Positions 1-64,000 of a stretch of 64,000 bases of DNA are shown piece after piece (position 1 is the first letter of the stretch; every line of letters begins with the position of its first letter). The DNA is taken from NCBI GenBank assembly GCA_016748015.1, contig JAAOMT010000289.1:1-64000 (forward strand), in the 5' to 3' direction. Source of the DNA: Geosiphon pyriformis uo1. Its lineage: Eukaryota > Fungi > Glomeromycota. Made by a program: the position numbers and the translations under genes. Below the pieces are notes generated by a model. That model was not told the origin of the DNA, did no database searches, and saw only the letters and a program-made list of their open reading frames with translations.

Positions 1-535
1 GTAAAACTATTTTATATTTTACAGCCAAATAATTCAAACTTTAATACTTAAAGCAATATTAACAACCAAAAGTTTTTTATTAAATATAACATCTTTACAA
101 AATATTAGTTTTAATTATAATATTATTTAAGTTTTTTTGAAAACTGAAAATAACAATAAAAAAATTTAACAGGTGTAATTATTAATTTAAAAGACCAACA
201 AACTGATTTTAAAAACAGTACAGCCAGAAAAAAACCAACCAATTTAGCTTTAAATAAATATTTAAAAGCAATAAATTTCTTTTGATTAAAAAAAGAGAGG
301 GTTTTTTTATCAGCACAAACCAGCACACAAAGCAGTTTTAACACTTAAAATAAAGAGCAGCATATTGTAAAACACCAGCAGACTTTAACTTAACTTTTAC
401 TACTTTTACCAAAAACACCAAAAACAATCTTAACATTATTTGGCATAACATTTGAAGGAATGTCAAGAAAAGCAACAGTAGCGGAAACAGGAACAGAACT
501 CGAGTTCACAGAAGACTGTAGTCTTAAACTTTTGG
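1..535 (-). mobile_element. Decayed LINE ORF1 fragment
   Basis: Minus strand reads approximately TVAFLDIPSNVMPNNVKIVFGVFG-(frameshift)-KVVKVKLKSAGVLQYAALYF. This resembles the RRM-like ORF1 segment VVLKEIPIGTSTEAVHAALSKFGIIKSIKMQLV of the LINEs later in the window. AT-rich, with stops. Confidence 0.5.
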
Positions 536-657
536 TTTAAATTAATATTCATTAAATCATAAGTCCCTGTAATGCAAAGTTCTTGACCAATCAAATATTT
601 TGCTCAGCTGATAAATCCAATCTGAACTTTGAATTTTTCGAATCGAAGTGATTATTG

Positions 658-3559
658 ATGGATACTCAAAAGGTGCAAAGGCCCAAACCGAAAAATCTAC
701 ACTCTATAAAGCAAGAAAGTACGATCACAATATCCAACAACGAAGGACCACAATCTCCCGTCTCCACTGAAATAGTAAAATCTTCCAAAAATAAGAAAAA
801 AGCCTCGCATCGGGGACAACATATGATTCCAAAACAAACTTCAATCGCGGCGGTTATACCTCCTGAAGTTTTCATCAAAATCTGTGAAAACTTGCCTCCA
901 GAAGCCCTCTTATCTTTAAGTCGTGTATGCAGGAGGTATCGAGAATTTTTGTATTCTACCACATCATCCTTATCACAACAGATGTGGACCACTTCACGAT
1001 TGAATTTTATGCGTACACTACCTTTACCACCACCAAATGACATGGATGAGATTGCATACATAAAATTGGCCTTATTACAGAGAGGGTGTCAATTTTGCCC
1101 AAGAAAAGCAAAACCCAAAGTATACTGGGCTTTTAGGGTTCGATGCTGCCGGAAATGTTTGTCGGCCAGAACGCAGAAGTAAGTCTTTAATATTTTGCTG
1201 ATTTGGTAGCCCAATTCATTTCACTTACTAAATTTTGTAGGGAGTTGCATATTCCTCATGATTTTGTATCTTGTTTACCTTTTGCAATCGTAGAAGGAGT
1301 TCGTTATTATTGGACTACACAAGCTCAAGCCGCTAAATTAGAATACAATGAAAAGGCTACAAATCTGGAAAAAGAAAATTTTCTTAACCAGCTTATTCAA
1401 AAGAGGGACGAGCGAATGGCAGATGCGACTGCTCGCGAAGAAGCTGCCAAAAAAGGACTTGCTCTAGAGATGGAAGGAAATAAGCACAAATTGTCTGTGC
1501 TGATAGAACGAATGTCTCGAGAAACAACTGATGAAGGGACTCCAAAATATAACATTGAAGATCTCAAGAAATGCCCAAGTTATCTAAAAGTTTCCTGTGC
1601 CCTTGATCAAGCGATAAATGCTACATTATTGAAACGAGCAATTGCCAATGAGTATGAAAGAATTTCCGCAGGGAGCGTGAAAAAGAAGAAGCAAAATGAG
1701 GTTCTCCAACTAATCGTAAAGCTTCGTCTAGCTTTACGTGAGACTCGAGGATATCAACAGTATAGAAAGTCGTTACATCAAAATCAATCCGAAAATAATT
1801 CACTTCTAAAACCTGTTATTAAACCGGATTCCATGACTCAAAGATATGCACGCTTTGCTCTCGATATTATATCCGCAGTATCGGGAAGAAGAGACAATAC
1901 AAGTTTTATGCAACCTCTTAATCAATGCGAAAAACTATTACGTTTTTGCCCCTCTTTCGTTCAGCCACCTTATGATTTGGACGAAATGGATGAGAATTTC
2001 CTCTTGAAAGTTTTTATTCCAAAACTTTGCCGAGAAGCGGCAGAAATTGACAAACAATTTCAACCCTGTTTCACTATCGGAAAAGCTCTTGCTCAAGGAT
2101 GGGCTGCTCAACGTGTTTTTAAATGCAAATTCTGTATGAACAGAAAACTTTTTAACTATGCTGGTCTTAAGCAACATTTATTTAGCCTTCGACATGGTGT
2201 GCAGACCATTGAAGCAGAAAAGATGATAAGGTTACATTTGATGCATGGTATTATGTCAGATGGTCCTGGAAATTTTTGGCTAGCCCATTTGCCTATACCA
2301 AATATTACGGAACCAACTGATGTTATCGCAAAAGTTGAAATATCTGGTTTATGTGATACCGATACTCAAAGTAAGTTCCACTAGAATTCCACTTTATCAC
2401 GAGAATCCTTATTAATTATATTAATGTAAATCAAAATTAAGTCACCAAGTCTCGCTTTGGTCAACTCGATAAACGCACTGTCATGGGTCATCAGTTCGTT
2501 GCCAAAGTTTGTGATACCGGATCTGAAGTTAAAATCTTAAAAAATGGGGATAGGGTTATTTGCCCACCTCAAACTTCTTGCGGAGAGGTACGATACACAA
2601 ACCGACAATATATGATGTTTTCAGCATTTTCATATATAAAATTTAAAACTTATCTCCTACCAAAAATTCGAATTTGTATAAGTGCTTCTACTGTGAGCGT
2701 GACGCCACGTGTCATTGCGAAAGGGGAGAATTTTTCGGTTGGACCGTTGGTGGAAAACGATTTGATGGTGGACAAGCAGAATACGTAAGGATTCCTTTGG
2801 CCGAGACTTCATTAATAAAAGTTCAGGATGAAATCAGTGACAAAGAAGCTCTTCTTCTTGCCGATTATATTCCTGTTGGATATTTTTGTGCAGAAAATGG
2901 CCTTAACCAATTATCGGAAGAAGAACGAACAAAATGTGTAGTTGTGGTCATTGGATGTACCCCTGTAGGTCTTGCGGCTATAGCGGCGGCCTTTCATTTA
3001 GGAGCGAAAAGAGTTTTTGCGATAGATCATACACTTGAAAAATTAAATTTGGCACGTAAATTCGGAGCTACAGTAATTCATGTACGGAATAAAGAAGATT
3101 CATCACCTGTGATAAAAAGAGCCACTGGTGGAAGAGGTGCTGACGTTTTATTGGTATGACTGGTAAATCTTTTTGGCTGTTGAAATTTTTAAAAAATATA
3201 TTTATATCAAAAATTTCCCATCAATGTTAACTCCTTAGATTACAGAACATGAAGCAACCATCGAGCTGGCGCTTAAAGCTCTTCGACCAGCTGGAATTCT
3301 TTCCGTTGCTACTATGAATTGCCAACCTTTAATGGAAATAACTTCGGAACAGGATGCGATTATCATATCAAAACATTGTCCAATGCGTCAAGTTATACCA
3401 AAAGCTATGTCACTCGTTCTTTCAAAGAAATTTGACTTTGAGGAAATTGTCTCACATACTCTTCCATTAAGGGACGCTGAGGAAGGCTACAAAATTGTCA
3501 AGAATTCTGAATGTATTATGATGGCATTTATCGTTACCGATCAATATCCTGAACCATAA
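658..3559 (+). CDS. F-box protein fused to a C2H2-like finger and a Zn-dependent MDR alcohol dehydrogenase-like domain. Predicted exons 658-1178, 1241-2370, 2442-2587, 2683-3153, 3239-3559 (2589 nt, 862 aa)
   Basis: F-box IPPEVFIKICENLPPEALLSLSRVCRRY followed by CQFC..RCCRKC; finger CKFC-x12-HLFSLRH. In the same open exon follows the MDR start MHGIMSDGPGN..PIPNITEPTDVIAKVEISGLCDTD, then GHQF, structural Zn site CGE|CFYC-x7-C, GGQAEYVRIP, LADY and GGRGADV. All four GT-AG introns (62, 71, 95, 85 nt) preserve phase. Confidence 0.8.
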
Positions 3560-4569
3560 TGCTCCAAGATATACAACATTTGAACTTAATCATATAATTT
3601 AAAACATGATTGAACTTTATGAAGCAGTCGACTGTTCCCTTATAGTTGAGCCCACGCCTCTTTAATTCATTTAAAAGACAAGAATTTTTTATATCATTCT
3701 GCGAAGTCCCTTTCGACATGGAAAGATGAATCCAATTCTTTTGGGTTTAAGAGTCAAAGTTTTGATCAGATAATGATTTATGTTTAAAATAGACTTGGCA
3801 AAAGAACTGATTTTTCGAATCTTTGATTACAAACGTTAGGATTCAAAAAGGTCCGAAGTCAATATTGTGGTACAACATATCCTATCATTATTTTAATAGC
3901 AAAATCTGTTCATTCTGAGATAAAACTGGTCCCTGGAATGCAGGAATTAGTCTTTGCAAGATTAATACAGCAAATCTTTGGGTCCAGTGATACACAAATG
4001 TCCTTAGTATTGATGCAAATCAAAATGGCCATGATTAATAATAGCAGAATTACATCACCCATCCTCAATTAAAAATCTGAACAATAGTTCTCACCTGGAA
4101 TACTTTCGTCTATCAACTTCATAACCTGGGACGGCGTTACACTCAGTGTTCTCTGTGCAGCAGCCTTCAAAAATTCGTTTAGGCTTTTTAACTCAAAGCT
4201 TGGCCTAAGCTATCAAATAAGAAAACCGCATAATTCCAACAGATCTTGATTGTTCGTCTTTGGTGTGTTGTGGTGATATTTTGTTGGAATAGAACGTGTG
4301 CGAGACAACATAATCCCCAACTAACAATAATTCATTCTTTCGAGAGCTCTTAGCCCACTTGCTATTACGGCATTATTAGTCTTTTAATTATATCTGCTGA
4401 TTTCGAAAGAAGCTATTTACTCCGGTTTGTTTTAAGTTTCTTTTTATATGGATGGTCACTTTTAGATTGCTAAGAAGCTCGCTACTCTAAAGAATATAAT
4501 AGCACTTATAACAACCTTCAAAGACCTTTTAATCATCATTCAGACTATTTTTCTTATTTTCAGGAAAAT

Positions 4570-6671
4570 ATGTCCTCTAAGGATCCTTCTGAATCCTCAT
4601 CAGTATCATTGTCGGTGGTTACAGCAAACCTTTCCTCCTCCTCTTCACCGTCTTTATCACCGTCTAGCCCCTCCCCACGATCTACCCCTCCATCCTTTAT
4701 CTCACCATCAACAAAACCTAGTTTTATTGAACTTAAATCTATTTCTCCAGCGGCTTTAGTGAAAACAGCTGCCACAATACCATCAGAATTAATTTTTCAC
4801 ATTTTTAAATATGTTACAACAACCTCTGACATTAAATCTTGCATCTTGGTATGCAAGTCTTGGTGTAGTTGTGGAGTTGAGATTCTATGGCACAAACCAA
4901 TGTTTACTGCCACCGCATTGGGGAAACTGCTTTTTACAATATCTCGACCTACTCAAACATTTCCCTATGCACTCCTAATTCGGCGTCTTAATTTTTCATT
5001 TTTGGGGGAAAATGTGACCGATGGAATCTTAGCTCCACTTAGTGCTTGCGAGAGATTGGAAAGGCTCACGTTGGGTGGATGTCGTCGACTCACTGATGTG
5101 GGACTTTTGGGATTGTTGGATAAAGCAAATGGTTTGGTCGCGTTGGATGTCTCGGATATCGAGAACTTGACGGATGATGTGATTGAATTAGTTGGTCAAA
5201 AATGTCGGCGATTGCAAGGTTTGAATGTTAGCCTCTGCAAAAAATTGACTGACAAGAGTATTATCACGGTAGCATCAAGGTGTCGTAGCTTGAGGAGGGT
5301 AGGTCTTATCAAACTCAGCTCAATCGTACAACCCAGGTTGTGAATATCAAAATATTTTCTCTGACGTCAGGCTTTAATTGAAATTAGAGAATTTTTTTCT
5401 GGTTCTAATTAATGGTCTTTGTCTATGAAGATCGAAATCCCCTGGTGAAATTTTCCGCCAAAATATTATACATTTTTGAAATCTCCAATGTAGTTTAAAC
5501 GTGATTGTTGAATTAGGTTTATCCCTTACTAAATAGTTTTTTTTTAATAATGCAGATAAAGTTAAGCGGCTGTGAGAATATTCATGACGAACCTGTTATG
5601 TTGCTATCTCTCAATTGTCCCCATTTATTGGAGCTTGATCTCACCAATTGCAATCAAATCACAAATAAGGCTATCCAATCGGTCTTTGAAAGGTGTACAC
5701 AATTGAGAGAATTACGACTCGCTTACTGCCTCAATCTAACAGATGAAGCATTCACCAAGACAATGCCCTTATTCTTTGACCAGCTGCGAATTCTTGACTT
5801 AACTGCATGCACACTGATTACTGATCAGTCTCTTTTGAGAGTTGTTCAGTGTGCTCCCAAACTTCGCAATCTTGTTTTGGCAAAGTGCTCTTTCGTCACT
5901 GATGAAGGAGTTAATTACATCACCCGCCTTGGAAAACATCTTCATTATCTCCATCTTGGACATTGCTCACGAATTACTGACCATTCTATTACAAACTTGG
6001 CTCGTCATTGTACCCGTCTTCGATATCTCGACTTGGCTTGTTGCACTCAGCTCACAGATGCCGCTGTCTTTGAGCTTTCTCATCTTCCAAAATTACGGAG
6101 GATCGGACTTGTCAAATGTGCAAACATTACTGACTCGGCAATTCATGCGCTGATAGACCATCATGTAGTGTCGCATACTCTTGAACGCGTCCATCTTTCG
6201 TATTGTGGCAATCTTACCATTGCTGCAGTGTTAGAACTGGTTAATTTTTGTTATCGTTTGACTCATCTTTCCCTTACTGGTGTACCGGCCTTCTTACGGC
6301 CAGACTTGCAAAGATTCTGTCGACCACCCCCCAAAGAATTCACACCTCATCAACGACAAGTATTCTGTGTATTCAGTGGTAAAGGAGTAAAAGAGCTGCG
6401 ACAATATTTAAATAATTTAGTCATTGGCACTGTACACACTCGTATTACCAATGGAGACGATGCTGATATTGAAATTGTGCCACAAGGTGTCGAGGCTGAA
6501 GAGATAGGATCAGATGACTTAGATGCTGAAGGGACTGGTTCTGGTGGGGAAGGTGACGGTGAAAGAGATGATGGAGATCAAAATAACGATAATCACACTT
6601 CTACTGTCATGATTTCACATGCTGGTGACGATGATGCCCATGATGACGCCTTGTATATGCGCGGAATATAA
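4570..6671 (+). CDS. GRR1: SCF F-box/LRR protein, Grr1/GrrA ortholog. Exons 4570-5298 and 5556-6671 (614 aa)
   Basis: F-box IPSELIFHIFKY..CILVCKSW, Cys-containing LRRs, and Grr1-diagnostic segments LPKLRRIGLVKC, LERVHLSYC, LTHLSLTGVPAF and FTPHQRQVFCVFSGKGV. Intron GTAGGT(5299)..CAG(5555) is phase 0. Ser/Pro-rich N-terminus, acidic C-terminal tail. Confidence 0.93.
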
Positions 6672-7478
6672 CCTTTAGCCCACCGAAGCGTTTCCTTTAT
6701 GGATGTAAATTCAAAAATACTCTACGAACATTTAACCAAAAGCAATAATCACTCACAGATGTTAATTAGCTTTGAAGCACTATGTTTATTATTTTCTAGA
6801 GATCAATTTTTTGCCCATATGTTGCTTTTCCTTGATAAGAGCATCTGTGCATTATTTGTATCTCCTTAACAAGATGGCAAATGGCACATCTTGTTCTGGG
6901 AACATTTTCCTTGCAGAGAAAGCTTTCAGCGACGATCAATTCATATCATGTTTAGAGCCGCAGTAAAGAATCAAAAATTAGAAATAATTATGATTGTAAA
7001 TTTTTATGCTCATTGTATATGGCAATAAGTAGAATAGATATTCAATTTGATGATTTTGGAAAAAGTATTAAATTTCAACCCCATTACAAATTAATCGAAA
7101 TTAATGATAAGATTACATGTATATATTAAGTTCTGTTCTGATCAACCCTGTTTTTACAAAATTAATTGAATAAAGATCAAAGTTTAAAATCGTTTCATTT
7201 CACTTTTTGCTTGATGTCATTCAAAGGATTATGATGAATCATCGGTCGAGCTCAGCCTCTCGTTCCCTGAGCGCCGATCAGTTGGTTAATCAAAGGTGGG
7301 TTAGACTTGAACTGCATCTCAAAAAGCAGCTTTTGATTAGAGAAAAAACTAATAGATGTTTGTGGGATACCTTTCACATACATACCTGAAACCCCAAAAA
7401 ACAAGGTAAATGTATATGGCTTAAGAAACTGAAAGCCAAATCATTTTCTCACCATAGCTTCCTACTCAACGGCAACTA

Positions 7479-9814
<2,336 letters not shown>

Positions 9815-9963
9815 TTCGAAGTTAATAAAAAGTTTGAAAGCAAAGCTTGAATTGAATTCAAAATTTTAAACTGATACCACAATTTTGATGGTATTATGTC
9901 CAAATGTTTTTTTGTATCAAGAATTAATTTATTTACAATTTTTAATGTTTCTTAAAATTAATT

Positions 9964-9980
9964 ATATATATATATATATA
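9964..9980. repeat. (TA)n microsatellite, possibly the tail of the adjacent LINE 3' remnant
   Basis: Pure TA run directly visible. Confidence 0.8.
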
Positions 9981-10060
9981 TTATTGCTTCATTAAGTGTA
10001 GTCCAACTTATATTTAACATGTACATATTCTATAGTAAATGTGCTTTTTACATGTAAATA
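9981..10060 (-). mobile_element. Decayed LINE 3' UTR remnant
   Basis: Minus strand ACATGTAAAAAGCA...AGTTGGACTACACTTAATGAAGCAATAA resembles the 3' UTRs at 26885-26985 and 52288-52389 (CACATGTAG..GCA...TTGGACT..CA). Confidence 0.5.
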
Positions 10061-12460
10061 ATTATTTAAGTTAAAATGTGATTACATTAAAGTATTAAAC
10101 AAAAACTATATAATACAAAAAATTTTATATATTTATTATTATTTAATGTAAATATTAATTAAAAATAATTCTAAATTTAATACTTATATTTTATTATTAA
10201 AATTTTGGTTTAATTTTATTATTATAATATATATAAAAATTAAAACCACTTTTTTTTCTTGTAAATTTTTATATTACTAAAGCCAAAAAACCATAGAAAA
10301 ATATTTTATTGTTTTTTTTCTTTTTTATTTTTATAATTATAACCAAAACAAAAAATAAAAAAGTTTTAAATATTACTTTTTTTATGGTAATTAATAAAGT
10401 TTTAACAAAAAAAAGTTTTTTTTATTATTAAAACAGCTAGACAGAATATTCTAATAATATTTTCTTTAAATATTAATAATAAAAAGTTGTCTTTAATAGT
10501 TTTTAAAATGTTTTTTTTACTTTTAACTAATGATTTTTCTCCAGTTAAAGTTTTTTTAAAAGATACACTTAAGTTAGTTTTAGTATTATTTTTATCTTTT
10601 TTAAAAGCCTAAAAGTTTTTAACAACAGATTAATTAACAAGCTAGTCTTTTTTATTCTTTTTATTAATATTACTATTATCTTTTTGCAAATAGCCAAAAA
10701 AACCAAAAACTTAAAAAAACAATAGTAGTTACTTATATTTACTATTGTTATATCAAATTTTTTTATAATTTTAACTGAGATCTTAAATAAAATTTTTTCA
10801 ATAGTATTTAATTTTTTTTTAATATAAGCAATAATAACAATAATATATTTTTTAAGATAAGCCAAAATTAACTATTAGCTATATTACCAAATATAATGTT
10901 TTTTAGCAAATTATTATTAATTCTAAAAGTGAAACAACTTATTGGATCATTTAATTTTAAAAATTAAATTAATTTTTTCTTTTTTATTCTTTAATATTGC
11001 TTTTAATAATGTCTAAAAAACAATTTTTAGTCATCAAAAGTTTTCTAAATAAATGATTTTTACTTTAATATTTGATGTTGTTTTAAGATTAAACTGATTT
11101 TAATTACTTTTTTGTTTTATTTGTTGTTTGTTTTTGTTGGACTTAAGTTAATTTCTAAAAATAATATTAGATTATTCTATGTGAATTTTGCTTCTAAAAC
11201 TTTTTTAATTATTGTTATTTAAGTTTTTATTAATAGTTTTTTCTTTTTAACCATATTTAAAGTTGTAAAATTGTTTGTAATAATTTTTGGTTTTTTCTTT
11301 CTACTTTTGTTATATATTATAATGTTTTTTTTAATATATTTTCTGATAAGATTAAAAATACTTTTGGTATTTTTGGTGTTATTACTTTTGTAAAATTAAA
11401 GTTTGTTAATTTGTAATAATATATTATTGTAAATTTTAAGAACTTTTTTTTTACTACTGTTGCTTTTATTAATTAGTTTGGCTAGTTAAAAAAAACAGTA
11501 TTCAAATTTTCTTTTTATTTAATTAAAAAGAAGTTATTATATTAAGAAATTTTTTTAAGGCCAAATTAATCAATTTTTTTTTGGTTTTACTGTTTTTGAA
11601 ATTAATAATAAAATTTTTCAGATTGATAACTATATCTGTTTTATTTTTTATTTTTCTAATTTATATTATTATCAATGTTTTGTTGTTGTTATTTTTAAGT
11701 CTTATAAAATGTTAAAACTTACTATAACACAAACTAATACTTTGTTATTACCAATTAAAATTATTCTTATAATTTTTATTATTAATTAATATATAATATT
11801 ATAATAAATTGTATAAAAGAAGAGCTTTTTTTTTAAAAAAAATATATCTTAGTTAAAATTTATTTTATTCAAAATTATTTTCTATTAGATATTTTTTGTA
11901 CAAATTAATTTCAATAAAACTCACTTTAAAAAACAAAAATTTTTAATTATTTCTGCTCGAAATTAATTATTTCATATTAACAATTGAAATTGATTAGCTA
12001 CTAATTTCTATAATCTTAATAACTTTTAAACTTAAATTCAAAACAACTTTCTTAACAATTTTCTTATTTTTTTTTTGGTTTTTTTTTTCTTCTTTTATTT
12101 TTTTATATTATTGAATAGTCTACAGTCAAAATTTTCTGTAAAAAAATTGATTTTTATAGCAAAACAACTATACATATTTTAAAAAACTTACAAACGAAAT
12201 TTGTTTGTAAAAAAATCAAATTTTATCACAAAGTAACTATATAAGTAATTGGCATAAAATTGGTTATTTTATCATAAATTTAACAATATATATTATTCAA
12301 AATATAGAAAGATACTTTGAAAAAAAAATTAGCTTATTAAAGTTTTATTAACTTCTATTAACAGCAGAATTAAAGCAAAAAAGCATTAATAACATTAAAA
12401 AAAAATCAAAAAAATCTTCAATAATATTTGGTGTTTTTTCAAAAAAATTACAACAACAAT
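10060..12460. mobile_element. Extremely AT-rich decayed TE relics; includes the probable LTR end and PBS remnant (12421-12440) of an old gypsy element D
   Basis: Very AT-rich, CpG almost absent, no credible ORF. ATAATA-TT-TGGTGTTTTTTC looks like a decayed GTAACA + TGGTGCTC PBS. Confidence 0.45.
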
Positions 12461-12465
12461 AGTAT

Positions 12466-13095
12466 TGTTACAGTTAAAACACATAGTTTTTATTAATTAT
12501 CACATGTATTAGCCACTAATGTTATATAATTAGCCACCCTATTTTTAGATAGTGATCGTTGACCTGGTCATTGACCACTTTAGATAGCTATATAAGCAAT
12601 GATTCTCTTAGCTGTAGAAAGACATGATCAAAGTAATGAAATAAACAATATCAATTACTTCCTCTCATAATCACTTATTCCCTTTTCTTTACCTTCAAGT
12701 ATCTACTTGTTGGCATTCACATACCTTATCTTTTCCCCTTCTTGATTTGTATTTGTTAGAATTAGTCTGAGAAGCAATTGGTTTGCTCTTGTAATTCATT
12801 GAATAAAGAAACGATTGAAAAGTACAACGATACCTGTTATTGATTCTAAGAATCACCGAGTTGAGGCATAGAATAATAGCAGTGGTGTTATTTTGTTGAC
12901 AATTACAGACTATTCCTCTACCTTCAGATTTAAGAAAAGATTAGCAACTGTGATTTTTATGAGACTGATCACGCACATTGAATTCCTATTTATTCAATTC
13001 GCTCCCTTATTGTAATTCCTTCTTTGTTTATTTCCATCACCATACAATACTGTTCTCTCTTGCTATCCGTTAGCTTGTTACTCCAACCCGTAACA
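12466..13095 (+). repeat. 5' LTR of A1 (630 bp)
   Basis: Near-identical to 18734-19459 except for transitions and repeat copy number. TATATAAG near 12590 and AATAAA near 12803. Confidence 0.95.
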
Positions 13096-13101
13096 TAAAA
13101 G

Positions 13102-13118
13102 TGGTGCTCCCTGTGAGG
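13102..13118 (+). promoter_or_regulatory. Primer-binding site, complementary to an elongator tRNA-Met-type 3' end
   Basis: TGGTGCTCCCTGTGAGG, 6 nt after the LTR. Its complement CCTCACAGGGAGCACCA has the pattern of eukaryotic elongator tRNA-Met. Confidence 0.8.
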
Positions 13119-13147
13119 TTGTCAAAATTCACTTATTCCCTTATTGT

Positions 13148-14701
13148 ATGGGTGATTACTCATATCTGCCACAGCAATCAGAAAAACACTTTGCAGCACA
13201 CAACAAAAACGACCAAAGTTTCATTGAACTTAATCCTCTACCCTTCTGCTTGATCTGCTTCCCCCTTGAAGAACAATCCAGTAGACAATTCCAAGACTTT
13301 TGGAACTGGTTCTTGAACAAGCATTCAGCTGAAATCTACACAGCTTATACAACCTATTACTTTGACCAAGCTTATTTTAAAAATGACTTTGAAGAAAGAA
13401 ACAACAGTATCAATCAGTTCTTATATTCTGCAACCTTTGAACAACAGCTCCCTGATTTCGAATATCTGAATTATCAAATCCATATTTGGATTGCTGCTCA
13501 TCAAGCAACTGAAACTCCCTTTGAAACAGAAGAAGAAAGCTACCAAACTGCCCCTGTTTTTGATCTTTTATCAAGCGAATCAGACTTGTCTACACAAACA
13601 GTTACCCTTGAACCAATAGCTAATGACCCCATGCAAGCAAACATTCTGGCCACCCTCCAAGGTATACAAACTGCTCTAGAGTGAAGAAACAACACCCTAA
13701 TACCATTATTTAAAAGTGATGCACAAGATCCAATTGAATGGTTGGATGACTTTGAAAGAGCTGCTACAGCCAATCAATATGACAATGAATACAAGTTCCA
13801 AATTGTCGGTGGCTACCTTCAAGGATCCCCTGCTACCTGGTTCTTACAAAAAACAGATGCCAATACCCAGCAAAGAATCGTTAAATGGACACCAGCAAAT
13901 GTGGGAGAAATCAACACTTCTTTCACTACCCGGTTTGAAAACAAGTTCAGAACCCCAATATTAATATCAAAATGGCATATAGAATTGGAAAGAAGAACCC
14001 AAGGTCCCAGTGAAGTTGTAACTGAATACGCCAAAGCAATCAGAAAGTTAATCAAATGAGTAGATACTGGAAGAAATTGGACAGAAGAGCAGAAAATTCA
14101 CTCCTTCACAAAAGGATTGAGAACTGATCTATTGTATGCTCTTTGGCCCCTCCTGGCCCTGAAAAATAATCCCACCATGGATATGGCCATTGAATTAGCA
14201 CAAAAAATTGAAGACAACCAAAGGATGCACTTGGGATCCACACTACCAGTTTTTGCTCCTGTTTCTGTCATGGCTCCTGTCCCTTAAATGGCTGCTACTT
14301 CTTTTGCCACTCACACTCAAGATCCAAATAAACAGTTAATAGACAGACTCACAACAAATCTTGCTCGGTTATTAGAACTCTTAGCCCAAGCAGTCAGAGA
14401 AAATCAGCAATCACAAAGACCCAGATTTGAACCACGCTTCAATCAGCCCCAGCAACCACCTTATCAAAGACAACAAAATCATGGCCCACCTGTATGCTAT
14501 TGCTGTGGATTAACTGGACACTTTTCAAGAGATTGCAACAATCTTTCACTGCCTCCACCAGTCCCCAGAAACAATGATGCTCAGAACAACAGGATCAACA
14601 ACAACAATGTGCCCAACCAAAGACCCAATCATGCCAACATCAATTTCTTTGGAGAGGATCCCCTAGTTGAAGCCACTGTTTATCAGTCTTTAAACTGGTA
14701 G
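13148..14701 (+). pseudogene. gag: gag of A1
   Basis: One frame with three in-frame stops (13682, 14057, 14285). Capsid-like QDPIEWLDDFERAATAN..QGPSEVVTEY; zinc knuckle CYCCGLTGHFSRDC. Confidence 0.88.
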
Positions 14702-14730
14702 GTGCACCTCCAAAGGGTGAGAGTGCAAGC
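14689..14730 (+). promoter_or_regulatory. Putative -1 ribosomal frameshift signal at the gag-pol junction
   Basis: T TTA AAC in gag phase, 7-nt spacer, hairpin TGCAC-CTC..GAG-A-GTGCA. The -1 frame is open into pol. Confidence 0.7.
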
Positions 14731-16841
14731 CAACCAAAAGAAAATCCCTTTTACACTTTTAACTTAACTGATGATGACCATGACATGAATGAATTAGCAA
14801 TCAACTCCTCTGAATCCACAAGAAAGAAGAAGAAAGCCAAAGTTGATTTCATTCTAGACCCCAATAAAGCTTTTACATCAACTGCTGACAACAATGAGCC
14901 CCCAAAAGCCAAAGTTTTCAAGAACTCTCCAAAGTTGAAACCCCCAGAAATAGTACAAAAATCCGGTCCCTATTCTGTTGTCAAAAACCTTATGGAAACC
15001 CCAGCACATATAACCTTTGGCCAATTGATGACCCATTCACAATTCAGAAAAAATCTTCGCAAATCCCTGATTCCAAAGAAAAAGACACCCAAAACCAACA
15101 AACGCCCTCGTCAAGCTGGACTTGCTGACAATAGCAATGTCACTCCTCTAATTTGTAAAGCCCAAGTGGCTGGCTACTTCATCGATTTGATCCTAGACAG
15201 TGGATCATCTGTTAGTGTTATTGCCAAATACTTTCTTGAAGCAATTGGCAGAAAAATTGATGAACCATCCACACAACCAATAACCAATGTGCATGGTGAT
15301 AAGAAAAAAGGGCTTGGCATAGCCAAAGCTATTCTTGTCGCATTAATAGCATCAGCATTGAAACTGATATGGAAGTGTCTGAAGCAAAAAAATACACCAT
15401 TATTGTTGGCAATGAATGGCTCAAGAAAGCAAAGGCTTTGCTTGATTATGAACTCTGTGAACTAACCATCAGATGTGGTAAGAAACCCATTGTGGTTAAG
15501 TGTCGCCATTGGACAACTCCCCCAGTACCCAAGCAGAGTCTAGAAGAAAATGAATCAGATGAATCAGATGATGAAGAAAGTAAGGAAGAAGAAGAACAAA
15601 AAGAACAAGAAGAAACTGCTGAACTCGCCTATACCATCTTCACTAGCAATGGCAAACCACTGGATAATGTCAAGGCAGATAAAGAAGGAATCATTGTCAA
15701 TGGCAAGCTGATCTGCTGGCCTTATTATGACATGCTCAGAAGAACCTTTGACAGAAAGCCAGGCAAGAAAGCCAAATACAGTTATTGGTGGCATGATCCT
15801 TGTGCCTGGTGCTGGTGTGACAAACCATTGTACTCTCCTAGTGATGAATACATGTTTTGCCTGATCTATTACAAAGATTGGGAACCAATCAGCTTGATAC
15901 CCCGAGAGGAAATAAAAGAAGTCCAAAAGTCCTTTGAAAACAAACCATCTGAAATCCAATTACTGGTTGTAGAACAAAGAGAACCCTCTCCAGAAGAAAG
16001 AAAAGTAGACATTGAAAACCTGCTGGCTAGAAACAGCCCAGTTATCTCAAAAGAAGGTAAACCTCCTGGACGTACACATGTAATACAACACACCATCATC
16101 ACCAGAAAAACTCGCCCCATCCATTTGAAGCCCTATTAATCCAACAGGCACAATAATGAGTTTATCAAAAAGGAAATAACCCGAATGAAAACCCTTGGAT
16201 TCATACAGGAAACCAAGAGTAAATGGGCATTCCCAGTTGTAGTGGTATTCAAGAAAGGAGGAACTCTATGCTTTTGTGTTGACTATCGCCAATTAAATGC
16301 CATTACTGAAAGAGACATGTACCCACTTCCCAAGATTGATGCAATGCTAGACCAATTCCATGGTGCTGCTTTTTTCTCAACTATTGACTTAACTGCTGGA
16401 TTCTGGCAAGTAGAGATGGATCCAGAAAGCAAAAAGAAAACTGTTTTCATCACCAAGTATGGTACCTATGAATTCACAGTCATGCCTTTTGGTCTCACAA
16501 ATGCTCCTCTCACATTTCAACACTTAATGGACAAAGTATTTGAATCAGTAAAAGAAAACTTTGTTCTAGTCTACTTGAACAACATAATAGTATACTCAAA
16601 AACATGGGATGAACACCTTGAACATTTGCAAAAGGTTTTTGACCTCCTTAGAAATGCTGGTCTCAAGATCAATCCAATCAAATCATTCTTTGGATGTCAA
16701 TCCACCCAGTTCCTTGGCCATCTTATTACAAAAGATGGAATCTTTCCTGATCCAGCCAAAATTGAAAAAGTTCAAAACATTAGACAACCAATGAATGTTC
16801 ATGAACTACGCTCTTTTCTTGGTTTGGCCTCTTATTATCGC

Positions 16842-16975
16842 NNNNNNNNNNNNNNNNNNNNNNNNNNNNNNNNNNNNNNNNNNNNNNNNNNNNNNNNNNN
16901 NNNNNNNNNNNNNNNNNNNNNNNNNNNNNNNNNNNNNNNNNNNNNNNNNNNNNNNNNNNNNNNNNNNNNNNNNNN
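16842..16975. other. Assembly gap (134 N)
   Basis: N run. RNase H and the integrase N-terminus are missing here, so the true gap is probably larger. Confidence 0.95.
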
Positions 16976-18107
16976 TATTAGCTTGACACTTTGGAAAAAC
17001 AAAAACAATTCAGAAAACTTTAGTTCACTATTATTGGCCTACCTTGGGAAAAAACATTGCTGAATACATCAAAACCTGTGATACTTGCCAAAGAAGAGGA
17101 AAACCCAATTGCAAGGAAGATATTCATCCAATCTCTGTTGGTCAACCATTTGATAGAATTGGTATAGATGTTGTTGGACCTTTAACAGTAACTTCTGATG
17201 GCAACAGATACATTATTACAGCTACCAACTATCTTACAAAGTGGGTAAAAGCAAGAGCCACCCCAGATCAAACAGCAGTCTCAATTGCCAATTTCATTTA
17301 TGAAGATATTATCTGTCGCCACGGCTGCCCCAAAGAACTTTTATCTGATAGAGGAAGAGCTTTTCTCAGTACACTGGTTGAAGAACTTTGCAGAAAAATG
17401 GGAATACATCATAAACTTTCTTCTTCTTATTACCCTCAAACAAATGGCCTAGTGGAATGTTTCAATAGAACACTATGTGAAACCCTAGCCAAAACCAGTG
17501 AAGAAACCAACCTATGGGACAAAGTATTGCCTTCAGCCTTGTTTGCTTACAGAACTGTGAATCATGACATAACAAGTTATGAACCCTTTTATCTGCTCTA
17601 TGGATGAATGACAACTCTATCAATAGAAATGAATATAGAAACAATACCTTTTGAAGAAATAACAATAGGAGATTACAAAGACATTTTGCAAAGAAGACTT
17701 GGTACTATTCTTGACTCATTAGTAGAAGCACGGATAATTGCCTTTGAAAAGATAAAACAGGTCCAAGAGAAGCTCAAAAAGAAAAAGACCTATAAAACAC
17801 TTTCCTTAAGTGTTGGTGACTTAGTTTTGGAATACCGTTCAGACAGAAACAATGTCTATGGTGATAAATTCTCTAGCTGGTAGAAAGGACCCTTTATAGT
17901 CAACAAAGTTTTGAACAATGGTTCTTATATCTTACAAGATTAATATGGAACAATATTCAGTGATTGCTCTGTTTATGGCACGCGACTTAAGAAATATCAC
18001 AAACGACCTGATTGGTTACCTGTTGTGGTAATACCGACCAAAATGATCAGCAAAAATTAGATATAAATAAATGCACCATTCCCAAAACAGAGATATCTTC
18101 AATCAAC

Positions 18108-18764
18108 ATGAACAATTATTTCCTGGATCAAAACATTCAAAACACTTTCTATACTCTCCATAAGTACTGGATCAAGAACTATCCAAATGCTACTCTGACT
18201 ATCGGAAAACAAACCACTATAACAGACAACAGTGGAACTCACACTGTTATTAGACCAAAGAAAACAACTACCAGAAGAGAAAAAATTGGTGGCAAAATGG
18301 ATAAATACCTGCTGGAAAACATAACAGCAGCAATACTTTCACCTTCTAGCACAATTGGAAAAACAATACAAGAAATCTTGCCCATAGACAAAAACTTGTC
18401 ATATGGAAGACAACTAGAATTCTATGGTTATCTTGGTGAAATCATAGAAGACATGAAGCTCATGAAGAAAACAACTTTAGAGATACAAGTGGAAATTTTG
18501 GGTATTATACGATTGGATATCCCAAGAGTTTTGACCATTGCAAGAAGAGCCAGAACTCTTACACAAAGATTTGGTCTCTTGGATACAAAGCTTATTTCGC
18601 CTCAAGTACTATATATTCTATCCACAAAAGACTTCAACAAACTAGTTAGTTTTGAGTTAGACAAAACCCTTCACATAGACTATCCCATAAATAGTTTGAT
18701 TTCACCGGAGCTCAATCTCTTTGGAAAAGATAATGTTACAATTGAAACACATAGTTTTTATTAA
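18108..18764 (+). CDS. Extra ORF3 of A1 (218 aa, unknown function) between integrase and the 3' LTR
   Basis: Uninterrupted ORF from ATG 18108 across the PPT into the LTR. Decayed copy in A2; positional equivalents in B and C. Confidence 0.7.
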   Translation: MNNYFLDQNIQNTFYTLHKYWIKNYPNATLTIGKQTTITDNSGTHTVIRPKKTTTRREKIGGKMDKYLLENITAAILSPSSTIGKTIQEILPIDKNLSYGRQLEFYGYLGEIIEDMKLMKKTTLEIQVEILGIIRLDIPRVLTIARRARTLTQRFGLLDTKLISPQVLYILSTKDFNKLVSFELDKTLHIDYPINSLISPELNLFGKDNVTIETHSFY

Positions 18765-19459
18765 TTATCACATGTATTAGCCACTGATGTCATATAATTA
18801 GCCACCCTATTTTTAGATAGTGATTGTTGACCTGATCAATGACCTGACCGTTGACCTGATTATTGACTTGATCATTGACTTAATCATTGACCTGATCATT
18901 GACCTGATCATTGACCTGATTGTTGACCTGGTCGTTGACCACTTTAGATAGCTATATAAGTGATGATTCTCTTAGCTGTAGAAAGACATGATCAAAGTAA
19001 TAAAATAAACAATATCAATTACTTCCTCTCATAATTGCTTATTCCCCTTTCTTTATCTTCAAGTATCTACTTGTTGGCATTCACATACCTTATCTTTTCC
19101 TCTTTTTGATTTGTATTTGTTAGAATTAGCCTGAGAAGCAATTGGCTTGCTCTTGTAATTCATTGAATAAAGAAACAATTGAAAAGTACAATGATACCTG
19201 TTATTGATTCTAAGAATTACTGAGTTGAGACATAGAATAATAGCAGCAGTGTTATCTTGTTGACAATCACAGACTATTCTTCTACCTTCAGATTTAAGAA
19301 AAGATTAGCGACTGTAATTTTTATGAGACTGATCATGCACATTGAATTCCTACTTATTCAATTCGCTCCCTTATTGTAATTCCCTCTTTGTTTATTTCCA
19401 TCACCATACAATACTGTTCTCCCTTGCTATCCATTAGCTTGTTACTCCAACCCGTAACA
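18734..19459 (+). repeat. 3' LTR of A1 (726 bp)
   Basis: Direct repeat of 12466-13095 with 8 extra 12-bp units. Confidence 0.95.
18821..18940 (+). repeat. Tandem repeat of 10 x 12 bp, consensus TGATCRTTGACC
   Basis: Ten contiguous units counted; the 5' LTR has two. Confidence 0.92.
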
Positions 19460-19469
19460 GTATATTAAA

Positions 19470-19715
19470 ATGACAACTATATTAAACATAACAACTCTAA
19501 AATACTATCAATTAATTTATATCTACTGTAAATAACAATTTAGAATCTAAAATAGAATTACAGCTTTTAAGAAAACTCTTTTTTAATATATTGAAAACTA
19601 AATTAATAATTATTTTTTCAAAATTACAATAATACAAAAGTCAAGTAAAACTTTCTTGAAAATTTAATTCACTATTCAAATAAAAATCCAAAAAATATTA
19701 GTGCAGATGTTTATA
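19470..19715 (+). pseudogene. N-terminal piece of an old gag-like ORF (element D), continuing at 26987-27025 and 43239-43660
   Basis: Frame MTTILNITTLKYYQLIYIYCK*..ENLIHYSNKNPKNISADVY rejoins ITYFKKLNYN|IIKFC once LINE-1 and A2 are removed with their TSDs. Confidence 0.6.
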
Positions 19716-22700
19716 AAGTACCAAAAAAAAAACTTCTTTCTCTCCTTTGTCCCAAATTCTCAAAAAAAGAATTTAAAAGTTTTTTGAAAAAAGTTTTTTT
19801 ACAATTCAGTATGACAAATCTAAACTTTTTATTCTTGACTATAAGGCCACCATTGGCTGTAGTATTGCTGTCATGAAGAAGGCTGCTGGAGTTTCTAGTT
19901 CTAAGGTTGGTTTTAAATCTGTTTTTCCGAGGAAAAAAAGAAGAGATGGTGCTTTGAAGGATGGTTCTAATGGTAAAAATGTTGGTCCTAAGGTTCAAAA
20001 TAGTCGTTCATGGAGTTTAAAGACTGGTGATATCACTGAGTTTGACAGTATTGATATAGAAGAGGAATGTCTGGTGGAAGAGACCAGTTTTGATTATGGT
20101 AAAAGTGGTGCTCTTACTGGAGAAGATTCTAATCAAACACCTACTGGTTCAAGAGTCAAAACCAAGAAGGCGCTGAACAAGCCATTGGAAAAAATTAATT
20201 TTTTATTAAGCGGCGATGAAGATGATGTTTTTTTGAATACTCTGTTAGAACTCCCCCTACCTCTGGAAAACCTGGTCAATGTTTCTGTTTGCAAATTTTT
20301 TGCTTTGGATATTGGATTAGACAAGGTGGTTAGGAAATCCTTTTAAGAGAAGCTTCAAGTGATTAAAAAGTTGTTTTCAAAAATCAATGGTTTTGGGGGG
20401 GGNNNNNNNNNNNNNNNNNNNNATCTGTTTTTCCGAGGAAAAAAAGAAGAGATGGTGCTTTGAAGGATGGTTCTAATGGTAAAAATGTTGGTCCTAAGGT
20501 TCAAAATAGTCGTTCATGGAGTTTAAAGACTGGTGATATCACTGAGTTTGACAGTATTGATATAGAAGAGGAATGTCTGGTGGAAGAGACCAGTTTTGAT
20601 TATGGTAAAAGTGGTGCTCTTACTGGAGAAGATTCTAATCAAACACCTACTGGTTCAAGAGTCAAAACCAAGAAGGCGCTGAACAAGCCATTGGAAAAAA
20701 TTAATTTTTTATTAAGCGGCGATGAAGATGATGTTTTTTTGAATACTCTGTTAGAACTCCCCCTACCTCTGGAAAACCTGGTCAATGTTTCTGTTTGCAA
20801 ATTTTTTGCTTTGGATATTGGATTAGACAAGGTGGTTAGGAAATCCTTTTAAGAGAAGCTTCAAGTGATTAAAAAGTTGTTTTCAAAAATCAATGGTTTT
20901 GGGGGGGGTTTCTATCCCCTCAAAATTTGCTGGGATCATCAGAGCAACATTTACTTCTGAATTGAGTTTAGTACAGACTTCTAAAAAGGCTGAAGAGTTG
21001 AAGATTTTAGTAAACACTGATCTCAGAAAATTATCTGGGCATTCGAATTGAGCTGTGGTGTTAAAAGAAATTCCAATTGGCACATCAACTGAGGCTGTGC
21101 ATGCTGCACTATCTAAGTTTGGAATAATTAAGTCGATCAAGATGCAATTGGTAAGGCTGTGGCAAAAAGCAGTGGTTGAATTTAAACAGATTGATCATGC
21201 TGATTTGGTTGCAGCTAAATGGTCTATTCTAATCAGAAAGGATGCTGTGTGTGTTGCTAAGTCTGATGTGGACAAAGAATTTTGGGATGCAAAAGATGTT
21301 CACAAAGCTCTTCTATACACTCTGCCAATGAGAACCAATGTACATGATATCTGGGATTACATTACTTTAGTGGGTGAAAAGAATTGTGTTATTGACCATC
21401 ATCTGGTTACTTATACCTAAGCCAGATGTACTGCTGTTTGTTTTGATTCTGCTGAGTCACTGAATGCTGTTATGGAAACCATGTTTGTTCTGAAAAAAGC
21501 CAATCTGTACTGGTCTCATCTTGTTCTGACTAAGTGTACCAAGTATAAGAAATTAGGCCATATATCTTTGTCTTGTTCTGTTGACAGAAATAAGAGTGCT
21601 TCTTTTGGTGTTTTATCATAGAGAACACTTTCAAATTCTGATAAAAGCAGGCTGGCTGCTATTTACACTAAACACTTAGTTTCAGTTGCTCGTTCAGTTT
21701 TTTTTGGTGGTGTTTTGTGAGCACAGATTGCTGGTGGGTCCTCTCTTCCTTCTTCCTCTGTTCGGAATGTTATGTTGAATGCTGGCTTTTTTTCGGAGAT
21801 AAAGCTTACTCTACTAGTATCTTTGGAATTAAATAATAGGTTTGCTGCTCTTGAGTGCAGTCTTGCCAGCCTTGCAAAGCATGTTGATATGCTGGCTAAG
21901 AGGTTGAATACACCTGGACCAACAGTTTCTCAGCTTAGCTCTAGATGTTAGCCATTGGTGACTCCTTCATTACAGAATCAAGAGACAGATATAATAATGA
22001 GTGAGAGTTCAGGTGTGGTTACTGGTGGTAAGACTGTTGTGGGAATGGTTGTTTTTAATCCTTTAGTTATCTCAAAAATGGAGAAAACATTAAACAATCT
22101 TTCAATCACAGTTATGAGCCTTTTGGCTAAAATAGACAATGCTGATTCAGTTGCTGCCTCTTTTTTTTCTTAATAAGTAATAAAATCTGGAAAGTTGTCA
22201 CTTGCAACATTAGGGATATGAACAATCCTGCAAAGCAGAAAGATATAATTCATTGACATAAGGAAATAAACAATTTGGTTTCCATTGTTACTAAGACTAA
22301 ATTAAAAAATAAGATCTGTTCATGGATCATGAACAAGTTTGATAGTGCCCAAGTTTTCACTTCTGGCATAGATTCTGGTTACTTGGGTTTGGATATTATT
22401 ATTATTATGGACAATTCTTTGGCTAGTCATGTATGCAAAGTTTCTGAGGTGTCTGGTTAGATCTTTTCTGTCAAGTTGTTTTTTAAGAATAAGCTTTCTG
22501 TAACAATTTTGGGACTGTATGCTGGTGTCTCTTTGGTGGTTTGGTTCTTTCAGACTGGTGACATCAATTTTTTGATTGCAAAGACTGTAAATAAGTCTTC
22601 TTTCATAATTCTTGGTGATGACTTCAATGAAAATAATTCTTGTAAATGTGCTAGTTTCAGGAAGTGCTTTGATTTAGACCTGGTCAATGCTTTGGCCAAA

Positions 22701-25700
22701 AGCTTGTTTGCTAAGATATTAATGTGGCACAATTCTTGTGGTGTTGCTATGACAATTAATTATGTGTTTATTTCCTCAAATTTGGTCAATACAATGATGA
22801 GTCACAATATGGCTAATGTTAAGAATTATTTTAATACTAATTACATGGCTGTTTCTGTCTCTGTGGGTCTGGGTGGTTTGTTGGATGTTCAGCTATCCTT
22901 ACTGTACAAGCAAGCAAACAGGAATCATTGGAAGTTTAACATCAAAAATGCTAATAAGAAGAAGTAGTGCAAATTTAGAGATATTACAACTGCTAATGCT
23001 GTTAAGTTTTCAGATGCATTTGTGGAGGCTAAGAGGTCTTCAGATCCAAATATAGTGTGGAACATTGTTCATAAGGTCATGGTTTTCTTGGCCAATAGAA
23101 CATTCAGAAAGAAATGGTTTAAAAATTATGACAGTGTTTTTATCAAAGAATCTTTTAAGTTTCATAAGCTGGAGTTGCTAGTGTTCAGACTGGTAAAAGC
23201 TTCTCATTTGGTTTTGAATGAGGATTTTGCTTTATTGCTAAGTATATGGGATAGGCTTAACTTTGATGATGTAACAGTAGTGAAGTCTCTTTTTCTTTTA
23301 GGTGCTACTTTTAATACTATTCATTCTGAATTGGCAAAGGTAAGGAAAGTTTACTATTTTTCCAAGTTGCTGGAATCCAAGCATGCTGAAAAATCTTGCA
23401 TCAAGTAGGTCATTATCTGTAGAATAGAAAGTTTTGAATTGAATAAGGGTCATACTATCAGAAGTGTATTGAAGCGTCCTTTTTATAAGGTGGTGTTGAA
23501 TTATTTAGTTTTAGGTAATAAGCTGGTTTTGGAGCCTGATTTGGTTAAATTTAAAGTAGATGAGATTATGAAAGATTGAACTAAGAAATGTGGAGTGGTA
23601 TCTAATATCTTTAATAATTGGACTCACCAATATTAGCCTTTGGATTATGTTTTTAATGGTGCATTTTTTGATGTAATATGTCTGATTGGTTCTAATGAAT
23701 TGTTTGCTGTAGTCTCAAATCTGTCTAATGATAAGACGGTTGGTCTTTTTGGCATCTCTAATGAATTGTGGAAACACTATAACAGCTCAGTCTTGAATAT
23801 GCTTTCTGTGCTCTTAAATCTGTGTCTAACTCATGAATTTGTATCTGGGCATTGGAGAGAAGCTTGGGTTTCAATGATTCCTAAGCCATATAAATGGGAA
23901 GGTGTTTTTATGAATACCTGCCCTATTGCTTTGATCAAAACAGCTTGCAAAATTCTTTCCAAAATTCTTTCAGATAGAATTTCTTCAGTTTACAGTACTT
24001 ATGATGTTTTATGTAAAGACAATTTCTTTGTTTTAAAAAGTACGATAACACAATCACCTATTTTTGCTATTGGCTCAGTAGTTGAGAATGTCTTGGAGAA
24101 GAATCATAAACTGTGGCTGGTTTTACAAGACATGTATAAAGCCTATGACTCTGTTGGTTAAGAATATCTTAAAAAGAGTTTGGTTAAAATCAAGATATGT
24201 AACAGGTTCATTAGATTTTTTGGCAGTATCCACAATGGTTACACTAACAGAGTGATGACAGACTTTGGTTTGATTGATGGGTATCATGTTTACAATGGCT
24301 TGGACCAAGGAGAAGTTTTTTTATCTCTTCTTTGACACATATTCTATGATTTGCTGCTATGTAAAATCAAACAGCAAGAGGATTTGTGTGATTACAGGTT
24401 GAACTCTTATTTTGTTTTCAAGTCTAGCTGGATGAAATCTCAGGCCAGAATAACATCATTTTTTACTGCTGGTGCTTTTGTCAATGATATGATTTGGGTT
24501 GGTAGTAGCCAGACTGCTACACAACACATCCTCAATGTTACTAGTAAATTCTTTAGGTTTAATAACATTTTCATAAATAATAACAAGACTGTGACCATTT
24601 CCATCAACTGCTGGGTTTTGAACCCCTATCTGACTGTCAGTGGCTTACCTATTTCTATCACCAAAAAGAAGAAATCTCAATGTTATTTGGGTATTTTTTT
24701 GTCTTCTGAGGGTCTGTCAAAACCTAGTCTGGCTAAGGCACATTCAGATGTTCAGTTTTTTGTCAATTTTGTTCTAAGAAAAGCAATCTTAGATAAACAA
24801 TTTGTGTATTTGGTGTCAGTAGTCTTTTTTTCTATTATTAGTTACAGGACTCAGTTTAGTTTTGTTCCTATTGGCATTTGTAATAAATGAGATGCTATAA
24901 TTTACAGGGGCTTGAAGTCTAGATCTGGTTTTTCATGGGATTTTCTCACTGATGCAATTCATTATCCTTTTTTGTACAGTTTAAAAACTTTTGAACAAAT
25001 TCAAGCTGAAAGCAAATTGGCCTCCCTTGTTTCCTTTGCAAATTCATTGGATATTTTGGGTCAGTTATTTTCTTACAGGTCTTATAATTTTCAGATTCTT
25101 AGCTGGTGTTCTTGCCACCTTTTACAATTTTCAGCTTGTATTAGAGTCAACTCCTTAGACAATTTTTTGGCTAGTATGATCCATATTTTTTCTGGATGTA
25201 ATTTGTTCTTGTGCAGCTCTCCAGCCAATACATTTCATTTTTGGAGTGGTATTTCTATGTCTTTTGTTCTTGGTAAGCCTAATTATTTTAAGTATGTCTT
25301 TTCTTTTCGACATTATGAGGTCACTTTTGTGGACCAGCTGCATAACAAGCATGGTGCTGTTTTCAGTTAGACAACTTTCAAGCAGTGGAAGCAATTGGAT
25401 CCTCATGGCTCTGTTCTTGTTTGGTTTGAGCTTTTTGTTCATTTTTTTGGTGGCGAGGCTTCTCCTTTTGCTTGTTCTCCACTTTTGGATGTCTCTTCTG
25501 ATATCCTTTGGTCTTATAATTTTGGTGTCATTGAAGTCAATTTATTACATGTTGATACTGCTTGTCTTTCTGTATATACAGATGAATCTCTGAATGGTCT
25601 GAAAATTTCTGGTATGATGGCTGGTGCTGCTGTTTTTTTTGAAAACATTGATTTGGGTTTGGGTATAGGAGTCTCTGGTTTGGTCTCTTCTATAATGACA

Positions 25701-26985
25701 AAGTTGCAGGCCATTGCTCTGGCTCTTGAGTGCATTCCTTCTTTTCATTCTGTTGACTTGTTTTCAGACAGCCAGGCTGCTCTGGATGCATGCAAATTAG
25801 AGTCTGTGTTGGCTCGTCCAGATTTCAGGAATTGGTGTTGGGTTGAGCATCACCATATTGCTAATGTCATTCATTGCAAAAATTTAGATGTTAATTGGAT
25901 CAAAGTTAAAGGTCACTCTGGTGTCTCTGGCAATAAGTGTATTGATGCTTTTGCTAGGGCTGTGGCTTTCTCTGATTGGTGTCTACTTCACATGGTCAGT
26001 GAACACTTTCTTTAAGCTGATGGCTTGGCTGTTTCTGGTAATTCTCAGCATTTTGTTTGCGATATTTTTTGATCTATTTATCATGCATGTTGGGAGGTTG
26101 GTTCTGGTTCCTATATCTTGTTAGATAGTTTGTGTGCTGATGTTGATTGGTCCAGATTTTTGTTGGTGTGGCATTTTGATTTTCACTTGGCTGCTGGTTT
26201 TACTAGTACATGCACTGCCAACTTTCATTCATATTTTATAAAGACATTGTATCATCATTTTCCTGTTGCAGTACATAAGTGACTTTATAATAAGTATTAT
26301 CTCAATGTAGTGTGTTTGTTTTGTAAAAATGTTGAGGTTTTGGACCATGTTTTTTCCTGCTCTTTTGATACTGCTAGTTGTGCTCAGTTGTTAAAGACTC
26401 ATGTATCTGTTTGGAAGATATGTTTAGGTTTATTTCACTCTTCTTTTTGTGTTTCACAGTTGTTATATACTTGTGTTTCCAATGTTGTTGTTAGTGCAAC
26501 TCTGTGTAAGGACTTTGTTTTCAATGATTGGTACTATGAATCTGTTTCCATTTTTAAGGACTCTAAAGTTGCAGCTCAGAATATTGTATCCTTTGTGCAT
26601 GAATTTTGTCCTGCCTTCTGGAATAACATTTGGCTAGTGCATGCCAAACACCAGGCTTTTATAGAAAAAGGTGGCTTAATTCCACAGGATGGTTCTGTTC
26701 CTGTCTCAGTTTCTGGTCTTCTGATAGTGCTCTCGGCTGGTGTGGTTAGATTACTGGGTGTTGCCAATGCATTTGGTATTAGTTTCGGATTTCATAAGTC
26801 TTGTCTGTTTTTCTCAAGTATTGAAAACATAATCTTTGTTCATATAGGTGTCTAATGTTGTCTTGATTGGCCTGAATGGCTGGTCACATGTAGCAAATGC
26901 ATGATTCATACCTAATTTAGATTATTGATGTAATGTATTATGCTAAACCATATTTGGACTTCACTCATTAAATGAATAAAAAAAA
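19716..26985 (+). mobile_element. Non-LTR retrotransposon LINE-1 (ORF1 ~19873-22173; ORF2 ~22172-26855: APE-RT-RNase H-CCHC), inactivated
   Basis: APE motifs VTCNIR and LGDDFN; RT MIPKP, PIALI, LQDMYKAYDSV, GLDQG, AFVND; RNase H VYTDES, FSDSQ, KVKGHSGVSGN; CLFC..HVFSC; poly(A) 26978-26986; TSD ATGTTTATA (19707-19715 / 26986-26994). Confidence 0.92.
20403..20422. other. Assembly gap (20 N) with a duplicated contig overlap
   Basis: 19917-20402 is repeated identically at 20423-20908. Confidence 0.9.
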
Positions 26986-28800
26986 ATGTTTATATTACTT
27001 ATTTTAAAAAACTTAACTACAATATTGTTATAGATTAAAATAAAAAACTAATAATAAAAATAATCAAAAAAATTTTTACAATAAAAAAGCAAATTAAATA
27101 TATATGAATTCAATATATGTAATCAATTTCATAAAAATTATAGTTACTAATCTTTTCTAAAAATTTGAAAATAGAAAAATAGTTTATAATTGTCAATAAG
27201 ATAATACTATTACTATTATTCTATATTTTACTTTGACAATTTTTAAAATTAATAACAGATATTATTGTGCTTTTTAATTATTTTTTTTATTTAATAAATC
27301 ACAAAAACAAGTAATTGCTTTTTAGATTAATTCTAATAATATAAATCAAGAAAAAAATAAAATAAAATATGTAAATACTAATAAGTAATTTTTTAGCTCA
27401 AAATATTTGGATATTTAAAGATAAATAAAAATAAATAAATAATATAAGAAAAAATAATTGATACTAAGTTTTTATTTTGTTATTTTGATCATGTTTTTTT
27501 ATAACTAAAGAACTTATTATTTATATAGATATTAAAAATAATTAATAATTAGGTTAATAATCAAATTAATAATCAAATTAATAATTATTATTTAAAATAA
27601 AATAGCTAATTATATAATATTATTGGCTAATATATATAATAATTAATAAAATTTGTAAGTTTTAATCATAATATTATCTTTTTTAAAAAAATTTAACTCT
27701 AGTAAAATCAAATTATTTATAAGATATCTAACTAAAGAGTTTTATTTAACTTAAAATTAACTAATTTAGTAAAGTTTTTTGCAGATAAAGTATATAATAC
27801 CTAAAGTGAAATAAGTTTTGTGTCTAAAAAACCAAATCTTTATATAAAAGTTTTGGTTTTTTAACAATAGTCAAAATTCTTAGAATATTTAGTTATATAA
27901 TATTTAAAATTTTTATCTGTATCTTAGAAGTTGTTTTCTTTATGAACTTTATGTTTTTTATGATTTTACTAAGACAACCATAAAATTTTAATTGTTTTCT
28001 ATATAATAAGTTTTTGTTTATAGGCAAAATTTTTTTGATTATTTTTTTAAGTGTATTAGAAAATAATAATATTATTGCTGTAATACTTTTAAATATATAC
28101 TTATTCATTTTACTACCAATTTTTTTTCTTTTAATAGTGGTTTTTTTGGTTTTATAATTGTCAATTTTTCAATAGTCAGAATAGTATTTGAATAGTTTTT
28201 GGTCTAATACTTATAAAAAATATAAAAAGCATTTTGAATATTTTGATCCAAAAAATAATTGTTTATATTAATTAAAAATATTTTTGTTTTAAGAATAATG
28301 TATTTATTTATAATTAATTTTTGTTGATTATTTAGACTGGTATTACTACAACAAGTAATTAATTAAGATTTTTGTAATATTTTTTGAGTTTTATGTTATA
28401 AACAAAATGATTATTAAAAATTATTTTATATTAATTTTGTAAAATATAAAAACCATTATATAAAACTTTGTTTACTATAAAGAATTTTTTTTACTAGCTA
28501 GAAAACTTATAACTATAGATATTGTTTTTGTTTGAAAAGTATTTTAAAATTAAGTTATTAACACTTAAGAAAAGTGTTTTATAAGTTTTTTTTTTAAACT
28601 TTTCTTAGAACTGTTTTATTTTTTTCAAAAACAATTATTTGTGCTTCTACCAAAAAATATATTAAACCTATAATATCTGCTAAAAAAAAACTTAATTACA
28701 AAAAAAACATATATTTAATCTTTGTTAACCAATTATTTAACAAAATTAGTATAAATGTTATTAGATTTTTAACAATAACTCTTAATGACAATAAATATAT

Positions 28801-29731
28801 TGTTACAGGTAATTATTTAGGTGGTTGAAATAAGTAACAAACTTGTAACTTGGTACTTAATAGCTGATGGTATTGGTAAATCTAAAAGTTTTTGGTATCT
28901 AAAAATTTTGGTTGAGTCTTTTGTATAATAAATAGAGATTCAATAGTAATATCTCTTGGTGATGTTTCTAGTTTCTTTTTCAACTCTCAAGTTGGTATGT
29001 TTGGTGTTTGTAGTCTTTTGGAATGTTTTATTTTATCAATTTTTTTAGCTTAGTGGTTAGTTCTTTGATAAGCTATTCCCAAATTCTGAGTTATCTATCT
29101 TTATTTTTAGGTCTTTTATTAGTTCTGTTGACATTAATTGCTCAGCACTTAATTTCTTTAATCTATTAGTAAATCAACAAATAACAAAATAAAATAAAAT
29201 AAAATAAAATAAAATAGAAAAAAATAAGAAATTAATATCCCATCAATAGCTGTAATCAAGAGCTATTATTCCAGTGTGATTAAGTATTGAATATTATTAA
29301 CATGAAATATTGATAACAAATAAGTGATGAAGATTCTTAATTAAATGATAATAACATGAATTAGATAATAATAGGTATATTTTATTGAATATTTTAATGA
29401 ATTTACTTCAATTGATAACAACTATTTATAAAATAAGAGTTATTTAAATAGATAAGAGAGAAAATGCTAAACTGAAACTGAATTCTGAATCTCTTGCTTT
29501 TAATGTTATTATTATATATATATAGTTGGTATTATACAAAATTCTTAGAATCCTGTGATTTTTTTAGAGGAATCTTAGAATTCTGAAATTCTGAAATTCT
29601 ACAATTTCTTACAAAGAATTCTGGAATCCTGTAATTTTCTCAAAAAAATTCTGGAATTTTTCTGTTATTATGTCTATTTCTAATTGGTTATTTTTTTAAT
29701 TATATAATATTCTTACTTTTTATGAGTAATA
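28801..29731 (-). repeat. 3' LTR of B
   Basis: Direct repeat of 37913-38850, adjacent to the PPT. Confidence 0.9.
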
Positions 29732-32700
29732 TTATTCTTTTCTTTTAATATTAAGCTCTGTTGAAATTTTCTAAACTTTCTAGATTTCTCTCTTGGATTA
29801 ACTCTATAACTTCTTTTTTCAGAATTGTTTTCATAATTCTGGTCTGCAATTTTTCAAATTGGATATTGGTTAAGTTTTTTAATTGATTAATTATTACAGT
29901 ATCCATTGTCAAGTGTAGTAATATTTTTGGTTAGTTTTGAAATTCTATCTGTAGTTAGTAAATAGCTTTTGTATATGTAAATAAATTATTCTTTTTAACA
30001 AGTTGTTTAATTTGTTATAGTCAAATTGAATCAAATTTTTTTTTTGTTTTGTTCATATATAAGTTTTTGATGCTTAACTATTGTCCCAATTGATAATAAC
30101 AAAAGTTTTTTGGATTTTGTTGTATTTATTGGTTTTAATTTTTTAAAATCAATTCTTCTTCTGGTAATGATATTCTTGGATCTTTTAATGTCTTTTCTAT
30201 CTTTCTCATTATTTTATCTACAGTATTTCTAAAAGTGTGGTGTCTAAAATATTGCTCTTTGGTTTGGTTTTTTTACATTATTTTCTTATTTTTGTATTGA
30301 ATTATGTGTTTATTGATGGTAATTTCTAAGCTTGATTTCTGTTGTTAAATTAGTTATAATAGTTGTTGTGTAAGTAAATAAATGTTGTCAGTAATTTTTA
30401 TCTTTTTTTGTTGTTTTTGTCATGCATATTGGTTCTTTATATATTGTTATAGTAGATTAATTTAACATGTTTGTTTTGATAATAATAATTGGTTTTAAAT
30501 CTCATAGAATCTTATCTGGTTTAACTAGTATTCTTTGTACTTTCAGTTGTAGAATATTATTGGTAGATGATAATACTATATTATAATATAATTTTAGTCA
30601 ATTTTCATGTACTATTTTAGTTAAAATTTTGTTGTTTTATCTTAGTTTATAAGCTCTATTTTCTAGAATTTCTTCAATGTGAAATGGTCTATCCCATTTA
30701 AGATCGAATTTTTCACTCCATTGTTTTTCTGTTTTAATATGATATAAGAATACTTTGTTTCCAATTCTAAATTCAACTAATTTATCTGGTAATTGGTTAT
30801 CATGTCATTTTTTTTGGTTTTTTTGTAATCTTTAAATGTTATTAGCTACTCTTTGTCTTTTGTTTTCTAACATTTCTATTTGTTTATATGTTCTTCTTAG
30901 CAATATTTTTTGGAAATTGGCTTCTGTTATTAGTTTTGTTGAATATGTGTTGATGTTTATCTTAACTAATAATATTGCTGTTCTATTATAAACAAGTTCA
31001 AATGGTGTCACTTGTATGGTATTTTGTTTTATTGTTTAATAGGCAAATAGTACTGATGATATAAACAAATTCTATTTGTTTTGGTTTTTTTGGCTGATCT
31101 TGGCTATTATTTTACACAATGTTCTGTTGAATTTTTCTACTAAGCCATTTGTTTGTAGATAATATGATAATAATAATAGTCTTTTGATTCCAAATTTTTG
31201 ATTTAATTTTGTTAGTGTTCTGTTTATAAAATAAGTTCCTTGATCTGATAATAATTTTTTTGGACATCTGTATCTACAAATTAAATATTGGTAAATGAAT
31301 TTGGCTACAGATTTTGTATCTGTTCTTTGAATTGCTTTTGTTTCTGAACATTTTGTGAAATAATCTTTAGCTACTGCTATGTATTAATTGTCTTTGCTGG
31401 TTATTGTTAATGATCCAATTAAGTTGATTCCAACTTGATCTAATGGTTGTTTTATTTTAATTGGTCTTAGTGGTTCATTTGGCTTTGTTTCTTTTCTTTT
31501 CTAATAAGCATTACAATTTTGTAATATCTGAATATATTAATGGCCAATAGTATTTTTTTCTGGTTTTTTTCATGGTTGTTTCTTTATGCAAATGTTCTGC
31601 TGTTAAATTTGAGTGTACTTTGAATAGTATTATTTCTTTTTTTGGTTTTGTGATAACTCTGAATAACTAATCTGAATATTTTCTGTTCTTTTAGTATAAT
31701 ATATTTTGGTAAGTGATAAAATATTTTGATTGTTGTTTTATGTTGTTTTGTTTCTTTTGAGATAATTTTTTTTTGAACTGTTAAGTATTAATATAATATT
31801 GAAGTTGTTGGTATTTTTGTGTGTTTATATTTTGTTATATTTTTGTGTTAAAATATTCTTAAATTTGTTTTATTCATGACAAACTGTCAGCATTTCTGTT
31901 TTCTTTTCCCTTTTTATAATGTACAGTATAATTAAATAATGATAGTTCTATTTTTTATCTTGCATGGTAGTTGTTTTCAAATTTTTGCTTCTGGATTGAT
32001 GTTAATTCTTTGTGGTCAGTGTATACATTAAACTTTTAACTTAAATATTTTTTTTATTTGATAACAGCCTAATAGATAGCCAAATATTTTAGTGTTGGAG
32101 TTTTATAGTTTTTTTCAGCTGGGCTTAAGTTTTGGCTGGTATATGCTATTGAATGTTCTCTTCTATTTGGTTTTTTTTGTGATAATATGGCTCTTAATGC
32201 TTGACTTGATGTATTGGTGATAATAATGAATGGTTTGCTGTAATTTGAATAGATTAGTACTGGTGTTTAAATAAGCTTTCTTTTCAAGATGTCAAAAGCT
32301 CCTTGTTAAGTTTCAGTTCATTTATATTTTACATTCTTTGCTTAGAGCTGGTAAAGTGATTGAGCCAGTTTAGAGAAATTTTGGATTAAATAATAGTAGT
32401 ATTCAGCAAATTCCAAGAATGTTCTTAATTCTATAAGATTTGTTGGTACTGAAAAGTTCTTGACTATTTTAATTTTATCTGGATTTGTTTTGATACTGTC
32501 TTTGTTTATAACATATTCCAAAAACTTGAGTTTAGTTTTATTAAAGAAGCATTTGGTTGTGTTTAATTTCAATCTGGTTCTTCTTAGTTTCTTAAACACT
32601 TGTTGAAGATAATGAAGATAGTTATCAAATGTTTTTGAGAATAAATTGGTGTTATTCAAATACATGACTACTAATTTCCATAGTAATTTGGTATAGATAA

Positions 32701-33679
32701 TTTTCATAAGTCATTGGAAAATAGCTGGAGCATTTATTAAACCAAATAGCATAATATTGAATTCAAAGTTTTCTTCTCTGATTGTAAATGCTGTCTTTTC
32801 TTTGTTGGCTGAATTCATGGTTACTTGTTAATAACTACTGTCTAGATCTAATGTTAAAAACCATTTCTTTCCTTTAAATACATTGAATAATTTTTGAATT
32901 TATGAAATTAGATAGCTGTTTCTATGAATAATACTGTTAAGTTTTTTGTAATCTATACAAAAGCAGATTTTTCCATTTTTCTTCTGAATTAATACTATTA
33001 GTAATGACTATTGACTTATTAATAATTGAATTAACCTATTGTCTAACATTCTGTTAATTTCTTGTTAGATAATCTTATGACTTGTTAGTAGTATTCTATA
33101 TGCTTATTATTTAATTGGCATAGCATCTCCAATTTTGATTTAATGCTGGATAATATTAGTTTTGCCAAATTCATTTTTACTGGCAAAAATGTTGGTAAAA
33201 TTGTTAAGTAGCATTTTGAACTGTATATATTAAAGTGGGTCTAAGTTTTCCAAGTTTATTTGGTTTAATTGTTCTGGTTGGAGCAAATAACATTTTTTTT
33301 GTTCATATATGATTTGTGATGTGATATCCACATATCCACCCAGTTGTAAAAAATTTGAAATAATGTTTAATGATTGGTTCTCAACTTTAGTGCTTAAGTA
33401 TTCAATAATAGTCCTGCTTGGTATTTTAATGGTGTCTCTAGTTGTGTTGTAGATAAAAATTTTGATGTGTTTATTGTTCTTAGCCAGTATGTAGAGATTG
33501 GTAATTTCAGATTCACAAATAGTTGGTTTTGCTTTAAAAATCTGGGGCTGATTTCTTACTTTTCTCTCTATTACTAACATATACTAATTATATAATAAAA
33601 TAAAAACTAATTAATGTGTGAAGATAATTTCTCTCTTATTAATTGCTTTTTTTTTGCCATATTAACTAGTACATCTATT

Positions 33680-34074
33680 TTACCTGTTGATTCAAACTTA
33701 TTTTTCTCTTTGGCTGTAATTTCTAATTCTTTTTTTATTTCTACTGGCACTAATTAAGTTATTTTTATTAGAGGTAAGAATATTGTCTGTGCTATTTTTT
33801 TATTTGGTTCAATTATATATGGTTTTTCTGAATCATTTTTTAGCATTGCAATAATATTTTCTACATATTTTGCATTAATTATTTTTTCTCTGATGTTGAT
33901 TCTCTTCTTTACTAAATTAGATTTAGATACTAATTAAACCATTGTTGTTGCTAAAATTTCCAGTGTTATTTTCAGATCAATACTGGTATGCAAATGTGGT
34001 TTTAATTTAATGACCATTTTTCCTAAATACCTGAAATTAAACTTTGCATCAGTATTATGCATGTATTCTGGCAT
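33680..34074 (-). pseudogene. dut: dUTPase domain in pol of B
   Basis: Decayed motifs in the correct order: HNTDAKFNFRY (AGFDL), SKSNL (RSS), IINAKYVEN (IDAGY-G), KIAQTIF, KFESTG (GFGSTG). Confidence 0.8.
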
Positions 34075-37000
34075 AATATTTTTCTTATTATTGCTGAACT
34101 ATTTTAGTTTTTGCTTTATCAACAGATCTGAGAGCACAATATATTGTTTGGAGTTATAATCAGAGTTTGAATCATTATTGTTGTTGCCATAGTAAATAGA
34201 ATTAAAACTGTTGTTGTTATCATAATTGGAGTCTAAATTGGGATTGAACTTTAATTCTGATTCTATTGCACACTTACTGATTGGTTTTTTCTCTTTGAAA
34301 ATTGAATAGATCATTTGTGGTAGTGAATTGTAAATAAAGTCACACTCATTACAATACTTGAGATCACATAGTATTAAACTATAGTCACATAGTTAAGTAT
34401 TTAGCTTTTCTAATTATTGCTCCTATTTTTCTTTAATGGATGCCAATTCTTGGTAGTATTTATGAAATTGTTCTGAATTTATAATGTCAAGAATAATATT
34501 AAAGTTTGGAATCCAAATAATTTTTTTGGGTTTTGGTGGTTGTTTTTAATTGTTTTAATTTCTTTTGGAGTTACATCTTTGATTTTGGCAATTGTCATTT
34601 TCCAGATTTTGTCATTATCATGTGGATAGCTGTTCAAATGTTTTACAGCTTTTTTCTAGACAGCATCTATTGGTGTTTCTTTTCTTATTTAATCATTGAT
34701 TAAAATCATGTACTAACATAATTTGTCACACATTCTTCCACAACCAAAAATGTTATTCCATATTTTTTTATTTAAAAAAGTTTCTCCACAAGCAAGGCAT
34801 AGTTTGTTGTTTTATTTTTCTTGTTTTTTTGGCCATCCAAAGTGTTTAAGAACACATAAATGACAGTAGTACTTGGTTGCCATTAGCCATTCCTTATTAT
34901 TGCCACAATATACACCTATTGTTAACAATTTCTTGCCACAATTGATACAAATTAATTTGGGTCAGCAATAAGTTAATTGTCTCTGATTGGTGATAGTGTA
35001 TAATATATATATAGAAATAGTTGCTTGAAACATTTTTTCTTCTTTCCCTTTTTTTCTTATGTAAATACTAGTAATAAGTTGTTATAGTTATTATTAGTCC
35101 AAAAAACTTAGTAAACTTTTCAGGTAGGTTTCTTTTCTTTTTCCTCAAACTCAATCAATGGCGTCTTATTAGTGGTGGTCTTAAAATGTCTACAAGTAGT
35201 TAGTACCCAAATGCTTTAACTGTTCTGGTTTAGTTGTAATTCCTGAGTATTCCAATCAAACATGACATTAGTTTTAAACAGTTAGTTATTACTAACTAGA
35301 ATTTAGTACTAGGTGGTTTTTATTACCAATATTTTAATAGATACAATAATATTATTGACTTTAAAAAAAAAGTTGTTAATCTTTCTAATGGGTGTTTTGG
35401 TGGTTCTATCAGCTGTAATAATTTTGGTGCTGGCAATACAATTAACTTGGCAACTTAATTAGTCCATAAGTTATTATGTAATAATATTGTTTACTAAACT
35501 ACTATCCAAAATTAATTTGATCAAATGGCTATCTACTTTGGTATCTGTATACATGGCTATAATGGATTTAGTCTCAAGGACAGCTTTATTAAATAAAAAT
35601 ATAAGGACTGGTTCTTCAATCTCAAATAGAAATATCATAGTAAACAATTTGTTTTCTATAATAGTAGTTAGTAGAATATTGCTAATAAGCATAATTTGTT
35701 TTTAATTGGTTTCCAATGAGTTAAGTGTGACAATTTTTAAAGATACTAAGAGACTTAAATAGTGTTGAGCATTTGGGTTTTGGGCATAGTTGGTTTCTGA
35801 ATTTGGTTGCCATGTTTTAGATTATTAGGCTGTTGAATTGGAAATTGATTAATATATTACTATCATTGATTGCCAATTCTAATGAATCTGAATAGTTTTT
35901 GGTCTTTAACTTTTATTTTGAGGTAGATTTTGGAGTTAATTCTAATTTGGTTAGAACTGATAAATAATTTGGAGCTAGAGCAGTTGATAAATTACTAGTG
36001 TTGGTGTCTAATAGATTGGTAATTAATAAATTGACTGCATCACTTGAGCATAATGTAGTTGATATTGGTATTGTTCTGATAATTGATTACTGGCATAGTT
36101 CAGAGTTTGAAATCTGTGATTAGGATTTTGATATTGATTTTCTGATTATTGATTATTTTTTTGAAGCAGCAATCTATTTTTAGATGGCTTTATTTACCAT
36201 AGTAATAGCAATTACATGTTTTTAGTTGTCATTGTTGATTTAATAATAATGAACATAACTGTTGTTGAACATGATTGGAATTTTCTGAATTTTCATAATA
36301 TTGTAGAGATTAATAAATTGTTTGATTGCTAGCTAAGTATTCTTCCAATTTCTGATTGATTGAATTACTAAATTGTTTCAATTTAGGATTCAAGTTAAAT
36401 AATCTATTCATTACTCAATTTATGGCTTGAGCATAGTTAGCTTTTAACTTGGTTGATTTGAAATCTTGAACATAGGTAACTGTGTTTTAGAGTGTTTGTA
36501 GATATAATAGATGTATGTATTGAAAAATACTACTGCATAGCCCACAGATAAACTGGTTCAAAATCTGTGGTACTATAAAGTAATTTGTGTTAATTGCTTG
36601 TATTTGACACAAATTTTTATGAAAATGTCCTAGATAAGTAGTGACTGCTTTTATGTCATCTTGTTTAATAATGGTGAATGTTATTGCCAAGTAATTAATG
36701 CTGTTATTATTGCTAAAGTATTTCAAAAATTCAGTTTTAAACTCATTGAAAGTAATGGGTTTGTTAATCAAATTTCAATATCATGAATTAACAGTATTTT
36801 GTAAGAAGTATAGAATGGTTTGTAGGACTCTAATGTTATCTCAATTATTAGTTGTGATTGCTTTAGTAATATTATTAAGCCAGATTTGGACATTGTTTTT
36901 TTTGTTGGTAAATTTTTTTAACTTGGCAATAGAAATGTATACCATTGGTAATAGTTGTAGTTATTAAAGTTGTTATTATTGTTGGAGTAATAGTTGTGGC

Positions 37001-37912
37001 TGTTGTTATGGTTCTGTAATTGGTACAACTAATAGTAGATTAATTATGCTTACTGGAAGTAAGTTTTAAGAAACAATAAAGACTGAATTTAGATTATTTG
37101 GGTTTTGCTGGGTTTAAATAATCAGAGTTTGAATTTCTGGGTTTTTTAAGATTAAGTTTTGATAATTATATTCTTGATTTTTACTTTCCTCTTCTTTTGA
37201 GTCAGTTATTTCCCAAGAGCTAGTAGCTCCAAAATTAGGTTGAAGTGGTGGTGATTAAAATCCTGATGGTATTAGTAATTGCAATTTGAATTTTTTAAAG
37301 TAATTACTGTAAGTTCTCAATAAATTGGCTCTTTTTTGTTTGCTTTAGAACATTATTCTTGCCAATAGTGTTTTCACTAATGATAATACATTTTTTAATA
37401 GTATATTAATAGTACTTTTAAACATGTGATGATAGAATAGGTGTATAGATGAAACTACTCTTGGTTTCTTTTAAGTAGGTAGTTGTATATTTCTTGGTGT
37501 TCCTGCTGGTATTTGTAATTTTTCTTTGTTGTTGTCTATAAAAATAATAAAAAATTTCTGTCTGGTGTGTTTTTTAATTTTTCTATTGATTTCTGTGATT
37601 ATTAGTGCAAACAAATAATTTTATGAAAGCATAGTGCTCTAAAGTAATTCACTATAAAAATTAGTAAGTACTGCTTCTGGATTTTTTTGGTCTCTTAAAT
37701 AAAATTTAATCCTTTTATTGATGCAAAAATTGAAAGTTAATTCTGCTGGCCAATAGTTGCCTGTTAATTTTAGATGAATTTAATAGTGTTAGAATAAAGC
37801 TTTTGCAAATTTCAAGTGATTTGTTTCTGTTTTTTTTGGTTTTGCCACTGTTTCTGATGATTATTGTTAATGTTAGTTCTTTGTTAAATTATACCTTACA
37901 GAGAGCACCAAA

Positions 37913-38850
37913 TGTTACAGGTAATTATTTGGGTGGTTGGAATAAATAACAAACTTATAACTTGGTACTTAATAACTGATGGTATTGATAAATCTAAAGG
38001 TTTTTAGTATCTAAAGGTTTTTGGTATCTAAAAATTTTGGTTGAATCTTTTGTATAATAAACAAAAATTCAATGGTAATATTTTTTGGTAATGTTTTTAG
38101 TTTCTTCTTCAACCTTCAAGTTGATATGTTTGGGGTCTGTAGCCTTTTAGAATGTTTTATTTTGTCAATTTTTTTCTTAGCTTGGTGGCTAGTTCTCTAA
38201 TAAAATATTCTTAAATTCCAAGTTGTCTATTCTTATTCTTGGGTCTTTTACCAATTCTGTTAATGTCAATTGCTCAGTGCTTAATCTTTTTAATCTGTTA
38301 GTAAATTAACAAATAACAAAAAAAAACAAAAAAAAACAAGAAATTAGTATCTCATCAATAACCATAATTAAGAGCTATTGTTCTAATGTAATTAAGTATT
38401 GAATATTATCAATATGAAGTGTTGATAACAGATGAGTAATAAAGATTTTTAATCAAATAATGATAACATAAATTGGATAATAATAAATATATTTTATTAA
38501 ATATTTTAATAAATTTATTTCAATTAATAGCAACTATCTATAAAATAAGAGTTATTTAAATAAATAAGAGAGAAAATATTAAATTGGAACTGAATTCTGA
38601 ATTTCTTGCTTTTAATGCTACTGCTATATATACATAATTGGTTTATACAAAATTTCTGGAATCCTATAATTTTTTCAGAAGAATTCTGGAATTCTGGAAT
38701 TCTGCAATTTTTTACAAAAAATCCTGAAATTCTGGAATTCTGGAATTCTATAATTTCCTTAAAAGAATTCTGAAATTTTTTTGTTATTATGCCTATTTTT
38801 GATTGGTTATTTTTCTAACTATATAATACTTCTACTTTTTATAAGTAACA
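37913..38850 (-). repeat. 5' LTR of B, with an internal GGAATTCT-like tandem array (~38650-38775)
   Basis: TGTTAC..GTAACA ends, adjacent to the PBS. Confidence 0.9.
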
Positions 38851-41800
38851 ATATTATTATAGCTATTGATTATTTTAAATATAAAGCATTAAACATTACT
38901 ATTATATGCTATTAAGTTTATTTATAATAGTATTTTAATAATAATTAACAGTTTTTTGGAATAATTAATTGAGAAAAAAAGCAATTTTAAAGAAATTTTT
39001 AACAAATTTTTAATAATAAGAAGTTAAACCAAAAAAAAAGCATATTTTATAATATTTATTAGTTGTTTAATATTCTGAACTTTTTCAATCTTAACTAAAT
39101 TAAGGAAAATCTTATATTTTATAATAAAATAGCCAAAAAACTGGGTGGATTAATGTCCAAAAAAAGATTTAATTAAATTGATCTTAAGACCAGCATTTTT
39201 GAAAAGATCAAAATTTTTTTGTAAATATTTAAGATATTTATCTCAAATTTTTGGATATACTATTATGTTATTTAAATACACTAAAACAAAGTTTTTTTTT
39301 ATTTATTTAAATATTTTGTCTATTAAGTATTAAAAAGTAAAAGAAATATTAATAAGACCAAAAAACATAATTGTAAATTTATAAATATTATATTTAATAA
39401 TAAAGATAATTTTTTTTTTGCTTTCTGAATTTATTTCTATTTGCCAAAATTCAGTAGTTAAATTAATAATTAAGAAGAAAACAATATTAATGAATTGATT
39501 TAGCATTGTATTAATTTTAAAAAGTAGATATATGTCTCTTTCAATAATAGTATTTAATTGACAATAATTAATATAAAAGCATAAAGTTTTATTTTTTTGA
39601 TATTACTACAACTAAGAATACTTATTTACTTTTGGTTTTTTGTATAAATTCAAAATTTTTTATCCAGTTTATTTTTTCTTGATAAATTTATTATTGTGAT
39701 AATTAGACTAATAGAACTTTAAATAAATAGAATAAGTTTCTCTAATAGTAATAATATATTGTATTATATAAATTTATTTTGAAATATTACTTTTTTTTGA
39801 AATAATTGAACTGTTTCTAGTCAGTAAATTTTTAATGTCTATTTTTTTTCTTTTGAAAAGAGTTTTTTTTGTTATACTATTAGTAATTAAATCTTAGGTA
39901 ATTTATTTTTAAAAGACTTTTGTACTTTTTTTATCTTTTTTCTTGATATTAAACTAATAAGTTCTCAATTTTTGTAATAAATCGGACAGAACATGTATTT
40001 ATTACTAAAAAAATACAATAGTTTATTATATTAACACTGTGTACAAAAACCATATTACTAGTAACCATATTTAAATTTTTTGTCAGACTTTCTATTAAAA
40101 GTTTTTCTAAAGATATTATAATAAAACCAACAGATTAGCTTTGTTAGCTTTAATATTATTTAATAGCTTGTTATTATTGGTAAAGATAATATAGATAAGT
40201 TTAGCTGTTTTTTTTGTTTTTTTTTATTTTCTTTTTTATCACTTTTTTTATTATCTAATTTATTTAATTGTTCTTTTTTTTGGTTTTGTTTGAATATTGA
40301 GAAAGTTGTTTAATGTTAATACTTAATTACAATAGATTTTTAATTATATTTAATGATTAGTTTATATAGTTTATAGTTAAGCAAAACTTTGGCTTTTTTA
40401 AGCCATTTATTGCTAACAATAATAGTATATTTTTTGACTTCAGAAACTTTCATATTAGTTTTAATACTGATGTTATTAATGCAAACAATAATAGCTTTGG
40501 CTATGCCAAAATATTTTTTTTATCACTATATATATTGTTTATAAGTTAAATTAAAGATTTATTAATTTTTTTTCCAATAGCTTTTAAAAAGTATTTGATA
40601 ATAATATTTACAAAAGATCTTACTATTTAAGATCAGATTAATAAAATAGCCAGCCACTTGAAGTTTGCAAATTAAAAAAGTAATATTGCTGTTATTAGCA
40701 AGTTTAATTTAATGAAAATGCTTATTGGTCTTTAGTGTCTTTTTTTTTAAGATCAAAAATTTGCAAAATTTTTTTCTAAACTGTAGATAAATTATTAATT
40801 GACCAAAAATAATGTATGTTGAAGTTTTTACAAGATTTTTAACAATAAAATAGAATTCAAATTTTTGTATAATTTTTGGAAATTCTAACTTTGAAAAGTT
40901 TTTAAAAACTTTAGTCTTTAATAATTTATTATTATTAACAATAGAAATTAAAACTTTGTTGAAATCTAAAATAAAATCAATCTTGATTTTCTTTTTTTTT
41001 CTTGTTGAGTTAAAAAAAATAATTGTTAATTTATTTATATTATGGTTATTATTAATTATATTAAAAATATAAAAAAGATTTTTTTGGTTGGCTTGTACTT
41101 TTATCTTTTGAAAATGTACTTACCAGTTTAAAAACTAATAAACAATAGTTTTAAATAAAAGATCCTTTTTAAAGAAATTAATATTGGTATAATTAGATCT
41201 TTAATTAAAAATATTATTGTTGTCTTTAATAGAAAAACTTTTAAAGCTAATTAAACCAAGTTTAAATCTGAATTTTTAGGATTTTTGACTTTTTTTAACT
41301 GCTTGGGCTAATGATTTTAATAATCAAACAAGATTGGCTGTAAGTTTATTTATTAATTGTTTATTGGAATTTAAAGTTTGAATAGCAAAAGAGATAATAG
41401 TCATTTGAGAAGCAAAAGTTATAACAGAAGCAGAAACAAAAACTAAAAATATAAATTCCAAATATATCTTTTAATTGTCTTCAAATTTTTAAGCAAGTTT
41501 AATAGTTATGTCTATAATAGGATTATTTTTTAAAGCCAAAAAAAGCCAAAAAGCATATAAAAGATTAGTTCTTAATTTTTTTGTAAAAAAATGAATTTTT
41601 TGTTTTTCTGTTTAATTTTTTTTAGAGTTTATTTGTTTAATAAGTTTTTTTATTGCTTTAATATATTTAATTACTACTTTTTTAGGCTTTGGGTTTTTTT
41701 TTAATTCTATATGCTATTTGGATATTAAAATGGAAGTCCTAAATTTGTTTTCAAATCAGATAGTAAAAAAAGTATTTTTTTCTTTAATATTAGTTAGTGT

Positions 41801-43664
41801 TTATTAATAATTTTTTGGTAAGTATTAGCATTAGTTTTTTGTAAAAACCAGATAACAAAATAGTCTTAAAAGTAACTACTAACAATTTAAAACTTGTTAT
41901 TCAGCATTATATTAGTTAACAATAGTTGCTTTTTTAAAATTGTTTAACTATTCAATTAAATCTTAAATATTATCTTTGAATAATTATAATAAAATATTGT
42001 TTTTTTGTCTTAAAGCAGTTTGTATACCTTGAAAAGTGACCAATATATTTGTTTGTATAGAATTAGCAGCCATTAATTTAGGAATAGTTGTTTGTATAAA
42101 AAAATCTAATTCATTTAAAAAAAGATCAAAAATAAAAGCAATTTAGCAATTTTTTTCTTTTGTTTTAAAAAAAATTTAGTTAGTTAATAGGCAACAATTC
42201 AAATATAAATTTAATGGTTTAAATATTCGAAATTAGAAGACTGTTGTTCAAAAGTTGTAAAGTATAAGAGTTAATTAATGTTATTGTTTCTTTCTTCAAA
42301 AAAGTTTTCAAAATAAGCTTAATTAAAAAAATAGATTATATATGCTGTATAGATTTTAGTTGAATGTTTATTCAAAAATTAGTTTCAAAAGTTTTAAAAT
42401 TGTTTACTAAATTGTTTTTTAACAAAAAAGCAAATTAAACAGAAAGGCAAAGAATTGAATTTAATGAAGTTTAAGTTATTTTTATTGTGTATTATAAAGT
42501 GTTTTTCTAATTGTTATAGTAAATAAAAATAATTACTTATATAATAAGAAGCAATTAAATTTTAACAACCTTACAAAAAGCACTATTTTTATGTTACAGA
42601 TTGAAATAACAAGCTAATGAATAGCAAGAAAAAACAGTATTATAAAGTAATAAAAATAATTAAAGAAAATTTTACAATAAAAAAGTGAATTAAATATATA
42701 TAAATTTAATGTGTATAATCAATCTTATAGAAATTATAGTTATTAATCTTTTCTGAAAATCTAAAGGTAAAGAAATAATTTGTAATTGTTAACAAAATAA
42801 TACTACTGCTATTATTTTATGTTTTACTTTGGTAATTTTTAGAATTAATAACAGATATTATTATGTTTTTTAATTATTTTTTTTATTTAATAAATTACAA
42901 AAACAAGCAATTGCTTTTTAAGCTAATTTTAATAATACAAATCAAGAAAAAAATAAAATAAAATATGTAAATACCAACAAGTAATTTTTTATTTCAAGAT
43001 ATTTAAATACTTAAAAATAAAAATAAAAAAACAAATAATATGAGAAAAAGTAATTGATAATGGTTTTTTATTTTGTTACTTTAATTATGTTTTTTTATAG
43101 CTAAAAGATTTATTATTTATATAATTATTAAAAGTAATTAATAATTACTATCTAAAAATAGAGTGGTTAATTATATAATATTATTGACTAATACATATAA
43201 TAACTAATAAAATTTGTGAGTTTTAACTGTAATAATATTATCAAGTTTTGTAAAAAAAATACTTTGCTGATTCACAATTTGTTTTTAAACTTAAGTCTGA
43301 ATTTAAAACAAATAGCAAAGACAAAAAAAAATATTTAACTAGTTTATACAATTTTTAATACACTAAAAACAATTTTTTAATATTTGTAAATATTTAAATA
43401 AAGAATTAATTTTAAACTATCACTTTTAATCACATCTTTTCTAGCTTTACTTGTTTAAGCACAAATATCTAATTTACTTTTTAATTGATTTTTAAAACCA
43501 AAAAACTTTATCAAAAGTTTAATTCAACAATTAAAACTAATCTATACTAACACTAATCTTCTTAATTTTTTAGCAAAAAACCAAAGTAAATACTCAAAAA
43601 CACCAGTCAATAAAAAACACTTCTGAACTTATTGAAAAATAAAAAAACAAAAAAAAACAAAAAA

Positions 43665-45517
43665 ACATAAATTTAATATTGAAGCTTTAGTATTTGCCAA
43701 AAAAAAAAGTAATAATACTTGTAAATTATCTAAAACTATATCTAAAACCAAGTTCAGATTTGTAATTGTTAAATTAACTAAGATAAAAGCAAAAAAAATA
43801 GAACTAACAATGCCAAATTTATATTACTAAGCCTATGCATAATATTGGACATCTAGTCAGCCAAGAGCTTTAAAAAATGTTCCATAAAAGCCAACCAATT
43901 ACTTATTACAGATATATTTTAAAAATTAGAGATCTTATTGCCCAAGAGTAAAGTATTAAAAAAAAGGAGTTCAGAGAAAAAAACAGAACAAACATTAATA
44001 AAAACTGCTATTAAAAACACTATTTGAGCTTAAAACTTGTCACTAAAAGCAGTAGATTAGAAAATAAACATATTTTTTTTTACATAAAAATGAACAAGTT
44101 AAAGACAATTTTGATCTAAAACAAATCTTTTATAAATTTTTTTTTGAACTAGAATAAAAAAACCAAAAAAGTTACACTTAAAAGAAAAATATTTAAAATA
44201 CTCACACTTTTTATACCAAATTAGATCCAATCTGGTTCAAAAAAACTTAATACCACCCAAAATAAGCTTTGTACAAAAGACAAATTCTAGTTTTTTATCT
44301 GATTCAAAACTAATTACAGCACAGCAAATCCTATTACTAATGTCAAATGATTAATTAATAACACAAGTTTTCTTACTGGCTTTTTTTAATAAATTGCCAA
44401 AATTATGAACAGTTATTTCCATAGAAAATGTAAACAAAAGTGCTCTGAATTAATTTTTAAACATTTAAGTATTATAATTTTTTATAGTTTTTGCCACATG
44501 TACTGAATTTTTTTCAATTAAAAATAACTATTTTGCTGCTAATTGATTTGTTTAAACTGAATTGGCCAATTTTATTATAGTTTTTTGTCATAGTTTAATT
44601 AGTTGTAAACAGATTAACACAATTTAACCAAATGCAAAAACTGTGGCAATAATTATTTATTTTGACATATTTATAAGAATTTTCTTAATTATTACAGCCT
44701 AATCTGACCTAATTTCTTATCTTTTGATATTGTTGTTTACAATAATCTTTTTCTTTTTGGCCAATAACACAGCTTTTTTTATGCTTTTTTTTAATATAAA
44801 CATAGATTAAATAATTTTTTCAAATTTTTGAGAGAGTAGTGGCCCCCAAAACCATTAATTAATGAAAAAATTTTTCTATTTATTTGAGTTTTTGCAATTG
44901 CTAATTTGCCATTTACTATTAAGAAACTAATATCTAATATAAAAAATTTTTTAATAAACTATTTTAATCTGAGTTTTTATTATCTTTAAGTTGATTTATT
45001 TTTTGTCAAAAAAAATATCAAGAAAAAAAAAGAGGAGTTCCATATCCTTATTCATTCTATAGTCAATTATACCAATAGAAAACCACAATTCAAGCCAGTA
45101 TTAATTCTTTTAGCATTAGAAATTGTTGCAACTGAGCCAAAAAAAAACTATTACTAGTATCTATTAATATATTACTAGCTTTACTATTATTGAGCTTACT
45201 ATTTATATCTGAGTATATATTATTGTTAAGATTAGATTTGACCAAAAAAATTTTTTATTATTATTTAAGTGCTTTATATTACTTATAAAAACCCTTTTTT
45301 TTTGAAAGAAAATACTTCTAATTGGACCATAAAAAACTCTTTTAAGTATTTTTTTTTAGACATATTGTCACTTAAAGCAGTCTTTAAGTTTATTATAAAA
45401 AAATTATTAACTTAAGAAATATTGAAAGCAATATTACTGAGAAATTAAAGACAAAACTTTTTTTTAAAAAATTGCTTTTTGGAGAATTTTGAACATAAAA
45501 AAAAAAGAAGTTTTTTT
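43665..45517 (-). mobile_element. Decayed LINE-4 (5' end and ORF1 only)
   Basis: Minus strand starts AAAAACTTCTTT like the other LINEs. It reads KIFSLINGFGG, FRALLFT, RICCAVISFESDK and AFMEHFLKLLAD, closest to LINE-3. Confidence 0.75.
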
Positions 45518-45638
45518 TATTTTTTATTTTAGTTATGATTATAAAATTTAAAAAAATTTTTTATAATATAATTTGAATTAAAAATAATATAATTATTTTA
45601 CAAAATATTTTAAATATTATTAATTAGAAAATAAAATT

Positions 45639-48600
45639 AAAAAACTTCTTTCTCTCATTCATCCCAAAATTTCCAAAAAGAGTTAAAAGTTTTTTCGAAA
45701 GAAGTTTTTTTAACATTTAGTATGATAAAACCAAACTGTTTTTTGATTTCAAGGCTACTGTTGGCCCTAGTATTGCCGTCATGAAGAAGGTTACTAAAAA
45801 ATCTGGTTTTGGTGAGAGTTTCAAGCCTGTTTTGTCAAGAAAAAAGAGAAAAGATGCTGCTTTAAAGAAGAGTGTTGGTGGAAAAGGGGTTCTGACTAAG
45901 ATGCCAGGTGGTTGTTCATGGGACTCTAAGATTGATAACACCACCAAGTCTGAAAGTATTGATATGGAGAAAGAATGTTTAGTAGAGAAAACTAGCTTTG
46001 ACTATGATGAGAGTGAAACTGTTGCTGATAAAAATCATGATCAGACACTTAAGGGGCCAGATATCAAAACTAAGAAAGTATTGGGCAAGTCATTGGGAAA
46101 AATAGATTTTTTAGGTCATGATAATAATGATGATGATGTTCTCTTGGATGTCCTCTTGGAACTTCCCCCTCTCTTGAGGAACTTGGTTACTGTTTCTGTT
46201 AGGAAATTTTTTGCTTTGGATATCAACTTGAATAAAGTAGTTGAAAAATCCTCTCATAAGAAACTGATGGTAATTAGAAAATTGTTTTCAAAAGTCAATG
46301 GTTTTGGGGGGCCTCTACTTCCTCAAAATTCTCAGAGATTATCCATGCTTTCTTCACTTCTGAATCTAGTTTGGCACAGGCTATAGAAAAGGCAAAAGCA
46401 GTAAATATTTTGGTAAATGCTGATCTCAAAAAATCAATTGGTTACTTAAATCGGGCTGTGGTGGTAAAAAAAATTCCAGTTAAAACATTAGCTAAGGCTA
46501 TGAGTGCTGCACTTTCTGAATTTGGTTCTGTTGTGTCAATCAAGATGCAATTAGTAGGGCTATGACAAAAGACTGTGGTTGAATTTGCCCAATTGGATCA
46601 AGCTGATTTGGTTGCAAATAGATAGTCTATCTTAATTAGGAAAGATGTTGTGAGAGTGGCCAAGGCTAATGTAGATAAGGAATCATAGAATGCTAGGGAT
46701 TAGCATAGGGCTTTACTCTATACACTGCCGATAAGCATCAATGCTTATAATATCTGGGACTTCATTGGCTCTGTAGATAAGAAAATGTGTGTTATTAATC
46801 AACACTCTGTTACATATGCTCAGGCCAAATGTGCTGTTGTTTGTTTTGACTCTGCTGCTTCAATTAATGCTGTTATAAGAACTACATCTGTTTTAAAGAG
46901 TGCCAATTTGTATTGGTCTTATCTGGATTCTGCTAAGTATAATTAATATGGGAATTTAGATCATACATTACTGAATTGTTCTGTGAATGAGAATGTTTCT
47001 CCTGGTGGCCCAACTCACAGGTTATTGTCAAATGATAATAAAAGCAGACTGGCTTCTATTTATGCTAGATGTTCTGCTCCAATCTCCCATTCTGTTTCTT
47101 TTGGTGGTGTTTCATGGGCCAATATTGTTGGTGGGTCTTCATTTTTTCCTCTCCCTATGCACAATAGTTCAGCTGCTTCTGGTTCCTCTTCAGAGATGAA
47201 ACCTACTCCAGTGGTGTCTATGGAATTGAATGATAGGTTTGCTGCTCTTGAATGTAGTCTTGCCAGTTTCACAGAATGCATTGACAAGTTGGCTAAGAGA
47301 TTAGACTCACCTGGGCCAATAGTTTCTCAGCCTAGCCCTGGATATTAACCATTGGTGACCTTTTTATCATAGAATCAAGAGGCAAATATAGTGATGAGCG
47401 AGAGTTCAGGTGTGGTCACTGGTGGTGAGGCTATTGCAGGAGTGGCAGTTTTTAATTTTTCAGTTATCTCTAAAATAGAAGAAACTTTGAACAATCTTTC
47501 AATTACAGTTATGAGCCTCTCAACCAAAATGTACAATGCTGGTTTGGTTTCTGCTGTTTATCATTCTCAATGATAAATCTGGTTTGGAAAATTGCAACAT
47601 ACAATGTTTGTGGTATTAATCTCTTTGTCAAGCAGGAAGACATTGTTCATTGACATGTAGAGTCTGGAAGTATAGTTTCTATTGTTATGGAAACAAAGTT
47701 AAGGTCTAATGCTAAATTTTGGATTATGAATAAGTTTGATGAGATGAAAATATTCTCTTCTGGTTTGGACAAAAGATTTTTTGGTGCTGGGGTGGCAATC
47801 ATTATAAACAATTTTTTTGCACGTTATGTGTTTAAGGTTAAGGAGGTTTCTGGTCATCTTACTTCTGTTTGGCTTTTTTTCAAGGGCAAGTTGTCAGTAG
47901 TGTTTTTGGGCCTATATGCAGATGCTTCTGCTAAAACCAGGTTTGGCCAAGCTTGCGAAATCAACTCTCTTATTGCTAAGGCTGCTAACTTCTCCATATT
48001 TGTGGTTCTGAGTGGTAATTTCAATAAGGATAGATATAAAAAAAGTACTAGTTTTAAGTTCTGCTTGGATTTGGAGTTGGTTAACTTCTTTAGTAAACAC
48101 TCTCTAATCAAAACTTTTACTTGGGGCAATTTCCAGGGTGCCGTAAGATTATTAACTACATTTTTGTGAGCAAAAGTTTGTCATCTGCATTGGCTGGTCA
48201 CAAAGTTACTTCTGTTTCTGATTTCTTTAACACTGATTATAATGCCATTTTGGTTTCAATTGGTTTAGATGGTTTCTTGAATGCCTGGCTTAATGGCGAG
48301 CATAAGCAGACCAATAAGAATAGGTAGAAATTCAAGATCAAGGATGCAGATGCTAATAAGTAGACACAATTTAGAGAACATTCATTGGACAAGTTCTTGG
48401 AATGTATAAATATGTTCAATAATGTAAAAATTACTAAAAATTTGGATGCTATGTAGAAGATCCTTAAGGAAGTGGTTACAAGCTCAGCTGATAGTGTGTT
48501 TTCTAAACACTGGTTTAGTGAATTTAATTGTTTGAAAAATAAGCAGTTTTCAAAGTTCTTTAAGCTGGAATTGTTAGTGGCCAAGTTGGTGAGATGTTTA

Positions 48601-51600
48601 AGCTCAGATCAGAAGTCAAAAGCTGTTTGTCTCTTTAAGATGTGATCTACTCTTGATAGTAAGAGGGCATCCAAAGCTTGCATAATGTTTAATAATAGTA
48701 AAAGTAGGAAGAGCATTTTTCTACACCTATTAGAAGTCAAAAAATTGTACCAAAAGTCCAAATACTATGAGTTTAGAGTGGTTAGAGACATTTTAATCAG
48801 AAAAACAATAGACAGGCACATGGAAACCTTCAGCTTCAATAAAAGACATATGATCAAAAGTGTTTTGGACAGGCTATTTAAAAAAGTAGTGCTGGATCAT
48901 TTAATAATAAATGATGAGTTAATTTTAAAACCCAAGGAAGTTAAATCTGCTGTTAATAGTATTATGGAAGGATGGACAAGAAAATGGGTTGCTCCCATCT
49001 CTCTACCTGTTTGTTGGTCTAATCAATATGGCCCCTTGGACTATGTCAGTGATAATGCATTCTCAAATATTATGAATGTAATTAGATCAGATGAGTTTCT
49101 TCTGGTGGTTAAAAGACTGCCTAATAGAAAAGCTGCTGGCATTTTTGGTATTCCTAATAAGCTATGGAAGCATAGAGATGCTCAGATTCTGGGTGGTTTG
49201 TTGGACATTCTCAATGTGTGTTTGAAGCTGGATACAGTCTCTCTACAGTGGAGACAAGCCTGGATCTCTATGATACTCAAACCATATAACTGGAAGGGGA
49301 CACTTACCAATACCAAACCTATAGCTTTAGTTGAAACAGCCAGAAAGATACTGTCTAAGGTTCTTTCTGACAAAATATTGTTGGCATATAGTAAATTTAA
49401 TGTCCTTCATGGTAATAATTTCTTAGTTTTAAAGGGTATGTCTACTCAAACTCCAATTTTTATCATTGGCTTTATCATTAAAGATGCACTTGAAAAAAAT
49501 AGAAAGCTGTGGCTGGTACTTCAAGATATGTGAAAGGCTTATGACTCAGTTGGATAGCCCCATTTGTAGAACAGTTTAGTTAGGATCAAGATGTGTTCTT
49601 ATTTTATTAAATTTTTTGGAAACATACACAATAGTTGGACTAACCAGGTGATGACAGACTTTGGACTTACTAATAGATATACTGTTCATGATGAGTTAGA
49701 TCAAGAGAAAGTTTTCTCACTATTGCTATAGGGAATTTTTTATAATTCTCTGTTTTATAAGATCAAAAAGCATGAGCAATTGTGTAGATATAGATTGAAT
49801 TTGAAATATTTTACTAGAACTGGTAGAGCTGACCCTAAGAGTAGCAAAACTTTTTTTTTTGCAACTGGTGCCTTTGTGGATAATACTATTTGGGTTAAGA
49901 ACTGCCTGGTGGCTACACAGTGTATTTTGAACATTGCAAGTGATTTTTTTTTGATCAATGACATTGCTATTAATACAGACAAAAGGATTGCTATTCCTAT
50001 TAATCAAGAGGCCAGAAAGGTTTTATTGTCTATTAGTGGTTCTAAAATCTCTATTGCCAAAAAAGATGAGTTCTACTGATACTTAGAAATTTTTCTTTTT
50101 ATGGATGACCTGTCTAAGCCGAGTTTGGCCAAAGCTTATTTAGATGTCAAGTTTTTTTCAAATGTGGTTTTAAGAAAAGCCATCACTAAGAAGCAGTTTC
50201 TATATTTGGTTTCTGCTGTTCTGTAGTCCATAATTAGATATAGATTGCAGTTCAGCTGTGTTTCCAAAGGTATATGTGAGAAATGGAACAAAATGTTGAA
50301 AAAAGAGTTTAAAGCTCAAGACCAATCTGCTTAAAAATTTTTTTAATAAAGCTTTGTATTATCTAAAGCTATATAGTTTAAGAACTTTTGAGCAAATACT
50401 AACTGAGAATCTGCTGGCTAGTCTGGTTAAATTTGTTAATACTGACAAAATCCTTAGTGAATTATTTGAACACAGAGCCATGGAGTTACAGACCACTAAC
50501 TGGATGTTCTGGCACCTTCTTAAATTTCCAATTAAGTTGCTGGTTAATTCTGCAAATTGCTTTTTAGCTGGTGTAATATGTACTCTCAAACTGTACAACC
50601 TATTATTGAGTGATGATTTGTTTGATGTTTTTTGGACTGGGAATAGTATTACAGTCTTGGATGTGCTCAGTTTTGAGTCTTATTTGGGCATAGTAAAGTC
50701 TCTTAAAAGATATGATGTGGTGTTTGCAAACCAGTTTCTGGACCACCATAGCAAGTGTTTTATGTGAGACACTTTTTGCAGGTGAAAGAAGCTGGACTCT
50801 AGAGGCCTGGTTTCTGCCTGGTTTGCTTCTTTGGTCAAATTTATCATTAATGGTGGCTTGTCAAATAGTGTGATATTGTTTTTTTATTCTATTCCCACTG
50901 ATTCTCTTTGTGACTTTGGTTACATTGGTGAGCATCTGCTGAATTCTGGGTTGGGTTCTATAACTATTTACACAGATAATTCCATCAAAAATTTGGGTTC
51001 ATTATGTGTTCGTGGTAGTGTTGCTGCCTATTTTCTAGATGTGGACACTAATGTTGAGATTAAGATGGATGAATTGCTGTTGTTAACTCTAGTGAAAATA
51101 CAGGCTATTGCACTTGCTTTGGAGTGTGTATCTGTTTCTCAATTAGTTGACTTGTATACAGACAGCCAAGCTTTGTTAGAATTATGTAAATTCACTAGTA
51201 GTATGGCTGGTTCTGACTTTCATGATAAATGCTGGATTGAAAAAGAACATATTTACCATGTCATTATAAAAAAAGGTTTGTTGATTACATGGAATAAGGT
51301 CAAAGGCCATTTTGGTGTTGTTAAAAATGAACATATTAATTTCTATGCTAATGCAGCTGTCATCTCTAAGTCCTTCCTGCCTCTTATGGTACCTTATCAC
51401 TTTCTCAATGTTGAAGGCAGACTTGTTTCCAAAAATGCTTGTTATGTTGCTAAAAAATTATTCAATACTGTTCACTCTGTTGGTTAAGAGACCAGATATG
51501 TTAATAGCATTATTGGTATGAGTATTAGTGGCTGTTTTGATAAAGTTCAAACCTTTTGTGTTTGGTATCCTGATGGCAGTATCAGATTTGACTACACTAG

Positions 51601-52389
51601 TACTGCATCAATGACACTTTGATTATACTTCATGAAAGTGCTCCATCATTGCTTGCCAATGGCCAAAAAGAAAAAAATGTATAATCCGAGTTATCCAAAT
51701 ATTGCCTACATTTGATGTGGTTTAGTGGAGGACTCTGATCACGTTTTTTCTTGCATTCATAATGTTAATGTTTGGAATATTTTATTGTTTAAGGCTACTT
51801 TGGAGTGAAATGAGTTGTTGGGCACTTTTGCTAATGGGAATGTAGTTGCTGATTTGCTAAATGAGGCTGCTTCTTTCATAGACTTGTTTACAGCACTGGC
51901 TAAGAATTTTGTTCTGAAGAATTGGGTGGTTGACATGTTGGGCTGTTTGGATGCTGACTCTGGTAGAGGTGCATTGGTTGTCAATTTTGTTTGTTATTTT
52001 GCTAAGAGACACAGGTCTGTCATTTGGCTGCCTGTGGTTGAATTGAGATCCTATTATAAAAAGTATAATCTTCTGCCACATGATGGCTCTTTTATTCCTT
52101 CAGTGTCTGGTTTGTCTTTATTGTGGTCTGCTGAGATAATTCAGAATTTCGGGTTCAGGCTAGATATCCATATGTGTTTTGGGTTGTATTTATGTTTAAC
52201 CAAATCAGATTTTGGTTTTTTGTGTGATGTTTCTGTGATAAGAAATCTAGGTGTGTAGTGCTGTTTTGATTGGCCCAAGTAGCTGGTCACATGTAGAAAA
52301 GGCATGAGCCATGCTTAATTTAGATTATGTTGATCTATATATTTAGGTAGTAGTTGGACTGCATTCATAAAACTTCTAATAAAAAAAAA
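45639..52389 (+). mobile_element. Non-LTR retrotransposon LINE-2 (ORF1 45781-47573; ORF2 47570-52258), inactivated
   Basis: Same architecture as LINE-1: WKIATYNV, SGNFN, TNTKPIALVETARKILSK, LQDM*KAYDSV, AFVDN, IYTDNS, YTDSQ, WNKVKGHFG; poly(A) 52381-52389. Confidence 0.92.
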
Positions 52390-52471
52390 TAATTAATTAG
52401 TTTTTTAATATTAATAATATTTATATGAACAATAATAAAGCAATAGTTATTTTTATTAATTAAATACATTT

Positions 52472-55400
52472 AAAAAAACTTCTTTCTTTTTTACCTCCAA
52501 AAATCCTTAAAAAGTGCAGTTTTTGAAAAAGAAGTTTTTTCTATTTTATTTTTTTTTGTTAGTTTATACCAATATTTTTTTACCTAATAATAATCCATTT
52601 TTCATAAATTTGGAGACTACTGCAGATAGTATCATATCTAAAAAAAAGGTGTCCAAAGGCACTTTTCATGGTCCTGTTGGTGATTTTTTTTCTCAGAAGA
52701 AGAAAGTAATCCTTGAAAATATTAAACACTCTGATAATAAGAAGAATATTTTTTTGAGTAAATCTGGGCCTGGTAGTAGTATATATTCTAATGTAGATAG
52801 TTTGTCTAATAAAGATAAAAATGTTAGCATGTTTGATGTAAATGGTGAATCTCTTTTAGGCTTAGCTGCTACCATGTCCAAGGTGAAGCATGTCAACAAT
52901 AGTGCTGTTTTTGGTTCTCTGTTTAGTTCTCTAAATTTTAGTATGGATAATAATAAAGTTGTTTTTCCTCTTTGTTTGTCTATCTTTCTAGACAAAAAGT
53001 GGATTGACCCAAAAATCATTAAGACTCCAGTAGAAGTTTTGGTCAAGAAATCATTTGCTTTGAATATTAATTTCTCAGCTATAGAAAGAAAATTAACAAT
53101 GGCAAAGACTCAATTCATTAGAAAATTATTTTCATCTGTCAATGGTTTTGAAGGGGCCACTACCTTCTTAAAATTTAAAGAGATTATCAAATCTATTTTC
53201 ACTTCAGAGATTAGCATGATGAAGACCACTTTATTGGCCAAAGAAAATGGAATTATCATAAATGTTGATATTAAGAAATAAGGAATACATTTAGATTGGG
53301 CTGTGGTCATTAAGAAAATTTTTATGGACATGCCAAAAAAAATGATTGTTACTGTAGTATTCAAATTTGGTGAAATTAAGTCAATCAAAATTCAGTTAAT
53401 TGGAATATGGCAAAAGGCTATAGTGGTATTTGCCAAATCAGGTCAGGCTGAACAGTTGGCTGCTAAATAGTCTTTCTTAATTGGTAAAAATTCAGTACAT
53501 GTGACTATGGTTGTAAGAGATCATAATACCTAAGCATCAAAGAATCAATTCAGGACTCTGTTATTTATGTTGCCTATAGGAACAACTGCTTATAATTTAG
53601 GCACTTTTTTGAATAAGGTTAGTGATAAAACTTACATTATTAATTACTTATTCAATATTGGCAACTGGATTTGCTGTGCTGTGGTTGGTTTTAAATCTGA
53701 TAAGAATTTGGATTCTGCATATTGCACTGAGCCAATATTTGGTGGCATTAAATTTTCTTAGACTAGGTTGAATTTGGTTTATTGTGAGAAGTGTAAGCAT
53801 TTTGATCATTCTGCTTTGGACTGTGATGTGTTGACTATATCTGCCTCTAAGTCTTCAAAAATCTTTAAAAGAGTCACATTGGAAGTGTGTTGTCTTTAGT
53901 TGACAAAGCTGTATACAAAAAAGTGTGTTCCTATCTTCCATTCTATTGCCTTTGGTGGCAAGTTTTGGACACAGGTAGTTTCTCTTGCTTTTTTTTCTGG
54001 TGATTCTTATTTTAGTTCTAGTTCTGGATCTGGTTCTTCTTTTTTTGATGCCTTATATGACAAAAGAAGCATTCTGGTTACTCAAAATGGTTTCTTAATT
54101 GGTGATTGTTTGGCTTTATTGGAACAACTCTTGGAATTGTTGGCTGATCAAGTGTTAGGTATTATGTACAGATTAAATAGTATGGAGCTGGTACTCCTGG
54201 TGCCTGTCTTTCAAGTTAAATCTCTAGTTGTTTCTGCTTTTATATTGTCAATGTCAGATGCTAATATGGTTTTGGATGTCCCATGGCTATTTCTCCCTTT
54301 TTCATCTCCTGTGGTAAAGGACAAAGTGGTGGATTTAGGTCTGAGTAGTTTAAAAGTTCTTACTTCTAAGATTGGCAGTTTGAAATCTAAGATAGTAGTT
54401 CTTGAAGTTTCTATTGGCTTAATTTTGGAGAAGTTAGATTTGTTGTGTACAAATTCAGGTTCCTTAATATATTATTTTTCTTAATAAGTAAGCTTATTTG
54501 AAAGGTGGTTACATGTAATATTAGGGATATGACAAATTTGGCTAAGCAAGAAGACATTATTCATTGGCATAAGGAATCAGGTAATATGATTTTTATTGTT
54601 ACTAAGACGAAATTAAGATCTAATATTAGGCCTTGAATCATAAGTAAGTTTGATAGAATTTGGGTTTTCACTGCTGGTCTGAATGTGGGTTTTTGTGATG
54701 CTGGCATTGCTATAATCATGGATATTTTTTTGGCTTGACATGTATTAAAAGTTGAAAAAATTTTTGGTCATTTGATTTTTGTGTGTCTTTTGTTTAAAAA
54801 CAAGCTTTTAGTTATAATCTTAGGTCTCTATACTGGTGCTTTGGTTGGCATATACTTTGGTCAAGCTGCTAATATTAACTTTATGGTTTCCAAAGCTATT
54901 AATTCCAGTTTTTTCATAATTTTGGGTGGTGATTTTAATGAAAATAAATCTAGAAGGAGTGCTAGCTTCAAGTTCTACTTGGGTTTGGGCCTGATTAACA
55001 CTTTTGATGGACATTCACTGGCCAAAGCTTCTACTTAGAACAATTCTAGAGGTGTTGAAAGGATGATCAATTTTGTTTTCATAAGTAGGAATTTGGCATC
55101 TACAATCATATTGCACAAAGTTGATGATATGTCAGAATTTTTTGATACAGATTATATGTTAGTTTTGGTTTCAATCAGTTTGAGTGAACTTCTGTATGCT
55201 TATTTTATTAGCACTTACAAGCAAACCAACCAAGACCAGTGGAAGTTCAGATTGAAAAATGCAAATGATGTTCAATGATTGGACTTTAAAGACTGTTCTT
55301 CTGCTAAATTGTTGATTAGGTCAGACATATTTAAAAATGCAAAAAACAATAATAACTTAAATACAATGTAAAAAATGCTAGAGAAAGTCATGGTACAAGT

Positions 55401-56920
55401 TGCTAATATGGTGTTCTCTAAAATTTGGTATAGCAAGTATAATTGTTTCAGGAACAAACAATCTTCAAAATTCTTCAAATTAGAGTTACTTATTGCTAAG
55501 ATTATGAAATATTGGAATTCTGGTGATCTTCTGAACTTTGACTGCCTTGTAAAAGTCTGGTCAGATATTAATGAGATCAAAACATCCATAATTGTTGGCA
55601 TAATATTGGATAGTACAAGCTTAAGATTAATGAAATTATAGAAGGGTAAACAAGAAAGCATTCAGTACTTCCAAAAATGCCTGACCTTTGGTCTCAACAA
55701 TATATGCCTCTGGATTATATGGATGATAATATTTTCTCTGGTGTAATAAAAAAGATTGGTATGGTGGAATTGTTTTTGGTTATTGAAGACTTGCTAAATG
55801 ATAAAGCAGCTGGGTTGTCTAAAATACCTAATGAACTTTGGAAACATTATAATAAAGAGGTATTGGCTTGTCTTTTAAAACTACTAAATTTGTGTTTGAG
55901 TTTGGACATGATTCCAGCTGCCTGAAAAAAAGCATGGGTTTTAATGATCCTAAAATTTTATAAATGAAATAGTGTTTTGACAAATACTAGGCCTATCACA
56001 TTAATCAATACTGCATATAAAATTTTATCTAAGATTCTTTCCAATTGGATATTTTTGGCTTGTAGCAAATTTAATATTCTTTGTGGTAATAATTTTTCAG
56101 TGTTGAAAGGTATTTCTACTCAGTCTCCTATTTTTACAATTGGATCTGTTGTTGAGAATGTTCTAAAAAAGAATAGAGAACTTTGGTTGGTACTGCAAGA
56201 TATGTGCAAAGCTTATGATTTGGTAGGCTGGTATTACTTGAAGACAAGCTTACATCACATCAAAATGTGTAAATAGTTCATCCAGTTTTTTGGCAATATT
56301 CATGAAAGTAGAATTAACAGAGTAATAACTGACTTTGGGCTCTCAAAAGATTATAGAGTACATGATAAGTTGGATTAGGAGGAGGTCTTTTCTTTGTTCT
56401 TTTGGAAAATTTTTTATGATTTGCTTTTGTGTAAGATGAAGAGACATAAGCATTTGTGCAGATACAGGATAGATACTAAGTTTGTGGCAAAGTTTGGCAA
56501 GATTGAGGCAGTTAGAGGAAAAACTTTTTTTTTGGTTGCTAATGCCTTTGTAAATGATATAATTTGGGTCAGGAGCTGTTAGGCTTCTACACAGTATATT
56601 TTGAACATTGTTAGTGAGTTTTTTGAGGTCAATGACATTTCAATTAATAATGATAAAATGGTGGCTATTTTTATCAATCAAAGTGTTAAAAATGCTTTAC
56701 TGTTAATCAATGGTTTCCCAATTTTGATTGCTAAAAAGAGTGAGTTACACCAATATCTGGGTATCTTTTTATTAATTGGGGGTCTCTTTAAACCTAGTTT
56801 GGCTCAAGTTTATAAAAATGTCAGGTTTTTTATTAATGTAGTATTGAGGAAGGCTATTACAGATAAACAATTTTGTTACTTGGTTTTGGCTGTCTTACAG
56901 CCTATTGTTAGCTTTTACAT
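52472..56920 (+). mobile_element. Non-LTR retrotransposon LINE-3, interrupted by gypsy element C, with an internal deletion near 55625
   Basis: Same 5' end as the other LINEs; ORF1, APE GGDFN, RT TNTRPITL, LQDMCKAYD, AFVND. Homology stops abruptly at 56920, where the LTR begins. Confidence 0.88.
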
Positions 56921-58345
56921 TGTTACAAGTGATTATTTGGGGTTTTAAATCAAATAACAAACTCATAACTTGGTACTTGATAACTGATATGATTGGTATT
57001 ATCTGAAAATTTTAGTGATTTAAAGGTTTTGGTTGAGTTTTTTGTATAATGAACAGAGATTCAATGATATGCAAGTTTTTTGTGATGAGTTTCCCAATTT
57101 TTTTCTTCAGCTTGGTGGCCAGTTTATTCTGACAGTTATGCTTTTCTGGTAAGTTATCCAATTTTTACTCTGTACTATTTTATTTGAGTCTTTTACCAGG
57201 CTATTTGTGACATCAATAACTTAATACTTAATCTTTAATCAATTAGTAAACAACAAAAAAAAAACAAAAAAAATTTAAAGAAAATAAAATGTAAGCCAAG
57301 GCAATGAAACATTAGTATTCTATCAATAGCTATTGTTATAAGTAAACTTGGTAAAATAGGGAAATAGTAATGTTTGGTGTTCTTAAATATTGGTAATGTG
57401 TGTTTTACGTAATTCCAGTGGCTTACTCTTTAATTATCAGTTTCTGAAGATCTTATTTTACTGGTTGTGAATTTACTCATTAAGTTTTTTGATTATAAGG
57501 CACAGAGTTTTGGTTCTCGCTAATTGCAATTTCTTATAAAGGTGAGCTTTCTTCTCCAAGCTAATAAGCACAGTTATTAGGGTCTGGTGTTGTCTTTTTG
57601 CTCTTTTAATAAGCTATCAAAATAATGTTAATATCTAAACACCTAGAAAGAGCTTCCTTCTTTTACCAGGTTATCACAAAGTCTATTCCCAGATAGTCGA
57701 TTTTACTATATTGTTACTCCACAAGAGAAAAATAAAGAAAAATAAAGAAAATAAAGAAAAAAAAAGATAAATTAGTATTGTCAATTGTTATAATCAAGAG
57801 TGATTGGTCCAAATTGTGGTGGTTATATTAAAAGCATCTGTCTTGGAACAAAGATACAAAACAATAGTTAATTCACATAAATTCCACAAAATTTGAGAAC
57901 ATAAATTTGTGATTTTGATTTCTTAATAATTGATTTATTTCAGAAAATGAATATAGAATATAATAAATGATAAAGAAGTATAAATATTTGATTCTTGTCT
58001 AATGGTTTGTATCTAGATATCTTTCTACTTTCCTCAATTACTTGTTTTTATACATTTTTTTGATTTTATAGGATTGTTTTTTGATTGTTCCATTATTATT
58101 AACTATTGTTTTGCTATTTCTGTAATTGTTTTGTTTTTTTATATTAGTACTAATTATCCTATATTATAACACGTTATCTGGTATTATTACATGTTATTCT
58201 GTGTTATCTTATATTATAATGTATTATCCTGCATTATCTTCAATTATAATGTATTATCCAATGTTATTGTGTACTATTCTGTGTTATGTCATGTTTTGGT
58301 CATGTTTCTTCATAACTTTAGATCAGTTTTTCTACTTAGGTAACA
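56921..58345 (-). repeat. 3' LTR of C (~1.4 kb), with a ~10-bp-period ATTATCCTG-like array at ~58150-58290
   Basis: Terminal inverted hexamers and an adjacent PPT. The left ~350 bp are similar to the B LTR. Confidence 0.8.
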
Positions 58346-61300
58346 TTATCCTTTTCTTTTTAGAATTGAGCTTCTGCAAAATTATATGTATCTGTTATTA
58401 TGGTTTTATTCATATAGTGTTTGATGGTTGTATTGAGTATTGTTTTTCATAGGTTTTCAAACTGTTAATTGGTTATTTGTCTTATGTTGTTAACTGTTAT
58501 AGTCTTTATAGATCTATACAACAGTATGTTTGGACAATATTGAAAAGCAATGTATAATTGGTATGCTGCTTTGTAATATAGGGTTAGGTTGCTTTTCTCT
58601 ATGAATTTCTCTACTTGTTGTATTGCTTCTTTGTTAAAAGTTTTCTGGCTAAGATCTCTATATGGTATCTTCAAATCTAGTTGTTTACTAATTTTGTAGA
58701 ACTAATATGCTGGCAGAAGTTTTTTTTTCTATTTCTGAATATTGTCTAATGTTTATTTCTCTGTTTTAGGGAGTTTGGTCCCATGAGTTAAAGCTTTTTT
58801 GATTTTTTTAAGCTTAAGGACTATGTATTTTTTATAAACTTTTTTTATTTCTGGTTCCATCCAAGAGGAAGCTTTTCACCAATTTCCCCTCTCAAGCATT
58901 GAGTAGAAATAAGACCATTTAGTTCTAGTTGAACTTTTGTTCTCTTCTTTTCTGCTCCTATCTTTATATTGTATTTTTTTCTATCAATTGTCACTTCTAT
59001 TTGAACAGAAGATTGTTGAATTGTGTCAAATAGTTGTTTTGAGAGTTGTAGAATTTGATCTGATAAGTCCATGTTGAAAGTTCTATTATTTCTTGCTGTT
59101 TTTCAAATGCTATATATATTTGAATTTCTTAATTTAATTTGCTGCATGTTGTTTATGATATGATAATAATGATTGGTTCCAGATCTTATGGTATATCTTC
59201 TGGTCTGATTAATGAAATTTGTGTTCCTAGTTGAGGTACTGATAATAATGATTTTTGTTTTGCATAATAAATTTTTGACCAATTTCTATGTACTACTTTC
59301 TTTATAATCCTGTTTTTCAATCATAATTTGTAAGCTCTATTGCCTAAAACTTTGTGTATGTGGAATAGATTATTCCACTTTGGGTTAAACTTTCCACTTT
59401 ATTGTTTCTCCACTTTTGTATAATGTAACAGTACTTGGTCTCCAATCTTGAATTCCATTGGTTGTTTAGATAGTCATTTATTATGTCTTTTTTTTTGTTG
59501 TTCCTGAGTATTATTAATATTGTTAGTTGTTGTTTTATGATTATTTTCTAATATTTTTATAAGCTAGTATGTCTTATAGTATAAGGTTACTTCAAAATTC
59601 TCTTTGGTGATAGCTTTTGTTAGGTACAACTGTATTTCTCTTTCAATAGATAGAGTGGCTTTTCTTTTATAAACTAATTTGAATGGTGTGAACTGAGTCA
59701 TATTTTGTTTTAGTGTTTAGTATACAAAGAGTACAGAAGATATGAATAAGTCTCATTCTTGTTTGTTTTCATGACTTATTTTTGCTAATGCTTCACACAG
59801 TGTTCAGTTAAATTGTTCTACCAATCTGTTTGTTTGTGGGTAATATGATGACAATAAAGACTATTTTATTTCAAACTATTGACTTAATTCAGTTAATGTA
59901 TTATTTATGAAATGTGTTTTTTGATCAGATAGCAGTTTTTTTGGGCATCTATGTCTGCAAATCAGCTTTTGGTGTACAAACTCAGCTATTGTTTTTGCAT
60001 TTGCTATTTGGATAGCTCTGACTTCTGGTCATTTTGTCAAATAGTCTATGACTACAGCAATATAATAATTTCCTTTAGATGTTATAAAGAGAAGACCAAC
60101 CAAATTGATCCTAATTCTATCAGATGGATTTCTAATTGGAATGAGTTAAAGTGGTTCTGTTGTTTTGGCTCCTTCTCTTTGCTGGCATAAGTCATAATTA
60201 AGCATGTATTCAAAAATATTTTTGTATATTGTTGGCCAATAGTATAAATTTAGGGTTCTTTTGAGAGTAGCATCTTTGTTAAAGTGTTCTGTGATTGGAT
60301 CAGAATGCATACTGTGTAATATAGTTTCTTTTTCATTGTTTTTGATAACTTGTTGTAAAATGAAATGGTTTTGGCATTCTCATTAATATAGTTAGTTGTC
60401 TTGAATAAAATAATTTCAAACTTGTTTTTATATGGTACTTCATTTCTGTTGAGATAATATCTCCTTAAAACATAGTGTTGATAAGTATTGATGTAATCAG
60501 TGGTAATTGGTTGTGTCCATGGGTCTGGGATTAGGTTTGTGACATCCTTGACAAACTGTCAGCATTGGTGTTTTTGGATTCTTTTTTGTAATAAACTTTG
60601 AGTGAGAATTGTTGCAGATAAGTACTTCATCTTGCATATTTTCTTTCTAGTTGTGGATTGTTGAGTAACCAAATAAGTCTTTTATGATTAATATATAAAT
60701 TAAAAAACAAGCTAAGATAATGTCTCCATGTTTGTATGGCCCAATAAATAATAAGACATTCCAAATTTGTTGTGCTGTAATTTTTTTCTGCTGGGCTAGT
60801 ATTAAAACTGGTGTAGACAATTAGAGTTCTTTATTGTCCAGTCCTATCTGTAATAAGACTGCTCCTAAAGCATTTTTCAAGACATCTGTAGCAACAATGA
60901 ACTGTTTAGTGAAATCTGGGTAAATTAGAATTAAGGATGTGATCAATCACTGCTTGAGATAATCAAATGCTTTCTGTTGGTCTTTTTTCATAGGTATGGC
61001 ATGTATTTGGACAACAAGTGGTAAAGGGGTTTTGTAATAGTTAAAAACCCTTTAATAAATTGGCAGTAGTATCCTGCCAATCTTAAAAATCCTCATAACT
61101 CTTGAAGGTTGATTGGGGCTGGAAAATTTTTAACTTTTTGGATCTTGTCTGGATCAGGTTTGATTTCATCTTTGCCCAATTATGTGTTTTAAAAATTTCA
61201 ACTTGGTTTTCCCAAAGAAACATTTCTTGAAATTAAGTTTTAATCTGGCATTTCGAAGGTGTTCAAAAACTTGTTGAAGGTGCAGCAGATGATTGTCAAA

Positions 61301-62339
61301 TGTTTCAGAGAACACATTTGTGTTGTCTAAATAAACTACAACTGATTTCCAAAGAATTTCTTTGTACACAACATTCATAAGGTGTTGAAACATGGCAGGA
61401 GTATTGTAGAGTCTGAAGAGCATTATATTGAACTCAAAGTTTCTGTCTTGAGTGGTAAATGCCATTTTTTTTTTATCTTTGAGATTTATTTCAACTTGCC
61501 AATATCTGCTGGCTAGGTTTAATGATGAAAACCATTTCTTTTTTTCTAGATTGTTTAGGATTTCTTGATGAGGGAAGTAAGATAACTATCTCCTTAGGTG
61601 ATGCTATTTAATTTTTGGTAATCCATGCAGAATTATATCTTTCTATTTTTTTTGGTGACCAGAACTATTGGGAGGACCAAGGACTTAATAATTCCTTGAT
61701 TAAGCTGTTGTCAAGCATTCATTGGACTTCTTGTTTAATAAGATTGTTGTTAGATGAGAATACTCAATAAGCCCACTGTTTAATAGGTCATGCATCTCCT
61801 ATATTAATTTGATGCTTTACAATGTTGGTACATCTGAACTCATTTTTATTGGCAAAGACATTGGCATATTGATTTAAGAGAATCTTAAGTTGAATTTGCT
61901 GGAGAGTACTCAGGTTTTTCAAGTGTAGTTTGTCAATTTCTTTTGACATGAACAGATAACTTTCTTTTGGCAAGTTCTATACTTGTGAGGTAATATTGCA
62001 AAATAAGGATAGCTGTGTGAAATCTGGAATGGGTTGGAGTTTTTCAGAATGTTGAATATCTGGTGAGGTAGAACCAATAAGAGTTCTTTCAGGAATTTTA
62101 ATTACATTTTCTGTGGAGTTGTGGATAAGAATTTTGAAGTGTTTATGAGCTTTGGCCAGTAGGTATAAATTAGCAACATCAGCTAGAGAACAGATTTCAG
62201 GATTGGCTTCAAATAACAAGGCTTGATCTTGGATCTTTTAATTCACTTTGAGGATATATTGTCAATAAGAGAGGATGGAGATAACTGTATCAGTGTAGAT
62301 AAGTTTTATCTGGTCACTATCTTCTTCTATGAAGTTGAT

Positions 62340-62750
62340 TGGTATATTTCCTCTTCTATTTGATCTAAACCCATTGATTCCTTAGGCCATGAGGCCTAAT
62401 TCTTCTTGAATTGTTACTGGAGTTAATTAGAATATTTTGACTAGAGGTAGAAAGATAGCTTGGACAATTTTTTCTTGTGATTCTATTTTGTAGGGTTTGT
62501 TTGAATTGTTCTATAGCATTATGATGATGTTTTCTGTATAATTAGCATCAATGATTCTTTCTTTTATGTCGATTCTTTTTTTGGTTAAACTAGATTGAAA
62601 GACAATTTGTATCATTGTACTAACAGGAATTTCTAATATTATCTTAAGATCTATTGTTACAAAAAAATGTGGGACTATAACTATAGTTGATTATCTGGAG
62701 TATTATAGATCAAAACCAGCATCAGTGTTATGTGCTCTTTTGGTGCAGAT
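62340..62750 (-). pseudogene. dut: dUTPase domain in pol of C
   Basis: RAHNTDAGFDL, QSSLTKKRI, IIDANYTEN, EKIVQAIFLP, GINGFRS. Confidence 0.88.
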
Positions 62751-64000
62751 TCTTTTCTTGTTGTCACTATACTATTTTAATTCTAATTTTTTGGATAGAT
62801 TGGAATATGCAAGATACTGTTCTGTTTTGGTATCCTCAGTTGGATCTTGAAACAATATGTCCTCAGTGATTAATTCTTTTTCTACCTTAGATTCTAGTAG
62901 TTTGGTGATTAAGTATAATTTTCTTGGAGGCAGGTTGAACATGATATCACATTCGTTACAGTACTGAAAATGGCAAGAGATTAAACAATAATTGCACAGT
63001 TTTATGTTTAGGTCAGCTAGTCTTTGTTCTTGTTCTTCCCTAGTTAATACCAGATTCTGCTTATAGAAGTATTATAGATTGTCCTCAATATTGCCAAAGA
63101 TGTTAAAAGTCATAATATATTCGGGTTTTGGAAGAGATAAGGAGTTGTTTTTAATTTTCAGTAATTTTTTGGTTGTAATACTCTCTGCTTTTACATTCGC
63201 TATTCTCCAAATCTCATGTTCATTGTGAGGATACTCATCCAATTATTGTAATACTCATTTCCAGACATCGTCGATTGGAGTTTCTTTTTGTACCCAATCA
63301 TTAATCAAGATAGTATATTGACATGCTTTGTTACATGTTTTTCTTCTACTGGGAATATTGTTCTATAGTTTTTTATCTGGCAGAATTTCACTACAGACAA
63401 GGCATGATGTATTGTCCCATTTGCTTTATTGTTTTGGTCTGCCAAATTTTTCCAACACACAAGATCTGCAGTAATGTTTAGTAATAGTTGGCCATTTCTT
63501 GTTATCTCTGATACATGTGCTCATAGAAGATAACTTTTTCCCACAGTCAACACAAATTAATTTTGGAGTTTAATATCATTGACTTCCTTGACTTGGGACA
63601 GAATAGCCTGCAGGTGCCGATTGTAGTTCTTTTTTTGTTTTTCTCTTTCTTTTTTCTTTCCAAGTTGGTGGTGGAGATAACTCTGTTTGAAAATTGTCTG
63701 TCTATGAAACTTGATAAGTTTCTATGATTGGTGGTAATGTTGTGTCTTTGAATTCAATTAGCAGTTCCTCAAAGCTTTGGACTTTAAAGTGTCTGCATAT
63801 AGCCAGGACTTGGGCATGTTGTTTATTAAAGATAATCTGTAATTCCTGTGTGTTTCAGTCAAGAGTGATATAGGCTTTAGCCAACCAGTTGTTTCTGATG
63901 AGAGCTTGATATTGCATGGCTTCCATGACCAGGACTTTCATAGAAATTTAGATTTCATTGATTTTGAAGGAGAAGTTATTAATTTCTCTGATTGGAGTTT

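Follow-up and report, generated by a model that had tools for sequence, protein, structure and literature searches.

An F-box gene fused in frame to a complete alcohol-dehydrogenase fold in Archaeosporales: a putative SCF receptor with a predicted pseudo-dehydrogenase module

The window, i.e. the complete 64,000-nucleotide stretch of Geosiphon pyriformis DNA that was analysed, consists of the first 64 kb of contig C726 and carries near its start a five-exon gene (658-3559, forward strand) with a product of 862 residues. The exon boundaries as read from the sequence agree with those of the initial annotation, all four introns are of the GT..AG type and phase-correct, and the reading frame is stop-free from 658 to 3557 across them. 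GenBank entry KAG9299492.1 (P0018, hypothetical protein, Geosiphon pyriformis, 862 aa) equals the conceptual product, and the gene is thus already annotated there, as a hypothetical protein. Pfam and genome searches with the window model were run exon by exon, and the deposited proteins P0018, P0002 and P0019 were used for the whole-length analyses.

All features lie on the forward strand. Exon 1 (658..1178), identical to residues 1-173 of P0018, encodes an N-terminal tail, the F-box (about 856-957, residues 67-100) and a Cys-rich CQFC...CCRKC motif, and is followed by intron 1 (1179..1240; 62 nt, GT..AG). The stop-free exon 2 (1241..2370) encodes a helical region, a C-terminal module with a C2H2-like finger (2124..2195; C469 at 2124, C472 at 2133, H486 at 2175 and H492 at 2193) and the first 43 residues of a domain with the Zn-MDR (alcohol-dehydrogenase) fold. 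It lies within a single ORF (1203-2384) that leads from the helical region via the finger to MHGIMSDGPG at 2241, and Met508 (2241..2243), the ancestral MDR start codon that is now internal, marks the junction between the homology to the F-box family and that to the MDRs. Beyond intron 2 (2371..2441; 71 nt, phase 1), exon 3 (2442..2587) encodes part of the MDR catalytic domain, with the GHQ motif (H567 at 2489, Q568 at 2492) and the opening stretch of the structural-Zn lobe; beyond intron 3 (2588..2682; 95 nt, phase 0), exon 4 (2683..3153) encodes the Cys cluster of the structural Zn site, the motif LLADYIPVGY with the Asp ligand, and GCTPVG (G690 at 2953, T692 at 2959), with which the Rossmann part starts; and beyond intron 4 (3154..3238; 85 nt, phase 0), exon 5 (3239..3559) encodes the remainder of the cofactor domain and the C-terminal part of the MDR, with the stop codon at 3557-3559.

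This gene is transcribed and spliced as a single expressed unit, although the contigs do not fix the transcript ends or prove one transcript. An RNA-derived contig from X2 (2624 nt, depth 52.8) covers 659-3566, lacks all four introns, with intron 1 joined as 1178>1241, and is continuous across 1241-2370. A contig from X3, a run on another sample in another study, spans 2134-2370 and continues into the later exons. The RNA contigs remove precisely the four modelled introns and are unbroken over 2100-2370, in agreement with the earlier claim that exon 2 runs stop-free from the F-box side into the MDR; the three later introns, which had been proposed to complete the MDR in phase, have all their joints (2370>2442 for intron 2) in both X2 and X3. 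A splice joint at the weak GT near 2231, which the initial annotation had named as a possible exit to a different exon, occurs in none of the contigs of any RNA run. One variant was found in the X3 contig only, namely an optional GT..AG intron of 109 nt within exon 4 (2785..2893, joint 2784>2894), the removal of which shifts the frame and leads to a stop after 15 codons (translation KMALTNYRKKNEQNV, then the stop), so that this isoform would truncate the MDR.

The gene stands at the very start of C726, where bases 1-2102 repeat the last 2102 bases of C725 without a difference and the overlap stops only 139 nt before the junction, as might befit a mis-assembly or a gene-model merger. The homology to the F-box family nevertheless extends beyond 2102 to about 2240, a DNA contig of 9.8 kb has zero differences over 205-4600, DNA and RNA contigs alike pass both 2102 and 2241 without differences, and the same fusion is present in two independently assembled Ambispora genomes. 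The read contigs and the two other genomes contradict an artefact of assembly or annotation, to which we attach next to no probability.

The N-terminal half belongs to a family of Glomeromycotina F-box proteins. On exon 1, both the F-box-like model PF12937 (E 1.5e-8, 34.7 bits; cut-off 24.3) and PF00646 (24.8 bits; cut-off 20.5; F-box residues 67-100) score above the curated threshold, as the F-box motif also does on P0001, and the genome has at least 4 Skp1-domain loci. We infer that the protein is a putative SCF substrate receptor that binds Skp1 through its F-box. The helical region between F-box and MDR is specific to the Glomeromycotina and ends in the C2H2-like finger, whose C, C, H and H residues are invariant in 12 family members (alignment A1); the family can be described as F-box proteins with a C-terminal CPSF...REA...CxxC...H...H module. 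Geosiphon P0003, Rhizophagus P0009, Gigaspora P0010 and Funneliformis P0007 share the F-box and the C, C, H, H module with the fused protein, and the paralogue P0003 (locus L004) has the same two-exon layout as the F-box part of the fused gene. The other family members, however, end at this module, their stop falling 5-45 residues past the finger (paralogue matches stop at query residues 327-335), whereas the frame of the fused gene continues into the MDR. The middle region (residues 175-520) is predicted by AlphaFold2 to consist mainly of long helices (mean pLDDT 81). Foldseek against the PDB gave no match for it at E <= 0.001, the match to a C2H2 finger being weak, local and structural (rank 45), and a structure search of the atlas recovered the same Mucoromycota F-box family alone (TM 0.33), so that a known domain could not be assigned to these residues from either search; a feature search of the protein atlas with the whole protein gave no usable match.

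The C-terminal half is a complete Zn-MDR of the alcohol-dehydrogenase fold, joined without a linker at the place where other members of the F-box family have their stop codon. Pfam finds ADH_N on exon 3 (26.4 bits; cut-off 23.5) and ADH_zinc_N on exon 4 (E 7.9e-13, 48.9 bits), and on the orthologue P0002 the corresponding scores are 73 and 47.4 bits. With phmmer, the MDR part matches PDB entry 4cpd over residues 16-348 of 355 (E 2.3e-41), the second nearest solved structure being 5yln (E 8.6e-39). Canonical standalone MDRs, which begin at a Met equivalent to Met508, are carried by Glomeromycotina and other early fungi, including Geosiphon itself (contig C727; exon 4 53% identical) and both Ambispora species (P0155, P0157). 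These standalone enzymes often bear the label 'threonine dehydrogenase-like Zn-dependent dehydrogenase'. The fused MDR shares the fold, the Zn ligands and the structural-Zn lobe with standalone Zn-MDRs such as Gigaspora rosea P0023 and A. leptoticha P0155, and its intron positions are those of the standalone Geosiphon paralogue. It differs from them in being preceded by 507 residues of F-box protein, and its identity to the standalone Zn-MDRs of Glomeromycotina and other early fungi is only 36-44%. In trees the fused copies form a clade within the Glomeromycotina MDRs, on a long stem of 0.85-1.27 changes per site, against 0.1-0.4 for neighbouring stems; the fused MDR is a fast-evolved duplicate of the canonical standalone MDR.

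Sequence searches recovered the combination of this F-box family with an MDR in three proteins only, all from Archaeosporales, i.e. the Geosiphon protein and its orthologues in Ambispora gerdemannii (P0002) and A. leptoticha (P0019), which agree with it in the junction, the open frame and the placement of introns. Both Ambispora species read exactly KLHLMHGIMSDGP at the junction, locus L010 has its introns at the positions found in Geosiphon together with a full F-box exon, the intron 2 site is shared by A. gerdemannii, and both Ambispora loci end in a conserved C-terminus ...DQYPE(P/LII) and a stop. The deposited model of P0019 is longer (1463 aa, F-box-MDR-LRR); its LRR part was rejected as a gene-model run-on, given that the genomic exon 5 ends in ...DQYPELII and a stop. 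Synteny does not extend upstream: the neighbour on that side is DBR1 in A. leptoticha, whereas in Geosiphon DBR1 has a single match, about 323 kb away from the end of C725. In the comparison of A. gerdemannii with A. leptoticha, for which per-exon codon counts were summed to give the pooled values, the F-box part has a dN/dS of 0.15 over 440 codons, the MDR part one of 0.19 over 312 codons, and the 25 codons on either side of the junction one of 0.028 (2 nonsynonymous versus 11 synonymous changes). The fusion is thus under purifying selection, which is strongest at the junction. The proposal that one gene encodes an F-box protein and a whole MDR fold holds up on four counts: the gene is annotated in GenBank, contigs from two studies show it spliced, the fusion is conserved in three species and its junction is constrained.

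One may still ask whether the MDR-like protein is mainly made separately, from an internal promoter or from Met508, with the long fusion as a minor or unstable by-product. The ancestral initiator Met is retained in all three species, the contigs do not show transcript starts, and the X3 contig begins at 2134, just 107 nt upstream of Met508. A further X3 contig lies at 1818-1982, however, which makes the gap before 2134 look like low coverage, and the X2 contig is unbroken from 659 to 3566. Since the three species diverged, moreover, the upstream F-box gene has lacked its own stop codon in each of them; short of a different splice, and none of that kind was seen, the MDR is necessarily part of its product. 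Constraint on the gene is also greatest at the junction. We therefore regard two separate products as distinctly improbable.

The nature of the MDR can be judged from a comparison of the three fused copies with the 120 nearest standalone enzymes. The Glu of the GHE motif (120/120 in the enzymes) is Q in all three fused copies and the following Gly (GHE..G, 120/120) is A, so that GHE..G reads GHQ..A and the catalytic motif is absent in its normal form. CGSDLH has become C(D/P)TDTQ in all three, with loss of its His (119/119 in the enzymes, Q in each fused copy) and of its G and S (each 118/118 in the nearest homologues). The second Gly of GxGxxG (120/120) is replaced by T or S, the motif reading GCTPVG, GCSPVG or GCSAVG, which departs from the dinucleotide-binding pattern; the Thr of D...TG (119/119) is V in 3/3 copies, and in (E)AVG the Gly (120/120) has given way to E or D. 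At least six catalytic or cofactor positions that are invariant in the subfamily are accordingly replaced. Such replacements argue against normal catalysis and normal dinucleotide binding. We infer that the fused MDR is no longer a normal dehydrogenase and predict a loss of activity or of NAD(H) binding.

These replacements bear directly on the function first proposed for the domain, namely that of a working sensor of a small molecule or cofactor (Zn, NAD(H), an alcohol or an aldehyde) that gates the SCF in the manner of TIR1, COI1 or FBXL5, and likewise on that of an active dehydrogenase with the same gating role. Several features would suit such a role. The catalytic Zn ligands C545, H567 and D660 and the four structural-Zn Cys of the cluster 597-611 are retained in all three fused copies, as is the Asp at the end of beta-2, which in MDRs reads the adenosine ribose, so that the domain may have an altered ligand-binding role. 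The MDR is under purifying selection (dN/dS 0.19), and the occurrence of the same replacements in three species suggests a redefined rather than a decayed pocket. On the other hand, four of the replaced residues never vary among the 120 nearest enzymes, namely Glu in GHE, His in CGSDLH, the second Gly in GxGxxG and Gly in the AVG motif; by established MDR enzymology, these four take part in the Zn/proton relay and allow the dinucleotide pyrophosphate to come close. Judged by these positions in the three orthologues, the sensor as originally worded is not supported, and we consider it unlikely.

Since residues that never change in its enzyme relatives were lost, what was an enzyme fold probably serves now as a binding module and not as a catalyst, and on the sequence evidence a pseudo-dehydrogenase module for recognition or oligomerisation fits better than the sensing of metabolites or NAD(H). 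The explanation that we favour, and hold to be probable though far from certain, is that the single expressed fusion gene of Geosiphon encodes an SCF receptor in which the MDR serves as such a module. The gene arose when a neighbouring enzyme duplicate was taken up at the point where an F-box gene had its stop codon; a burst of change at the catalytic positions came next, and then long-term constraint. The F-box would bind Skp1 and the protein would act as an SCF substrate receptor, while the degenerate MDR, with its fold and Zn ligands kept, would serve in protein recognition or oligomerisation. By pairing with MDR-type subunits, including those of the species' own active paralogue, the module may bring them to the ligase or may dimerise the SCF complex. 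Recruitment of ADH-like enzymes by oligomerisation, which the initial annotation had offered as its alternative, is possible.

In a more specific and quite doubtful version of this mechanism, the adaptor would have been built by duplication of its own target: a dead MDR that still pairs with active MDR subunits via the ordinary subunit interface would let the SCF recognise the standalone enzyme, or MDR oligomers generally, and control its abundance, which would amount to paralogue-directed degradation. Each of the three species keeps a canonical MDR paralogue. When the fused MDR and the standalone paralogue of A. gerdemannii were modelled as a heterodimer, the score was 0.60 and that of the best control 0.00, with runs agreeing in at least 78% of contacts and a partner pLDDT of at least 82; the prediction is rated as weak support and may reflect memory of solved MDR dimers, and such a dimer is expected for any two MDRs of the same subfamily.

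F-box proteins acquire new targets by swaps of their C-terminal domain, and F-boxes are combined with JmjC in KDM2A/B, with a helicase in Fbh1/FBXO18, with hemerythrin in FBXL5, with ApaG in FBXO3, with LOV in ZTL/FKF1 and with LRRs plus a small molecule in TIR1/COI1. The fused protein resembles these in that the F-box, N-terminal or internal, precedes a globular domain borrowed from another protein class for recognition or regulation, but differs in that the partner is a complete Zn-MDR (ADH_N and ADH_zinc_N) that is apparently catalytically degenerate. Literature searches on F-box proteins with an alcohol dehydrogenase or a pseudoenzyme returned nothing relevant, nor any paper reporting an F-box with a Zn-MDR, and as far as these searches show a whole Zn-dehydrogenase fold has not been described before as the C-terminal domain of an F-box protein. 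The locus provides a clean and datable example of gene fusion, and the fusion marks the Archaeosporales, a lineage of arbuscular-mycorrhiza-related fungi with a cell biology that has hardly been explored. If the dead domain does recognise its active relatives, the fusion would represent a simple route to the specific degradation of a metabolic enzyme.

The gene model, read from bases 1-4500 and the ORF list of the window (the first 64 kb of the 824,469-bp contig C726; the assembly comprises 128 Mb in 792 contigs), consists of five forward-strand exons, at 658-1178, 1241-2370, 2442-2587, 2683-3153 and 3239-3559 (stop codon at 3557-3559), separated by introns that all show GT..AG borders (4/4; phases 2, 1, 0 and 0). 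This model is exactly that of GenBank KAG9299492.1 (P0018, 862 aa, 'hypothetical protein G9A89_020663'), and the deposited protein was the basis of all whole-length analyses. With Pfam run on each exon separately, exon 1 matched F-box-like (E 1.5e-8), exon 3 ADH_N and exon 4 ADH_zinc_N (E 7.9e-13). The ORF list bears out the initial annotation in that exon 2 is one stop-free frame, which takes in a helical region and a CxxC...H...H finger (2124-2195, forward strand; C469, C472, H486 and H492) before reaching MHGIMSDGPG at 2241, the junction with the MDR. In the predicted structure the middle region (residues 175-520) consists of long helices and the finger (mean pLDDT 81), and a structural-neighbour search with this region yielded no significant match beyond its own family. 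Upstream of the gene, a short A/T-rich stretch (201-234) matched by many short DNA contigs (depth about 390 vs 82) is a dispersed low-complexity repeat.

Sequencing run X2, although labelled 'DNA?', represents cDNA because its contigs lack introns. One of these (2624 nt, depth 52.8) joins 659-1178, 1241-2370, 2442-2587, 2683-3153 and 3239-3566, thereby spanning the whole coding region with the four introns removed exactly as modelled, as expected of the single spliced gene proposed initially. The junction is likewise crossed by a 1051-nt contig from X3, a run on another sample from another study, that covers 2134-2370 and continues to 3544, and no joint was found in the run contigs at the weak GT near 2231, from which splicing to a different exon had been considered. 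Both runs contribute assembled contigs and not single molecules, and a contig does not give the ends of a transcript; the adapter letters at 659 and 3566 arise from the ends of the contig. In X3 a 109-nt GT..AG stretch within exon 4 (2785-2893, forward strand) has been removed as an optional intron, which in translation leads to a frameshift and a stop after 15 codons; X2 retains the stretch, which encodes conserved MDR sequence. The shorter isoform would yield an F-box protein whose MDR is truncated, unless it is a target for decay. X3 also carries G>T at 3065.

The 5' part of the gene is present twice in the assembly, as the last 2102 bp of contig C725 (G000:C725:598157-600258) are identical to window positions 1-2102, an overlap that gave rise to a spurious, partial duplicate gene model in GenBank (KAG9302228.1, 430 aa). 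The overlap stops 139 nt before the junction. That the fusion itself is an assembly artefact can be rejected, since the homology to the F-box family extends past 2102 to about 2240, since a 9777-nt contig from DNA run X1 matches 205-4600 without differences, and since the same fusion occurs in two independently assembled genomes, those of Ambispora gerdemannii and A. leptoticha.

A HMMER search of the full library with exon 2 recovered 17 relatives, among which the sole match over the full exon was P0002 of A. gerdemannii (791 aa, 56% identity), a match that continues into the MDR (ADH_N 2.7e-20, ADH_zinc_N 2.3e-12); P0019 of A. leptoticha was added by a length-restricted search with residues 430-862. 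The junction sequence shared by the three proteins is ...K(M)(I/M)(R/K)LHLMHGIMSDGP.... The A. gerdemannii locus contains a complete F-box exon absent from the deposited model, an exon 2 that is open across the junction, and three MDR intron positions that are the same as those in the window. As the upstream F-box gene lacks a stop of its own in 3/3 species, the MDR is necessarily part of its product. Nei-Gojobori dN/dS values between the two Ambispora species were 0.08, 0.16, 0.15, 0.25 and 0.21 for exons 1 to 5 (117, 366, 35, 149 and 85 codons, respectively), 0.15 for the pooled F-box part (440 codons), 0.19 for the pooled MDR part (312 codons) and 0.028 for the 50 codons centred on the junction (2 nonsynonymous and 11 synonymous changes). 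Downstream, in the same orientation, lies a second F-box gene, which belongs to the FBXL (LRR) class (4353-5343 and beyond; ATG at 4570); according to an X2 contig, its 5' leader is interrupted by a 139-nt intron (4424-4562). Both Ambispora species have kept this gene pair. This adjacency accounts for the merged 1463-aa model of A. leptoticha, a prediction error that runs into the F-box-LRR neighbour, the genomic exon 5 having the conserved C-terminus and stop.

The F-box family is found across the Glomeromycotina (Rhizophagus, Funneliformis, Gigaspora, Cetraspora, Dentiscutata, Acaulospora and Geosiphon paralogues). In every other member a CPSF..NPP...REA...CxxC...H...H module lies at the C-terminus and is followed by a stop 5-45 residues on, whereas the fused gene continues into an MDR whose homology begins at the ancestral initiator Met (standalone MQAITFQQPF...PIPKI, fused MHGIMSDGPG...PIPNI). 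A near-complete F-box protein was thus joined to a complete MDR without a linker. Two tandem Geosiphon paralogues with the C-terminal finger module (G000:C343:127326-132291; ORFs of 238 and 367 aa), in both of which a 128-aa antisense ORF is repeated, suggest local duplication within the family. Geosiphon also has a standalone canonical MDR, on contig C727, which shares the intron layout and is 53% identical over exon 4. Standalone counterparts occur in the two Ambispora species (P0155 and P0157) and throughout the Glomeromycotina, as well as in Endogone, Umbelopsis, Basidiobolus and Spizellomyces. Maximum-likelihood trees were built from hand-picked subsets of the listed homologues, one with 24 (4 standalone MDRs from Glomeromycotina, 20 others) and one with 20 plus an exon-4-only row, the form in which the Geosiphon standalone MDR entered. 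The fused MDRs of the three species group together (support 100) within the Glomeromycotina MDRs; branches inside this clade are short, and its stem is 0.85 (under LG+G4) to 1.27 (under the C20 mixture) changes per site long, against 0.1-0.4 for neighbouring clades.

Among solved structures the closest are two alcohol dehydrogenases, 4cpd (E 2.3e-41) and 5yln, and as the alignment to 4cpd covers residues 16-348, the MDR fold is whole. When the fused domains of the three species were aligned with the 120 best-matching standalone homologues, the catalytic Cys, His and Asp (C545, H567, D660), the four structural-Zn Cys and the Asp that ends beta-2 proved to be retained. The replacements found in 3/3 fused copies are CGSDLH by C(D/P)TDTQ (in the enzymes G and S 118/118, L 118, H 119/119), GHE..G by GHQ..A (E and G 120/120), GxGxxG by GC(T/S)(P/A)VG (second G 120/120), the Thr of D...TG by Val (119/119), the Arg of RC in the Zn lobe by His (119/119) and the Gly of the AVG motif by E or D (120/120). 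In MDR enzymology the GHE Glu and CGSDLH His belong to the Zn/proton-relay system, and the lost Gly of GxGxxG permits the close approach of the dinucleotide pyrophosphate. From these residues we infer that the fused MDR is probably a pseudo-dehydrogenase.

It is well established that F-box proteins can carry enzyme or ligand-binding domains taken from other proteins. To our knowledge the MDR has not been described as an F-box partner domain, and a literature search for an F-box with an MDR-type partner found nothing; in sequence searches only the three Archaeosporales proteins join this F-box family to an MDR. These proteins already had entries in GenBank and UniProt, either unnamed or labelled hypothetical; the novelty lies in recognising and analysing their architecture rather than in the sequence itself. 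The Penicillium chermesinum protein P0020 (507 aa, annotated 'Yippee-like'; 32% identical to the fused MDR) combines ADH_N, ADH_zinc_N and Yippee (PF03226) and is possibly a further MDR fusion, or else the product of merged gene models.

MDRs of the fused domain's subfamily are oligomers and an active paralogue is kept in each species, for which reasons the pairing of the A. gerdemannii fused MDR (P0002:434-791) with a standalone one (P0157:1-352) was predicted. The pair scored 0.60 (best control 0.00), graded 'weak support' by the tool, in whose benchmark scores of 0.60 or below were obtained by only 5/78 passing solved complexes and by 4/4 passing mismatches, and which cautions that resemblance to MDR dimers of solved structure can yield such a pass. 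The three runs shared at least 78% of contacts, with partner pLDDT of at least 82. On this prediction, pairing of the fused MDR with its standalone paralogue is possible and no more than that. The Geosiphon genome contains Skp1 genes and the F-box scores above threshold; the fused protein would act as an SCF receptor, in which the MDR module would supply recognition or oligomerisation.
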